64,000 bases of DNA from Gammaproteobacteria bacterium (GTDB lineage: Bacteria > Pseudomonadota > Gammaproteobacteria > Magnimaribacterales > AG-339-G14): NCBI GenBank assembly GCA_003331625.1, contig QOPF01000008.1:1702-65701 (forward strand). The letters are read 5' to 3'. Within the stretch, counting starts at the first letter, position 1, and every line of letters starts with the position of its first letter. Below, one piece after another: positions 1 to 64,000 of this stretch. A model generated the notes under the pieces. That model did not search any database. It was not told the origin of the DNA and saw nothing but the letters and a program-made list of their open reading frames with translations. The position numbers and the translations under genes were made by a program.

Positions 1-275
1 AAAATTGTCCAGGTTAGTTCTAGTTTGGGGTTATCATCAAAATCAGCTGGCTCAACCCCTTCTTTTTTTCTGTATTTCAGAATAAGAAAGACCATAAAGC
101 CCAAAACTGCCGCACCTATTGCTACACATATCCAGAAAACGGTCATGTGAAGACCAAATATTTCTTGAGCAATGGCATTAGCTCCGGGAGTCATATTAAT
201 GTCATCCCAGGCAGAAAAGGATAGAGGTGCCAAAAGTAAGGCTGTCAGGCCATGAATAAATTTTTTCAAATACAT
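1..275 (-). CDS. coxB: cytochrome c oxidase subunit II, N-terminal part (gene continues beyond the left edge)
   Basis: Not in the ORF track because it is truncated. My reverse translation from ATG (complement of 273-275) reads MYLKKFIHGLTALLLAPLSFSAWDDINMTPGANAIAQEIFGLHMTVFWICVAIGAAVLGFMVFLILKYRKKEGVEPADFDDNPKLELTWTI. A signal peptide is followed by the LHM..FWIC..IG helix, RK..G and E..WT pattern of proteobacterial CoxB. Confidence 0.7.
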   Translation of the reverse strand, partial: MYLKKFIHGLTALLLAPLSFSAWDDINMTPGANAIAQEIFGLHMTVFWICVAIGAAVLGFMVFLILKYRKKEGVEPADFDDNPKLELTWTI

Positions 276-328
276 CTCAAATAAGTTTTAGTGGGCGTCT
301 AACGAAATGAATTATATATTATTAAGCC

Positions 329-1177
329 CTAATCAATAGGCTTATTGAGCATTCTAGAAGTATCTGGAATAAGATTAGTCCATAACCTAAAAGACTCTGC
401 GCCTTGCTCTATCAACATGCCAAAGCCATCAGAGACTTTTTCAGCGCCGCCTGCTAAAGCTTCCTGCATGAAAGCTGTTTTTTCAACAGAATAAAATAAA
501 TCATAAGCCAATTTTGTCCCTGAAAATAAGGCTTCTGGCAGGCCTATAGATTCTCCTGGTTGAGTTGAAATTGAAGTAGAGTTGATAATAAAATCAAAGG
601 AATCAGATAGCAAAAAGTCATCCGAGAGGCTTCCAGCTTCAAATAATATGCCTGTTTCATCTAGGTTAACTTTACTTTCAAGCTCCTTCTTTAATAAAAG
701 TGCTTTGCTTTCAGTTCTATTTGCAACTTTTAACTTCTCTGGCATCTTTTGGAGAATAGAGGGAATAATTCCTCGTGCAGCTCCGCCTGATCCTAAGATT
801 AAAATCTTCTTACCTTTCAGAGGAGCATTTAAGTTTTCTTCTAAATCTTTTACGAGCCCATGGCCATCCGTACAATCGGCAAATAATTTATCTTCTTTTA
901 GGTAAATGACATTGCATGCCGAAGCAAGTCTAGCTCTTTCTGAAATTTCATCAGCACAATTCAATGCAGCCTCTTTTAAAGGAAGCGTTATAGAAACTCC
1001 TCTGCCGTCGTCTTTAAAAAAACTTCGGAGCCATTCTTCTAAATTATCTTGTGTAACTTTATGTTTATTAAACTCTATATTTACCTTGAATTGATCGGCA
1101 AAATTTTGATGAATCTCTGGAGATTTAGAGTGACTAATTGGATTGCCTATTACAGCAAGTTTTAATTTCTTATCCAT
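329..1177 (-). CDS. aroE: shikimate dehydrogenase
   Basis: 282-aa ORF with the N-terminal VIGNPISHSKSP substrate motif and the GSGGAARG NADP loop. Confidence 0.9.
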   Translation of the reverse strand: MDKKLKLAVIGNPISHSKSPEIHQNFADQFKVNIEFNKHKVTQDNLEEWLRSFFKDDGRGVSITLPLKEAALNCADEISERARLASACNVIYLKEDKLFADCTDGHGLVKDLEENLNAPLKGKKILILGSGGAARGIIPSILQKMPEKLKVANRTESKALLLKKELESKVNLDETGILFEAGSLSDDFLLSDSFDFIINSTSISTQPGESIGLPEALFSGTKLAYDLFYSVEKTAFMQEALAGGAEKVSDGFGMLIEQGAESFRLWTNLIPDTSRMLNKPID

Positions 1178-1665
1178 TCGTCAGTTATTAAATTTTGAAT
1201 TGGGGTTGGTGTGTCTTCTCCGCCAAGCTTTCCATCTAATATAGATACCTCTTCTCCAAATAAGTTTTTAACTTCTTCCGCATTTTTTGCAGGAGACTCT
1301 GAAGAAATATTTGCTGAAGTTGACGTAACCACACTGTTCAATTTTTTAGAAAGTTTAATTATCGAAGGATGAATGCTTTGTCTCAAAGCTACATACTCGC
1401 TATTGCCTTTTATCCAAGAAGGTACATTTTCATTTGCTGGAACTAACCAAGTATGAGGTCCAGGCCATTTACTTCTTGCTTTTTCTATCAAGTCTTTCGA
1501 CAAATGTGAAAGGTAAGGCTCAAAATGCGAAAAATCGCCCGAAACTAAAATTAAACCCTTATCTAAGGCTCTCTGTTTTAGAAAACAAATTTTTTTTACA
1601 CATTCTTCTGAATCTGGCAGGCAGCCTAAGCCCCAAACACCCTCAGTTGGGTATGCATAAATCAT
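1162..1665 (-). CDS. tsaC: L-threonylcarbamoyladenylate synthase TsaC (YrdC domain), N-terminally short
   Basis: 167-aa ORF with YrdC motifs AYPTEGVWGLGC, KQRALDKGLIL, WPGPHTW and TSTSAN. It overlaps aroE by 16 nt and is about 25 aa shorter at the N-terminus than E. coli TsaC as I recall it. Confidence 0.85.
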   Translation of the reverse strand: MIYAYPTEGVWGLGCLPDSEECVKKICFLKQRALDKGLILVSGDFSHFEPYLSHLSKDLIEKARSKWPGPHTWLVPANENVPSWIKGNSEYVALRQSIHPSIIKLSKKLNSVVTSTSANISSESPAKNAEEVKNLFGEEVSILDGKLGGEDTPTPIQNLITDEWIRN

Positions 1666-1690
1666 TAATTTGCCATAGCTTCGGTTGGGC

Positions 1691-2170
1691 TTAGAGGCTT
1701 TCGTTTTCCTTTTTTAGAGTTTCTTTTTGTTCATTTCTAAGGTTTTGTACCTTTTTTGCAAGCTCTTCGTTACCTGTTGATAACATTTGAGCTGCAAGAT
1801 AACCAGCATTTATGGCTCCTGCTTTACCAATAGCTACTGTAGCCACAGGTACACCCTTAGGCATTTGTACAGTTGATAACAATGCATCAAAACCATTTAA
1901 AGGACCTCCATCTCCTGGTACGCCTATAACCGGCAAGGTAGTTTTTGAGGCAATATTTCCGGCTAAATGAGCAGCTAAACCAGCAATTCCAATGAAGACT
2001 CTTACGCCATCTTCTATGGCCTCATCAATGTGTGCGTGAAGTAATTCTGGAGTTCTGTGTGCGCTTAAAATATTTATCGAATACTCTACTTGAAGTGTAT
2101 CTAAAATTTCACCCGCAGCTTTTGCTAAATCTAAATCTGACTTTGAACCCATTACAATTGAAACTTTCAT
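1691..2170 (-). CDS. purE: N5-carboxyaminoimidazole ribonucleotide mutase
   Basis: 159-aa ORF with MGSKSD and SAHRTP motifs and class I PurE length. Confidence 0.95.
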   Translation of the reverse strand: MKVSIVMGSKSDLDLAKAAGEILDTLQVEYSINILSAHRTPELLHAHIDEAIEDGVRVFIGIAGLAAHLAGNIASKTTLPVIGVPGDGGPLNGFDALLSTVQMPKGVPVATVAIGKAGAINAGYLAAQMLSTGNEELAKKVQNLRNEQKETLKKENESL

Positions 2171-2232
2171 TTTATATCTCCTTAACTAAAATGTTATTTT
2201 ACTGATATTGAAAATAATTTCGAATAAGAATT

Positions 2233-2730
2233 ATGGCTATAAGAAAAATTTTAAAGTTTCCAGATCAAGACCTCAGAACAAAAGCTGAAAATATTGCAGT
2301 ATTTGATGACGAGTTAAAAGTTCTAACTGATGATATGTTAGAGACTATGTATTCAGTAAACGGTATTGGGCTAGCCGCCACGCAAATCGGTATCCATAAA
2401 AGAGTAGCTGTTATAGATATTAGTCCTGAAAAAAATGAACCTCTCATAATTATTAATCCAGAAGTAGAAATTTTAGATGCAACAAAAAAAGAAGATTACG
2501 ATGAAGGGTGTCTGAGTGTTCCTGGTTTTTTTGAAACTATTTCAAGACCTTCAGAAATTAAATTAATTTATAAAAATCTTGAAGGAAGCCAAAAAGAAAT
2601 TAAACCCGAAGGATTGTTAACTAAAGTTATTCAACATGAGCTCGACCATCTTAATGGCAGATTGTTTGTGGACCATATTTCTCAACTTAAAAGAAGAAGA
2701 ATTAGAAATAAAATAGTTAAACAAAAATAA
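2233..2730 (+). CDS. def: peptide deformylase
   Basis: 165-aa ORF with GIGLAATQIG, EGCLSVPG and HELDHL metal-site motifs. Confidence 0.95.
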   Translation: MAIRKILKFPDQDLRTKAENIAVFDDELKVLTDDMLETMYSVNGIGLAATQIGIHKRVAVIDISPEKNEPLIIINPEVEILDATKKEDYDEGCLSVPGFFETISRPSEIKLIYKNLEGSQKEIKPEGLLTKVIQHELDHLNGRLFVDHISQLKRRRIRNKIVKQK

Positions 2731-3662
2731 TGAATATTTTATTTGCCGCAACGCCTGATATTGCTCTGGAAACCTTAGAAGTTATTTATCATTCAAAACA
2801 TGAATTGCTCGGCGTTATCTGTTCTGAAGAAAAGCGATCCGGTAGAGGACTTAAAATTAAAAAAAGTCCCATCAGAAATTTTGCAGAAGAAAAAAAAGTA
2901 AAAATATTTTCTTACGAGGACATAAAGGATCCAAGTTTCATGTCAGTTCTAGGAAAACTTAATATTGATTTGCTCTTAGTTTTTGCTTTTGGGCATATTA
3001 TTTCTGAAAGCTTAATAAATCTTCCAAAGTATGGAAGCGTTAATATTCATACTTCGTTGCTGCCAAAATACAGAGGCGCTGCTCCCATACAAAGATGTCT
3101 CATAAACTGTGAAAATGAGACAGGTATTTCTTTTATGAAAATGGATGCTGGTCTCGACACTGGACCTGTAATAGAGACTTTCAAAATAGAGATCAAAGAA
3201 GGTATGAATACCGAAGACCTAGAAAAAATTATGAGCTCCATATCTTCTATAAATATCCTACAAACTATTGATTATATTGAATTAAATAATTTAAATTTAA
3301 TAGAGCAAAATGAAAATGATGCATCATATGCATCTAAAATAAATAAGCAAGAAGCTCTTATAGATTGGTCTAAACCTGCCATTGAAATAATAGGAAAAAT
3401 TAATGGTTTATGCCCGAATCCTTGTGCATATTCAAGGTATCAAAACGAAAGAATTATATTTTATAGAGCGGTGCCCTCTCCTATTGAATCTCAAGGAGCT
3501 GGAAAAATAATCTCCTCAGAAAAAAACGAATTGTTAATAGGTGGTATCGATAAATGCGTCTCGATAAAAGAACTAGCTAGAGAAAGTAAAAAAAGAATGA
3601 CATATAAAAATTTCTTTAATGGGTCAAAGAATTTTTTTCTAAAGAACGAAATCTTTGAATAA
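2730..3662 (+). CDS. fmt: methionyl-tRNA formyltransferase
   Basis: 310-aa ORF whose start overlaps the def stop (TAATG). It has the SLLPKYRGAAPIQ motif and the conserved def-fmt pairing. Confidence 0.9.
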   Translation: MNILFAATPDIALETLEVIYHSKHELLGVICSEEKRSGRGLKIKKSPIRNFAEEKKVKIFSYEDIKDPSFMSVLGKLNIDLLLVFAFGHIISESLINLPKYGSVNIHTSLLPKYRGAAPIQRCLINCENETGISFMKMDAGLDTGPVIETFKIEIKEGMNTEDLEKIMSSISSINILQTIDYIELNNLNLIEQNENDASYASKINKQEALIDWSKPAIEIIGKINGLCPNPCAYSRYQNERIIFYRAVPSPIESQGAGKIISSEKNELLIGGIDKCVSIKELARESKKRMTYKNFFNGSKNFFLKNEIFE

Positions 3663-3721
3663 TTGTGATGATATTCACAATCTTTTTTTTCTGAGAGTAT
3701 AATTTTTATAGGGATAAAAAA

Positions 3722-5086
3722 TTGAATATTTTAATATTAGGTGCTGGCCAAGTTGGCTCTGAGTTAACGGAAATTCTTTCTGAAGATGGTCACAGCATAA
3801 CTCTTGTAGATTTAGATAAGGAAAAGCTAGAAAAGGAATCTGAACAGCTTGATATAAAAACAATTTGTGGAAACTGCTGTTATCCGCAAACTTTAGAAGA
3901 TGCAAATATTCAGGATACGGAATTAGCGATCGCAATGACTGCATGGGATGAAGTAAATTTAGTTGCTTGTCAAATGATAAAACACTTAAATAAAAAAACT
4001 CGAACCATGGCCAGGATTAGAGCTAGAGAATACCTAAAAGGTAAGGGAAGTAAAATTTTTGAAAACGGCGAATACTCTGTAGATGTTTTGATTTCCCCAG
4101 AAACTCTTATCACCGAATACATATCAAAATTAGTTCAGTTACCAGGTGCTCTTCAGGTCTTAGATTTTGGAAATGGGACAGCTTCTATGGTTAGTGTGAA
4201 AGCTGTCAGTGGTGCTCCGATAACCGGTCATAAAGTTTCAGAGCTTAGAGAACATATTCCTAAAGCAGATACAAGAGTCGCTGCGATTTATAGAGAAGAA
4301 GAAATAATAATACCTAGCGGTGCTGATTTTATAAGAGATGGGGATGAGGTTTTCTTCATCTCAGCAAAAGCCAACATAAAAAAAGTAATGTCAGAAATTA
4401 GACCGCGTGATTCAAAATATAAAAATATTATGATTGCTGGTGGAGGAAAAATAGGAAGAAGGCTCGCCAAGTTATTGGAAGATAAATTTAGCGTAGTAAA
4501 GATTATAGAAAAAAGTAGAAAAAGAGGAGACTATTTATCCGAGAATCTAAACTCAACTTTAGTGTTAAATGGAGATGCCACAGATCAAGATTTTCTCATA
4601 GAAGAGGGCATAGATTCTGTTGATATGTTTTGTTCCGTAACTGATAGTGACGAAGCAAACGTAATGTCATCATTATTAGCGAAAAAATTAGGTGCGAAAA
4701 AGGTACTATCTCTTATGAACAAACAATCTTTTCTAGACCTAATTCATCAAGGTGAAGTTGATATAACGGTCATTCCTAATGAAATAACAGTGGGAGTTGT
4801 TCTTAAAAACATTACAAAAGCAAAAATTGAAAGAGCTCATACATTTAAAAGGGGTAAATCTGAGGCTGTTGAGTTGATTGCCAACCCTGAAACTACTTCA
4901 AATATAATCGGCAAAGAAATAGACGATATAAAGCTGCCAAATGGCTGTACAATTAGTGCAGTAATACGGGGAAAAGAAGTCAAAATTGCCCATCATGATG
5001 TTAAAATTCATGAAAATGATCATATAATAATATTTTTATCCGATAAAAAATTGTTTCCAGCACTAGAAACAAGTTTAATGAATTAA
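3722..5086 (+). CDS. trkA: Trk potassium uptake system NAD-binding subunit TrkA
   Basis: 454-aa ORF with a TTG start. Two Rossmann loops (GAGQVGS, GGGKIGRRL) sit in tandem TrkA-N/TrkA-C halves. Confidence 0.9.
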   Translation: MNILILGAGQVGSELTEILSEDGHSITLVDLDKEKLEKESEQLDIKTICGNCCYPQTLEDANIQDTELAIAMTAWDEVNLVACQMIKHLNKKTRTMARIRAREYLKGKGSKIFENGEYSVDVLISPETLITEYISKLVQLPGALQVLDFGNGTASMVSVKAVSGAPITGHKVSELREHIPKADTRVAAIYREEEIIIPSGADFIRDGDEVFFISAKANIKKVMSEIRPRDSKYKNIMIAGGGKIGRRLAKLLEDKFSVVKIIEKSRKRGDYLSENLNSTLVLNGDATDQDFLIEEGIDSVDMFCSVTDSDEANVMSSLLAKKLGAKKVLSLMNKQSFLDLIHQGEVDITVIPNEITVGVVLKNITKAKIERAHTFKRGKSEAVELIANPETTSNIIGKEIDDIKLPNGCTISAVIRGKEVKIAHHDVKIHENDHIIIFLSDKKLFPALETSLMN

Positions 5087-5106
5087 TAGAATTTAGAAGA
5101 AATTAA

Positions 5107-6558
5107 ATGAAATTTAGACTCATTTCGAGGGTTTTAGGAATTGGACTGATATCTTTCTCATTTCTACAGTTGACGCCTATCTTGGTTTCTATAATTTATA
5201 GCGAAGAAAATATTAGTGCATTTGCATACTCTTTCGCGATAACTCTTGTATTTGGGTCTTTTCTTTATCTTATTAACTTTGAGAAAAAATATGATGGTAT
5301 TAGAGTCAAAGAGGGATTTCTTTTAACTGTTCTTTTATGGCTATTTTTTACTATTTTTGCAACCATCCCTTTGGTATTAGGGACAAAAAATGAATTGTCG
5401 CTAGTAAGTGCTTACTTTGAGGCTACATCAGGCTTAACAACCACTGGTGCAACAATATTCTCGGATTTATCTAACGAATACTATTCAATATTGTTCTACA
5501 GGGGATTATTACAATGGGTAGGGGGATTAGGAATAATTGTTTTGGCTATAGCATTGATGCCGCTTATAGGAATAGGGGGGATACAACTTTACAGAGGGGA
5601 AACTCAAGGCCCTATTAACCAAAGTAAGCTTAGGCCTAAAATAGCTGAAACTGCCAAAGTTTTAGTCTACATCTACCTTATATTGACGCTTTTATGTTTT
5701 TCTTCTTATTTTCTTGCGGGTATGAGTTATTTTGATGCAATAGTTCACTCTTTTACCACCATAGCCATAGGAGGTTTTTCTAACTATAACGAGAGTTTTG
5801 CTTATTTTGACAATAATACAATTTATTTCTTGGCTATAATCTTTATGTTCATATCTGGCATTAGTTTTTCACTACATTATTTGTCTTTTTCTAGTTTTAG
5901 GTTGTTTAACTACCTTAAAGATCCAGAGTTTGGATTTTATTGGAAGATGTTGTTTATGGCTTTTATTCTTTTTGTTTTAACAATAGGAATGAACGACTCG
6001 TCTTTTTCTTCAAGCTCCATTGTAATTTCGTTATTTTCTATTACTTCTTTTGCTACCACTACTGGTTTTACAATATATGATCACACTACCTTCCCCTCTT
6101 TTTTGCCACAACTATTAATTTTTATAGGAATGATTGGTGCATGTGCAGGTTCAACCGCTGGAGGTTTCAAATCTATAAGGGGCTTAATTTTATTAAATCA
6201 TGCAAGAAGAGAATTGAAAAAACTTATTCATCCTAATTTAGTTTTGCCATTAAAAATAGGTAAGAAAAAAATTAGCAACGAAGTTGCAGATTCTGTTTGG
6301 GGATTCTTAACAGTTTATTTGCTAACATTTTTAGTTGGAGCTTTTATATTAATAGGGCAGGGCATAGATGCCGAAACAGCCTTTACTGCAATAGCAGCCT
6401 GTCTTAATAATTTAGGTCCCGGTCTTGGGGAAGTAGCATATAATTACGCTGGAATGGACTCTTTTGCAAAGATATTATTATCCTTTGTTATGATACTAGG
6501 CAGGCTTGAAATATATACTTTGTTGGTATTGTTTACATCTTTCTTTTGGAAAGAGTAG
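5107..6558 (+). CDS. trkH: Trk potassium uptake system membrane subunit TrkH
   Basis: 483-aa polytopic membrane ORF with four pore-loop-like repeats (TTTGAT, IAIGGFS, TTTGFT, NNLGPGLG), directly downstream of trkA. Confidence 0.88.
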   Translation: MKFRLISRVLGIGLISFSFLQLTPILVSIIYSEENISAFAYSFAITLVFGSFLYLINFEKKYDGIRVKEGFLLTVLLWLFFTIFATIPLVLGTKNELSLVSAYFEATSGLTTTGATIFSDLSNEYYSILFYRGLLQWVGGLGIIVLAIALMPLIGIGGIQLYRGETQGPINQSKLRPKIAETAKVLVYIYLILTLLCFSSYFLAGMSYFDAIVHSFTTIAIGGFSNYNESFAYFDNNTIYFLAIIFMFISGISFSLHYLSFSSFRLFNYLKDPEFGFYWKMLFMAFILFVLTIGMNDSSFSSSSIVISLFSITSFATTTGFTIYDHTTFPSFLPQLLIFIGMIGACAGSTAGGFKSIRGLILLNHARRELKKLIHPNLVLPLKIGKKKISNEVADSVWGFLTVYLLTFLVGAFILIGQGIDAETAFTAIAACLNNLGPGLGEVAYNYAGMDSFAKILLSFVMILGRLEIYTLLVLFTSFFWKE

Positions 6559-6587
6559 TAAGTACTTACTATCAATAATAAATAGAC

Positions 6588-7940
6588 ATGAAAGAAAACA
6601 AAATGGAAAAAATTACCTCTCTCTGTAAAAGAAGAGGGTTCATTTTTCAAACGGCTGATATATATGGAGGCATGCAGGGTGTATATGATTATGGCCCTTT
6701 AGGTGTCGAGCTTGCTAACAATATAAAGCAGTCTTGGTGGCAAGCCATGATTTATCAGAGAGATGATATTGAAGGATTGGATTCTTCTATTTTGGGAAGC
6801 CAGGATATATTTTCACAATCAGGTCATGAAGATACGTTCTCTGATCCCATGGTTGATTGCAAGTCCTGTGGTGAAAGATTTAGAGCAGACCAAGTTCCGG
6901 ATTATTGTAAAAAGGAAGATTTAACAGAGCCAAGAGATTTTAACTTGATGTTTAAAACAAATATTGGTCCTGTAGATGATGGAACCTCTACAGCATACTT
7001 AAGGCCTGAAACTGCACAGCATATATTTATTAACTTCAAAAATGTATTAGACAGCACATCCAGAACTTTACCTTTTGGTATTGCTCAAATCGGAAAGGCA
7101 TTTAGAAATGAAATAACAGCAAGAAATTTTATATTTAGGAAAAGAGAATTTGAGCAAATGGAAATGGAATATTTTGTAGACCCCAAAGATGATGAAAAAT
7201 TTCATTCTTATTGGATAGAAGAAAGAATGAAATGGTGGCTTAACCAAGGCTTAAAAGAGGAAAATCTTGAGCTTTTAAGCGTACCTAAAAATGAGCTTTC
7301 GCATTATTCTAAAGCTACCACAGATATCATGTATAAATTTCCTCACGGGACAGAGGAATTGGAAGGTATTGCAAACAGAACGGACTTTGATTTAGGTTCA
7401 CATACAAAATCTCAAGAAGAATTTAAAATTAGAGCAAAAGTAAAGACGAATAACACTTCTAAAGCCAAACTAGCCTATCAAGATAAAGTTTCAAATGAAT
7501 GGCTCATTCCATATGTAATAGAGCCAAGCGCTGGGGTAGAAAGAGCGTTTTTAGCTATATTAAATGATGCTTACAAGGAAGAAGAGCTTGAAAATAATAC
7601 AAAAAGGATAGTATTGTCCTTGAAAAAGCATCTATCTCCTGTGAAAATAGCTGTAATTCCTCTAAAAAAGAATGTAGAGGATATAGTGAAAAAGGCTATA
7701 GAGATAAAAAATAGCCTATTAAATCTAAATATCGGAAGAATAAGTGTAGAAAACACAGGGAATATAGGAAAGAGTTATAGAAAGCATGATGAAATTGGAA
7801 CGCCAATTTGCATAACAGTAGATTACGACACTATAGAGAAAAATATGGTTACCTTTAGAGACAGAGATACCATGGAACAGACTTCTGTAAGCCTTGATAA
7901 CCTTGAACAAGAGGTTATAGAAATATTTCAAGATAAATAA
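6588..7940 (+). CDS. glyQS: glycine--tRNA ligase, single-chain alpha2 (GlyQS) type
   Basis: 450-aa ORF near-colinear with the Thermus/Gram-positive alpha2 GlyRS as I remember it ([76 protein letters not shown]). A second ATG at 6603 is an alternative start. Confidence 0.9.
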
Positions 7941-7942
7941 TT

Positions 7943-8482
7943 ATGGCGATTGAAAAGTATATTATCTTGGATAGAGATGGTGTGATAAATGTAGACCTGT
8001 TTGATTACGTTACAAACCCAATCGATTTTAAATTTGAGCAAGGTAGTTTAGAGGCTCTTAAAAAATTAACGCTCTTCGGCTATAAAATTATTGTAGCTAC
8101 TAACCAAGCTTGTATTAGTTTGGGGATAGCCACTAAAAAAGAAATTGATGATGTTAATTTACACATGAAACAGAAGGCAAAAGAAAATGGAGCTGAGATA
8201 TTGCATATTGAAGTCTGTCCACATAAGCCTGAAGATAAATGTAAGTGCAGAAAGCCAGAAACAGGGCTTTTAACTTCAGCAGAGAAGTTATTAAATATTA
8301 ATTTAAAAGGTTCCTTTTTTATCGGTGATAAATTTTCTGATATTCAATGTGCTCTAGCGCACGATTGTCTTCCTGTTCTGGTTAAAACTGGTTACGGTGA
8401 AATAACTTTGAAGAATCATGACGTTTCTCAAGCCCAAGTTTTCGAGAGACTTTCATCTGCAGCTAATTTTATATGTCAGTGA
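7943..8482 (+). CDS. gmhB: D-glycero-D-manno-heptose 1,7-bisphosphate phosphatase (HAD family)
   Basis: 179-aa ORF with HAD motif LDRDGVIN, TNQ, the Zn-site-like CPHKPEDKCKCRKP and GDK..D. The pattern matches E. coli GmhB. Confidence 0.85.
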   Translation: MAIEKYIILDRDGVINVDLFDYVTNPIDFKFEQGSLEALKKLTLFGYKIIVATNQACISLGIATKKEIDDVNLHMKQKAKENGAEILHIEVCPHKPEDKCKCRKPETGLLTSAEKLLNINLKGSFFIGDKFSDIQCALAHDCLPVLVKTGYGEITLKNHDVSQAQVFERLSSAANFICQ

Positions 8483-9189
8483 TCTTGTTTTTTCGTACTT
8501 TGTTTTTTTATATTATTTTAGCAATTTCGCTCATATTAATTTCTTTAACCTTCCCGTTTTGTATTTTTATTGATAAAAAATTTAGACAAAAAATAATTTT
8601 ATCGTGGGTTTCTTTTTTTAGGTTTTGGATAAGATATTGTTGTGGAGTAAAAATTATTTTCAAAGGAAACTTAGAAATATTGAAATCAAAAGAAAAGAAA
8701 ATTTTTTTTTGTAACCATCAAGGATTTATTGAAACGCTAGTTTTGTATGAAAAGTTTATTCCAACTGCAACCATACTAAAAGATGTTTTGTTGTCTTGGC
8801 CTATAATTGGCTGGGCTTTAAGATTATTAAGTTCTATTCCTATTAATAGGGGAAGAGGTCCTGAAGCGATAAAAAAAATATTTAGTTATGGGCCAAAACT
8901 TTTGAATGATGGCTTTTCTATCATTTATTACCCTGAAGGCACTAGAAGAAAGCCTAGTGAATTAGGTACTTATAAAAAGACCGGAGCTGATCTGGCTTAT
9001 AAGACAAAAAGCCAAATAGTTCCTATTGTTCATAACGCAGGCGAATGCTGGTACGGAGGCGATTTTTTAATAAAATCTGGAAAGATAATTTTTTATATAG
9101 GTGAAGCTATAGAGCCTACAGAGAATGTAAATGAAACAACCGAAAAAGTTAGATCCTGGACAAAAGAAAAGTATGAGGAACTTTTTTAA
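8473..9189 (+). CDS. plsC: 1-acyl-sn-glycerol-3-phosphate acyltransferase
   Basis: 238-aa ORF with an N-terminal TM helix and acyltransferase motifs NHQGFIE and YPEGTR. Confidence 0.8.
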   Translation: MSVILFFRTLFFYIILAISLILISLTFPFCIFIDKKFRQKIILSWVSFFRFWIRYCCGVKIIFKGNLEILKSKEKKIFFCNHQGFIETLVLYEKFIPTATILKDVLLSWPIIGWALRLLSSIPINRGRGPEAIKKIFSYGPKLLNDGFSIIYYPEGTRRKPSELGTYKKTGADLAYKTKSQIVPIVHNAGECWYGGDFLIKSGKIIFYIGEAIEPTENVNETTEKVRSWTKEKYEELF

Positions 9190-9190
9190 C

Positions 9191-11620
<2,430 letters not shown>

Positions 11621-12640
11621 TTATAAATCAATTACACAATCAAACTCATATTTTTCTATTCTTTCTAAGGAAGTGATAAATAATTGATACTTTGTTTTTC
11701 TAAGAGCTTTTAAAGCTATCTCCAAATTTATATCGTCCAGTTCTGATGGTAGGTCGTCCACTAACAAAATAAATTCATCTATATTAGATTCATATTTATT
11801 ATTAATGAAAAATAAATAAATCAATAAAATCAGTACTTTCTGCTCGCCTCTTGAGAGAATATTTCCAGAATCTTGGCTGTTTATCTTGATTGAGAGATCA
11901 GAAGTTTGAGGTCCTAGAGAGCTGTAACCCCTAATTTTATCTTTTGAATATACCTCTCTTAATTCTTCTAAAAGGTTTTCCTCCCATCCTTGGTAGTATT
12001 TTATTGTTACTGCCTCATATTTTTTTTTAAGTCTTTCTGGAAGATCTATAGAGGCAAGAAAGGATCCAAAATTTTCAATAAAAAATGTTATAAGATTTAA
12101 TTTTGATTTGGTAATTAATAGGGACGAATCTACAAAAACATTTGTCCATGATTTTACCTCATTCAATGATCCTTTTTTTAATGCTCTGTTTCTTTGTGCA
12201 AGAGCTTTTTTAAAATACGAATAATTTTTTTTATAGTCTTGTTCCACGTGAAACAAAAGATAGTCAACAAACGACCTTCTATTTTCTTTTGGTGCCTCTA
12301 AGAGATTAAGAGAAAAATTGTTTATAACCATAGGCAGTATGATTTTTTTAATTTCAGGAGATTCAGATAAATTTTTTAGCCTGCCCCCCTTCTCTTTGTA
12401 AATTGAAATTTTTGAATCGTTGAATAAACCTTCGGCTAATAAATTAGGTGAATCAAAATTTATTAATGAATTTAATGAAGAAGTTCGAAAAGATTTGGAC
12501 TTGAAAAGAAAAAAAATTGCCTCAAGCAAAGAAGATTTTCCTGCGCCATTTTTACCAAGAATTAAATTCTTTGTGCCAAGGGTTTTTGTTAAATTATCGA
12601 AAGATCTAAAATTATTTAAATTTATTTTTTTGAGAGGCAT
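11621..12640 (-). CDS. recF: DNA replication and repair protein RecF
   Basis: 339-aa ORF with Walker A GKNGAGKSSLLEAI and an SMC/ABC-like C-terminal half (LLVDDLPSELD), in the conserved position between dnaN and gyrB. Confidence 0.88.
   Translation of the reverse strand: MPLKKINLNNFRSFDNLTKTLGTKNLILGKNGAGKSSLLEAIFFLFKSKSFRTSSLNSLINFDSPNLLAEGLFNDSKISIYKEKGGRLKNLSESPEIKKIILPMVINNFSLNLLEAPKENRRSFVDYLLFHVEQDYKKNYSYFKKALAQRNRALKKGSLNEVKSWTNVFVDSSLLITKSKLNLITFFIENFGSFLASIDLPERLKKKYEAVTIKYYQGWEENLLEELREVYSKDKIRGYSSLGPQTSDLSIKINSQDSGNILSRGEQKVLILLIYLFFINNKYESNIDEFILLVDDLPSELDDINLEIALKALRKTKYQLFITSLERIEKYEFDCVIDL
12240..12255. promoter_or_regulatory. parS: parS centromere-like site (ParB binding), inside recF coding sequence
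   Basis: TGTTCCACGTGAAACA fits the 16-bp palindromic consensus TGTTNCACGTGAAACA at all specified positions. It is the only such site I found in the window, about 3 kb from dnaA and 10 kb from parAB. Confidence 0.7.
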
Positions 12641-12644
12641 CTCA

Positions 12645-13745
12645 TTAGAGCCTCATTGGCATAATTACATGTACCAGATTATCTTTCGAAGAATTTTTTA
12701 CTAAACATGAATTTTCTGAACCATAAAAAACAAATTCAATATCTTCGTCAGGCAAATAATTCAAAGAATCTTGAACATAGTTAATGTTAAATCCTATTTC
12801 TAGATCATCACCTGTATAAGAAACATCTAATTCTTCTTCTGCACTTTCTTTGTTTGGATTGTTTGCTAAGATTTTTAACTTGTCTTTTTTTAACTCGAAT
12901 TTAACTCCTCTAAATTTTTCATTAGACAAGACTGCTGATCTAGAGAGCGCAGTTAATATTGGCGACTTTGAAGTTGACAAAGATTGTTCTTCTCCTGAAG
13001 GAAATACTTTTTTGTAATCAGGATAGGCTCCTTCTATTAATTTACTGATAAAAATAAAACTTTCAGCTTCTACTTTTAATTGAGAGTTGTTGGAAGAGAA
13101 AGAAATTTCTTCAGGAAAAATATTAAGGATTCTTTGAAGCTCCATTGCAGTTGACCGTGGAATAATTATTTTTTTATCCTCTAAGTCTTCATTATGATCA
13201 TAAGAACCCCAAGCTAATCTATGGCCATCAGTTGCAACAAGATTTATCTTTTTCTGGCTCGTCTCAAAAAGCAAACCATTTAAGTAATATCTTACGTCTG
13301 CAGAAGCCATAGCGAAACTTGTGCTTTCCAAAATTTTTCCAAAAGCAGAGCCATTTAAAGATAAATTAAAATTATGAGTTTCTATGTCGACAAACGGAAA
13401 ATCTTGAACAGGCAAAATTGCAAGATCAGCTTGAAAGCTTAAAGCTGTAATTTCAAGTTGATTTTCTCTAACCTTGAAATTCAATTTAGTATCATCCGAA
13501 ACCGACCTAATGAGCTCAAAGAGCTTTCTGGCAGAAACTGTGGTCTCACCCTCTTCCAAAACCTCACAATCATTGATTTTAAGGGAAAGTTGACGCTCTA
13601 GATCTGTTGCAACAACAGTAATATGTTGTTTTTCCGCTTTTATTAAAACATTGGATAAAATCGGGATAGTTTGTCTTTTTTCAGCTATGGCTGAGCATAA
13701 AGAAAGTTTGTCTGATAAAGCTTCTTTGGTAGCTACAAATTTCAT
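12645..13745 (-). CDS. dnaN: DNA polymerase III beta sliding clamp
   Basis: 366-aa ORF of three-domain clamp length with a C-terminal VIMPMRL. It overlaps the dnaA stop by 4 nt (ATGA). Confidence 0.95.
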   Translation of the reverse strand: MKFVATKEALSDKLSLCSAIAEKRQTIPILSNVLIKAEKQHITVVATDLERQLSLKINDCEVLEEGETTVSARKLFELIRSVSDDTKLNFKVRENQLEITALSFQADLAILPVQDFPFVDIETHNFNLSLNGSAFGKILESTSFAMASADVRYYLNGLLFETSQKKINLVATDGHRLAWGSYDHNEDLEDKKIIIPRSTAMELQRILNIFPEEISFSSNNSQLKVEAESFIFISKLIEGAYPDYKKVFPSGEEQSLSTSKSPILTALSRSAVLSNEKFRGVKFELKKDKLKILANNPNKESAEEELDVSYTGDDLEIGFNINYVQDSLNYLPDEDIEFVFYGSENSCLVKNSSKDNLVHVIMPMRL

Positions 13746-15070
13746 GCTGTTAATGTCCTAACCAACTTTGTGTAGTCATCGGCTATACTTGCATCTTCTT
13801 CTCTTAGTGCGGATATTCTTCTGCAAGCATGGAGAACAGTCGTATGGTCTCGGCCACCGAAAGAATCTCCAATTTCGGGCAGACTGTGGTTTGTAAGTTC
13901 CTTTGATAAACACATGGAAACTTGTCTGGGACGAGCCAAGGATCTATTCCTTTTGCTGGATAGTAGGTCTGAAACCCTTATGTTGTAATAATCTGAAACT
14001 ATTTTTTGAATATTTTCTATACTTATTTGTCTTTGTTGAATTGCTAATAAATCTTTTAAAGACTCTTTAATTAAATTTACATCAATAATTCTATTAGTAA
14101 ATTTAGCGTTTGCTCCAACCCTCCGCAAAGCTCCCTCTAATTCTCTCACGTTAGATCTTATTTTTTCTGCTATGTAAAAGGCGCAGTCTTCTTGAAGGTC
14201 TAATTCCATCTCCTCTGCCTTTGTTAGCAAAATAGCTACCCTGGTTTCTAATTCAGGCGGTTCTATACTTACCGGCAAACCCCAACCAAGTCTCGATTTA
14301 AGCCTTTCTTCCAAGCCATCTATTTCTTTTGGGTATTTATCACAAGTTAAGATCATTTGTTGTCCGCCTTCAAGAAGTGTATTGAAAGTGTGAAAAAGCT
14401 CCTCCTGTGATTGTTCTTTACCAGCAAAAAACTGTATATCATCAATAAGCAGTGCGTCTACAGATCTATAGAAATTCTTAAAGTCATTTATAGAGCCTAA
14501 TTGGAGACACTTAACCATATCGCTTACAAACCTTTCAGAATGAACGTAAACAATATTCATACTTTTGTTTTCGAGCTTTAATTTGTTGCCAACAGCATGC
14601 ATCAAATGGGTTTTTCCCAATCCAACTCCTCCGTAAATGAACAAAGGATTATATGCAGCATTCTTAGACTCTGAGACTTGCTTGGCAGCTGCTAGTGCAA
14701 TGTTATTTGATTTTCCTTCTACAAATGTATCAAAAGTATAATTTTCATTAAGAGTATTTTCTTTATTTAAGAAAAAATTAATATTTTTATTTTTTTCCTT
14801 AAAATTCAATGGTTTATGGACAGAACTTAGTTCATAAACAATTGGAAAATCAGCTGCTTCGTCTTTAAAAAGATTTTTTCTTATTAAAGAGTCATAATTT
14901 TCCCTAACATGTTCTTTTATGAAAGCGTTTGGAGCAAGGATAAATAAATCTTTGCTTCCTGAATGCGATTTATTAAAAGAAAATTCTAAAGGGTTTATCC
15001 ATGCATTGTATTCTTCTGAAGAAAGTTCCCTTTCTAAAGCCTTTTTACATTTCTTCCAGGTTTTTTGCAT
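13742..15070 (-). CDS. dnaA: chromosomal replication initiator protein DnaA
   Basis: 442-aa ORF with AAA+ Walker A GGVGLGKTHL, the box VII region and the C-terminal DNA-binding helix (GGRDHTTVLHA). Confidence 0.97.
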   Translation of the reverse strand: MQKTWKKCKKALERELSSEEYNAWINPLEFSFNKSHSGSKDLFILAPNAFIKEHVRENYDSLIRKNLFKDEAADFPIVYELSSVHKPLNFKEKNKNINFFLNKENTLNENYTFDTFVEGKSNNIALAAAKQVSESKNAAYNPLFIYGGVGLGKTHLMHAVGNKLKLENKSMNIVYVHSERFVSDMVKCLQLGSINDFKNFYRSVDALLIDDIQFFAGKEQSQEELFHTFNTLLEGGQQMILTCDKYPKEIDGLEERLKSRLGWGLPVSIEPPELETRVAILLTKAEEMELDLQEDCAFYIAEKIRSNVRELEGALRRVGANAKFTNRIIDVNLIKESLKDLLAIQQRQISIENIQKIVSDYYNIRVSDLLSSKRNRSLARPRQVSMCLSKELTNHSLPEIGDSFGGRDHTTVLHACRRISALREEDASIADDYTKLVRTLTA

Positions 15071-15089
15071 GATCGTTAAATACTATACC

Positions 15090-15138
15090 TTATACACAAA
15101 GTTATCCACAGGATATGCTATTAATTAGTTGTGGATAA
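15090..15138. promoter_or_regulatory. cluster of three DnaA boxes (candidate oriC core and/or dnaA autoregulation)
   Basis: TTATACACA at 15090-15098, TTATCCACA at 15102-15110 (perfect) and inverted TGTGGATAA at 15130-15138 (perfect). All lie in the 169-bp dnaA-rpmH spacer and are followed by an AT-rich tract (15139-15185). Confidence 0.75.
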
Positions 15139-15239
15139 CCTGTTAATTAAGAAATAAATGAAAATAAAAAGAATTTTTTTTTCTTGCTTTTATTGCTCCG
15201 CCGTATATCATTCGTTACCTCAAATTTATATCAAAATAA

Positions 15240-15374
15240 ATGAAAAGAACATACCAGCCTAGCAAAATTAAAAGAAACAGGACTCATGGTTTTAGATCAA
15301 GAAATTCTACAGTTTCCGGCAAACTTGTATTAAAAAGCAGAAGAGCCAAAGGCCGTAAAGAGCTAACAGTTTAA
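15240..15374 (+). CDS. rpmH: 50S ribosomal protein L34
   Basis: Not in the ORF track (44 aa). My translation is [44 protein letters not shown] with a TAA stop at 15372-15374, the canonical L34 sequence pattern. Confidence 0.95.
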
Positions 15375-15375
15375 T

Positions 15376-15708
15376 TTGAGCTATCTCCCTTTAAAAGGTA
15401 ATGAAAGCTTTTCCAGTATCTTTAAAAATCCTGATCTAGTAAGCGACTCTGATCACTTTAGAATTTATATTTCAAAAAATGAAATAGGCTTTGCTTTAGG
15501 AATGATTCTCCCAAAAAAAAACATTAAACTAGCAGTACATCGAAATTATATTAAAAGAACTGTAAGATCAGTATCAGATGAGTATCTGAAAAACTTAAAA
15601 ATATCTTTAGTTTTTCTATCGAAAAAGAAAATAAAACTTTTTAAAAAAAATGTTTTGCGTTTTGAAATAGACAATATTCTAAGTAATGTAGAATCTAAAA
15701 TAAAATGA
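15376..15708 (+). CDS. rnpA: ribonuclease P protein component
   Basis: 110-aa basic ORF with a TTG start 1 nt after the rpmH stop. It contains the [14 protein letters not shown] region and keeps the conserved rpmH-rnpA order. Confidence 0.85.
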
Positions 15709-15950
15709 AAAAATATATAAGGCTTTTTTTTATTACTTTGATAAAAACTTATCAAATAACTATCAGTCCCTTCTTGGGAAATAATTGTAGATTTAACCCA
15801 ACTTGTAGCTCTTATATGATTGAAGCTATTACGAAACATGGCACTGTGGAAGGCATAAAACTAGGAATGAAAAGGATATCAAAATGCCATCCTTTTGGTA
15901 ATAAAGGATTCGATCCTGTGCCTTTAAGCAATAAAGAGAAGAGTAAATAA
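15705..15950 (+). CDS. yidD: membrane protein insertion efficiency factor YidD
   Basis: 81-aa ORF with the motif [26 protein letters not shown]. It overlaps rnpA by 4 nt. Confidence 0.9.
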
Positions 15951-17590
15951 TGGAAAACTTTCAAAGATATTTTTTAATAGCTTGTGTTTTCATAATGAGT
16001 TACTTTCTGATAATTAGATGGGACCCGCCAGTAGTAGAATCAACCTTGGTAGACTATAAACCAGAAGTAAGTACTAACTTACCCTCAGAAGATTTTGGTT
16101 TTATAGATGATTCAATGGCATCGGAGGAAATAGTAATTGATAAAACTGAATTTGCGTTTAATTGCAACGATGCTGAATATTATGAAATCAATTCAAATAC
16201 TTGGATGATTCAAATGAATCTAAAGGATGGCTCGATTGATAAATCTGAATTGAAAAAATATCCAAACGAAATCAACTCAGATGATAATAAATTAATGTTT
16301 GACGCTTGTGGTAAAAATGAGTATTCGCAAGCTTCTGGTTTTGTGTTTAACAAGCAACAAGAAGATGTATTTTCAAGTTTCAAAGTTAAAGATATTTCTA
16401 GAAATAATGAAACTAACACTTATACATTCTCGCGGGTTACAAAGAATTTAGAGGAAACCAAAATAGTTTCTTTTGATGCAGATAGTTATTTTGTAAACAT
16501 AAAACATGTCATTAAGAATTTATCACCAGAACAATTTAAAGTTTCAGCATTTTCTAAGTTGGAAAGAAACTCTTTAAAACCTCCCGGAACCGAAGGTGCC
16601 TTTTTTGGTGATCCAGCTAACTTTGCTTATCTTGGACCTGTGTTTTCTACAGAATCAGATAACTACCAAAAAATAAGCCTTGGTGATTTAGAAGATGAAG
16701 ATTTTAGAGACAATTCTGTAACAGGATGGACAGCTTTTCTTGAACACTATTTTCTGACGGCTATTATTCCTAATCAAAAAGATATTCATGTCTTCGTGGG
16801 GAAAAAGAACAAAACAAATGAAAGGTTTTCTGCGGGTATAGTTAGCAGGCCAATGACGGTTGATTCTTTTGAGACTGGGTCTTTTGAATATTCTCTTTAT
16901 TTTGGACCCAAAATTCAATCTGAGCTCTCGAAAGCTAACAGCAATCTACCTCTTGCAGTGGATTATGGCTTTTTGTACTGGATTGGCCAGCCAATGTTCT
17001 TGGCAATGCAGTTTTTTTATAATTTAGTTGGAAATTGGGGGTGGGCAATAATATTGGTCACTTTGCTAATAAAGGTCATTTTATGGCCATTATCTTACGT
17101 TTCATACAAATCTATGGGAAAAATGAGACAAATACAGCCTCAAATGAAAGATTTACAAGAAAGACACTCTGGCGACCGTCAAGCAATGTCTCAGGCTATG
17201 ATGAAGCTTTATAAAGATGAAAAAGTAAATCCTGCTTTGGGATGCTTGCCTATGTTGCTGCAAATGCCTTTTTTTCTTGCGTTCTATTGGGTATTAATAG
17301 AAACGGTTGAGCTACGATATGCTCCTTTTTTGATATGGATTACAGATCTATCGTCTAGAGACCCTTTGTTCATATTACCAATCTTAAACATTGGTGCCAT
17401 GTGGGCCATGCAGCTTCTTCAGCCTCAACCTGCGGGGATAGACCCCATGCAGGCAAAAATTTTTAAATTCATGCCGCTAATATTTGGGGTTATGTTTGCT
17501 TTTTTCCCTGCTGGGCTTGTGCTGTATTGGCTCATAAATTCAGTGGTTTCAGCTATACAGATGCTGCTGCACTCTCCTAGAAGTGCTTGA
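15950..17590 (+). CDS. yidC: membrane protein insertase YidC
   Basis: 546-aa ORF with an N-terminal TM, a large periplasmic domain and a C-terminal multi-TM insertase core (GWAIILVTLLIKVILWPL, MKLYKDEKVNP, GCLPMLLQMPFF). Confidence 0.95.
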   Translation: MENFQRYFLIACVFIMSYFLIIRWDPPVVESTLVDYKPEVSTNLPSEDFGFIDDSMASEEIVIDKTEFAFNCNDAEYYEINSNTWMIQMNLKDGSIDKSELKKYPNEINSDDNKLMFDACGKNEYSQASGFVFNKQQEDVFSSFKVKDISRNNETNTYTFSRVTKNLEETKIVSFDADSYFVNIKHVIKNLSPEQFKVSAFSKLERNSLKPPGTEGAFFGDPANFAYLGPVFSTESDNYQKISLGDLEDEDFRDNSVTGWTAFLEHYFLTAIIPNQKDIHVFVGKKNKTNERFSAGIVSRPMTVDSFETGSFEYSLYFGPKIQSELSKANSNLPLAVDYGFLYWIGQPMFLAMQFFYNLVGNWGWAIILVTLLIKVILWPLSYVSYKSMGKMRQIQPQMKDLQERHSGDRQAMSQAMMKLYKDEKVNPALGCLPMLLQMPFFLAFYWVLIETVELRYAPFLIWITDLSSRDPLFILPILNIGAMWAMQLLQPQPAGIDPMQAKIFKFMPLIFGVMFAFFPAGLVLYWLINSVVSAIQMLLHSPRSA

Positions 17591-18884
17591 TGCTAGCGAC
17601 ACCATAATAGCTTGTTCTACGCCTCCTGGAAGAGGGGCCCTATCTGTAATTAGGCTTTCTGGCGAGTCTTCAATAAAAATAGCGGAAAAACTTCTTGGCA
17701 GGGCTCTAAATAAAAAAGTCAATTTGGTAAAACTTCCCTTGTGGGATGGCTATAAAGAGAAGTGTGTGCTTACTATTTTTAATTCTCCTAATTCTTATAC
17801 TGGAGAAAATCTTATTGAAATCTCGTGCCACGGAAACCCTTTAATTGTAAGAAAGATAATAGACAAATTTTTGCAGTCTAGGGTAAGAATGGCAAATCCA
17901 GGAGAATTCACCCTAAGATCTTATATGGCCAATAAAATGTCATTAGAGGAATCTGAGGCTGTCATTCAAGTAATTAATGCAAATTCTGATTCTGCCCTTA
18001 TAGCAGCCCAAAATACTCTGAATGGAGGGCTAAGAAAAAAAATAAAAAATATTCAAAAAAAATTAAGAGAAACGAGAGTTGTGGTTGAAACCTTAATAGA
18101 TTTTACGGATGAGGATGCTGATGTATATCTTGGTGATGTGAAGGAAAAAATAGAATTCTTTAAAGAAGAATATAAAAAATTTGGAAAATTAATGGAAAGC
18201 TCAAAATCGATATCTGATGACATAAGGGTTGTTTTAGCAGGACCTCCAAACGTAGGTAAGTCGACGCTTATAAACGCCCTAACAAATGAAAATGTTTCTA
18301 TTGTTAGTGAAATTCCGGGAACTACTAGGGATGTCGTTAAATCAAGCTATATAGCTGAAGGCATAAGATTTGTTTTAGAAGATACTGCCGGTTTAAGAAA
18401 ATCTTCTGATAAAATCGAGGAAAAAGGTATTAAATTAGCCAAAAAGGCTATTAAGAGCGCCGATATTGTCATTTATTTAGGCCTTACCAAAAAGGACTTT
18501 GAAGACATGCCTATTCTTAAAGGCAAGCCTTGTATAAAAGTTTTAAATAAAATGGACTTAAAGGGTTATAAAGATTCTAAGGGTTTTACAAGGATTTCTG
18601 CCAAAACGGGCAAAAACCTTTCTTTATTGAAGAGCTTGATTGTTTCTTCTTTTTTAAATTTTGATCTCAGTGAAGTTGTTGCTGTTAATGCCAGGCACTT
18701 AAGTTTCGTAAAGCAAGGCAGCAAAGCAATAAACGCCATATCCCCAAGTTTAATTTCTTCAAACTTAGAATTGGTTGCTGAAAATCTTAAGGAGTGTGAT
18801 GCCCTTTTAGGAAATATATATGATCCTATTTCAGCCGACGATCTTCTTGGTAAAATTTTCAATACCTTTTGCATTGGAAAATAG
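17583..18884 (+). CDS. mnmE: tRNA modification GTPase MnmE
   Basis: 433-aa ORF with a GTG start overlapping the yidC stop. It has G-domain motifs GPPNVGKST, DTAGLR and NKMD, and the C-terminal FCIGK. Confidence 0.93.
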   Translation: MLDASDTIIACSTPPGRGALSVIRLSGESSIKIAEKLLGRALNKKVNLVKLPLWDGYKEKCVLTIFNSPNSYTGENLIEISCHGNPLIVRKIIDKFLQSRVRMANPGEFTLRSYMANKMSLEESEAVIQVINANSDSALIAAQNTLNGGLRKKIKNIQKKLRETRVVVETLIDFTDEDADVYLGDVKEKIEFFKEEYKKFGKLMESSKSISDDIRVVLAGPPNVGKSTLINALTNENVSIVSEIPGTTRDVVKSSYIAEGIRFVLEDTAGLRKSSDKIEEKGIKLAKKAIKSADIVIYLGLTKKDFEDMPILKGKPCIKVLNKMDLKGYKDSKGFTRISAKTGKNLSLLKSLIVSSFLNFDLSEVVAVNARHLSFVKQGSKAINAISPSLISSNLELVAENLKECDALLGNIYDPISADDLLGKIFNTFCIGK

Positions 18885-19120
18885 AATGTTGGCTTTTTAT
18901 GTATAAGTTGTTGAATGATTTTTTTTTACATTCTTGCTTTGTTCTCACTCACAGCTTATACATAACATTAAACAATTTACTTACAGTCATGTCGCCTTGT
19001 TACTATCTGTCCATAAATAGCGCCGACGGGCACAAAGCTACTTATCTACAGAAAAACGCCCGCTCTATAACAACAACAATAATTACTAATCATTACTAAT
19101 AAATAATATAAAATTTATTA

Positions 19121-20974
19121 ATGGGTGTGGATATCATTGTAATTGGAGGAGGCCATGCTGGGTGTGAAGCTGCTTATGCATCCGCTAGACTTAAAAAGAA
19201 AACCCTTCTTATTACCCACGATGTTTCTACTATTGGACAAATGTCCTGCAATCCTGCGATCGGCGGCTTAGGGAAAAGCCACTTAGTGAGAGAAATAGAT
19301 GCAATGGGAGGCCTAATGGCAAACTGTGCTGATGAGGCTGGAATACATTTTAAAGTATTGAACGCATCTAAAGGGCCCGCAGTAAGAGCTACTAGATCTC
19401 AATCTGATAGAAAACTCTATAGCAAATCAGTAAGGAATATAATCAATAGTGAGCACTTACTATCAACTTTATCTGATGAGGTAATAGATATTGATTTACA
19501 AGGACTGAGCGCTGTCGGAGTTATTCTTAAAAGTGGAAAAAAGATTAATGCTAGAAAAATAATTTTAACTGCTGGAACCTTCCTGAATGGCCGCTTATTT
19601 ACCGGAGAAGAAGAAGAAGAGGGAGGCAGAAAAAAAGACAAAACTTCTAAGTTTCTAGCTAAGAGCTTGCAGTCTTTAGAGCTAGGGGACAGCCGCTTGA
19701 AAACTGGCACGCCACCAAGAATATTAGCTTCTTCTGTTAACTGGGAGGTTCTAGAGAAGCAATCAGGAGACAGCCCGAGACCATGCATGTCTTTTATAAA
19801 TTCAAATAAAATTCACCCCGAGCAAATGGATTGTTTTATAACAAGAACAAACATTAAAACTCATGAGATTATTAAATCCGGCCTAGACAGATCGCCAATG
19901 TTCTCTGGAAGAATAGACGGCGTGGGTCCCAGATATTGCCCTTCTATAGAAGATAAGATTCATAGGTTTTCCGACAAACCATCTCATCAAATATTCCTAG
20001 AGCCAGAAGGCCTTAATTCTGACGAAATATACCCGAACGGGATATCTACAAGCATGCCAAAAGACATTCAAGAAAAAATGGTTAAAAGCATACTTGGGTT
20101 CGAAAAAGCAAAAATAACCCAATACGGGTATGCGGTAGAATATGATTTTTTTGACCCTAGAAACCTATACCCAACCCTGGAGACAAAAAAGATAAAAAAC
20201 TTATATTTTGCAGGCCAAATAAACGGCACTACAGGCTATGAAGAAGCCGCAGCTCAAGGAATGGTAGCAGGAGTTAATGCTTCACTGTCTATAGACGACA
20301 AGGAACCCTGGATAGAATCTCGATCTAATAGTTACATAGGGGTCTTGGTAGACGACCTAATAACCCTGGGAACAAAAGAACCATACAGAATGTTTACAAG
20401 CAGGGCAGAACACAGGTTGCTTTTAAGGGAAGACAACGCAGATCAAAGACTAACTCCTTATGCAAAAAGCATTGGTCTAGTTGACGAAAAAAGATGGAAG
20501 ATCTTTCAGAAAAAAATGGAAAAAGTAGAGACAGAAACCAAGGCCCTTAAAGAATTAAAGATAAACCCTGCGATTTTTGGAGGAAAAAAAACCGAGCAAC
20601 AATCAATCCTTTCCGTGCTAAAAAGACCAGAGGCTACATTGGAAAAAATTTATAAAATCATAGAAAGACCAATGCCAGATAAGGGAGTAACAATCGAGAT
20701 TGAAACATCTAAGAAATACGAGGGCTATATTGAAAGACAAAAGAAAGAAATAAAAAAGATAAAAAAATACGAGAACGCAAAGATTCCAAAAAACATAATA
20801 TTCAAAGAAATAAAAGGGCTATCAAACGAAGCAAAACAAAAACTTACAAAAGTATTACCAAAGACAATTGCTCATGCCCAAAGAATTCCAGGAATAACTC
20901 CAGCAACCATTTCTCTTTTGTTAGTTCATTTAAAAAAAGAAGAAACGCCATCATCAAGAAAAGTTGGATCTTAA
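19121..20974 (+). CDS. mnmG: tRNA uridine 5-carboxymethylaminomethyl modification enzyme MnmG (GidA)
   Basis: 617-aa ORF with an N-terminal FAD loop [12 protein letters not shown] and conserved GidA blocks ([27 protein letters not shown]). Confidence 0.96.
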
Positions 20975-21560
20975 AGAGACCCTTGATGCTTCGCCTTTGG
21001 AATTAACGAAAGTCCAGACAGAGCTTGCAGTAGTTTTTTTAAACCAAGTTTTTAAGTGGAACAAAACAAGAAATTTGATATCTAGGAAGCTTACCAAAAA
21101 AGACCTGGCCGAACACTTCATAGACTGTGCTCTGCTTAACCAACACACAAAAAACGGGTCAATTTTAGACGTCGGAAGCGGCGCCGGGTTCCCCGGCATA
21201 TGCCTTGCAATCATGAGCCCTGAAAAGGACATAACCCTGGTTGATTCAAACATTAAAAAAACATCTTTCTTATTGCACGTAAAAAACGCACTAGGCTTAA
21301 AAAACGTATTAGTCGAAAACAAAAGATTAGAGTCAATAAAAAAAATAGAAGAAGCCTATCTAGTTTGTAGAGCCTTTATGGCACCAAGGCTGTTCGCAGA
21401 AACAGTTAAAGACAAAATAAGCAAAGATACAAAAGTAATAGTCATGACTTCAGAAGAAGAGCGCTTTTCTTTAGATGGCTTTAAAACAAGATTCATAAAA
21501 TCAGAAGCCACGGAATTCTTTAATAAAAAAAGAGGCTTCTTAGAATTTCAAAAGACCTAA
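20964..21560 (+). CDS. rsmG: 16S rRNA (guanine527-N7)-methyltransferase RsmG (GidB)
   Basis: 198-aa ORF with a TTG start overlapping the mnmG end by 11 nt. It has SAM motif [10 protein letters not shown] and keeps the conserved mnmG-rsmG order. Confidence 0.88.
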
Positions 21561-21578
21561 AACTGCTATAGTAGATTC

Positions 21579-22355
21579 GTGTTAATTCTTGTCGTTGCAA
21601 ACCAAAAAGGTGGTGTAGGGAAAACCACTACAACGCTCAACTTGGCAGCAAGCCTGGCGGCTACCGGCAGAAAGGTTCTTCTGTTAGATATTGATTCGCA
21701 AGCAAACCTTACAACAGGGCTGGGTGGGAAAAAAACGTTTGAAGAAACCACCATAACAGACGTCTTGCTGGATGATGCTGCCTTGAGCAGCCTGATAGAA
21801 CCAAAGCCAGACTTTGGCTTTGATGTTATTCCTGGAAGTCCAGATTTAATATCAGCGGAGCTCGAGATGGCAAGAGTTAGCGATCCAACCTCGATATTAA
21901 AAAGAAAGCTAGACAATCTCGCCGAACAATATGACTATTGCCTTATAGACAGCCCCCCTTCACTTGGAATGTTATCGGTAAGCGCGCTTCGAGCCGCAGA
22001 CAAAATTATTATCCCGTTGCAATGCGAGCATTTTTCCATAGAAGGGCTTTCGGCAATGCAAAGGACAATATTTGAAATCAATGAGGCAACAAATAGCAAC
22101 TTAAAAATTGATGGTATCTTGAGAACCATGTTTGACAGAGACAAAGAAAGGGCCAGACAAATATCAGATAAGCTGGTGGAAGCTCTTCCCAAACAAGTAT
22201 TTAACACAATAATACCCAGGTGCGATCTTTTGGCAGAAGCTCCTTCAGAAGGCAAGCCTATAATGCACATCGATCCCGAGGCAAAAGGATCTTTAGCCTA
22301 TTTTGCTTTAGCCGGAGAGGTGATTGCTAAGTTCGAGGAGATAAAAAGTGTCTGA
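21579..22355 (+). CDS. parA: chromosome partitioning ATPase ParA (Soj)
   Basis: 258-aa ORF with a GTG start and the deviant Walker A NQKGGVGKTTT. Confidence 0.93.
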   Translation: MLILVVANQKGGVGKTTTTLNLAASLAATGRKVLLLDIDSQANLTTGLGGKKTFEETTITDVLLDDAALSSLIEPKPDFGFDVIPGSPDLISAELEMARVSDPTSILKRKLDNLAEQYDYCLIDSPPSLGMLSVSALRAADKIIIPLQCEHFSIEGLSAMQRTIFEINEATNSNLKIDGILRTMFDRDKERARQISDKLVEALPKQVFNTIIPRCDLLAEAPSEGKPIMHIDPEAKGSLAYFALAGEVIAKFEEIKSV

Positions 22356-23271
22356 AAAAAGAAAAAAAAGAGGATTGTCAGCATTTCTTGCTCCTGAACA
22401 AGAAAAGAAAAAAGATAGAGGCATCGGCGCCTTTGTATCCCAAGAAGAAAAAACCCAAGAGGCGAATTTAACCTCTTCTAGTCAGGGCCCAACACTAGAA
22501 GTTTTTCAGGCCAACGTGGACACCATCAGGCCAAGCAGATTCCAAGCCAGAAAGAAAATTTCGCAGGAAAGCATTCAAGAGCTTTCCGACTCAATAAAAA
22601 TACAAGGAGTAATTCAACCGCTCATTGTAAGAAGACTGTCGAAAGGATTTGAGCTGGTAGCAGGAGAGCGAAGACTAAGGGCTTCAAAGCTCGCCGGCTT
22701 AAAAGCAGTTCCGGTTTTAATAAGAGATGATTCAGAAGAATCCACCCTCACAATTGGACTGATAGAAAATTTACAAAGAGAGGATCTAAATCCTCTTGAG
22801 GAAGCTGAGGGAATTCTTAGGCTGCAAAAAGAATTTGGCTTGACGCAACAAGCCATGGGCGAAGCTTTAGGGAAATCTAGATCCGCAATAGCAAATTCAT
22901 TGCGACTCTTGCAACTAAGCAAGGCGGTCCAAGAAATGCTATTTGAAGGAAGATTAAACATGGGCCACGCACGGGCGTTACTGCCCTTGCCGCCAGCACA
23001 CCAGGAGCAGCTCGGAAAAAAAATTATTAAAGCAGGGCTTTCAGTTAGACAAGCAGAAAAACTCGCCAGGTCGTTCCTAAATAAAAGAGGTGGCAAATTA
23101 AGGGTTTCTTCAAAAGATCCCAACATTGCATCTTTAGAAAAAAGCCTCAGTGACGAATTGAGTTCGCAGGTTTTAATTACTCATAAAAAAGACGGAAGCG
23201 GAAAAATTTCATTTACTTATAAAGACCTCGAACAACTTGATCGAATAATAAAACCCTTTAAAAAAGAATAA
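22348..23271 (+). CDS. parB: chromosome partitioning protein ParB (Spo0J)
   Basis: 307-aa ORF with a GTG start overlapping parA. It has the ParB box GERRLRA, an HTH region (LTQQAMGEALGKSRSAIANSLRLL) and an N-terminal KRGLSAFL motif. Confidence 0.93.
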   Translation: MSEKRKKRGLSAFLAPEQEKKKDRGIGAFVSQEEKTQEANLTSSSQGPTLEVFQANVDTIRPSRFQARKKISQESIQELSDSIKIQGVIQPLIVRRLSKGFELVAGERRLRASKLAGLKAVPVLIRDDSEESTLTIGLIENLQREDLNPLEEAEGILRLQKEFGLTQQAMGEALGKSRSAIANSLRLLQLSKAVQEMLFEGRLNMGHARALLPLPPAHQEQLGKKIIKAGLSVRQAEKLARSFLNKRGGKLRVSSKDPNIASLEKSLSDELSSQVLITHKKDGSGKISFTYKDLEQLDRIIKPFKKE

Positions 23272-23295
23272 TGCTAAATAAATTGCATCTAAGCC

Positions 23296-24224
<929 letters not shown>

Positions 24225-24245
24225 TCAATAAATTAGGAGACTAAT

Positions 24246-24473
24246 ATGGAAGTAGAAGTAGGAAGGTATATAGCAGGAGCGCTGCTTACAGGATTCGGAG
24301 CTTTAGGCGCCGGAATAGGTATAGGAACTTTGACCTCAAAATATATAGAGGCAGTTGCTAGACAGCCCGAGCTTCAAGGACAGCTGTTTGCTCAAGTTCT
24401 TATTGCTTTGGGTTTAACGGATGCGTTGCCAATCATTTCTTTGGCTGTAGGCCTGTTGTTCTTATTCACGTAA
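24246..24473 (+). CDS. atpE: F0F1 ATP synthase subunit c
   Basis: 75-aa two-helix hairpin with the ARQPE loop and a carboxylate in LGLTDALP. Confidence 0.95.
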   Translation: MEVEVGRYIAGALLTGFGALGAGIGIGTLTSKYIEAVARQPELQGQLFAQVLIALGLTDALPIISLAVGLLFLFT

Positions 24474-24477
24474 ACAC

Positions 24478-24948
24478 ATGAATATAAACGCTACGTTTTT
24501 TGCAGAGCTACTGGCTTTTTGCATTTTCGTTTTCATCACATATAGATATATATGGCCAAGCATGGAAAACCTTCTGGAAGACAGAAGAAAAGAGATTTCT
24601 GATGGCCTTGAGGCAGCAAGCCAATCTCAAAGAAAATTAGAAGAAGCAAACACGGAGTCAAGCAAGATTTTAGATGAGGCAAAAGCCGAAGCATCAAATC
24701 TGATAAACCAGGCTGGATCTAGAGGAGACCAAATTTTAGATGAGGCTAAGAACCAAGCGGTAGAGGAACAAAAGAAAATTAAAGCCAGTGCTGAGGCTGA
24801 CATTGAACAAAACATCAACAAAGCAAAAGAAGGGCTTAGACAAGAAGTGTCAGCTCTTGTTATTGCAGGCGCAGAGCAAATCCTTAATAAAGAAGTTGAT
24901 GAAAAAGCCAACAAAGAAATTGTTGAAAAGTTAATTAAGGAGCTTTAA
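24478..24948 (+). CDS. atpF: F0F1 ATP synthase subunit b
   Basis: 156-aa ORF with one N-terminal TM helix followed by a long charged coiled coil, in the expected operon position. Confidence 0.9.
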   Translation: MNINATFFAELLAFCIFVFITYRYIWPSMENLLEDRRKEISDGLEAASQSQRKLEEANTESSKILDEAKAEASNLINQAGSRGDQILDEAKNQAVEEQKKIKASAEADIEQNINKAKEGLRQEVSALVIAGAEQILNKEVDEKANKEIVEKLIKEL

Positions 24949-24951
24949 AGA

Positions 24952-25488
24952 ATGTCTGAATTTTCTACTCAATCACGACCTTATGCTGAAGCCATCTTCG
25001 AAATAGCAAAAGATGATAAGGCTCTAGATGATTGGTCAGAAAATCTAGTCCAAGTTGTAGAAGCTATGGCAGAAGACTCTGTAAAAGCTTTAATAAACTC
25101 ACCTGATCTTTCTCAAAAAAAGAAGACCGAGGTTTTCAACTCTTTATTTGAAGGAGAAATTTCAAAAAAAATAGCGAGCTTTATTCAAGTATTGGGCCAA
25201 GCAAATAGACTCAATCTTTTGCCCAGTATTCTTGAAGGCTTTAAGAGTCTCGTAGCAATAGAGCGTAATGAAAAAAGCGTGGTTGTTGCCTCTTCTTATA
25301 ATTTGGAAGAAGATCAAATGAACAAAATAAAAGAAGCTCTGCAAAAAAGAACGGGCGCCACAATAAATCTAACTGCCGCTGTTGATAAGACGCTAATTGG
25401 CGGCATAAAAATTTCATATGAAGATCAAGTTATTGATCTGTCTTTAAAAAATAAACTCGAAGCTCTCAAGGCTCAATTAAGAAACTAA
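24952..25488 (+). CDS. atpH: F0F1 ATP synthase subunit delta
   Basis: 178-aa ORF with an N-terminal RPYAEAIFE motif, in the expected operon position. Confidence 0.9.
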
Positions 25489-25498
25489 TAGGTGTGAT

Positions 25499-27043
25499 AT
25501 GGATAATTTAAATCCCTCAGAAATAAGCAAAATCATTAAAGAAAGGATAAATAATTTAGAAGTCTCTTCGGATGAATCCAACGAAGGGACAATTGTTTTC
25601 TTGTCAGATGGAATAGCAAGAGTGCACGGTCTCAGCGAGGCAATGTATGGAGAACTAATAGAATTTAAAGGCGGCATTTTTGGCATGGCTTTGAATTTAG
25701 AAAGAGATTCTGTGGGGGTAGTTATTTTTGGTGACTATAAAACTTTGGCAGAAGGCGATACAGCAAAATGTACCGGTAAAATTTTGGAAGTTCCCGTTGG
25801 ACCAGAGCTAGTTGGCAGGGTAGTAGATGCACTCGGAAATCCAATAGATGGCAAGGGCCCCATAAAAAGTAAATTAACTTCGCCAGTAGAGAAAGTAGCG
25901 CCAGGGGTAATGACTCGAAAGCCAGTAGATGAGCCAGTCCAAATAGGCTTGAAAGCAGTTGATAGCATGGTGCCAATTGGCAGAGGTCAGAGAGAACTTA
26001 TTATTGGAGATAGACAAACAGGAAAAACTGCAATTGCCCTTGATGCAATTATCAATCAGAAAGGAACCGGTGTTACCTGCGTTTATGTTGCAGTTGGACA
26101 AAAACAATCTTCAGTAGCAGCTGTTGTTAGGAAGCTTGAAGAATATGGCGCCATGGAGCACACCATTGTTGTTGCAGCAGCAGCAGCAGATCCAGCACCA
26201 ATGTTATTTTTAGCGCCCTATGCAGGTTGCTCAATGGGCGAGTACTTTAGAGACAAAGGGGAAGACGCCTTGATTATTTATGATGATCTTTCAAAACAAG
26301 CGGTTGCTTATCGTCAAATCTCTTTATTGCTTAGAAGACCACCGGGAAGAGAAGCTTATCCTGGAGATATTTTTTATCTTCACTCAAGACTCTTAGAGAG
26401 AGCTTGCAGAGTAAACGAAGAATATGTTTCTGAAGAGACAGACGGAAAGGTTTCTGATAAAACCGGTTCGCTAACAGCCTTGCCTATTATCGAAACACAA
26501 GCAGGTGATGTGTCCGCATTTGTTCCGACAAATGTTATCTCTATTACAGATGGCCAAATATTTTTAGAAACCTCATATTTCAATAAAGGGCTGCTGCCAG
26601 CGATGAATCCAGGAATATCAGTTTCAAGGGTTGGAGGTGCAGCACAAACACCACTTATTAAAAAGTTAGGAGGAGGAGTCAGAATAGCTCTGGCACAATT
26701 TAGAGAACTAGAAGCTTTTGCTCAATTTGCATCTGATCTTGATGATGCTTCAAGAGAGCAACTGGAACTCGGTCAGAAAGTTACAGAGTTAATGAAACAA
26801 AAACAGTATTCGCCAATGTCAGTTTCGCAAATGGGCTTGGTTTTATTTGCTGTTGATAAAGGTTATCTGAAGGATATAGAAATAAATAAGATTGCGGATT
26901 TTGAATCCGCGCTGCTTGCCTATATGGCTTCGGAACACAAAGACTTCATGGAAACTTTAGCCGAAACAGGAGAGTATTCTGACGAAGTGCTTAAAACTTT
27001 TACAGAAGCTCTAGATAAATTTAAATCCACACAAACCTGGTAA
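25499..27043 (+). CDS. atpA: F0F1 ATP synthase subunit alpha
   Basis: 514-aa ORF with Walker A GDRQTGKT. Confidence 0.98.
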
Positions 27044-27050
27044 AAACTAG

Positions 27051-29304
<2,254 letters not shown>

Positions 29305-29307
29305 TTT

Positions 29308-29721
29308 ATGTCTACAATTTTATGCAGCATTGTCAGCGCCGAAAAGGAAATATTTTCCGAAGACGTCGCAATGGTGGTTGCAACCGGCACGATGGGCGAA
29401 CTTGGCATAACGCCAGGCCATACTCAGTTGCTTACCGGCATTAAGCCTGGCCCAGTCAAAGTTGTTAAAGAAAACGGCGAAGAAGAAGTTTTCTTTTTGT
29501 CGGGCGGCTTCATTGAAGTTCAGCCAGATACCATCACTTTATTATCTGATGTAGCTATACGAGCTGAGGATATAGATGAAGAACAAGCGGAGAAAGCTAG
29601 GGAACAAGCTGAAAAAATCCGAGATAATGCAGATTCAGATCTCGATTTTTCAAGAGCTAGAGCAGAACTAGCAGAAGCTGCTGCAAGATTGCAGACTCTT
29701 CGTAAAATGCGAAAGAAATAG
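29308..29721 (+). CDS. atpC: F0F1 ATP synthase subunit epsilon
   Basis: 137-aa ORF with a beta-sandwich N-terminal half and a helical C-terminal half. It is the last gene of the operon. Confidence 0.92.
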   Translation: MSTILCSIVSAEKEIFSEDVAMVVATGTMGELGITPGHTQLLTGIKPGPVKVVKENGEEEVFFLSGGFIEVQPDTITLLSDVAIRAEDIDEEQAEKAREQAEKIRDNADSDLDFSRARAELAEAAARLQTLRKMRKK

Positions 29722-29768
29722 TAAATCTTCCCATTAAAATCTAGAATAAGTCCTTATTTGGGCGATTC

Positions 29769-31115
29769 ATGAAAATTGATGCAATAATTTTAGCCGCTGG
29801 CAAAGGCACCAGAATGAATTCTGCGTTGCCAAAAGTACTCAATAACCTAGCAGGAAAACCACTTTTACAGCATTTACTCGATACCACAAAAGAACTGAGT
29901 AACTGTAAACATCATTTGGTAGTAGGGAATCAACAGGCGCTCGTTAAAAGCTCTGTAAAAACTTCTAAAAATTCTATTTGGGTTTCGCAGTCTAAACAAT
30001 TGGGTACTGGTCATGCAGTTAAACAAACTTTAAAGAATTTACGACCAAACTCCACCGCACTAATTCTCTACGGCGATGTCCCGCTGATAACCAGCAAGAC
30101 AATGAAAAGCTTGATTAATGCGGCTGGGTCTAAAAATTTAGCTTTACTTACTTTTGAGCCACCAAAAGCTAAAGGTTACGGCAGAATTCTTAGAGACTCC
30201 AAAGGAAAAGTCATTGGCATTATCGAAGAGAAAGACGCCACTTCTAAGCAAAAAGCAATCACAGAAGTAAATTCAGGCATCATGGCAATTTCCTCCAACA
30301 ACCTAAAACCACTTATTACAAATCTTAAAAATAAAAATGCAGCCAAAGAGTATTATTTAACAGACATCGTGGAGCTTGCTACGAAGAACCAAATGCTTGT
30401 TAAAAGTGTCAAACCTTCATCCATAGAGGAAGTTTTGGGGGCAAATAATTTGGAAGAGTTAAATACATTAGAGCGCAGCTACCATGTCATGAAAGCCACG
30501 GAGCTGTCGAAGAATGGCGTCAGCTTTAATGATATCAACAGAGTAGACTTTAGAGGTGATATTAAAATACACAAGGGAACAACGATTGATATCAACTGTA
30601 TATTTGAAGGAGCGGTAGAAATCGCTAAAAATTCTAAGATAGGCCCAGGCGTTATCATAAGAAATTCTAAGATAGGAGAGGGAGTCAAAATCGAGGCCTA
30701 TACTCTTATAGAAAATGCTGTGTTAGAAAAAAATGTCTCGGCCGGACCATTCGCTCATATTGGTCCAGAAGCAGTCTTGGCTGAAAATTCAGAAATCGGG
30801 AATTTTGTAGAAATTAAAAGAAGCAAGATCGGCAAAGGCACGAAAGCAAAACATCTGGCTTACATCGGCGATGGGAATGTTGATGAAGGGGTAAACATTG
30901 GCGCTGGAACTATATTTGTAAATTATGACGGCAAGAACAAAAACAAAACCAGCGTAGGAAAAGGAGCTTTTATTGGCTCAAACAGCTCTTTAATTGCACC
31001 TATAAGAATAGGACACAACAGCATGATAGGAGCTGGTTCAGTGGTTACCAAGGATGTGCCTGCTCAGAAATTGGCTTTAGCTAGGTCACGACAGAAAAAT
31101 ATTAGGAAAAAATAA
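29769..31115 (+). CDS. glmU: bifunctional UDP-N-acetylglucosamine pyrophosphorylase / glucosamine-1-phosphate N-acetyltransferase
   Basis: 448-aa ORF with the N-terminal LAAGKGTRM motif and C-terminal hexapeptide (left-handed beta-helix) repeats. Confidence 0.95.
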   Translation: MKIDAIILAAGKGTRMNSALPKVLNNLAGKPLLQHLLDTTKELSNCKHHLVVGNQQALVKSSVKTSKNSIWVSQSKQLGTGHAVKQTLKNLRPNSTALILYGDVPLITSKTMKSLINAAGSKNLALLTFEPPKAKGYGRILRDSKGKVIGIIEEKDATSKQKAITEVNSGIMAISSNNLKPLITNLKNKNAAKEYYLTDIVELATKNQMLVKSVKPSSIEEVLGANNLEELNTLERSYHVMKATELSKNGVSFNDINRVDFRGDIKIHKGTTIDINCIFEGAVEIAKNSKIGPGVIIRNSKIGEGVKIEAYTLIENAVLEKNVSAGPFAHIGPEAVLAENSEIGNFVEIKRSKIGKGTKAKHLAYIGDGNVDEGVNIGAGTIFVNYDGKNKNKTSVGKGAFIGSNSSLIAPIRIGHNSMIGAGSVVTKDVPAQKLALARSRQKNIRKK

Positions 31116-32941
31116 TGTGCGGAATAATTGCAGCGGCAACTGAAAAAAGCGTAGGCAAGCTCCTAGTTCAAGGCTTATACAAAATGGAATATCGTGGCTA
31201 TGATTCTGCCGGCGTAGCTTTGCATCAAGTAAAAGATATTGCGCATCTTAGATCTCTGGGAAAAGTAGAAAAGCTTGAAAGCAAAATGAAGAAACAAAAG
31301 CCAAGAGGAAAAATAGGTATTGCTCATACGAGATGGGCAACTCATGGCAAGCCTTCGGAAGAAAACGCTCATCCCCACGTTTCCAAAGACAGAGTGTTTA
31401 TTGTCCACAACGGGATCATTGAAAACTACATTGAGCTTAAAGAGCAACTTTCAAAAAAAGGTTACGTGTTTGTCTCTCAAACCGATTCGGAGCTTATTGC
31501 ACATCAACTTGATTTTTTTCTAAGTCAAAAACACAACATGTTTGAAGCTATGTCTTTGTTGAAGAAAAAATTACAAGGAGCTTTTGCTATCGCTGCAATC
31601 GATCAAAGCGATGATTCACATTTCTACTTAATGAGAAATAAATCACCATTGCTTTTGGGTATTTCAGAGGAAGGAATGTTTGCTGCTTCTGACCCGCTTG
31701 CTTTGGTGGACATCACCAATGAATTTGTTTTTCTTGAAGACGGCGATGTCGTCGAGGCATCTGCCAGTGAATATAAAATTTTTGATGAAAACGAAAAAAG
31801 AGCCATCCGAAAGATTACCAAGTTGAATATTTCTAGCGAAGCCATGAGCAAAAATGGTTATCGACATTTTATGGAAAAAGAAATCTATGAGCAGCCAACA
31901 GCAATTTTAAATACTTTGGATGGCAGAATAGGCGGCGAAGATGTTTTAGAAAATATATTTGGGGAAGGTTCAAATGATTTGTTAAGCAACGTTGAAAGAA
32001 TTCAAATTGTAGCAGCTGGAACCAGTCTTCATGCAGGAAGGGTTGCTGCTAATTGGTTCTCAGCTATTGCCCAAATACCTACTCAAATAGACTATGCGAG
32101 CGAGTACCGTTATAAAAACCCTTACGTAGACAAAAACACTTTGTTTCTAACAATTTCTCAGTCGGGCGAAACAGCAGATACTTTAGGCGCCTTGCATTAT
32201 GCCAAAGAAAGAGACTACTTAGGCTCTCTAACAATTTGCAACGTACCCACTAGTTCCTTGGCAAGGGAATCAGATTTTATGTTGCTAACCAATGCTGGTC
32301 CTGAGATTGGCGTGGCCTCCACCAAAGCTTTTACGACACAGCTAGCCGCCTTGATGTTGTTAGCCTTATCGCTGGCAAAGGCCAGAAATTTAAATCCTAA
32401 ACTAAGGACCCGAGTTGTATCTGCGCTGCGCTCTTTGCCAGAAATTATTTCTGAATCGTTAAATTTAAAACCCAAAATTATTCGCATAGCTAAGGAAGTT
32501 GCTAAAAAAGACAACGCTTTATTTTTAGGTCGAGGTATTTTTTATCCAATTGCACAAGAGGGCTCTTTAAAGCTTAAAGAAATTTCTTACATTCATGCTG
32601 AGGCATATCCTGCAGGAGAACTTAAACATGGACCCTTGGCGCTTATTGATAAAGACATGCCCGTTATCGCCTTGGCGCCAGAAAATGAATTAGCAGAAAA
32701 ACTTATTTCTAATCTAGAAGAAGTTAAAGCCAGAGGCGGGAAACTTTTCGTAATAGGTAACGCTGCAGGCAATATGACATTAAAACCAAAAAATTTAATA
32801 AACTTACCGGAGTGCGATTTCTTACTAACGCCAATTCTCTACACCATTCCTTTGCAAATTCTTTCCTACGAGGTCGCTTTATTAAGGGGAACCGATATTG
32901 ATCAACCAAGAAACTTAGCGAAGTCTGTCACTGTAGAGTAG
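31115..32941 (+). CDS. glmS: glutamine--fructose-6-phosphate aminotransferase
   Basis: 608-aa ORF with an N-terminal MCGI nucleophile, two SIS domains and a C-terminal AKSVTVE. It overlaps glmU by 1 nt. Confidence 0.97.
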   Translation: MCGIIAAATEKSVGKLLVQGLYKMEYRGYDSAGVALHQVKDIAHLRSLGKVEKLESKMKKQKPRGKIGIAHTRWATHGKPSEENAHPHVSKDRVFIVHNGIIENYIELKEQLSKKGYVFVSQTDSELIAHQLDFFLSQKHNMFEAMSLLKKKLQGAFAIAAIDQSDDSHFYLMRNKSPLLLGISEEGMFAASDPLALVDITNEFVFLEDGDVVEASASEYKIFDENEKRAIRKITKLNISSEAMSKNGYRHFMEKEIYEQPTAILNTLDGRIGGEDVLENIFGEGSNDLLSNVERIQIVAAGTSLHAGRVAANWFSAIAQIPTQIDYASEYRYKNPYVDKNTLFLTISQSGETADTLGALHYAKERDYLGSLTICNVPTSSLARESDFMLLTNAGPEIGVASTKAFTTQLAALMLLALSLAKARNLNPKLRTRVVSALRSLPEIISESLNLKPKIIRIAKEVAKKDNALFLGRGIFYPIAQEGSLKLKEISYIHAEAYPAGELKHGPLALIDKDMPVIALAPENELAEKLISNLEEVKARGGKLFVIGNAAGNMTLKPKNLINLPECDFLLTPILYTIPLQILSYEVALLRGTDIDQPRNLAKSVTVE

Positions 32942-32959
32942 TTTTGGGGGTAGGTGTTT
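32941..32959. repeat. left 19-bp terminal inverted repeat (IR-L), beginning with the last base of the glmS stop codon
   Basis: GTTTTGGGGGTAGGTGTTT is the exact reverse complement of 33737-33755. Confidence 0.95.
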
Positions 32960-33008
32960 TAACTGCTTATTTCTTTAATAAATTTTGTATTCGATTTATT
33001 ATTGATTG

Positions 33009-33728
33009 ATGAAATCAATAACAAGTCAATTACTAATAATTCTTTTATCTTCTTCTCTGATATCTTTTTCAGAAAATTTAAAGACTGATGAAAACTTTTC
33101 TAAAGGTCTTTCAAAAATCATTATTGCAAGAACTTGTAAGTTTCCTACCTCAGCATATACGATAAATTTTTATATAAATGACAACGAACAGTTAGCAAAA
33201 CTTAAATGCAATCTGCCTAAAAAACTACTTTCGTTTGAACATGAACTTAATCCTGGAGAACATAATTTAAAAATAAATTATTTAACTGGATTAGGTAAAA
33301 ACAGAAAAGTTTTAGTGGATTATCAGGGAAATAGTTGGGAAGCAGAAAAAAAGGTAAATTTATCTCAAGGTCAAACTAGATATTTCGTTGCAAGATGGTT
33401 TCAAGACCAAAGAAGCGGAGCAGGAAATGCTTTTGGACTTATAGGAGCAGCAATAGAGCAGGCAGTTGAAGGAGTTTCTAGAGAAGGATTGTTTTTTGAA
33501 GAACAAAGTGCAGATTGTGTAATTAAAAATAAAGGAAAAAATTGCTTACCTTTCGAAAAACCCCAAGTCATCTCTACGCCTATTCAAAATATAACAAAAG
33601 AAAATGTTATGGATAGCACAGCACTTTCTGTTGAAGAGCAATTAGTAAAATTAAAAAAATTATTCGATGCCGGTTTAATCTCTAAAGAAGTCTATGAGGC
33701 AAAACAAAAGGATTTATTAGGTTTGTGA
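33009..33728 (+). CDS. secreted protein with C-terminal SHOCT-like motif (cargo of the cassette)
   Basis: The track ORF starts at TTG 33006 and ATG 33009 is the likely start. It has a signal peptide (KSITSQLLIILLSSSLISFS), a beta-rich middle (PGEHNLKINY), a Gly/Ala hydrophobic stretch SGAGNAFGLIGAAIEQAV and a C-terminal EEQLVKLKKLFDAGLISKEVYEAKQKDLLGL resembling SHOCT. Confidence 0.6.
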   Translation: MKSITSQLLIILLSSSLISFSENLKTDENFSKGLSKIIIARTCKFPTSAYTINFYINDNEQLAKLKCNLPKKLLSFEHELNPGEHNLKINYLTGLGKNRKVLVDYQGNSWEAEKKVNLSQGQTRYFVARWFQDQRSGAGNAFGLIGAAIEQAVEGVSREGLFFEEQSADCVIKNKGKNCLPFEKPQVISTPIQNITKENVMDSTALSVEEQLVKLKKLFDAGLISKEVYEAKQKDLLGL

Positions 33729-33736
33729 ATTCTTAT

Positions 33737-33755
33737 AAACACCTACCCCCAAAAC
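33737..33755. repeat. right 19-bp terminal inverted repeat (IR-R)
   Basis: AAACACCTACCCCCAAAAC is the exact reverse complement of 32941-32959. Confidence 0.95.
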
Positions 33756-33776
33756 AAGTCAGTCACGGTGGAGTAA
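33756..33776 (+). repeat. relic second copy of the glmS 3' terminus (KSVTVE-stop)
   Basis: AAGTCAGTCACGGTGGAGTAA compared with the functional AAGTCTGTCACTGTAGAGTAG at 32921-32941. There are 4 differences, all at third codon positions or the stop (TAG vs TAA), so the encoded peptide is identical. Confidence 0.8.
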
Positions 33777-33902
33777 GTCAGAGTAGTGATCTAACATCAC
33801 TGCAAAAACATCAATAGATGTACTCTTTGAATTTAGCAATTCAATAATCTTTTTTCTTAATATTTAATTTCAAAATTCTTTTAGTTGATATAGGGTTAGA
33901 AT

Positions 33903-34085
33903 ATGAAAAAACTAACACTTTTAATACTCCTTACTGCTTTGGTTGGTTGTTCGAAATACAGTTCTTATGATGATTGTTATGAGAAAAATATGTCTAAGAT
34001 GGACGAAGATCTAAAGTTGGTAATACATGAACATGAAAATTTTATCTCTGCTGTTGAAGGTTTGTGTGAAGAATATAAAGACTAA
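33903..34085 (+). CDS. small putative lipoprotein
   Basis: 60-aa ORF with a signal peptide and lipobox (LLTALVGC), followed by an acidic Cys-containing mature part. Confidence 0.5.
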   Translation: MKKLTLLILLTALVGCSKYSSYDDCYEKNMSKMDEDLKLVIHEHENFISAVEGLCEEYKD

Positions 34086-34361
34086 TGAAAAACCTATTTT
34101 TCATAGTTTTATAAAAGTTTCCACAAAGGGTTACAGTGCGTCGTTCTAAGGCACCATTTTTTATTTTCTCAGCAATGGCAACCCCATCTTCGACACCTAA
34201 AGAATCATTCTGAAAAGCACTTACTAAACCTTCTAAATCCATTTTTCTCCCTTCTGTAAAACTGAATTCATATTACTATAAAGGTTTTTAATTATTAAAA
34301 GACGTTTAATAAGGAATAAAAAGAATTACAATAAATATAATAACTTTTTTAGAAATATCAC

Positions 34362-35564
34362 ATGGCAGAAAAAAAAGATAATAAAACGGCTGTTTCAGAG
34401 CTGCCCAAGGTAGATTGGCTTGATCGGGAGTCAGATCCATCAAAGTTTTTTAAAGATCTTTCTTATGCCTTATCAGAATTTGGATTCATGGTTTTAACCA
34501 ATGCTCCAGGCTTTTCTAATGATTTTCAACAAGAAGCTTTTCAAGAAGTTCGTGGTTTTTTTGACTCACCAAAAGAAACAAAGAAAACCGCATACATTGC
34601 CAAGACTCCATATTTTCGCGGCTATAGTTATCCAACTCCAGCTGATAGTGGCTTTGGACAGGTTATTGAAGCTTTTCAGTATGGTTTTGAGCAGGAACCA
34701 CTATGTCATCACGACGATAAAACACAGCCGATACACCGAAGACTTTTCCGCGGCCCCAATACTTGGCCAGACGCTAAATCTCTTCCAAGATTTCGACCTT
34801 TGATTGACGATTTGAATGGACGCTATCACCGTCTAACCCACTTACTTGGTGAGGCGATTGTGGAGTCTTTAGGAGAGGATATCTCAGCATTTCATGAGTA
34901 TTTTGATTTTGAAGATCCTGATTTGGCTGCGAGCCTTAATCACAACTTCAGCTTAGATGCTTTCGCAGAAAAAGATCGAGAAAAAGTCAAACAGGAGTAT
35001 AAAAAATTTGAAAGTCAGAGAGTTGGAGCTCACATTGATGGACCCCCTTTCATAGCCTTGCTCATAAACGACCGTCCGGGCTTGCAAGTAGTCGCGGCGG
35101 AAGGAGGATGGATTGATGCTCCAGTAACATGCCAAACAGCGCCTGGTAATTATGATGTGCCGGTAATTCCTGGCTCAGTTATAGTAAATACCGGCGGGAC
35201 GTTAATGCATCTAAGCGAAGGTCGTTATTCTGCAACTTTGCATCGAGTGAATACTACATTGATTCCAGAAGGCGAAACACGAGTTTCTATGCCTTATTTT
35301 CTTATACCTAAAATGGAAGGCGACTTGATACCTTTTGGAAAAGCTGAGGCTGAATCTCAAGGCGCTGCAGGCTATGAATCTGGGCGAGATCGAGGAGCAA
35401 ATGCAAGTGTAAACAGGATGGGAACTTTCCCACAGGTAACCAAACGTTGGTGGGTAGAAGAGTTTGCTGAATTAAGTCAAAAACATCGTGATGAAGTTAA
35501 AGCTGAAACACAAGCTGCATTAAAGCTCGCTAAAGAACGTGGCGAACGTTTTAAAGCTAACTAG
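34362..35564 (+). CDS. 2-oxoglutarate/Fe(II)-dependent oxygenase (isopenicillin-N-synthase-like family) with C-terminal extension
   Basis: 400-aa ORF with the facial triad H-x-D (GAHIDG) and distal His (ATLHRV), plus the RVSMPYF 2OG-binding Arg-x-Ser. It is visibly more GC-rich than its neighbours. Confidence 0.8.
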   Translation: MAEKKDNKTAVSELPKVDWLDRESDPSKFFKDLSYALSEFGFMVLTNAPGFSNDFQQEAFQEVRGFFDSPKETKKTAYIAKTPYFRGYSYPTPADSGFGQVIEAFQYGFEQEPLCHHDDKTQPIHRRLFRGPNTWPDAKSLPRFRPLIDDLNGRYHRLTHLLGEAIVESLGEDISAFHEYFDFEDPDLAASLNHNFSLDAFAEKDREKVKQEYKKFESQRVGAHIDGPPFIALLINDRPGLQVVAAEGGWIDAPVTCQTAPGNYDVPVIPGSVIVNTGGTLMHLSEGRYSATLHRVNTTLIPEGETRVSMPYFLIPKMEGDLIPFGKAEAESQGAAGYESGRDRGANASVNRMGTFPQVTKRWWVEEFAELSQKHRDEVKAETQAALKLAKERGERFKAN

Positions 35565-35642
35565 GTAAATATCACATCCCTCACAAACCGCCTTTGATAT
35601 CAAAAAAAATTGAAGTAACGGTAGTTAAATAATTCACGCCAA

Positions 35643-35662
35643 TAGTTACTGATAGTTACTGA
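35643..35662. repeat. tandem direct repeat 2 x TAGTTACTGA upstream of the GMC oxidoreductase gene (possible operator)
   Basis: Exact 10-bp units lie at 35643-35652 and 35653-35662, and a third TAGTTA core lies at 35622-35627. The starts are spaced 21 and 10 bp apart. Confidence 0.6.
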
Positions 35663-35735
35663 ACAATCGTTAAATAAAAATTATTTTATTGCACATATTT
35701 TTTCATATTGATAATCTCTCCTAAGGAGAAAAATT

Positions 35736-37361
35736 ATGGAAAAGACTTTTGATTATGTAGTGGTTGGAGCAGGAAGTTCCGGATGCGTTATGGCAAACCG
35801 ACTTAGTGAAGATGGAAAAAAAAGCGTTCTGATTCTTGAAGCCGGAGGCAAAGATAAAAGCATGTTTATTCATATGCCTTCAGGTTATTCGCAAATAGTA
35901 CCTACAAAAAATGACTCAAATTATGGTTTTGAAACAGAACCTGAATCAACTACTAATAATAGAAAGCTCTATTGGCCAAGAGGCAGAGGCTGGGGCGGTT
36001 CGTCTTCAATAAATGCAATGGTCTATATTAGAGGACATTCTCATGATTACGATTTATGGGGACAAATGGGTAACAGCGGTTGGTCTTATGATGATGTTCT
36101 ACCATATTTCAAAAAAGCAGAGTCCTTTAACGGAGAAGGAGATAAAGACTTTCATGGATTCAACGGACCCTTGCATGTAAAAAAGTCTGAAAGGACTGAT
36201 GATGAATTATTAGATGTTTTCGTCGAAGCGGGACAACAGGCTGGCTTTCCTTTAACCAATGACTTCAACGGAGAGAATCAAGAAGGATTTTCTAGATATG
36301 AACACACCATGCACGATACAAAATTTGGACCTAGAAGATGGAGCTCTGCCCGAGCATATTTACATCCTGCGTTGAAAAGAAAAAATTTAACTACCGAAAC
36401 GAATGTTCAAGTAAATAAAGTTCTATTTGAAGGTAAAAAAGCCATTGGCGTAGAGTATCTTCATAAAGGCAAAACTGTATCTGTAAAAGCAAATAAAGAA
36501 GTCATTCTTTCTGCGGGAGCAATAAACTCCCCTCAAATTTTGATGAATAGTGGTATTGGTGATTCTGCAGACCTACTAAAACATGGCATAACTATGGTTC
36601 ATGAACTTAAAGGCGTTGGTAAGAATTTGCAAGATCACTATGCTGTCGTAAATTCTTTTAGCTGCACAAAACCCGTTACCCTTCATAGATCTGCAAGCTT
36701 TATCAGAACTCAGCTATCAGGTTTGCAATATCTGCTTCTTGGAACAGGAGATGCTGCTTTTCCTCCAACTAGTGCTGGTGCCTTTATAAAGTCAAGCCCG
36801 GAAAAGGATATTCCTGATACACAAATTCATTACGCTTCTTTCCATTCTCCTGATCTTCATGGCAGAGAAGGCATTGATCAAGATCATGGATTTAGCGCGG
36901 TTATTTGTATTTTAAGACCTCAAAGCAGAGGTCATTTGGAACTTAAAAGCGCTGATCCAAGCGAAGCTCCTCTTATGTATCCTAATTACTTGTCTGAAGA
37001 GCAGGATGTCATTGATACTAGGAATGCTTTCAGAGAATCCAGAAGAGTATTCTTGCAACCCGCATTTGATGAATATCGTGGCGCACAATCTAAGCCAGAC
37101 CCTGATTTGAATGTTGAAAACGACGACGAAGTTGATGAGTGGGTTAGAAATACGGGCGAGACTTTGTACCATCCAGTTAGCACTTGCAAAATGGGTAGAG
37201 ATGAAATGAGCGTAGTAGACGATAATCTAAAAGTTCATGGTATTGATGGCTTAAGAGTAGTTGATGCATCTATCATGCCAACCTTGATTGGTGGTAACAC
37301 AAATGCTCCAGCTATCATGATTGCTGAAAAAGCAGCAGATCTCATAAGACAAGCAACATAA
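35736..37361 (+). CDS. GMC family oxidoreductase (choline/alcohol dehydrogenase-like flavoprotein)
   Basis: 541-aa ORF with an N-terminal FAD loop DYVVVGAGSSGCVMANRLSE and GMC signatures (GGSSSINAMVYIRG, C-terminal HPVSTCKMG and NTNAPAIMIAEKAAD). A strong AGGAG Shine-Dalgarno (SD) sequence lies at 35724-35728. Confidence 0.88.
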   Translation: MEKTFDYVVVGAGSSGCVMANRLSEDGKKSVLILEAGGKDKSMFIHMPSGYSQIVPTKNDSNYGFETEPESTTNNRKLYWPRGRGWGGSSSINAMVYIRGHSHDYDLWGQMGNSGWSYDDVLPYFKKAESFNGEGDKDFHGFNGPLHVKKSERTDDELLDVFVEAGQQAGFPLTNDFNGENQEGFSRYEHTMHDTKFGPRRWSSARAYLHPALKRKNLTTETNVQVNKVLFEGKKAIGVEYLHKGKTVSVKANKEVILSAGAINSPQILMNSGIGDSADLLKHGITMVHELKGVGKNLQDHYAVVNSFSCTKPVTLHRSASFIRTQLSGLQYLLLGTGDAAFPPTSAGAFIKSSPEKDIPDTQIHYASFHSPDLHGREGIDQDHGFSAVICILRPQSRGHLELKSADPSEAPLMYPNYLSEEQDVIDTRNAFRESRRVFLQPAFDEYRGAQSKPDPDLNVENDDEVDEWVRNTGETLYHPVSTCKMGRDEMSVVDDNLKVHGIDGLRVVDASIMPTLIGGNTNAPAIMIAEKAADLIRQAT

Positions 37362-37882
37362 TGAGAAGAATAATCACAGGCCATGATGAAAATGGTAAAT
37401 CAATTATTTCTATTGATGGTCCGCCTGCTAGATCAATTGGAGAAGAAGCCGGAGGCCTTTTTGAAATCTGGAACACAGACGGAAAGGGGTTCGATACAAA
37501 ATCAGATGAAGATCGGGCGGATATTGATATCGCGCTATCACCAGTAAAAAACGGAACTAAATTTAGATATTTTCAAATTAATCCGATCCCAGAAGGAATG
37601 CCTCAAGATTTGATTGAAGCAGCTACTGCAGAAGCATTTGAAAAAATTGGTGCCGCTCATCATCGTGTTGATACTTCAAGAAATGCTGCAATGCACGAAA
37701 CAGATACCATTGATTACATCATTCTTTTAAAGGGAGATGTAACTTTGATTCTCGATGAAGAAGAGATTCAGTTGAAACCGCATGATGTCGTCGTCCAAAG
37801 AAAGACCAATCATGCTTGGGTAAATAATGGTTCAGAACCAGCCTTGTTAATTGCTGTTTTAATTGACAGTAGTTTGGTTTAA
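37361..37882 (+). CDS. cupin domain protein
   Basis: 173-aa ORF whose start overlaps the GMC stop (TAATG). Its C-terminal beta-barrel region (LKPHDVVVQRKTNHAWVNNGSEPALL) is typical of small cupins. Confidence 0.65.
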   Translation: MRRIITGHDENGKSIISIDGPPARSIGEEAGGLFEIWNTDGKGFDTKSDEDRADIDIALSPVKNGTKFRYFQINPIPEGMPQDLIEAATAEAFEKIGAAHHRVDTSRNAAMHETDTIDYIILLKGDVTLILDEEEIQLKPHDVVVQRKTNHAWVNNGSEPALLIAVLIDSSLV

Positions 37883-37898
37883 AAAAAGCCCTGCAAAT

Positions 37899-38309
37899 AT
37901 GAATATTGAAGTAACTCTTTTTTACACGACAATAATCTCTATTTTTCTATTAGTTTTGTCTGTGAGAGTCATAGACCTAAGAGGCAGTCCCGTAACAAAA
38001 TTTATGCACACAGCAGAAAGAAAAATTGAGGAGCAAACACTTGAAAGAGCAATTAGAGGACATGGTAATTTAATAGAGTATGCTCCTTTGTTTTTAATTT
38101 TAATGTTTATCTTAGAATTAAGCGGCGCTTCTACTCAGTTACTTTATTTAAGTGGATTAATTTTTACTTTAGGAAGGTTCATGCATGGCATAGTTTATGC
38201 ATTCATGAAACCTAATCTCTTTATGAGAATAGGAGGCATGTCACTAACTTTTCTAGGCATGATAAGTTTAATTTTAATTGCAATGCAGATTTTTTTTAAA
38301 ACAATTTAG
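37899..38309 (+). CDS. MAPEG family membrane protein (YecN-like)
   Basis: The track ORF starts at 37863 and I prefer ATG 37899 (MNIEVTLFY). It has 4 TM helices and the RAIRGHGNLIEYAPLF motif typical of MAPEG. Confidence 0.7.
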   Translation: MNIEVTLFYTTIISIFLLVLSVRVIDLRGSPVTKFMHTAERKIEEQTLERAIRGHGNLIEYAPLFLILMFILELSGASTQLLYLSGLIFTLGRFMHGIVYAFMKPNLFMRIGGMSLTFLGMISLILIAMQIFFKTI

Positions 38310-38311
38310 AA

Positions 38312-38677
38312 ATGGAATTTTGGTTCTTAATTTGTGGAGCTAGCCTTTCATTTATAGGCGCGATATTTCATGGAGTTGTCGGTCAGAAGAAATATATGGG
38401 GAACATATATGCTAGCGATCTACCAGACTTATCAAAATCATTGAGTTTAGTTTCTTGGCATGTTTTTACAATCTTTCTTGTCATGAGTAGCTTAATTTTG
38501 ATAGGCGTTGCATTTTATGAAAATTTTTATATCGCAACCTATCCGATAATAGGAATTAACCTTTTCGGCACTTTTTTGTTTATCTTTTTAGGTCTGGGAA
38601 GACATAAAATCTTATTAACCTTACCGGGAGCTTACCTTATGGGCGGCACAGCTTTTTTTGCTTGGATGGGGCTTTAA
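38312..38677 (+). CDS. hypothetical 4-TM membrane protein
   Basis: 121-aa hydrophobic ORF 2 nt after the MAPEG gene. I recognise no family. Confidence 0.5.
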   Translation: MEFWFLICGASLSFIGAIFHGVVGQKKYMGNIYASDLPDLSKSLSLVSWHVFTIFLVMSSLILIGVAFYENFYIATYPIIGINLFGTFLFIFLGLGRHKILLTLPGAYLMGGTAFFAWMGL

Positions 38678-38707
38678 AAAAATATTAGACGTGAAAAGTT
38701 TGTAGAA

Positions 38708-38719
38708 GATAACGTTATC
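38708..38719. promoter_or_regulatory. 12-bp perfect palindrome GATAACGTTATC upstream of the MerC-like gene (possible operator)
   Basis: Perfect dyad 29 bp upstream of the ATG at 38748, within a 70-bp spacer. Confidence 0.35.
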
Positions 38720-38747
38720 GAATAAAGTTACATGCAATTATAGAATC

Positions 38748-39155
38748 ATGAAGATAAATCAAGAGCTTTCAGACAAATACGCAATAGGTATTTCGCTATT
38801 ATGTACTTTTAATTGTCTATTTCTTCCTTCGATTCTTATCTTGTCTTCCAGTTATTTAGCTGCACAAATTGACACAGAACTTGTTCATGGCCTCATTTTG
38901 CTCATTGCTATTCCTTTAAGTATTTTTGCGCTTTCGTTAGGCTTAAAAAATCATAATGAAAAATCTGTTTTCTTCCTAGGCTTGTTTGGCTTATCCCTGA
39001 TGGCAGGGGGTTTTTTGTTTGGTAGCATAGTGGGCGAATTTGGAGAGAAATTTCTTACTTTTTTTGGTTCCTTAGTTGTGGTATTCGCACACTATAAAAA
39101 TTATAAAGCTTGTCGAGCTCAAGATTGCGATTGTCACGATAAAACAGCTATTTAA
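38748..39155 (+). CDS. MerC-domain membrane protein with Cys/His-rich C-terminal tail
   Basis: 135-aa 4-TM ORF. The first helix carries LCTFNCLFLP (the MerC-type CxxxC in TM1 as I recall it), and the tail is YKACRAQDCDCHDK. Confidence 0.6.
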   Translation: MKINQELSDKYAIGISLLCTFNCLFLPSILILSSSYLAAQIDTELVHGLILLIAIPLSIFALSLGLKNHNEKSVFFLGLFGLSLMAGGFLFGSIVGEFGEKFLTFFGSLVVVFAHYKNYKACRAQDCDCHDKTAI

Positions 39156-39162
39156 TAATATT

Positions 39163-39936
39163 TTGAAAAATTTTTTAATTTTATATTTCATTCTTCTGTC
39201 TTCTTTTGGATTTAGCGATCCTCTCTCTGATGCTGTACAAAGCACAGAACGAGATACCAACAATGTCCTAAGAGATGTTCACCGTAACCCTTATGAAACT
39301 TTGTCTTTTTTTGAAATAAAGCCTTCTATGACTGTGATTGAATTATCACCTGGGGGTGGTTGGTATACGGAAATCCTAGCAAATTATCTAAATAAATCTG
39401 GAAATTTAATTGCTGCTCATTTTGCCAAAAACTCTTCCAATGCTTACTTGAAAAACAGCAGGAATAATTTTGAAAAAAAAATGGATTCTAAAAAGATTTA
39501 CAAAAAAGTTAAAATCGTAGATTTAAATTCTAATCTTGCAGCGCCAGAAACTGTAGATGCCGTTCTAACTTTTAGAAACCTTCATAACTGGCTTGGTTCT
39601 ACGATGGATAAAATTTTTATGAATTCATATAAGTCTTTAAAGCCAGGCGGTATTTTTGGCGTTGTTGAACACAGAGCTGCCTCTGGAACATCTTTTGAAG
39701 AAATGAAAAAAAGCGGCTACGTAACAGAAGAACATGCTATAAAAATTGCCAAAAAACATGGCTTTGAGCTTGTTAAAAAGTCAGAGATAAATTCAAATGC
39801 ACAAGACACTAAAAATTATCCCAAAGGCGTTTGGACTTTGCCGCCGAGTCTTAGAATGAAAGACGTTAATAAAGAAAAGTACCTAAATATCGGCGAAAGC
39901 GACAGAATGACATTATTATTTAGAAAAGTTTTATAA
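39163..39936 (+). CDS. class I SAM-dependent methyltransferase with N-terminal signal peptide (COG4798-like)
   Basis: The track ORF (39076) overlaps the MerC-like gene, and in-frame TTG 39163 gives the signal-like N-terminus KNFLILYFILLSSFGFS. The methyltransferase motif I region is VIELSPGGGWYTEIL and motif-post-I is LKPGGIFGVVEH. Confidence 0.65.
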   Translation: MKNFLILYFILLSSFGFSDPLSDAVQSTERDTNNVLRDVHRNPYETLSFFEIKPSMTVIELSPGGGWYTEILANYLNKSGNLIAAHFAKNSSNAYLKNSRNNFEKKMDSKKIYKKVKIVDLNSNLAAPETVDAVLTFRNLHNWLGSTMDKIFMNSYKSLKPGGIFGVVEHRAASGTSFEEMKKSGYVTEEHAIKIAKKHGFELVKKSEINSNAQDTKNYPKGVWTLPPSLRMKDVNKEKYLNIGESDRMTLLFRKVL

Positions 39937-39955
39937 TTAAGAAAGACCTTAAAAT

Positions 39956-40189
39956 ATGACAGAGTTTCAAGCAAGTGCATTAAACGCAACAAAAAGAATC
40001 TTAGGCGGCTCAAGTCTGGTTTTAGCAATTGTTTACACAATAGGACATATTTTTATCGCTATTATTTGTGTGCGTCTTATTACTGGAGCTTCTTTGGAAC
40101 TTGCTGCGGTAGATGCCTTAGTTGAACCAATAATAAATGGCTTTTGGTTTTATCTATTACATTCCACTTGGAAAAAATTTCAAAAATAA
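39956..40189 (+). CDS. small 2-TM membrane protein, DUF2061-like
   Basis: 77-aa ORF whose pattern TGASLELAAVDALVEPIINGFWFYLLHSTW resembles DUF2061 as I remember it. Confidence 0.5.
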   Translation: MTEFQASALNATKRILGGSSLVLAIVYTIGHIFIAIICVRLITGASLELAAVDALVEPIINGFWFYLLHSTWKKFQK

Positions 40190-40247
40190 TTCTTCTGTTT
40201 ATAGAGTTTTGGATTGAAATTTTAAAAAATAAATTTAATATTTAATA

Positions 40248-41441
40248 ATGCTTAAACAAGAACAAAATCGACTTTTAAAAGGTTTGTTGAAACATTTGGA
40301 TGCTAAGACAAATGTGGATGCGGGCGGGATAATGAAAACACCTGCAGAAACTTACATTTCCGAAGACCGATTTGAAACTGAGTGGAAAACTTTTTTTCAA
40401 GATCATCCTCAAATCATTGGTATGTCAGGAGACTTAGCGGAGGCAAACAGTTTCTTTACTGTAAATGATTTTGGGCCTTCAATAATTGCAACTAGAGACC
40501 CCGCAGGGAAATTTAAAGCTTATGCAAATGTATGTTCTCATCGAGGAGCTGAAATAGAGCAAGAAAAAAGAGGTGTTAAATCTAAATTTTCTTGTCCTTT
40601 TCATGGCTGGACTTTTAATAATCAAGGATCTTTGGTTGGCTACCCTCAAAGCAAGCAATTTGGAGAAATAGATAAGGATTGTTATGGCTTAACCGAATTA
40701 CCTTGTTTAGAAAAGTATGGTTTTTTATGGGTTCATCCAAATTCTAAAGGCGAAATAAATTTGAAGGATTTACTTGGCGATAAACTTGAAGAAGAATTTT
40801 CAGCTTGGGATTTCAACAAACTCATTTTTTCCAATGAGGAAGAGTATCAAACAGACATGAATTGGAAGCTGGCAATAGACACCTTTGGCGAAACCTATCA
40901 TTTTTCTGTTTTACATAAAGATTCGCTTTTTCAGTCTTTCCACGGCAATTGCCAAATGTTCGATAGTTTTAAAAAGAATGGAAGATTGATTTTATGTAAA
41001 AGAGATATAGACGAAATGCGAAAACTTCCTGAAAAAGATTGGAAAATCTGTACTGGCACTTTGCCGGTGTATTATTTGTTCCCCAATATTATTTTTATGC
41101 CAACTCCTGAAGGAGCATTTCTAGTTAGAGAATATCCATTAGAAAACTCACCGCATAAAAGTGTATCTAAAATCTCTTTTTATTTTTATCCAGAAGCATT
41201 GGAAGCTGCAAATAAAATGGGCGTATCTCCAGAAACAGGTCTAAATCCATTAGAAGAGTTATACAGTGCTTTCGGAAGCGTCATAAGAGATGAAGATTAT
41301 GTGGTCGCTGCATCCTCTCACAAAGGTCTTAAGTCGGGAAATCTTGATTTCTTAACATTTGGTCGAAATGAACCGGCTTTGCATCATTATCACAACACTT
41401 ACAGAGAGGCTTTAGGCCTTCAAAAACTTCCGCTCATTTAA
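40248..41441 (+). CDS. Rieske [2Fe-2S] non-heme-iron oxygenase, alpha subunit
   Basis: 397-aa ORF with Rieske motif CSHRGAEI...CPFHGWTF and the mononuclear iron motif DTFGETYHFSVLH. No beta subunit or reductase is adjacent. Confidence 0.85.
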   Translation: MLKQEQNRLLKGLLKHLDAKTNVDAGGIMKTPAETYISEDRFETEWKTFFQDHPQIIGMSGDLAEANSFFTVNDFGPSIIATRDPAGKFKAYANVCSHRGAEIEQEKRGVKSKFSCPFHGWTFNNQGSLVGYPQSKQFGEIDKDCYGLTELPCLEKYGFLWVHPNSKGEINLKDLLGDKLEEEFSAWDFNKLIFSNEEEYQTDMNWKLAIDTFGETYHFSVLHKDSLFQSFHGNCQMFDSFKKNGRLILCKRDIDEMRKLPEKDWKICTGTLPVYYLFPNIIFMPTPEGAFLVREYPLENSPHKSVSKISFYFYPEALEAANKMGVSPETGLNPLEELYSAFGSVIRDEDYVVAASSHKGLKSGNLDFLTFGRNEPALHHYHNTYREALGLQKLPLI

Positions 41442-41450
41442 TTTCTAAAA

Positions 41451-42185
41451 ATGATTGATCTTTACTATGCCCCAACTCCTAACGGGTGGAAAATCTCTAT
41501 TATGCTTGAAGAGTGTGAGATGGATTACAAAGTCATTCTTGTTAATCTTGGAAAAGGCGACCAATTTAAGCCTGAATTTCTTAAAATAAGCCCGAATAAT
41601 AGAATGCCAGTAATTGTAGATCATGAAAATATAGTCGAAAAAGAGCCCATGAGCGTTTTCGAATCAGGAGCAATTTTGATGTATTTAGGAGAGAAAGCCG
41701 GTAAATTCTTTCCACAAACATCACCCGAAAAGCAAAAAGTTTTAGAATGGTTATTCTGGCAAGTTGGAGGCTTAGGACCAATGGCAGGTCAAGTAAGTCA
41801 CTTTGTAAATTACGCACCAAACTTTCCAGGAGATCACTCTTATTCCGAAAAACGTTATAAAAATGAATACGATCGGTTATTAGGAGTAATGGACAAAATC
41901 CTGGAAGAAAGAGAGTACCTTGCTGGAGATTACTCTATTGCAGATATGGCTTCTTTTCCTTGGGTAACTGCTTATAAAAGATACGAAGTAAATTTAGATG
42001 TTTTTTCTAATGTAAGGCGTTGGTTTGATGCCATAAAAGTTAGGCCAGCGGTAAGAAGGGGTATGGACGTCGGTAAAGCAGCAAGAAATTTTGGAGAAGG
42101 CATTTCCAAGGATAGTTTAAAAACCATGTTCAAACAGGATGCGAAAAGTATCTCTGAAATGGCAAAGAAAAAAGAAAACGAATAA
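41451..42185 (+). CDS. glutathione S-transferase (YfcG/YghU-like)
   Basis: 244-aa ORF with an N-terminal thioredoxin-like half (LYYAPTPNGWKISIMLEE, NNRMPVIVDH, VFESGAILMYL) and a helical C-terminal half. Confidence 0.8.
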   Translation: MIDLYYAPTPNGWKISIMLEECEMDYKVILVNLGKGDQFKPEFLKISPNNRMPVIVDHENIVEKEPMSVFESGAILMYLGEKAGKFFPQTSPEKQKVLEWLFWQVGGLGPMAGQVSHFVNYAPNFPGDHSYSEKRYKNEYDRLLGVMDKILEEREYLAGDYSIADMASFPWVTAYKRYEVNLDVFSNVRRWFDAIKVRPAVRRGMDVGKAARNFGEGISKDSLKTMFKQDAKSISEMAKKKENE

Positions 42186-42193
42186 CTAAGTTT

Positions 42194-42790
42194 TTATAAT
42201 TGCTCTTCAATAAGCTGAATTCTGTCATTACCAAAATACATATCATCTTCATTGAGAAAGAAAGTAGGCGAGCCAAAACCTCCTCTATCCATCAGCTCTT
42301 GAGTATTTTCAATTAGTTTTGATTTGGTTTCAGGCTTAACAATAAATTCCAGAAATTTATTTGCCTCAACAGAAAGATCTTCAACAATTTTTGAAAGACA
42401 TGCATCGCTTGATATGTCATGCCCCAAAGTCCAATAAGCTTCAAAAACTTTTTCTAAATATTTCTCTAGATTCGAGTCATCATCAAGGAAATAAAAAGCT
42501 CCCCTCATTGCTTTGACACTATTAATAGGAAAAATTTTAGGCCAATTTATAGTGATGCCTCTTAAGCAAGCCCAATCTTCCATATCCTTTTGAGAATAAT
42601 CTAATTTTTCTTTAACAGGATTTTTTCTGCTTTCATAGACGCTCGGATTTATTGAATTAAAAATTCCCCCAACCAAAATGGGTTTCCAGAGTATCTTAAA
42701 ATCCTTTCTTTCTCTTAGTTTAAGAATTCCTCTGAAAGATAAATAAGTCCATGGGCTGCTACAGTCTAAATAGTACTCAATTTCTTTCAT
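42194..42790 (-). CDS. 2-hydroxychromene-2-carboxylate isomerase family protein (DsbA-like)
   Basis: 198-aa ORF with N-terminal YLDCSSPWTY and C-terminal GGFGSPTFFL..MYFGNDRI patterns typical of HCCA-isomerase/DsbA-like proteins. Confidence 0.75.
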   Translation of the reverse strand: MKEIEYYLDCSSPWTYLSFRGILKLRERKDFKILWKPILVGGIFNSINPSVYESRKNPVKEKLDYSQKDMEDWACLRGITINWPKIFPINSVKAMRGAFYFLDDDSNLEKYLEKVFEAYWTLGHDISSDACLSKIVEDLSVEANKFLEFIVKPETKSKLIENTQELMDRGGFGSPTFFLNEDDMYFGNDRIQLIEEQL

Positions 42791-42891
42791 TATTAATTCA
42801 ATAGTTTTTTAAAGCTTATTCAATAAAGAAAACTATTCTAATCACATTTAAAAGAAAAGGCAGGCTAATTTTCTCTTTAAATCTCCAAGAT

Positions 42892-43698
42892 ATGTATAAT
42901 TGCCAGCCGATGTCAGCATTAAGGTATGTTTCTTTTATTCTTGGAATAGGCTTCTTGTCTTTAGGTCTAATCATTAGCATCTTAAGTAGCTTCTTTTACT
43001 TAGATTTTTCTTCTGGCGTACAAAATTTCATCCTAATGTTTGTGGGAGTTATATTTTTTTGGCTTTCTTTAGAGAAGGTCCATCCAGAAGGTTATAAATT
43101 TTTTCTGATTTTCTTAAGCCTGTCTTTGACAGTAGGAATTTTTTTTAAAACTCTCGGAATTATTGGATTCCTTATAACGATTTTTGTTCTTTGGTTTTTT
43201 AGAGACCCTGAAAGAAATATTCCATTAAATAGTAATAATATTATTTCACCTGCAGATGGCGTGATTTGTAAAATAGAAAAAAGTAGAAGCCCTGTAGAAG
43301 CAAACATTCAAAGTGAATTTTTAAAAATTTCAGTCTTTATGAATGTCTTCAATGTTCACGTGAATAGAGCTCCAGTGGCAGGAAAAATTAAAGAAATAAT
43401 TTATGTCCCTGGAAAATTTTTCAATGCAAGTTTAGATAAGGCAAGCGAGCACAACGAAAGAAATATATTAATTTTTGAGAACGATAAAAACGAAGAGATA
43501 ATCACTGTCCAAATAGCAGGATTAATAGCAAGAAGAATTCTTTCTTTTGTAAATCGTTTAGATACTTTAAAGATAGGGGAGCGATTTGGACTAATCAGGT
43601 TCGGTTCCAGAGTGGATGTTTATGTGCCAACTTCATATCAACCTAAAGTTAAGCTAGGAGAAAAAGTTATAGCCGGAGAAAGCATAATTGCGAACTAG
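42892..43698 (+). CDS. psd: phosphatidylserine decarboxylase, short membrane-anchored type
   Basis: 268-aa ORF with an N-terminal multi-TM region followed by RDPERNIP, SPADG, VHVNRAPVAGKI, QIAGLIARRI and the self-cleavage site FGSRVDVYVP. The start may be the downstream Met at 42910. Confidence 0.88.
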   Translation: MYNCQPMSALRYVSFILGIGFLSLGLIISILSSFFYLDFSSGVQNFILMFVGVIFFWLSLEKVHPEGYKFFLIFLSLSLTVGIFFKTLGIIGFLITIFVLWFFRDPERNIPLNSNNIISPADGVICKIEKSRSPVEANIQSEFLKISVFMNVFNVHVNRAPVAGKIKEIIYVPGKFFNASLDKASEHNERNILIFENDKNEEIITVQIAGLIARRILSFVNRLDTLKIGERFGLIRFGSRVDVYVPTSYQPKVKLGEKVIAGESIIAN

Positions 43699-43703
43699 AT
43701 GTT

Positions 43704-44450
43704 ATGTCAGAGAGAAGTATTAAAAATTTTATACCTAATTTAATAACTCTTACGGGATTATGTTTTGGCTTAAGCTCAATAAGGTTTTCTTTTTTAGATG
43801 ATTTTAAAGCTGCATTGGTGTGCATTTTAATTGCAGCTATATGCGATGTCCTAGATGGACTTTTCTCTAGATTGTTAAAATCGCAATCCGATTTAGGTGC
43901 TGAATTGGACTCCCTAGCAGACTTTTTAAGTTTTGGAGTTGCTCCGGGATTTTTAATTTATTTTGGAATTTTAGAAACATTAGAAATATGGGGATATTTT
44001 GCTGTAACTGCCTTTATTGTTTTTGCTTGTTTGAGGTTAGCTATATTTAATTTAAATCTGCCTCCTTCAGAAGATGCGAAAAAAAGAGGCTATTTTTTGG
44101 GTATTCCTACTCCTGCTGGCGCAGGATTAATCTTATTGCCTTTAATACATTCTTTTTTAGACTTTAATTGGGGGTTAGAAAATCCTAAGTTAGTTGCTAT
44201 TTATATTGGAGTTGTTGGCTTATTGATGGTGAGCAAAATTCCAACATTCTCAGTAAAAGAATTGAATTTAAATATTAATAGGAAATTTTTTCTAAGATTT
44301 TTTGTAGGTTTTGCAATCATTGTGATGTTAATGATTAACTTTCTGTGGCAGTTTTTGTCAGTAGTTGGAATGATTTATATTTTAGGAATACCCTTTGCAA
44401 TCTTTATTTTTAGAAAAAATCGTCATAAGAAGAAAGAAGAAGCAGTTTAG
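43704..44450 (+). CDS. pssA: CDP-diacylglycerol--serine O-phosphatidyltransferase (CDP-alcohol phosphatidyltransferase type)
   Basis: 248-aa polytopic ORF with the motif DVLDGLFSRLL..GAELDSLAD, adjacent to psd. Confidence 0.85.
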   Translation: MSERSIKNFIPNLITLTGLCFGLSSIRFSFLDDFKAALVCILIAAICDVLDGLFSRLLKSQSDLGAELDSLADFLSFGVAPGFLIYFGILETLEIWGYFAVTAFIVFACLRLAIFNLNLPPSEDAKKRGYFLGIPTPAGAGLILLPLIHSFLDFNWGLENPKLVAIYIGVVGLLMVSKIPTFSVKELNLNINRKFFLRFFVGFAIIVMLMINFLWQFLSVVGMIYILGIPFAIFIFRKNRHKKKEEAV

Positions 44451-45415
44451 TCAGAAAGCCCTTCAAATATTTTAAAGATTTCTTCAGCGGTAGAAATATC
44501 TCTTACATTGCCTCCAAAAAAAGAACTGTATTCTACATTTGGAGAAGCATAAATATGACCGCCATTTATAAGAGTAAATAATGCCACAACATTTTTCCCT
44601 GCATTAATTTTTTTTATGACCCCATTGCTTTTGTCTCCGTCTGTATCTTCATATTGGGAAACTGCCTCCTTTCCAGCCGGACTTAAACTTTTCCAATATG
44701 CGTATGTGTTTTCTGAAGACTGGACTATGCCACGACTTGTATTTCCAAAAAGCTCTACTTGTCCGCCATTGTATGGAGCAATAGGATCTTTGGTTCCGTT
44801 AAAGATTAATATATTCACTCCCTTATTTTCTTTTTTACATTCGTTATTAACATTTACAGGAATCGTTGCAACTAATGGAGCATGAACAGAAATTAACTCA
44901 GGAACTTCATAAGCCAAACGGTAAATCATCTGTCCGCCGTTTGAAATTCCGGTTGCTATTATTTTTTTTTGATCAACTTTATAGTTTGAAGAAATTTCTT
45001 GAATAATTTTTTTTAAGAATCCTACATCATCAATATTTTCTTGATTGGCAGCATAATCCGCAGAAGCCCTGCAGTCATTCCAAAAATTCTTATATCCTTG
45101 AGGGTATATAACCAAAAAACCTTTCTTTTCCGCAAGATATTCAAAATCATACCCAGTGGCAATTCGCATATCTTTCGCCCTTCCATACGAGCCATGCAGA
45201 ACAAAAAAGGCCCCAGAATTCTCTTTAAAGTTCTTCGGAATATATAAATCATACGTCCTTTCAATATTGTCGTGGTCAATAGAAAAAGTCTTATAAAGAC
45301 CTTCTGAAGGAGCACTTCTTTCTGGATAAACATTCAAGTAGTTATAAAGTACCAAAAATGAAGCTAAGGCACCGACCACCATACTTATAAAGAATATTCC
45401 TGAAATTGATTTCAA
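44447..45415 (-). CDS. membrane-anchored esterase, PHB-depolymerase/LpqC-like alpha/beta hydrolase
   Basis: 322-aa ORF with an N-terminal TM helix, an oxyanion-region VLHGSYG and the nucleophile elbow GISNGG. Confidence 0.65.
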   Translation of the reverse strand: MKSISGIFFISMVVGALASFLVLYNYLNVYPERSAPSEGLYKTFSIDHDNIERTYDLYIPKNFKENSGAFFVLHGSYGRAKDMRIATGYDFEYLAEKKGFLVIYPQGYKNFWNDCRASADYAANQENIDDVGFLKKIIQEISSNYKVDQKKIIATGISNGGQMIYRLAYEVPELISVHAPLVATIPVNVNNECKKENKGVNILIFNGTKDPIAPYNGGQVELFGNTSRGIVQSSENTYAYWKSLSPAGKEAVSQYEDTDGDKSNGVIKKINAGKNVVALFTLINGGHIYASPNVEYSSFFGGNVRDISTAEEIFKIFEGLSD

Positions 45416-45538
45416 TGAAGTCTCCGCTCAGTAAATAAAAATGAAGTAGTAGCTTCCAATTAAAAGTCCGATGGTCAAGCCTAGAAGTGAGATCAGAAAA
45501 TTTTTAAGCATAAAGTTTAATACTCTTTTTATCTCATA

Positions 45539-46651
45539 TTAAACCAGAGACTTGGTTTTGATGATTTTATTATCCTTTGCTAAGCGTTTTTTCCTATTGG
45601 TCTTGTCATTTACTTTTCCAACGAGTTGCCCACAAGCCGCCATAATATCTTCCCCTCTTGTCGTCCTAACCGTGGTTATAAAACCTTCTTTTTGCATAAT
45701 TTTTTTGAAAGCTTGTACCCTCATACTAGAAGGTCTTTTGTAAGCTGAACCAGCAAAGGGATTAAAGGGAATTAAATTAATTTTGCTAGGAACATTTTTT
45801 AAAATTTTTGCTAATTCTTTTGCATTTTCTAAAGAATCATTCACCTTATTTATTAATATGTATTCAATAGTCGTTTTTCTTTGATCGCCACATTTATTAA
45901 CATATCTTTCTACAGCATTTAGAAGATCTTTAATTGGGTATTTTTTATTTATAGGCACTAGTTCGTTTCTAAGTCCGTCGTTAGGAGCATGAAGCGAAAT
46001 TGTTAAAGCAGCATTTGTGACTTCAGATAGTTTATCTATCATTGGAACCAAACCCGAAGTGCTTAATGTAACTTTCCTTTTTGAAAGTCCATAAGCTTTA
46101 TCATCCATCATCAAGTTCATTGCACCTGTCACTGCTTCAAAATTAAGCAAAGGCTCACCCATACCCATCATCACGATATTAGTCACATTTTTCGAACCAT
46201 GATCACGAGGCAAACCAAAAGAATTCTCGGCTACCCAAACCTGACCAATTATCTCAGCTTGAGAAAGATTTCTTGAAAAACCTTGTTTGCCAGTAGCGCA
46301 AAAGCTGCAATCTACAGCACAACCAACTTGTGAGGAGACACATAATGTTGCTCTTTTGCCTTCAGGTATTAAAACCATTTCTACTAAATCTCCCTCACCA
46401 ACATTCAAAACCCATTTTCGCGTTCCGTCTTTTGAATCTTTTTCGTAAACGATCTCTGGCGCTTTAATCTCAGAAATACCAGCAAGCATTTTTTGGAGTT
46501 CCTTAGAAAGATTTGTCATTTTTGAAAAGTCTGAAATCCCCTTTTGATGAATCCACTGAAATACTTGTTTAGCTCTATAAGGTTTTTCTCCTATCGAAAT
46601 AAAAAAGTCCTCCATGTTGCTTAAGGACATACCAAGAAGATTATTTTTCAT
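45539..46651 (-). CDS. rlmN: 23S rRNA/tRNA (adenine-C2)-methyltransferase RlmN (radical SAM)
   Basis: 370-aa ORF with radical-SAM cluster motif CAVDCSFCATG and conserved blocks (YRAKQVFQWI, MGMGEPLLN, ACGQL). Confidence 0.93.
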   Translation of the reverse strand: MKNNLLGMSLSNMEDFFISIGEKPYRAKQVFQWIHQKGISDFSKMTNLSKELQKMLAGISEIKAPEIVYEKDSKDGTRKWVLNVGEGDLVEMVLIPEGKRATLCVSSQVGCAVDCSFCATGKQGFSRNLSQAEIIGQVWVAENSFGLPRDHGSKNVTNIVMMGMGEPLLNFEAVTGAMNLMMDDKAYGLSKRKVTLSTSGLVPMIDKLSEVTNAALTISLHAPNDGLRNELVPINKKYPIKDLLNAVERYVNKCGDQRKTTIEYILINKVNDSLENAKELAKILKNVPSKINLIPFNPFAGSAYKRPSSMRVQAFKKIMQKEGFITTVRTTRGEDIMAACGQLVGKVNDKTNRKKRLAKDNKIIKTKSLV

Positions 46652-46652
46652 T

Positions 46653-47663
46653 TTAAAGATTAAAAAGATTTTTAATTGGCTGGTTGTTTTTTAAATTGTT
46701 AACGTTTTCGAGAAACAAATTAAAAGATCTTGGCAAGGACATTAGCGAATGAGCAGAGTCATGAGCAGAAATAAAACAATTTTTTGCTTCCCAAAGAGGC
46801 GAAGATTTCTCAAGAGGTTCTTGTTTAGTTGTATCTAAAGACGCTGCTGAAATTTCCCCAGAATTTAAAGCTTCAGCTAAATCTTCTTCTTTAATAGCGC
46901 TGCCACGACCAACATTAATTAACATGCCTTGGGGATTCATTATTTTTAATACTTCTCTATCAATGACATTCCTAGTTTCCACGCTATCTGGCAGGGCCAT
47001 AACAAGAAAGTCAGCCAGTGGCAAAAGACTTAAAAAGTCACTGGGCGTTTTTATTTCATCGGCAAAATCACAGTCTTCTGGATTTCTTCTAATACCAATA
47101 ACATTCATTCCAAATGCTTTTGCTATCTTTGCTACTTCCTTACCAATGCCTCCATAACCATAAATGATTAAATTTTTTCCGGTTAATTCGCCATCTCCAC
47201 CATTTGGCATCCAATGCTTTTCTTTTTGTAAATCTATGTGAAGATCAATTCTTTTATTCCAACGAAGCATTTGTGAAAAGACATAATGGGCAATAGGTAT
47301 GCCATATATGCTGCTTGAGTTTGCAATGATTGCGTCTGTTTCATTTAGAACAGCTTGTAAAAAAGGATCGTCCATTCCAGCATAACCGCTTTGGATAAAT
47401 TTCATTTTCTTGGCAAGTTTAAGCATAGGCTCAAAAAGGGTTTGATTATCTCTAACAGCAAATAGAAATTGGTATGAAAGAAAAAAAGCATCAGACTCGG
47501 GTACATCATCCCAAGAGGGATCCTTTGGGTCTTCAGGATTTAGTGAAATAACCTCTATCGATGAATCAAGATCAACAAGTTTTGAATCATCCATAGAAGA
47601 ACCAAGGTCTAGAATTTTAGAACCATAAATTTTATTCGTATCTTTAGATATAACTACTTTCAT
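46653..47663 (-). CDS. D-isomer-specific 2-hydroxyacid dehydrogenase family protein
   Basis: 336-aa ORF with NAD loop GYGGIGKEVA and catalytic-region VGRG...D...SAHDSAHS. Confidence 0.75.
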   Translation of the reverse strand: MKVVISKDTNKIYGSKILDLGSSMDDSKLVDLDSSIEVISLNPEDPKDPSWDDVPESDAFFLSYQFLFAVRDNQTLFEPMLKLAKKMKFIQSGYAGMDDPFLQAVLNETDAIIANSSSIYGIPIAHYVFSQMLRWNKRIDLHIDLQKEKHWMPNGGDGELTGKNLIIYGYGGIGKEVAKIAKAFGMNVIGIRRNPEDCDFADEIKTPSDFLSLLPLADFLVMALPDSVETRNVIDREVLKIMNPQGMLINVGRGSAIKEEDLAEALNSGEISAASLDTTKQEPLEKSSPLWEAKNCFISAHDSAHSLMSLPRSFNLFLENVNNLKNNQPIKNLFNL

Positions 47664-47750
47664 CTCAAAAAATTATTTGGTGCAATTTAAACTAGAATTT
47701 TTTTTAAAACAAGAATATATCCTTTTCTGACTATATAATATTTCTTTCAG

Positions 47751-48593
47751 ATGACTCAAATAACTATTACAGACGTATATTCCATAGGCGCACCAATAAT
47801 ACTTGCGCTTATTTTTTTTGAAGTATTCATTTCAAATTGGCAGAGCAAATCCTTTTATAAAGCCGGGGATACTTACTGCACTTCTGGTCTTTTGTTTGGA
47901 AATATAATCATGGGATTCGTAATTAAAAGCTCAATAGTCGCTTTTCATTTTGTTCTTTATGAATACAGATTCTTTGATTTAATGAGCTCAATGCCAATTT
48001 GGCTTCTTTGGGTATTAACTTTTATTTTGATAGATTTGGTGTTTTATATTTATCACCGCATGTCTCATAGAGTTAGATTTCTGTGGACGGTTCACATGAG
48101 TCATCATTCTAGTGAAGAAATGAATTTTGCCGTCTCATTTCGACAGGCTTGGTTTGGACCAATTTCTAAAATTCCTTTTTTTATGGTCTTACCAATTCTT
48201 GGTCTAGATCCTCTTATGATCGCGGTAGCTGGAGTAGTAAGTACTTTATGGGGCGTTGTAGGACATACACAAATAATAGGTAAATTAGGACCTTTAGAAT
48301 GGGTATTCAATACACCGTCACATCATAGGGTTCATCATGGCTCAAACCCAGAATATATAGATAAAAACTATGGAAATTTATTCATAATTTGGGACCGTAT
48401 CTTTGGAACCTTTGAACCAGAAAATAAACCTGTTGAATACGGCTTAGTTAATAATGTAAATACTTTTAATCCTATTAAAATCACTTTTATGGGCTGGGAA
48501 AAACTTTTTAAAGATATTAGAAATTCCGAGAGTTTTAAAGAAACAATAGGGCTAATTTTTGGACCTCCAGAAACTCACTCTAAGGAAACTTAG
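47751..48593 (+). CDS. fatty acid hydroxylase / sterol desaturase family membrane di-iron oxygenase
   Basis: 280-aa ORF with His boxes HRMSH, HMSHHSSEE and HHRVHHG, plus NYGNLFIIWDRIFGTF. Confidence 0.8.
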   Translation: MTQITITDVYSIGAPIILALIFFEVFISNWQSKSFYKAGDTYCTSGLLFGNIIMGFVIKSSIVAFHFVLYEYRFFDLMSSMPIWLLWVLTFILIDLVFYIYHRMSHRVRFLWTVHMSHHSSEEMNFAVSFRQAWFGPISKIPFFMVLPILGLDPLMIAVAGVVSTLWGVVGHTQIIGKLGPLEWVFNTPSHHRVHHGSNPEYIDKNYGNLFIIWDRIFGTFEPENKPVEYGLVNNVNTFNPIKITFMGWEKLFKDIRNSESFKETIGLIFGPPETHSKET

Positions 48594-48639
48594 ATCTAAA
48601 CTTATCTTCTCAAAGATAACTAGATTAATTGTGTAACAA

Positions 48640-49518
48640 ATGAAATCAATATTAATAAATTGGCTACTAGTTCTGTTCGTGAGTTTCAGCTGGGGTGCTT
48701 CCTTTATGTTTACTCGATTTGTAGTAGAAGAAATTTCTCCTTTTCATTTGGTTTTAATAAGACTTTTTTTAGCTTCTTTACTATTAGGCCCATTATTCAT
48801 AAGAAAATCCGATCTACTTAAAATGACCAAAGTGATACCTTCTTTATTTTTACTAGGAATCATAAACGCCGCTTTACCATTCTTTCTATATGCCTGGTCG
48901 GCACAAGAGCTAACTGCCGGAACATTGTCAATCCTAAATGGCACTTCGCCATTATTCGCATTGATAATAGCAATTTTATTGTTTCGCCAGAATACAACTC
49001 TTCTTCAGATTGCAGGTCTGCTGACAGGTTTTGTAGGTTTGGTTATTTTTATAGGTATTGAAGAAATAGGATTAGTTATTTTTCCCGTCATTCTCTGCTT
49101 AGCAGGAGCTTTTTGTTATGCTTATTCAAACAATATCTTATTTAAGCTAAATCACATTAAGTCATCTGCCTTAGCTTCTGCGACAATGATTTCAGGTTTT
49201 GTATTTTCTATTCCATTATTTTTTCTTGAACCTAAAGCATTTTCTTTTGATTTTGATATAGAAATTTACTTGGCGATTTTATTCTTGGGCTTTGTATCTA
49301 CCGGCATCTCTTTTATAGCTTATGTGGTATTACTACAAAGATCTTCGCCCGTTCAAGCATCTTCAATTATTTTTCTAGTTCCTATAACAGGAATTTTTTG
49401 GGGAGCCGTTTTTCTAGGTGAAGCAATAGATGGGAAAGTAATTTTAGGATCTTTATGTATTCTTGCTGGGATAGCCTTAACCAATATCTTTAAACCAAAA
49501 CAACTTATAAAAAGTTAA
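48640..49518 (+). CDS. DMT superfamily (EamA-like) transporter
   Basis: 292-aa ORF with about 10 TM helices in two EamA-like halves. Confidence 0.75.
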   Translation: MKSILINWLLVLFVSFSWGASFMFTRFVVEEISPFHLVLIRLFLASLLLGPLFIRKSDLLKMTKVIPSLFLLGIINAALPFFLYAWSAQELTAGTLSILNGTSPLFALIIAILLFRQNTTLLQIAGLLTGFVGLVIFIGIEEIGLVIFPVILCLAGAFCYAYSNNILFKLNHIKSSALASATMISGFVFSIPLFFLEPKAFSFDFDIEIYLAILFLGFVSTGISFIAYVVLLQRSSPVQASSIIFLVPITGIFWGAVFLGEAIDGKVILGSLCILAGIALTNIFKPKQLIKS

Positions 49519-49519
49519 C

Positions 49520-49870
49520 TTATATAATTTCTAAAACTTTTTCTGGAGGCCTACCTATAATTGCTTTTTTATTTTTAATAAAAATAGGTCTTTCAATTAG
49601 TTTAGGAAATCTAGTCATCAGCTCAATTATTTTTTTATCAGATAGGTTTTCATCATTTAAATTATTTTCTTTATAATCAACTTCTCCCTTTCTAAGCAAT
49701 TGCCTTGGTTCAATTGAAAGTTTCGTTAAAATTTTCTCAAGAAATGAAACTTCAAGTTTTTCTTCCAAGTACAAAAAGACTATGAAATCTTCGTTTTTAT
49801 TTTTTAAAATTTCTAAAGCTTGCCTTGATTTACTGCATCTAGGGTTGTGAAGAAGGTAAGCTTTGTCCAT
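49520..49870 (-). CDS. ArsC/Spx/YffB family thiol reductase-like protein
   Basis: 116-aa ORF with an N-terminal HNPRCSKSRQAL catalytic-Cys motif and a C-terminal LIERPIF...IGRPPEKV. Confidence 0.75.
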   Translation of the reverse strand: MDKAYLLHNPRCSKSRQALEILKNKNEDFIVFLYLEEKLEVSFLEKILTKLSIEPRQLLRKGEVDYKENNLNDENLSDKKIIELMTRFPKLIERPIFIKNKKAIIGRPPEKVLEII

Positions 49871-49885
49871 AGTAAATAAAAAATT

Positions 49886-50668
49886 ATGAATAGAGTTATT
49901 TTAAGCAGAAAAGGATTTGATTCCAAATATGGCGGAAGACCGTCTCCAGTTTTTAAAAATGGACGTCTATTTTCTCTGCCAATCCCACAATTTTCAAAAT
50001 CTCCCACAAAATATAAAGCTTTAAAATTTAATGGTATTTCTGGTACCAAGGCATTAAAGGAAGTTGCATCAAATAAAGTTACTCCGGAAGACTATTGTCA
50101 TTACGACCCCGCCTTAAATCAAAGAATTGGTCTTTTTGGACAAGCTGGGAGCGCTCAAACTGAACTTTTAAATAACGGAGTTAGCATTGGGGACATGTTT
50201 CTTTTTTTTGGTTGGTTTAGAAAATCAGATAAAACTAAAACAGATATGCATCTTATTTTTGGTTGGCTGCAAATTGATGAAATTATCAGTGGCGATAAAA
50301 ATATAAAGACTTTTCTCAAAATAGAAAACTTGAATCATCCTCACAACCCTGACTTTAAAACTTATATAAATAATACTTTATACGTAGGCAGGGATAACTT
50401 TGGGCTGTTTAAAAATATTTCTGATGATTTAATCTTAAGTGCTCCCGGTTATTCAAAATCAATGTGGGAACTTCCTAAAAGATATTTTAAAAATTCTAAA
50501 GATATGATGGCTGAAGTCTTTTTAAACAGATTAAAATGGTTTGATAACAAACATTATTTAGTGAATACCAATATAGGGCCAGGACAAGAATTTATTTTAG
50601 ATTCAAAAAAATATCCAGACATAGCAGCTTGGGCTAAGAAACTCACTGAAAAACCAAAATATAAGTAA
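49886..50668 (+). CDS. hypothetical cytosolic protein, Nmad3-like (putative nucleotide-modification-associated domain)
   Basis: 260-aa ORF. The N-terminal ILSRKGFDSKYGGRPSPVF..GRLFSLPIP resembles my recollection of proteins annotated as the Nmad3 family. It has no TM segment or signal peptide. Confidence 0.45.
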   Translation: MNRVILSRKGFDSKYGGRPSPVFKNGRLFSLPIPQFSKSPTKYKALKFNGISGTKALKEVASNKVTPEDYCHYDPALNQRIGLFGQAGSAQTELLNNGVSIGDMFLFFGWFRKSDKTKTDMHLIFGWLQIDEIISGDKNIKTFLKIENLNHPHNPDFKTYINNTLYVGRDNFGLFKNISDDLILSAPGYSKSMWELPKRYFKNSKDMMAEVFLNRLKWFDNKHYLVNTNIGPGQEFILDSKKYPDIAAWAKKLTEKPKYK

Positions 50669-51054
50669 TGAATAATATATTTTTTTTTATAGCAGGCATT
50701 TCTGCAGGAATGATCATCTTTCAATCGGCAATAAATGCTCCGTCTATCTTTAAAGTTTTTTCTGAAAAAGAAGCAGGCCCTTTTTTAAGAATTATTTTTC
50801 CTAAATTATTTTTAAACGTTTCTTTCTTGAGTCTATTCGGCTTAATTCTTTCTTTATTTAATGACTCAATTTATAAGCAGGCATTATTTTTTGCATCTCT
50901 TTTATTTATGAGTATTTGTTATCTAATCGTGCCAGCCACAAATAATGCCAGGGATCAGGGGAAGGATAATATTTTTAAAAGGCTACACTTCATAAGTGTG
51001 ATTTTGACGCTCTTGACATTATTATTAAATTTTTCAATCTTTTTTATAAGTTAA
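50668..51054 (+). CDS. 4-TM membrane protein, DUF4149/TMEM205-like
   Basis: 128-aa hydrophobic ORF overlapping the previous stop by 1 nt. The N-terminal AINAPSIFKVFSEKEAGPF pattern resembles DUF4149. Confidence 0.5.
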   Translation: MNNIFFFIAGISAGMIIFQSAINAPSIFKVFSEKEAGPFLRIIFPKLFLNVSFLSLFGLILSLFNDSIYKQALFFASLLFMSICYLIVPATNNARDQGKDNIFKRLHFISVILTLLTLLLNFSIFFIS

Positions 51055-51057
51055 AAA

Positions 51058-51429
51058 ATGGAAACCCAATTCAATATTTTTGGTGAAGTTATTGAAGAAT
51101 GTTGTGCTAATCCTATAACAGGTTTTTTTAGAGATGGTTTTTGTCACACAGATAGCTTAGACAGAGGCTTACATGTGGTTTGCGCCCTCATGACAAAGGA
51201 ATTTTTAGAATTTTCAAAATCTAAAGGAAATGATCTTTCGACTCCCAGGCAAGAATTTAATTTTCCAGGTCTTAAACCAGGAGACCATTGGTGTTTATGT
51301 GCTGAGAGATGGCAGGAAGCCTATGAAAATAATAAGGCTCCTAAAGTATTTCTTAGAAGAACTAACAAGAAGGCTCTGAAAGTAATTGATTTTGAAATTA
51401 TAAAAAAACTTTCCATTGATTTAATTTAG
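51058..51429 (+). CDS. DUF2237 family Cys-rich protein
   Basis: 123-aa ORF with the blocks CANPITGFFRDGFCHT, GLHVVCALMTKEFLEFSKSKGNDLSTP and PGDHWCLCAERW, characteristic of DUF2237. Confidence 0.7.
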   Translation: METQFNIFGEVIEECCANPITGFFRDGFCHTDSLDRGLHVVCALMTKEFLEFSKSKGNDLSTPRQEFNFPGLKPGDHWCLCAERWQEAYENNKAPKVFLRRTNKKALKVIDFEIIKKLSIDLI

Positions 51430-51470
51430 TCTAAACTTAATAAGCTTTAGATTTTTGATAGAATTAGTCA

Positions 51471-52013
51471 ATGTCATTAGATTATTCGAAGGCTCAAAAA
51501 GTAATTCATTGGCTTATGGCAATTATAATCATTCTTGATCTTAATGTTGCGCAAAAATTTGGCGGAAACATGGAGCTTTGGGATAGATTAGAGTCTCGCG
51601 CAGATCATGCAACAGCTGGCATGGTTGTGACTTTCCTTTTTATTCTCAGAGTGATTTTACGTTATCTTTATGGAGCTCCTAAATTACCTTCTTCTATGCC
51701 TTCCTGGCAGGTATTTTCAGCAAAATTTGGTCACTATACTTTGTATCTCTTAATGGCAGGTTTAATCATTACGGGCATAACCATGGCTGGCTTTGCTTCT
51801 GACCCAATCGTTGTTTTTGGAGTAGATATGGCGTTTTTTTCTCACAATCAAAATAATTTCCATCTAATAAGAAGTCTGCATGAGTTTTTTACAAACGCGA
51901 TAATTCTATTAATAGTTGTTCATATTTGCGCAGCAATTTACCATCATTTTTTGGCTAAAGATGATACAACTTCAAATATGCTCAAATTTTGGAAAACTAA
52001 AAATAATTTGTAA
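51471..52013 (+). CDS. cytochrome b561 family protein
   Basis: 180-aa 4-TM ORF with conserved His in helix 1 (KVIHWLMA) and helix 4 (VVHICAAIYHHF). Confidence 0.7.
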   Translation: MSLDYSKAQKVIHWLMAIIIILDLNVAQKFGGNMELWDRLESRADHATAGMVVTFLFILRVILRYLYGAPKLPSSMPSWQVFSAKFGHYTLYLLMAGLIITGITMAGFASDPIVVFGVDMAFFSHNQNNFHLIRSLHEFFTNAIILLIVVHICAAIYHHFLAKDDTTSNMLKFWKTKNNL

Positions 52014-52037
52014 CGACAAACTTAAATTAAAAAAAAC

Positions 52038-52826
52038 ATGAATATATTTACTAGGTTTATTCTTTCAAGGGCAATCAATAAAGCAGCGAAAAAAAGTTCT
52101 AATATAAATCTACCTATTGTTACTTATGCTAACGATTATATAACCCAAAAAATTATTTTAGATGGATGGTTTGAAAAGAGAGAGCTATACGCAGTAAAAG
52201 ACCTATTTGAATCTCTGCAATTAGAAAAAAAAATTTGTATAGATGTGGGAGCAAATATAGGAAATCATTCTTTATTCTTTTCAAAAATATTTGAAAAGGT
52301 AATTTCTTTTGAGCCAAATAAGGATGTTTTTAAGCTTCTGGAAATAAATGCCGCTTCAGTAGATAATATTTTGGCTCATAATTTAGGCCTTTCTGAAAAT
52401 ACAGAATCCTTGAAAGCTTTTGTAGATAAGGGAAATTTAAGTTCAGGAAAAATTGTAAAGGATCAAAGTTCAAACGAAATTTTTCAGGTTATTAAACTTG
52501 ATTCTTTCAAAAAAGATCAAAATTTAGAGAAGATATCTTACTTAAAAATAGATATTGAAGGGCATGAAGAAGCAGCCTTAAAAGGGGCCAAAGAAATTCT
52601 TTCCTCAGATGCGCCAGCAGTGTCTCTAGAAATGGAGATGACTAGGAATTTAAAAAATTGCTTAGCTTCTATTGAAATTTTGCAAGATAGTGGATACAAC
52701 GACGCTTTTATTTTAAAAAATAATTTTTCTGGGGGAAGCGTTTCTAATTTTAAAAATATTTCTATTCAAGATTTTAAAAATCTTCGTCCTAAAAGACATA
52801 AAATGGTGATGTTTTTAAAAAATTAA
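52038..52826 (+). CDS. FkbM family methyltransferase
   Basis: 262-aa ORF with DVGANIGNHSLFF, SFEPN and LKIDIEGHEEAALKGA motifs. Confidence 0.75.
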   Translation: MNIFTRFILSRAINKAAKKSSNINLPIVTYANDYITQKIILDGWFEKRELYAVKDLFESLQLEKKICIDVGANIGNHSLFFSKIFEKVISFEPNKDVFKLLEINAASVDNILAHNLGLSENTESLKAFVDKGNLSSGKIVKDQSSNEIFQVIKLDSFKKDQNLEKISYLKIDIEGHEEAALKGAKEILSSDAPAVSLEMEMTRNLKNCLASIEILQDSGYNDAFILKNNFSGGSVSNFKNISIQDFKNLRPKRHKMVMFLKN

Positions 52827-52836
52827 TATTGATCAG

Positions 52837-53472
52837 ATGAAGACAAGTTTAAAAATTTGGGTTCCCACTTTCATTATCTATATATCTTTTTTTCTTTGGT
52901 ACACGAATCTTGGCGGTAAATTAACATCAGAGGAAATAGATTTCTTCAGTAAAAAAATGTTTGAGAATCAATCAGAGAGCTCAAATATGAATGAAGACAC
53001 AAGTACTGTTTTTCTTGATTTCATGAAAAATGATACCGGCAACCAATTCATAATGGTTAATGTTATAAAGCTTAATGATGATCCGCCTAATGTTAAAGGT
53101 GCAAATCCTGGGGAAGATGCAGTTTCTTTAATGGGAAGATATATGGAATTTATGTATCCAGAATTACTTATGAGAGCGTCCCACCCAATTTTTGCTGGCT
53201 CGTCTGTAGGTAAGGTCATGGATAAAGCAGGCATAGAAGGCCTCGATAATTGGGATCGAGCAGCCTTAATGAGATATAAGAGTAGGCGCGCATTGATGGA
53301 AATAGTAATCAATCCGGAGATGACAGGAAGACATGATTTTAAAATAGCAGCTATTAAACATACCTTGGCTTACCCTGTTGAAGTCCAATTAAATCCTGCT
53401 GATCCAAGAGGTATTTTTTTACTAATATTAGTTATCTTAGGGCTTATCATTCAACTTAGACTAAAAAAATAA
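52837..53472 (+). CDS. hypothetical protein with N- and C-terminal TM anchors
   Basis: 211-aa ORF with hydrophobic helices at both ends and a soluble middle of no family I can name. Confidence 0.5.
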   Translation: MKTSLKIWVPTFIIYISFFLWYTNLGGKLTSEEIDFFSKKMFENQSESSNMNEDTSTVFLDFMKNDTGNQFIMVNVIKLNDDPPNVKGANPGEDAVSLMGRYMEFMYPELLMRASHPIFAGSSVGKVMDKAGIEGLDNWDRAALMRYKSRRALMEIVINPEMTGRHDFKIAAIKHTLAYPVEVQLNPADPRGIFLLILVILGLIIQLRLKK

Positions 53473-54533
53473 TGAATCAAAGAATCAAAGCGGCTTGGGA
53501 AGGACGAATTTCAGGCTGCTTACTAGGAAAACCAGTTGAAATCTTATCCATGCGAGAAGGAAAAGATTCCCTGGAATCTTATCTTAAAAAATCAAATTCA
53601 TTTCCTTTAAGAGATTATGTAAATCATCTTGAACATCCGCTAATAAAAGGCCTATCAATAAATTGTTGTAAGGGAAAAATTGTTAGAGCAGAACAAGATG
53701 ATGACATCACTTATACAGTCTTAGCTCTAATGATGCTCGAAGAACATGGTCTAAATATTGATACAGATGATATTGCCAGAACTTGGATTAATAAGTTACC
53801 TGCTGGCGCTACTTTTACAGCAGAAAGAGAAGCCTATATAAATTTGCTTAAAAAAATGGATTTTGGTTACCAGTTTGGAGGAAAGAGAGGATTTAATATA
53901 GAAGAAATAAATGACAATGAGTTCAATGATTGGATAGGAGCTCAAATTAGAATTGATATGTATGGCTGGGTTCTTCCTGGTCAGCCAGTTAAAGCAGCAG
54001 AACTAGCAAGAAGAGATGCAAGTCTTTCTCATAGGGGCTGCGCAGTTGAATGTTCTGCCTACATTGCTGGTTTGGCAGCTCTTATTCCTATATGTGAAAA
54101 TAGATTGTCTGCCGTTCAAAAAGCTCTTGAATTAATTGATAGAAATTCTGAAGCATTTGAAGCAGTCGAAATGGGAATAGCAGCAGCAGGAAAATCTTCA
54201 GACGCAATAATAAAGAAATATCAGGAGTTATCTCCTGTTCATAGCCTTAATAATTTAGCTATAGTCGTTTGGTCCTTTTTAAGTTTTCAAAGTTCTTTTG
54301 ACGAAGCAGTTGGCGAGGCTGTCTCTGCTGGTTGGGATACAGATTGCAACGGAGCAACAGTTGGCGGTTTGATTGGTTTAGATGAAGGCATAATTCCAAA
54401 AAAATGGACCGATCCCTGGAAAGGTAAAGTTATTACCTCAATATCTGGATTGGGAGAATTAAATTTGGATAATCTAGTTCAAAGAACAGAAACTTTAATA
54501 CAGAAATTTAGCTTTGAACTTAAAAATGTTTAA
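53472..54533 (+). CDS. ADP-ribosylglycohydrolase family protein
   Basis: 353-aa ORF with the ARH-family blocks GCLLGKPVE, DDDITYT and GWDTDCNGATVGGLIG. It overlaps the previous stop by 1 nt. Confidence 0.75.
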   Translation: MNQRIKAAWEGRISGCLLGKPVEILSMREGKDSLESYLKKSNSFPLRDYVNHLEHPLIKGLSINCCKGKIVRAEQDDDITYTVLALMMLEEHGLNIDTDDIARTWINKLPAGATFTAEREAYINLLKKMDFGYQFGGKRGFNIEEINDNEFNDWIGAQIRIDMYGWVLPGQPVKAAELARRDASLSHRGCAVECSAYIAGLAALIPICENRLSAVQKALELIDRNSEAFEAVEMGIAAAGKSSDAIIKKYQELSPVHSLNNLAIVVWSFLSFQSSFDEAVGEAVSAGWDTDCNGATVGGLIGLDEGIIPKKWTDPWKGKVITSISGLGELNLDNLVQRTETLIQKFSFELKNV

Positions 54534-54536
54534 AAA

Positions 54537-55442
54537 ATGCCTGAAATAATTGTTTTTGGTGGAATTAATATGGACCTCTTTGCATATATTCCAAGATCTA
54601 CACAGGAAGGAGAAACAATTCAGGCAACCTCAGTTGAGTTTTTTTTAGGCGGCAAGGGAGCCAACCAGGCAGCAGCATCAGCAAGACTAGGAGCTAAGGT
54701 AAGTTTTGTTGGAACAATAGGACAAGATCAATTTGGAATTGACGTAAAAAAATTAATCTCTAAGGAAAATATAGATATTTCAAAATTAAGTAGCTCAAGA
54801 GATCAGACCGGCGTTGCTTTAATTAATGTTTTAAAAAATGGTCGAAATGAAGTTATTGCTTTTCCTGGAGCCAACAAACAAACATCGAGCAAGCTGATAT
54901 CTGACAAAAAGCTTAAATCTTGTTCCATAGTTATAGGACAAATGGAGCTAGAAGAATCTCAAACATATAATTTATTTTTAAGAGCTAAGAAAAATGGTTG
55001 CCAGACAATACTTAATTTGGCTCCCTTCAAAACAATAAAGAAACAATTACTAAAGCAAACAGACATTTTAATTGTTAATGAAATAGAGTTTTCTGGGCTA
55101 ACAAGAAGAAGCTCAAAAAAAATAGATTTAAAATTTGTAGAAAATAATTTTTCAAGATTAGATTTGCCTCCACAGATAAAATTAATTGTCACAATGGGAG
55201 AAAAGGGTGTAGTTGTTTTTGCAGGCGGTATAAAAAAATATTTCCCATCAAGAAAAGTAAAAGCAATAGACACTGTCGGAGCAGGAGATTGTTTTGTAGG
55301 TGCGCTTGGTTATTTTTTATTAAATGATTCTGATATTTTCTCTGCTACTCATTTTGCTATCTGTGCTTCTTCAATTTCGGTAACCAGAAAGGGCGCCGCA
55401 GAATCTATGCCCTCTATAGATGAGGTTGTCAAAATACTTTAA
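54537..55442 (+). CDS. PfkB family sugar kinase (ribokinase-like)
   Basis: 301-aa ORF with N-terminal GGINMDL, GGKGANQAAA and C-terminal DTVGAGDCFVGAL motifs. Confidence 0.8.
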   Translation: MPEIIVFGGINMDLFAYIPRSTQEGETIQATSVEFFLGGKGANQAAASARLGAKVSFVGTIGQDQFGIDVKKLISKENIDISKLSSSRDQTGVALINVLKNGRNEVIAFPGANKQTSSKLISDKKLKSCSIVIGQMELEESQTYNLFLRAKKNGCQTILNLAPFKTIKKQLLKQTDILIVNEIEFSGLTRRSSKKIDLKFVENNFSRLDLPPQIKLIVTMGEKGVVVFAGGIKKYFPSRKVKAIDTVGAGDCFVGALGYFLLNDSDIFSATHFAICASSISVTRKGAAESMPSIDEVVKIL

Positions 55443-55454
55443 ATTTCATACCCT

Positions 55455-56330
55455 ATGTCTCAAATGATTTCCAATAATGCTGATGAATTTGAAAATTCGG
55501 ACTTACCTTTTAAGGTAAACCGTTTGTCCCCAAATATTGGTGCTGAACTTTTAGAATTAGATTTAAAAAATTCACTAGATTCTGAAACCAAAAAAAAGAT
55601 ATATGAAGCTTTGTTGGTATACAAAGTAATATTTTTTCGCAATCAAAACTTGACTACTGAAGAGCATTTAAAATTTGGAAGACATTTTGGAGAGCTTGAA
55701 GTACATCCTTTTGCTCCCTATAAAGAAGGTTTTCCTGAGGTTTTAAATATTACTCATAATGAGAAAAATAAGGGCAAAGAAAACGTTTGGCACTCCGATG
55801 TAACTTGGAGAGAAAAACCTTCTTTGGGATCAATTTTAAGAATGATAGAAGGACCTCAAATTGGAGGAGATACATTGTTTTCTGATATGCAAACAGCTTA
55901 TGACAAGCTGCCAGAAGATATAAAAAATAAGCTTGAAGGAGCAATTGCAGTTCATGATTTTGTAGGTTTCAGAAAACTTTTAATCAAGAAAGGAAAAACA
56001 ACTGAAGAAGTTGAAGCTTTTAATAAAAAATATCCTAATCCCGAACACCCCGTGATTAGAACCCATCCAGATACAAAGAAAAAAGCTATCTATGTAAATA
56101 AGGCTTTTACTCAATACATTAAAGGATGGGAAGAAAACGAGTCAAAATCTATGTTGGATTTTCTATATTCTCAAGCTGCAATCCCTGAATACCAGTGTCG
56201 GTTTATATGGGAGAAAGATTCTATAGCTTTTTGGGATAATAGATCTTGTCAGCATTATGCTGTATCAGATTATTGGCCGCAGGTTAGAAAAGTAGAGAGA
56301 GTCACAGTAATAGGCGACACTCCTTACTAA
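55455..56330 (+). CDS. TauD/TfdA family 2-oxoglutarate-dependent dioxygenase
   Basis: 291-aa ORF with the WHSDVTW (H-x-D) motif, GGDTLFSDM and a distal His/Arg region (WDNRSCQHYA). Confidence 0.82.
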   Translation: MSQMISNNADEFENSDLPFKVNRLSPNIGAELLELDLKNSLDSETKKKIYEALLVYKVIFFRNQNLTTEEHLKFGRHFGELEVHPFAPYKEGFPEVLNITHNEKNKGKENVWHSDVTWREKPSLGSILRMIEGPQIGGDTLFSDMQTAYDKLPEDIKNKLEGAIAVHDFVGFRKLLIKKGKTTEEVEAFNKKYPNPEHPVIRTHPDTKKKAIYVNKAFTQYIKGWEENESKSMLDFLYSQAAIPEYQCRFIWEKDSIAFWDNRSCQHYAVSDYWPQVRKVERVTVIGDTPY

Positions 56331-56361
56331 AGAAATTAATTTTTAAAAAATAGAGGTAACT

Positions 56362-56751
56362 ATGTTTAGTCATATAATGATAGGAGCGAATGATATAGAA
56401 CAGTCGAAAGATTTTTACGACAAAGTGTTAGGAGTTTTGGGAGCAAAGCCAGGATTAATGGTCCCGAATCTTACTGGCCAAACTAGGTATTTTTATTTTT
56501 TAGAAGGACAGACCTTTTGTATTTCCGAGCCTATTAATGGGGAAGCTGCATCTTCTGGAAATGGTTCAACTATTGGTTTTAATATTGTAAATGAGACCAT
56601 GGGCGACAAATGGCATGCGATAGGATTAGAAAATGGAGGTACTTCAATTGAAGATGCTCCTGGTATAAGAGAATTCGAGGGTATGAAAATGTACTTGGCT
56701 TATTTAAGAGATCCTTCTGGAAATAAACTCTGCGCTATCAAACAACTCTGA
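56362..56751 (+). CDS. VOC (glyoxalase/bleomycin-resistance/dioxygenase) family protein
   Basis: 129-aa ORF of paired beta-alpha-beta-beta-beta module length with N-terminal FSHIMIGANDIEQSKDFY and C-terminal YLRDPSGNKL. Confidence 0.7.
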   Translation: MFSHIMIGANDIEQSKDFYDKVLGVLGAKPGLMVPNLTGQTRYFYFLEGQTFCISEPINGEAASSGNGSTIGFNIVNETMGDKWHAIGLENGGTSIEDAPGIREFEGMKMYLAYLRDPSGNKLCAIKQL

Positions 56752-56758
56752 TTTTTTT

Positions 56759-57988
56759 ATGGATTATGTTCCCTATGCAGTACCGTTCTTTTTATTAGCT
56801 ATTCTTTTAGAGCTTTTATATGGATGGACTATTAAAAATAATACTTACCGCGCAAATGATGCTTTATCAAGCATGTTTATGGGCGCACTTCGGTCAACAA
56901 GTAGCGCTTTAAAAATTGGGTTAGGCGGACTAGTTTTCTATTTTCTAGAATCATACTTTTCTTTGCCGAGATGGGATACAAACTCAATTTTTACTTGGTT
57001 AATTGCTTTTGTAGTTTATGACTTTTTTTATTATTGGTTTCATCGTATTAGCCATGAAAGGCAAATATTTTGGGCTTCTCATGTTGCACATCACCAAAGC
57101 GAAGACTATAACTTATCAACTGCTTTGCGTCAGACAGGAACAGGTTTTTTCCTGACTTGGGTCTTTTATATTCCTTTATTTTTAATTGGCGTTCCATCTT
57201 TTGTTTTTGTTTCAGTGGCTTCAATTAATCTTATTTATCAATTCTGGGTTCATACCGAACATGTACCCAAATTGGGTTGGTTTGAGTTAGTCTTTGTTTC
57301 CCCCTCTAACCACAGAGTACATCATGCTCAAAACGAAGAATATATTGATAAAAATTATGGTGGTGTATTTATTGTTTGGGATAGAATTTTTGGCACCTTT
57401 AAAGCAGAGGAAGAAAATACTCCTTGCGTCTATGGCATTAGAGGACCTCTAAAAACATTCAATCCGGTTTGGGCCAACTTTCACGTTTACGTAAAAATGT
57501 TTAGAGAAATTATCAACACAAAAAATATAAAAGACAAATTATATGTTTTAGTTGCTCCAACGAGATGGATACCAAATGATTCTTTTCATTTATCTCCCAA
57601 GACAGAATTCAATATAGATGAATTTGAAAAGTTTAATCCAAAATCTTCTTTTGCCTCCAAGGTCTATGCTTTTTTTCAACTACTTTTTATCTCTTTAATC
57701 AGCACTTTTTTTATAGAACTCGGTGACATAAATTTCATAGAGGGAATTATTGTTGCAGTTACTATGATTTCTACTGCCTATTGCGTCTCACTTTGGTTAG
57801 ATTGTAAAAAAGCATTATTGATTGACTGCCTTCGACTTAGTTTTCTCTTAGTTGTAATTCTTTTGACATACTTTTATTTCCCAGAAATGGAATTCTTTAT
57901 GCCTCTATTGGCTGGTTATTTGCTATTGAATTTAGGATTTCTTCATTTTCTGCACAGCTCCTTTTCAAGTAATAAAGTTTTGACTTAG
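56759..57988 (+). CDS. fatty acid hydroxylase / sterol desaturase family membrane di-iron oxygenase with extra C-terminal TM domain
   Basis: 409-aa ORF with His boxes HRISH, HVAHHQSEDYN and HRVHHAQN, plus NYGGVFIVWDRIFGTF. It is a paralogue of 47751-48593 with about 130 extra hydrophobic C-terminal residues. Confidence 0.8.
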   Translation: MDYVPYAVPFFLLAILLELLYGWTIKNNTYRANDALSSMFMGALRSTSSALKIGLGGLVFYFLESYFSLPRWDTNSIFTWLIAFVVYDFFYYWFHRISHERQIFWASHVAHHQSEDYNLSTALRQTGTGFFLTWVFYIPLFLIGVPSFVFVSVASINLIYQFWVHTEHVPKLGWFELVFVSPSNHRVHHAQNEEYIDKNYGGVFIVWDRIFGTFKAEEENTPCVYGIRGPLKTFNPVWANFHVYVKMFREIINTKNIKDKLYVLVAPTRWIPNDSFHLSPKTEFNIDEFEKFNPKSSFASKVYAFFQLLFISLISTFFIELGDINFIEGIIVAVTMISTAYCVSLWLDCKKALLIDCLRLSFLLVVILLTYFYFPEMEFFMPLLAGYLLLNLGFLHFLHSSFSSNKVLT

Positions 57989-58033
57989 AAAACAGCTTAA
58001 ACTATATTTTATCCATTATATTTAGGGGTACCC

Positions 58034-59941
58034 ATGGCAGTTAATTCAGAGAATTTTGATTTTGATCCTGAAAAATTAAGACAAAAATACAGAGAAGAAA
58101 GAGATAAGCGACTTCGCGTCGACGGAAATGATCAATATAAAGAAGTCAAAGGAGATTTCTCCTATTTTGTTGAGGATCCCTACATAGAAGTAAAAACTGA
58201 CAGAAGCCCAATGAAACTTCATTCGGAAATTGTAATTATAGGTGGTGGTTTTGGGGGCATGCTTGCTGCCGCTAGACTAAGAGAAGCAGGCTTTGATGAT
58301 TTTAAAATTATCGAAAAAGGCGGTGATTTTGGCGGTACTTGGTATTGGAATAGATATCCGGGGGCATCCTGTGACATCGAGTCTTATATATACTTCCCAT
58401 TATTAGAAGAAACTGGCTTCATTCCAAAAAGAAAGTACACAAATGCTCCTGAAACCCTAGAGTATTGTGGAGTCATTGCAGATAAATTTAATCTTTATGA
58501 AAATGCTATTCTTCAAACAGAAGTAACAGAAACTAGGTGGTCAGATGATTCTGGCTTATGGAAAATTCTAACCAATAAAGGAGATGAAATTACTGCAAAC
58601 TTTGTAGTGCATTCCAATGGTCCTTTGAATAGACCAAAGCTTCCAGCTATAGACGGAATAAATGATTACAAAGGTCATACATTCCATACAAGTCGATGGG
58701 ATTATGAATATACTGGCGGCTCATCTCATGGCAACTTAGAAAATCTTGCGGATAAAAAAGTTGCAATCATTGGAACTGGAGCTACTGCAGTCCAATGTAT
58801 TCCTCACTTAGGTGCATCCGCGAAAGAGTTGTTTGTATTTCAAAGAACTCCATCTTCTATTGATGTAAGAGCTAATAAAGAAACTGACGAAAATTGGTTT
58901 TCTTCTATGAAACCTGGTTGGCATGAAAAAAGACGTGCCAATTTTGAAGGCTTTCTTGCAGGTGAATTTAGTGGTGAAGACCTCGTGAATGATGGTTGGA
59001 CAGAAATTTTTAGAACAATCTTAGCTGCTTTTAGATCATCTGGACCATCCAAACTGCGCTTGGCTTCCTGGGCTTTGCTCGCGCCATTTAATAAGGAATT
59101 TTATAAAAAAGGTTTAAAACCCTACATGGCCGATAAGTTCATGAATTTTGTTGGTAAGGAGAATATATCTCAAAAAGTTGAAATGGTAGATTTTTCTAAG
59201 ATGGAACAAATCAGAGCGAGAGCAGAGGAAATAGTTAAAGATCCAAATGTTGCAGAATCTTTAAAACCTTATTATCGCCAATTTTGTAAACGACCATGTT
59301 TTCACGATGAATACTTGGATACTTATAATCTCGATAGCGTCACTTTAGTGGATACTCAAGGTAAAGGGCTCGAAAAAATAACAGAAAAAGGAATTTATTT
59401 TGATGGTAAAGAGTATGAAGTGGATTGCATTATCTTTGCTACCGGTTTTGAAGTAGGAACCGACTACACAAGGAGAAGTGGTTATGAAATATATGGTAGA
59501 AATGAACTATCAATTATGGATAAATGGAAAGAAGGTCTTGCAACTATGCATGGAATGCACAGCCGCGGATTTCCAAACAGTTTTTTCTTTGGCCCTCAAC
59601 AATCTGGTTTTACTGCAAATTATACTCACTCGCTTGATGAGCAAAGTATTCATTTGGCTTATATCTTGAAAACCATGAAAGAAAAAAATATGACCCTTGT
59701 TGAAGTCTCAAAAGAAGGTGAAGAAAACTGGGTTAAAACCATCATAGACAATTCTAGAGATATGTTAAGTTTTCAAGAAAGCTGTACGCCAGGCTATTAC
59801 AACAATGAAGGAAAACCGATGCAAGCACCTCAAAACAACCCTTATGGAGGGGGCGCTCTAAATTTCTTTAAATTATTAAAAAAATGGCGAGATAAGGGAG
59901 ATCTTAAGGGTTTAGAAATAAGTAGTAACAACTTTAATTAG
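58034..59941 (+). CDS. Baeyer-Villiger (type I flavin/NADPH) monooxygenase
   Basis: 635-aa ORF with FAD loop IIGGGFGGMLAA, GGTWYWNRYPG, the BVMO fingerprint YKGHTFHTSRW and NADP loop IIGTGATAVQ. Confidence 0.88.
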   Translation: MAVNSENFDFDPEKLRQKYREERDKRLRVDGNDQYKEVKGDFSYFVEDPYIEVKTDRSPMKLHSEIVIIGGGFGGMLAAARLREAGFDDFKIIEKGGDFGGTWYWNRYPGASCDIESYIYFPLLEETGFIPKRKYTNAPETLEYCGVIADKFNLYENAILQTEVTETRWSDDSGLWKILTNKGDEITANFVVHSNGPLNRPKLPAIDGINDYKGHTFHTSRWDYEYTGGSSHGNLENLADKKVAIIGTGATAVQCIPHLGASAKELFVFQRTPSSIDVRANKETDENWFSSMKPGWHEKRRANFEGFLAGEFSGEDLVNDGWTEIFRTILAAFRSSGPSKLRLASWALLAPFNKEFYKKGLKPYMADKFMNFVGKENISQKVEMVDFSKMEQIRARAEEIVKDPNVAESLKPYYRQFCKRPCFHDEYLDTYNLDSVTLVDTQGKGLEKITEKGIYFDGKEYEVDCIIFATGFEVGTDYTRRSGYEIYGRNELSIMDKWKEGLATMHGMHSRGFPNSFFFGPQQSGFTANYTHSLDEQSIHLAYILKTMKEKNMTLVEVSKEGEENWVKTIIDNSRDMLSFQESCTPGYYNNEGKPMQAPQNNPYGGGALNFFKLLKKWRDKGDLKGLEISSNNFN

Positions 59942-59947
59942 ATTAAA

Positions 59948-60361
59948 TTGATTAGTTTATTTTATGCAGGAGCAATTGGAACAATAGCAATTGTTTTAGC
60001 TTTTTTTACCGTTCGCCAAAGATTAAAAACACAAATTAGTTTGGGTTCAGGAGATAGCGAAGAATTACTCTCCACTCAAAGAGCTCATGGAAATTTTCTT
60101 GAGTATGCTCTTGTTTTCTTGGCCCTATCTTTCTCACTGGAAATTATTGGGAATATTCCAGATCTAGCTATTGTCATTTTCGGAGATATTTTTTTACTAG
60201 GTAGGATTTTTCATATTTATACTTTGGTTGGAAAAGGAAATATTATTTTTAGACAAATGGGAATTTTACTTTCTTGGACTATAATTTTAATTCAATCCAT
60301 TTGGGCAATGATAATTTCAGGCCAATGGCTTTTAGAAAACAATATAGGATTGAATTTATAA
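59948..60361 (+). CDS. MAPEG family membrane protein (second copy)
   Basis: 137-aa ORF with a TTG start and the RAHGNFLEYALVFL motif, 6 nt after the BVMO stop. Confidence 0.7.
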   Translation: MISLFYAGAIGTIAIVLAFFTVRQRLKTQISLGSGDSEELLSTQRAHGNFLEYALVFLALSFSLEIIGNIPDLAIVIFGDIFLLGRIFHIYTLVGKGNIIFRQMGILLSWTIILIQSIWAMIISGQWLLENNIGLNL

Positions 60362-60370
60362 TCTTCTTTG

Positions 60371-60970
60371 ATGAGCTCAACAGAAATTTTTGAATTAACC
60401 TTTGCTCTTAAAGTAGTTCTTTGGGTGGAGGCAATTGTCTATTTGGGTATCGGTATATTTGAAATTTTTGATGACTTTTTCAGAAAATTACCTTCATGGA
60501 TAAATCTTAATGGAAAACTTAATGCTTATTTGTTCATGGAAGATAAAATGCAACATAAATTCCATGCTGCAATTTGTTTTTTTCTGGGTTTTATAGCACT
60601 TAATGGAATTATAGAAGGAGCTGTAACAAGATTTGAAATAGAGCTTTTGTTCATAGGCCTCGCTCTAATAATGATGTTACTTTGGATGATATTGCCTCCA
60701 GGAAGATTAGCTTTGCTAATGTTGCTTACAAAACCGGAGACATATCTGTCTATAATTATGTTTTATTTATTTTCTGATTTAATAAGAATAGAAATCTTCT
60801 TTCTCTGCTTAGGATTCAATATATGGGGATTAATTGTCTATTTTCTCAACACAAGGAAGAATATAATACCCTTTACTTATAAGAGATTTCATGACGATAT
60901 CTTCGAAGCTGGCATCCCGGAATCAAGAATCAAAGCTATGGATAAAATGGCAGGTCACGAGAATACTTAA
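60371..60970 (+). CDS. hypothetical multi-TM membrane protein
   Basis: The track ORF starts at TTG 60368, and ATG 60371 follows immediately. It is about 199 aa with 5-6 hydrophobic helices and belongs to no family I recognise. Confidence 0.5.
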   Translation: MSSTEIFELTFALKVVLWVEAIVYLGIGIFEIFDDFFRKLPSWINLNGKLNAYLFMEDKMQHKFHAAICFFLGFIALNGIIEGAVTRFEIELLFIGLALIMMLLWMILPPGRLALLMLLTKPETYLSIIMFYLFSDLIRIEIFFLCLGFNIWGLIVYFLNTRKNIIPFTYKRFHDDIFEAGIPESRIKAMDKMAGHENT

Positions 60971-60976
60971 TATTAA

Positions 60977-61537
60977 ATGAATGAAGCTTTAAATAATATT
61001 TTATTAAGAAATTCTCCTCGAGAGCTATCAGAGCCTTTTCCTAGCGAAGATGAAATGGAGAAAGTTTATCAAGCTGCTCTAAGAGCTCCCGATCATGCAT
61101 GGCAAAGACCATCTAGATTTATAGAGGTAACAGGAGATGGTTTAAAAAAACTTTCAGCTGCTTTCGAAGATTTTGCCAAAGAAAATATAGAGAATCTAAG
61201 CGATGAAATCTTAAAAAGATATATCGATGCTCCTTACAGGGCGCCAATGATAATTATTGTTATTTCAGAAATAAAAGCTCATCCGAAAGTTCCGGAAATT
61301 GAACAAATGCTTTCCACAGCTGCAGCTGCAGAGAATATTCTTTTAGCTCTTAACGCCTTGAATTATGCTGGAATGTGGCGAACTGGAGTTTTTGCACTAA
61401 ATGATAAAATTTCTAGTTACCTAGGTCTCGAAGACAATCAAAAAGTTTTAGGATATTTATATGTCGGTACTCCTGTAGGAAAGCAAAAAAATATTCCAGA
61501 AATGAATTCATCAGAGTTCGTCACTAAGTGGATTTAA
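60977..61537 (+). CDS. nitroreductase family protein (YdjA-like)
   Basis: 186-aa ORF with N-terminal LLRNSPRE and AALRAPDH motifs and compact YdjA-like size. Confidence 0.75.
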   Translation: MNEALNNILLRNSPRELSEPFPSEDEMEKVYQAALRAPDHAWQRPSRFIEVTGDGLKKLSAAFEDFAKENIENLSDEILKRYIDAPYRAPMIIIVISEIKAHPKVPEIEQMLSTAAAAENILLALNALNYAGMWRTGVFALNDKISSYLGLEDNQKVLGYLYVGTPVGKQKNIPEMNSSEFVTKWI

Positions 61538-61544
61538 CCTAATA

Positions 61545-62381
61545 ATGACAGAGATTTTTAAAAACTCTGAAGGAGATTCTATTGCAGCTTCAATATTTGG
61601 AAATGAAGATAACCCTTTGGTAATTTTTTTACATGGCGGAGGCCAAACGAGATTTGCTTGGCGTCAAGCAGCTGAAAATATATCAAAAAAAGGATTCTAC
61701 GTTATCACCTATGATTTAAGAGGACATGGGGATAGTTTTTGGTCAAAAAAAGGTAACTACAAAATAAATGATCATAAAAAAGATTTAATTTCTATAATCA
61801 AAAATTTTAATAAGCCTGCTAACTTGGTAGGCGCTTCTTTAGGTGGAATGACATGTTTATCTCTTTCAGGAGATAAAGAATTTTCAGACTTATGCAAAGC
61901 TTTGATAATGGTCGATATTGGAATTTATCCAAACCAGGAAGGCTCCGATAAAATAGTAGAGTTTATGAGTTCTGCACAAAATGGCTTCGCATCTCTAGAA
62001 GAGGCTGCTAATCATATTTCAGAGTTTCTTCCTCACCGGGAAAAACCCAAGGATCTAAAAGGGCTAAATAAAAATCTTAGAAAAAAAGGCGATAGGTTTT
62101 ATTGGCATTGGGATCCCAAGTTTCTTCAAGGAAGAAAGGGTGAAGATATAAAAAACTATTTTGGCCATTTAGAAGAAGCTGCCAAAATTCAAAATAAACC
62201 TACTCTTTTAATTAGGGGAGCTTTGAGCGATGTTTTAACCGAAGAAGACAAAGATTATTTTTTAGAAATTATCCCACATGCTGAATTCGAAGAGATTGAG
62301 GACGCTGCGCATATGGTAGCTGGAGATAAAAATGATATATTCTCTGCTGCAGTTGAAAGTTTTTTAATTAGAAATAATTAA
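61545..62381 (+). CDS. alpha/beta hydrolase
   Basis: 278-aa ORF with oxyanion FLHGGGQT, nucleophile elbow GASLGG and a C-terminal catalytic His (DAAHMV). Confidence 0.8.
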   Translation: MTEIFKNSEGDSIAASIFGNEDNPLVIFLHGGGQTRFAWRQAAENISKKGFYVITYDLRGHGDSFWSKKGNYKINDHKKDLISIIKNFNKPANLVGASLGGMTCLSLSGDKEFSDLCKALIMVDIGIYPNQEGSDKIVEFMSSAQNGFASLEEAANHISEFLPHREKPKDLKGLNKNLRKKGDRFYWHWDPKFLQGRKGEDIKNYFGHLEEAAKIQNKPTLLIRGALSDVLTEEDKDYFLEIIPHAEFEEIEDAAHMVAGDKNDIFSAAVESFLIRNN

Positions 62382-62416
62382 AATTTGCTAACATCTTATC
62401 GAAATGGAGAGACATC

Positions 62417-63100
62417 ATGTTGTGGATTAAAACTTTCTTTGGAGTAAGTTTTCAAATTAGCTTGCTAGCCTTATTAATTTATTTACCTGCTTGGACTTTG
62501 AATTGGCCTGATGCACTTTTATGGATTTTTATCTTTTCTATTATTGTTTTTTCAGGATCAACTTACTTGTTAATAACAAAGCCAGAAAGTATTGAGGCAA
62601 GGTTGAACTACAATCCCGAAGTTCAGCCTCAAGAAGATAAACTGGCAACCACGTTAATGTTTTCTGCAATTATTGTCGGACTTATCTTGAGTCCTATAGA
62701 TGTTTTTCACTTACAGATATCACCAGTTTTTAGCGGATGGCTTAAAACCTCTGGGCTGTTTATTTTCAGTTTTGGTTTATTTTTTGTTATGGCCGCTATG
62801 ATTGCAAATGAATTTGCAGAGACAACAGTTAATATTCAAGAAGATAGAGGTCAAAAGGTAATAGATTCAGGAGTATATTCTCTAGTAAGACACCCGATGT
62901 ATACCGGTTTTATATTTTTTATTATTGGAACAAATATTTGGCTTGGCACTTATTTATCCTTGATATTAAGTTTATGTTTCTTATCTATAGCTTTAAAGAC
63001 TAGGATAAGTATAGAGGAAAAAACATTAATTAGAGATTTAGAAGGTTATGAAGACTATTGCAAAAGAGTAAAGACAAGAGTAATTCCTTATTTTTTTTAA
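62417..63100 (+). CDS. isoprenylcysteine carboxyl methyltransferase (ICMT)/phospholipid methyltransferase-like membrane protein
   Basis: 227-aa polytopic ORF with C-terminal GVYSLVRHPMYTGFIFF and a EE..L motif typical of the ICMT/PEMT-like family. Confidence 0.65.
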   Translation: MLWIKTFFGVSFQISLLALLIYLPAWTLNWPDALLWIFIFSIIVFSGSTYLLITKPESIEARLNYNPEVQPQEDKLATTLMFSAIIVGLILSPIDVFHLQISPVFSGWLKTSGLFIFSFGLFFVMAAMIANEFAETTVNIQEDRGQKVIDSGVYSLVRHPMYTGFIFFIIGTNIWLGTYLSLILSLCFLSIALKTRISIEEKTLIRDLEGYEDYCKRVKTRVIPYFF

Positions 63101-63238
63101 TCTTTAAAATATTAGTTTATTGAAAATATAATTCTAATCCATCAAAGATCTTCGATTGTTATACAAAATTTCTTTAAAAATTTTCTTTAATTAAAATTTC
63201 TTTAATAATCATTTAAATTATTTGTTAAAACAATTAAG

Positions 63239-63261
63239 CTAGAATTGCGAACTAGAATTGC
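63239..63261. repeat. direct repeat 2 x CTAGAATTGC (13-bp period) just upstream of the ORF at 63271
   Basis: CTAGAATTGC occurs at 63239-63248 and 63252-63261, and (A/T)TTTCTTTAA occurs three times at 63168-63177, 63181-63190 and 63196-63205. Confidence 0.6.
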
Positions 63262-63270
63262 AAAAAAGTT

Positions 63271-63738
63271 ATGAAGTTTATATTAGATTATCTAGACGTT
63301 ATCTTAGGAGGACTTGCTGCCCTAGGAGGAATAGCATCTATATATTATCTAATTCAGGAAATGAGAGAGCAAAATAGAGTCGCAAGAGCAAATGCTAGGC
63401 AAAATGTTGCAGACAGCCATCAAGAAATTGCTTTACAGGGTATGAAAAAAAGCATGGTGAAGATTAAGTTAAAATTAAGAAATAATGAAGAGCTTTCTAA
63501 AGAAGAAGATGCAAAATATATGTCTTATTTCAGCATAATGCTTAGATCAAGAGAGAATCAACATTATCAATATACGATTGGCATGATTGATCCTGGAGAA
63601 TGGGAAAACTACAAACGATCTTTTAAAACTTTGTTTAAATCAGAATACCATTTAAAACTTTGGTCCTTCATGAAGAATACATTTAATGACAGTTTTGTAA
63701 AAGTTGTCGAGGAGTTGATAGAAGATGACAGTCATTGA
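63271..63738 (+). CDS. hypothetical protein with one N-terminal TM helix
   Basis: 155-aa ORF with a TM helix (LGGLAALGGIASIYYLI) followed by a charged helical region. I recognise no family. Confidence 0.45.
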   Translation: MKFILDYLDVILGGLAALGGIASIYYLIQEMREQNRVARANARQNVADSHQEIALQGMKKSMVKIKLKLRNNEELSKEEDAKYMSYFSIMLRSRENQHYQYTIGMIDPGEWENYKRSFKTLFKSEYHLKLWSFMKNTFNDSFVKVVEELIEDDSH

Positions 63739-64000
63739 AGAACAACAAGCGAAGTATTTAATAAAATCTTTAGAACATCATCCAAGTCCGTATTTAATAT
63801 TTCATAAAGACGAAGGAATTGAGTGGATGAATAAATCTGCTCAATATGTTTTTGATACCTCAGATATTAAAAGTTTAAATATTGCACCAATTATTTCTTT
63901 AGGAACTTCAAAAAAAATAGAAGAGATTGGCTCTTCTTTTCAGTCTGATGTGGAGCTTACCCTGAGGGAGATAAAATTTTTTTTACGATCTAGAGTTCAT
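63725..64000 (+). CDS. hypothetical protein, N-terminal part (runs off the right edge); possibly PAS-like sensor domain
   Basis: Not in the track because it is truncated. ATG 63725 overlaps the previous gene by 14 nt, and 92 open codons follow: MTVIEEQQAKYLIKSLEHHPSPYLIFHKDEGIEWMNKSAQYVFD... The I.W.N.SA..VF pattern is reminiscent of PAS N-termini. Confidence 0.4.
   Translation, partial: MTVIEEQQAKYLIKSLEHHPSPYLIFHKDEGIEWMNKSAQYVFDTSDIKSLNIAPIISLGTSKKIEEIGSSFQSDVELTLREIKFFLRSRVH

What the first reader, a model, noticed from the sequence alone, without database searches (positions are those of the whole stretch)
32921..33803. IR-bounded 815-bp gene cassette inserted exactly at the glmS stop codon, between two synonymous copies of the glmS tail
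Directly visible in the sequence: (1) 32941-32959 GTTTTGGGGGTAGGTGTTT and 33737-33755 AAACACCTACCCCCAAAAC are exact reverse complements (19/19). IR-L begins with the G of the glmS TAG stop. (2) Immediately outside the IRs lie two 21-nt segments. AAGTCTGTCACTGTAGAGTAG (32921-32941) is the functional glmS end, and AAGTCAGTCACGGTGGAGTAA lies at 33756-33776. Both encode K-S-V-T-V-E-stop, and all 4 differences are at third codon positions or the stop codon. (3) The relic tail is followed by a hairpin (33783-33803, GTAGTGAT-CTAAC-ATCACTGC) that could be the ancestral post-glmS structure. (4) The enclosed DNA carries a single ORF and no transposase or integrase. Inference: deleting 32942-33776 would restore an intact glmS with its own tail, so this looks like an insertion at the glmS 3' end. 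That is the same chromosomal hot spot exploited by Tn7 (attTn7), but the geometry here is not Tn7-like (no TGT...ACA ends, no 5-bp duplication, and insertion at rather than downstream of the stop). Divergence that is purely synonymous suggests both tails evolved as coding sequence, that is, they derive from two different glmS alleles. This is what happens with islands that integrate into gene 3' ends and bring a replacement end. A simple target-site duplication that later decayed would not be expected to stay synonymous. A recombinase-less, IR-bounded, gene-end-restoring mini-cassette is not an element class I can name.
Basis: partly seen in the sequence, partly recalled or inferred. Interest (0 to 1): 0.7.

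Follow-up and report, generated by a model that had tools for sequence, protein, structure and literature searches.

The report
Serine-recombinase gene cassette at glmS end
The repeat-bounded gene after glmS is one unit of a cassette array that SAR86 ocean bacteria build inside the last codons of glmS, most likely using a large serine recombinase supplied by other elements; it resembles staphylococcal SCC elements, but the cassettes are as small as integron cassettes.

Summary
In detail: there is an exact 19-bp inverted repeat and two KSVTVE-stop tails. The window comes from SAR86.

- **Arrays.** In 56 of 66 SAR86 glmS loci, the DNA after glmS is an array of 1–9 cassettes. The cassettes are separated by direct copies of the glmS tail core (TCN GTN ACN GTN GAR TAR).
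- **Arms.** Each cassette has ~17-nt arms that are reverse complements of each other. They are cassette-specific and they covary.
- **Crossover.** The dyad axis falls on the invariant A10-C11 of the tail. Homologous cassettes found in different contexts carry the right half of their upstream tail and the left half of their downstream tail. This places the crossover at that AC dinucleotide, as expected for a serine recombinase.
- **Recombinase.** In 20 of 20 loci with a readable 3′ flank, large-serine-recombinase (LSR) genes lie 25–65 nt from such a junction. Where the upstream flank is visible, these 6–9 kb elements directly follow glmS.
- **This window.** It holds two LSR-less cassettes. The hairpin segment belongs to a second mobile cassette that is 97–99.5% identical in four other contexts. 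One of those contexts is an empty site for cassette 1.

The boundaries, the hairpin and the class assignment were wrong or incomplete. The closest known system is SCC. Trans-mobilisation by an LSR is inferred, not shown.

The parts
31115..32941 (+). glmS (608 aa). The target gene, whose last 21 nt form the recombination core.
   Evidence: ORF and translation ending KSVTVE. Pfam GATase/SIS domains are recorded on identical products. It is 89% identical to SAR86 SAG GlmS proteins.
32921..32941 (+). Tail 1, the glmS-proximal junction (attL-type). Positions 1-11 (32921-32931) are the glmS-derived left half, ending in the central AC (32930-32931). Positions 12-21 (32932-32941, TGTAGAGTAG) are the cassette-derived right half.
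   Evidence: L002 encodes the identical GlmS protein and keeps the left half AAGTCTGTCAC, but has a different right half (GGTGGAATAG) together with a different cassette. General half-tail linkage is shown.
32941..32959 (+). Left arm (IR-L) of cassette 1. It corresponds to the outer part of the P' half-site.
   Evidence: Exact 19/19 reverse complement of 33737-33755. The same arm family flanks unrelated cargo in L073, L049 and L048.
33009..33728 (+). Cargo ORF of cassette 1. It is 239 aa with a signal-peptide-like N-terminus and a weak C-terminal SHOCT-like motif. Its function is unknown. It is co-oriented with glmS.
   Evidence: SHOCT E=3e-4, below the Pfam cut-off. The identical protein is found on 11 contigs. 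No terminator-like site lies between glmS and this ORF.
33737..33755 (+). Right arm (IR-R) of cassette 1. It corresponds to the outer part of the P half-site.
   Evidence: The identical arm precedes a tail in L048 at 4212.
33756..33776 (+). Tail 2, the junction between cassettes 1 and 2. The left half (33756-33766, AAGTCAGTCAC) belongs to cassette 1. The right half (33767-33776, GGTGGAGTAA) belongs to cassette 2.
   Evidence: GGTGGAGTAA precedes cassette 2 in all five contexts, while the left half varies with context.
33777..34138 (+). Cassette 2, truncated at its distal end. The right arm and third tail are missing.
   Evidence: It is 97-99.5% identical in L111, L112, L113 and L115, where it ends ...aattctctgttttgttc|AAGTCAGTCAC.... 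Homology with those contigs stops at window 34138.
34139..34295 (-). Remnant of the 5' end of a core gene (amidase-like by eye), fused to the truncated cassette 2. It marks the distal edge of the array.
   Evidence: The homologous gene is full length and in the same orientation next to the oxygenase gene in L015 and L070. The ORF 34042-34242(-) reads across the junction.
34362..35564 (+). 2OG-Fe(II) oxygenase gene, the first intact core gene after the array.
   Evidence: Pfam DIOX_N and 2OG-FeII_Oxy. In L017 its ATG lies 32 nt after the glmS stop, so that array is empty.

Best explanation
The 815-bp unit is a non-autonomous cassette of a site-specific recombination system that SAR86 bacteria maintain at the last seven codons of glmS.

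The recombination site is a roughly 55-bp palindrome. It consists of a ~17-nt arm, the 21-nt glmS tail, and the reverse-complement arm. The dyad axis lies on the invariant A10-C11 of the tail, which are the first two bases of the Thr codon.

A circular cassette carries arm'-tail-arm. A large serine recombinase (LSR) exchanges strands at the AC dinucleotide with the tail of glmS. After integration, glmS keeps its own left half-tail and gains the cassette's right half-tail, which must still encode T-V-E-stop. The former right half-tail is pushed downstream behind the cassette.

The new glmS-proximal site is again a glmS half plus an element-type half, so further cassettes can enter at the same place and an array grows. 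The LSR is encoded by 6-9 kb autonomous elements that use the same site. Small cassettes such as this one carry none and would depend on an LSR supplied in trans. Cargo genes face the same way as glmS and are probably expressed by read-through.

What is shown: the architecture, the recurrence, the empty and occupied alleles, the movement of identical cassettes between contexts, the mapping of the crossover to positions 10-11, and the strict adjacency of LSR genes to the site.

What is inferred: catalysis by the LSR, action in trans on LSR-less cassettes, current mobility of this particular cassette, and read-through expression.
For: **Arrays.** In 66 SAR86 loci there are 171 relaxed tail sites on the + strand in 490 kb downstream of glmS. 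This compares with 10 in 637 kb upstream and 15 on the minus strand anywhere. 56 of the 66 loci have at least one cassette.

**Arms.** Arms pair across the cargo in 65 of 171 cases (score >=10) but across the tail in only 6 of 171. Arm positions 5-15 are 88-93% complementary against about 40% expected. The dominant +1 offset places the dyad between tail positions 10 and 11.

**Crossover.** This was tested on 51 homologous cassette pairs found in different contexts.
- In the downstream tail, positions 1-9 are linked to the cassette (0.22-0.35 differences against 0.66-0.74 for random pairs), while positions 12 and 15 are at the random level.
- The upstream tail shows the reverse pattern.
- L101 has a right-end/tail/left-end junction whose tail equals the left half of L047's distal tail plus the right half of its proximal tail.

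**Recombinase.**
- The L047 551-aa protein has Resolvase, Recombinase and Zn_ribbon_recom domains.
- Homologues from 35% to 97% identity are followed by arm' plus tail in 20 of 20 loci with enough 3' flank.
- The elements start directly at the glmS tail in L047, L097, L103 and L106.
- Arm families differ between LSR lineages. Two of those families (TTTGGGTGGGGTAAGA and AATTTGGTTATG) are common on LSR-less cassettes.

**This window.**
- Cassette 2 occurs in five contexts, always with the right half-tail GGTGGAGTAA.
- L113 and L111 are empty sites for cassette 1.
- Cassette 2 is 99% identical in L113 and L111, where glmS is only 66% identical to the window's.
- L002 shows the same glmS left half with a different right half and a different cassette.

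**Orientation.** Cargo faces the glmS direction in 132 cassettes and the opposite direction in 18.
Against: - No LSR was found in the window, and only 1 of 66 SAR86 genome loci has one within 8 kb of glmS.
- No LSR lineage with the window's arm family (GGGGGTAGGTGTTT) was found.
- Cassette 1 itself was seen in only one context.
- Arm sequences are far more diverse, and more perfectly symmetric, than the half-sites of characterised LSRs as I recall them. This leaves room for structure-based recognition or for another enzyme.
- In the upstream tail, positions 12 and 15 are only partly linked to the cassette (0.47 and 0.43 against 0.69 and 0.65).
- The tyrosine-recombinase search was a motif regex only.
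- Nothing here is biochemical.
Confidence: 0.75

Rival explanations
1. The cassette is an immobile relic. It arrived by the same recombination, perhaps as part of a larger LSR element that was later reduced by internal deletion, and it can no longer move. The perfect IR is simply young.
For: Cassette 1 is seen in only one context. No cognate LSR was found for its arm family. Cassette 2 in the window has already lost its distal end by deletion. LSR-less cassettes share arm families with LSR elements.
Against: LSR-less cassettes as a class do move as units. There are 51 homologous pairs in different contexts that obey the half-tail rule. Cassette 2 is 99% identical across glmS backgrounds that are 66% identical. 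Both of cassette 1's arms and both flanking cores are intact (19/19). The same arm family flanks unrelated cargo.
Confidence: 0.12
2. This is an integron-like system. A tyrosine recombinase, or another enzyme that recognises structure, acts on a folded single-stranded hairpin (arm'-tail-arm), as IntI does on attC.
For: Cassettes are of integron size and mostly hold a single gene. They are co-oriented 132 to 18. The arms covary without strict sequence conservation. The predicted junction folds as a strong ssDNA hairpin (-21.9 kcal/mol, z = -8).
Against: No tyrosine-recombinase motif was found in any locus or in the window. The arms do not match the integron core sites RYYYAAC/GTTRRRY (by eye). 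The palindrome is split in its middle on integration, not at one end. The switch of linkage between tail positions 9 and 12 allows only a ~2-bp exchange region. LSR genes sit next to the site in 20 of 20 loci.
Confidence: 0.07
3. This is a replacement genomic island shuffled by homologous recombination, with glmS as the anchor and the 21-bp tails as micro-homology.
For: The region is hypervariable among strains that have identical GlmS. Distal boundaries differ and include deletions.
Against: Homologous recombination would spread crossovers along the tail, yet the switch is confined to positions 9-12. It does not explain the matched cassette-specific arms, or the transfer of a 99%-identical cassette into a genome whose glmS is only 66% identical.
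Confidence: 0.04
4. This is a MITE-like DDE transposon with terminal inverted repeats and a decayed target-site duplication.
For: The arrangement is TIR plus flanking direct repeat.
Against: The 21-bp repeats are not identical copies. Their halves segregate with different partners. All insertions are at one site and in one orientation. No transposase was found.
Confidence: 0.01
5. The two IRs form a conserved long-range RNA helix in a glmS read-through transcript.
For: The two arms covary.
Against: Arm mismatches are mostly transversions (101 of 182), with no excess of G.U-compatible types on the + strand (34, against 47 for the minus strand). There is no Rfam match. The arms travel with the cassettes, and their symmetry axis coincides with the mapped DNA crossover.
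Confidence: 0.01

Closest known systems
Staphylococcal cassette chromosome elements (SCC/SCCmec, CcrAB/CcrC), including ccr-less elements
   Same: - Both use a large serine recombinase.
- Both integrate into the 3' end of a conserved housekeeping gene while preserving its reading frame.
- Both are bracketed by direct repeats containing the integration site, plus terminal inverted repeats.
- In both, strand exchange occurs at a central dinucleotide between two half-sites.
- In both, three half-sites are element-like and the fourth overlaps the coding frame.
- Both form tandem or composite arrays, and both include elements without a recombinase (PMC3780952; bioRxiv 10.64898/2026.03.31.715619).
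   Different: - The target is glmS, not rlmH.
- The host is SAR86, with relatives of the LSR in other Gammaproteobacteria, not staphylococci.
- The central dinucleotide is AC, not GA.
- Most units are 0.15-2.8 kb single-gene cassettes rather than 20-60 kb islands.
- Arrays reach 9 units.
- The arms are near-perfect and highly diverse.
- The LSR is only distantly related to characterised LSRs. The best PDB match is SPbeta SprA/YokA at E = 1.7e-12. No comparison with Ccr proteins was run.
Integrons (IntI, attI, attC cassettes)
   Same: Both are one-sided arrays of small, mostly single-gene, co-oriented cassettes next to a fixed site. In both, the cassette sites are imperfect palindromes whose sequence varies but whose symmetry is kept. 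In both, the cassettes lack their own recombinase.
   Different: No tyrosine recombinase was found. The attC core motifs are absent. The palindrome is cut at its centre, so its arms end up on opposite sides of the cargo. The exchange region is 2 bp. The fixed site is the end of a coding gene.
Tn7 and Tn7-like elements at attTn7
   Same: Both exploit the conserved 3' end of glmS as a safe landing site. In both, recognition appears to tolerate wobble positions; for Tn7 TnsD this is from my memory and was not checked here.
   Different: Tn7 inserts downstream of the stop codon by transposition. It has TGT...ACA ends, a 5-bp duplication and the tnsABCD genes, and none of these is present here. In Pseudidiomarina (L120) an LSR element and a Tn7-like element sit side by side.
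Tycheposons of Prochlorococcus
   Same: Both are marine, streamlined-genome integrative elements that leave tandem arrays of cargo flanked by partial attachment sites (bioRxiv 10.1101/2020.12.28.424599).
   Different: Tycheposons mostly use tyrosine recombinases (910 of 937) and tRNA genes. The paper makes no mention of glmS or SAR86.

Membership tests
LSR-driven cassette system (SCC-like) | The element encodes a large serine recombinase. | tested here: not met
   No serine recombinase was found in the cassette or the 64-kb window. The feature is met by the autonomous relatives L047, L097, L103, L106 and L117. The window cassette is therefore filed only as a non-autonomous (ccr-less-like) unit.
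LSR-driven cassette system (SCC-like) | Insertion into the 3' end of a conserved gene with the reading frame restored. | tested here: met
   glmS ends KSVTVE-stop through tail 1. The same holds in all arrays examined.
LSR-driven cassette system (SCC-like) | Flanking direct repeats that contain the crossover site, plus terminal inverted repeats. | tested here: met
   for the window. for the family.
LSR-driven cassette system (SCC-like) | Strand exchange at a central, non-palindromic dinucleotide on the dyad axis. | tested here: met
   This is met by comparative inference only. The dyad lies between tail positions 10 and 11. Linkage switches between positions 9 and 12. The hybrid tails in L101/L047, L002/L115 and the cassette 2 contexts agree.
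LSR-driven cassette system (SCC-like) | The recombinase gene is adjacent to the attachment site, and the recombinase catalyses integration and excision. | not testable with these tools
   Adjacency is shown in 20 of 20 loci. Catalysis needs an experiment.
LSR-driven cassette system (SCC-like) | Tandem or composite arrays occur at the same site. | tested here: met
   There are up to 9 cassettes per locus. L117 holds tandem LSR elements.
Integron | An intI tyrosine recombinase gene lies next to the array. | tested here: not met
   No tyrosine-recombinase motif was found in the window or in any locus. This was a regex search only, so sensitivity is limited.
Integron | attC sites have RYYYAAC / GTTRRRY core sites, and the crossover is at one end of the palindrome. 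| tested here: not met
   The arm consensus is RTTYRAAYRGWGAWTT. The palindrome is split at its centre.
Tn7-like transposon | TGT...ACA ends, a 5-bp target duplication, insertion downstream of the glmS stop, and tns genes. | tested here: not met
   The sequence at the junctions shows none of these. No tns genes are among the neighbours.
DDE transposon / MITE | A short, identical target-site duplication generated on insertion, and copies at many sites. | tested here: not met
   The 21-bp repeats differ, and their halves segregate independently. The IR is found at this locus only.

The most novel reading that the evidence does not exclude
SAR86 and some other marine Gammaproteobacteria have a gene-capture platform that does the job of an integron but is built from different parts. 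The recombinase is a large serine recombinase. The fixed site is the stop-codon region of the universally conserved glmS gene. The mobile units are promoterless single-gene cassettes, each with a ~55-bp palindromic site whose arms are lineage- or cassette-specific. The cassettes are expressed by read-through from glmS and are exchanged between lineages whose glmS genes are a third diverged.
Probability: 0.5. Interest if true: 0.85.

Novelty: new variant of a known kind. Interest (0 to 1): 0.78.

Why it matters
SAR86 is among the most abundant bacterial groups in the surface ocean. Its genomes are small, and how it acquires accessory genes is poorly understood. These arrays would be a defined, widespread route for gene gain and exchange. 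The cargo includes restriction and other nuclease systems, membrane and secreted proteins, and enzymes.

The arrays also show that an SCC-type mechanism is not confined to staphylococci and can operate at integron scale.

There is a practical side as well. This is a family of serine integrases whose target is the end of glmS and which seem indifferent to wobble positions. Because glmS is conserved in essentially all bacteria, such integrases could offer a broad-host-range landing site comparable to attTn7.

Tried and rejected
1. **A third, internally deleted tail** (AAGTC|AGAGTAG at 33775-33786). I retracted this. AGAGTAGTGAT is an arm family that is also seen in L073, L083 and L034.
2. **Integron attC core motifs and Xer/dif-like sites.** Neither shows any resemblance by eye.
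3. **Tn7 geometry.** It is absent.
4. **Pairing of arms across each tail** (an intact palindrome at every junction). This is rejected: 6 of 171, against 65 of 171 across the cargo.
5. **The right partner of the window's second arm.** None exists in the window. This is explained by the truncation of cassette 2.
6. **The IR 19-mer in viral contigs.** No hits. The LSR also has no relatives in viral contigs.
7. **Rfam on 32500-34500.** Nothing found.
8. **The long-range RNA helix.** There is no wobble signature.
9. **Seven successful literature searches** (an eighth attempt failed on a syntax error), plus a read of the tycheposon preprint. No description of glmS cassette arrays or of LSRs targeting the glmS end was found. 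About 1.4 million PMC manuscripts and all subscription-only papers were not searchable.
10. **A cognate LSR for the window's arm family.** Not found.
11. **First census script.** It timed out and was rewritten.


Full report
**1.

The 19-nt inverted repeat (32941-32959 and 33737-33755) is exact and unique in the window, with 0.01 matches expected by chance. It extends to 22/24.

Only two 21-mers in the window encode K-S-V-T-V-E-stop, at 32921 and 33756. Their four differences are at third codon positions or the stop codon.

The cassette holds one real ORF (33009-33728, 239 aa). It has a signal-peptide-like N-terminus and a sub-threshold SHOCT match, and no recombinase. At least ten independent marine-metagenome contigs carry the identical cassette and junctions.

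**2. It is one instance of a widespread array.**

The window is from SAR86. Its GlmS is 87-89% identical to those of the closest SAR86 single-cell genomes and MAGs.

A strict search of those glmS loci found 2-3 direct KSVTVE-stop tails downstream of glmS in eleven other genomes. A relaxed search for the core TCN GTN ACN GTN GAR TAR gave these counts:

| Region searched | Sites found | DNA searched |
|---|---|---|
| + strand, downstream of glmS | 171 | 490 kb |
| + strand, upstream of glmS | 10 | 637 kb |
| minus strand, anywhere | 15 | about 1.13 Mb (both flanks) |

56 of 66 loci have at least one cassette, and the largest array has nine. Spacing between tails is mostly 150-2800 nt. Downstream tails often start TAC or CAC instead of AAR, which makes the core a 6-8-6 palindrome, TACTCC-GTNACNGT-GGAGTA.

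Empty arrays exist. In L017 the oxygenase gene (window 34362) starts 32 nt after the glmS stop. L016 and L086 share a distal flank with the occupied L013, L049 and L070.

**3. The arms.**

After each tail there is a ~17-nt arm, and its reverse complement sits just before the next tail.

- Arms pair across the cargo in 65 of 171 cases (score >=10), but across a tail in only 6 of 171.
- In 85 well-matched cassettes, arm positions 5-15 are 88-93% complementary, against about 40% expected from base composition.
- The bases themselves vary. The consensus is RTTYRAAYRGWGAWTT, with many families.
- The dominant register (+1 in 104 of 166 cassettes) puts the dyad axis between tail positions 10 and 11, which are the invariant A-C of the Thr codon.

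A circular cassette would therefore carry a ~55-bp palindrome centred on AC. For the window cassette, that junction folds as single-stranded DNA at -21.9 kcal/mol, z = -8.

The window's arm family also flanks unrelated cargo in L073, L049 and L048.

**4. The crossover maps to the central AC.**

I compared 51 pairs of homologous cassettes that sit in different array positions or different genomes.

- In the downstream tail, positions 1-9 travel with the cassette (0.22-0.35 differences per position, against 0.66-0.74 for random pairs). Positions 12 and 15 are at the random level.
- The upstream tail shows the mirror pattern, although positions 12 and 15 are only partly linked.

Specific cases agree:

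- L101 joins the right end of an L047-type element to its left end through a single tail, TAGTCCGTTAC|AGTGGAGTAA. That is the left half of L047's distal tail plus the right half of its proximal tail.
- L002 and L115 share one small cassette and its right half-tail GGTGGAATAG, but have different left halves.

An exchange region confined between positions 9 and 12 fits the 2-bp crossover of a serine recombinase. It does not fit the 6-8-bp overlap of a tyrosine recombinase.

**5. The recombinase candidate.**

A motif scan of all loci found no tyrosine-recombinase signature and exactly one serine recombinase. This is a 551-aa protein in L047 with Resolvase, Recombinase and Zn-ribbon domains. It lies at the distal end of a 6-kb element between the glmS tail and the next tail, and that element has matched arms.

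Relatives were recovered from metagenomes and the protein database, spanning 35-97% identity. In 20 of 20 loci with enough 3' flank, they are followed within 25-65 nt by arm' plus tail.

- L097, L103 and L106 show the glmS tail at the left end of 6-9 kb elements. In L103 and L106 the glmS gene itself is visible upstream. These elements also encode a REP_ORF2-G2P-like protein.
- L117 is a tandem pair of such elements joined by palindromic junctions.
- Arm families differ between LSR lineages, and two of them are common on LSR-less cassettes.
- Even LSRs at 35-37% identity from outside SAR86 are followed by a TACTC...AC.NGTNGARTAA tail. This includes Pseudidiomarina, where a Tn7-like element lies immediately beyond.

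The closest solved structures are SPbeta SprA/YokA, TP901-1 integrase and phiC31 integrase.

**6. The window's own array.**

The layout is: glmS, tail 1, cassette 1 (32942-33755), tail 2, cassette 2 (33777-34138), and then a truncated core gene.

It is 97-99.5% identical in four other contexts:

| Locus | What precedes cassette 2 | Junction tail |
|---|---|---|
| Window | cassette 1 | AAGTCAGTCAC\|GGTGGAGTAA |
| L113, L111 | a glmS allele only 66% identical to the window's | AAATCAGTCAC\|GGTGGAGTAA |
| L112 | a DUF6632 cassette | AACTCCGTAAC\|GGTGGAGTAA |
| L115 | another cassette | AAGTCAGTCAC\|GGTGGAGTAA |

The right half-tail GGTGGAGTAA is constant in every case and the left half follows the context. 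L113 and L111 are therefore empty sites for cassette 1, and they are also evidence of recent transfer between divergent lineages.

In those contigs cassette 2 ends with its own arm' and tail. In the window it stops at 34138, fused to the 5' remnant of a gene that is intact in L015 and L070. This explains why there is no third tail.

**7. Mechanism.**

*Shown:* site architecture, recurrence, empty and occupied alleles, cassette movement, the crossover interval, and LSR adjacency.

*Inferred:* an LSR exchanges strands at the AC between the cassette palindrome and the glmS tail. The regenerated glmS-proximal site (a glmS half plus an element-type half) can be used again, as in SCC, where three of the four half-sites are element-like. 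LSR-less cassettes are served in trans.

Cargo faces the glmS direction in 132 cassettes and the opposite direction in 18. No terminator-like site separates glmS from cassette 1. Read-through expression is therefore plausible.

The synonymous-only variation has two sources. First, the right half must encode T-V-E-stop whenever a cassette sits first in the array. Second, the same wobble positions also vary freely in the non-coding left halves.

**8. Rivals.**

- *Integron-like single-strand mechanism.* This would explain the arm covariation. However, no tyrosine recombinase or attC motifs were found, and it conflicts with the 2-bp exchange interval.
- *Homologous-recombination shuffling.* This does not predict a fixed crossover or matched arms.
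- *MITE-like transposition.* This is contradicted by the hybrid tails and the single target site.
- *Long-range RNA helix.* There is no wobble signature (101 of 182 mismatches are transversions) and no Rfam match.
- *Immobile relic.* This particular cassette may no longer be mobile, and that remains possible.

**9. Comparison and novelty.**

The nearest known system is SCC/SCCmec. The differences are the target gene, the host, the cassette scale and the arm diversity.

The system also shares organisational features with integrons, the target gene with Tn7, and the ecological setting with tycheposons.

Seven successful literature searches found no prior description. The searchable library is incomplete, however.

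**10. Caveats.**

- The relaxed site definition admits roughly 8 false sites among the 171. This is extrapolated from the upstream rate.
- Only about half of the cassettes have clearly matched arms.
- Some metagenomic contigs may be chimeric (for example the end of L113).
- The cargo survey lists only the 25 commonest Pfam families.
- No experiment supports catalysis.

Noticed in passing
window 34042-34295 (minus strand): A 66-aa ORF is the 5' remnant of a gene (amidase-like by eye) that is full length next to the oxygenase gene in L015 and L070. In the window it is fused to the truncated end of cassette 2, and the ORF reads across the junction at 34138/34139.
   Followed up: partly
L113:1479-1663: The end of this contig is the reverse complement of window 34295-34111 (97% identity) and finishes with an inverted copy of the last ~25 nt of cassette 2. 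This is either a real inversion variant or a metagenome assembly chimera at an inverted repeat. It was not resolved.
   Followed up: partly
L002:7828-7949 and L115:504-625: A cassette of only ~122 nt holds a 15-codon mini-ORF, MCDCCNCCECSCCSK, which is extremely cysteine-rich and looks metallothionein-like. It is nearly identical in two contexts, one of which is the first array position behind the window-type glmS.
   Followed up: no
L117:1-16130: Two related LSR elements lie in tandem with a 7143-nt period (71% positional identity between copies). They are joined by perfectly palindromic junctions, tttgggtggggtaagaa|CAATCCGTTACAGTGGAGTAG|tcttaccccacccaaa.
   Followed up: partly
L120:11679-13582 (Pseudidiomarina taiwanensis): The distal tail of an LSR element (TACTCCAAAACAGTGGAATAA) is followed 2 nt later by what looks like a Tn7-like end. 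That end begins TGTAGTGG, has four repeats of aggaataaagtcggtgac, and is followed by tnsA and tnsB. Two different glmS-targeting elements are stacked here.
   Followed up: no
L047:10272-10733; L103:3049-3579; L106:5863-6324; L117:2256-2732: The LSR elements share a REP_ORF2-G2P-like gene, which is related to rolling-circle replication initiators. This suggests that the excised form replicates as a small circle.
   Followed up: no
window 33786-33800; L073:9836-9852; L034:12603-12619: The AGTAGTGAT arm family is regularly followed by a small hairpin, GTGAT-N5-ATCAC. Another arm family (GTTTAnnCGnCTTTC...TTTTAATCC) is followed by a terminator-like CCCGCATTCTGCGGGG. The role of either is unknown.
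   Followed up: no
L005:1380-2968: In this contig a variant of cassette 2 is followed by a tmRNA gene (2084-2427, minus strand) and a purL-like ORF, instead of the window's oxygenase region. The same cassettes therefore lie in a differently arranged genome.
   Followed up: partly
window 33009-33060; L073:13293-13340; L049:10770-10820: Cassettes of the window's arm family have unrelated cargo proteins, but their first residues are similar (MK[SN][IL]S..LLI), and in L073 and L049 the 5' leaders are similar too. It looks as if the arm, leader and start of the signal peptide form a shared module.
   Followed up: no
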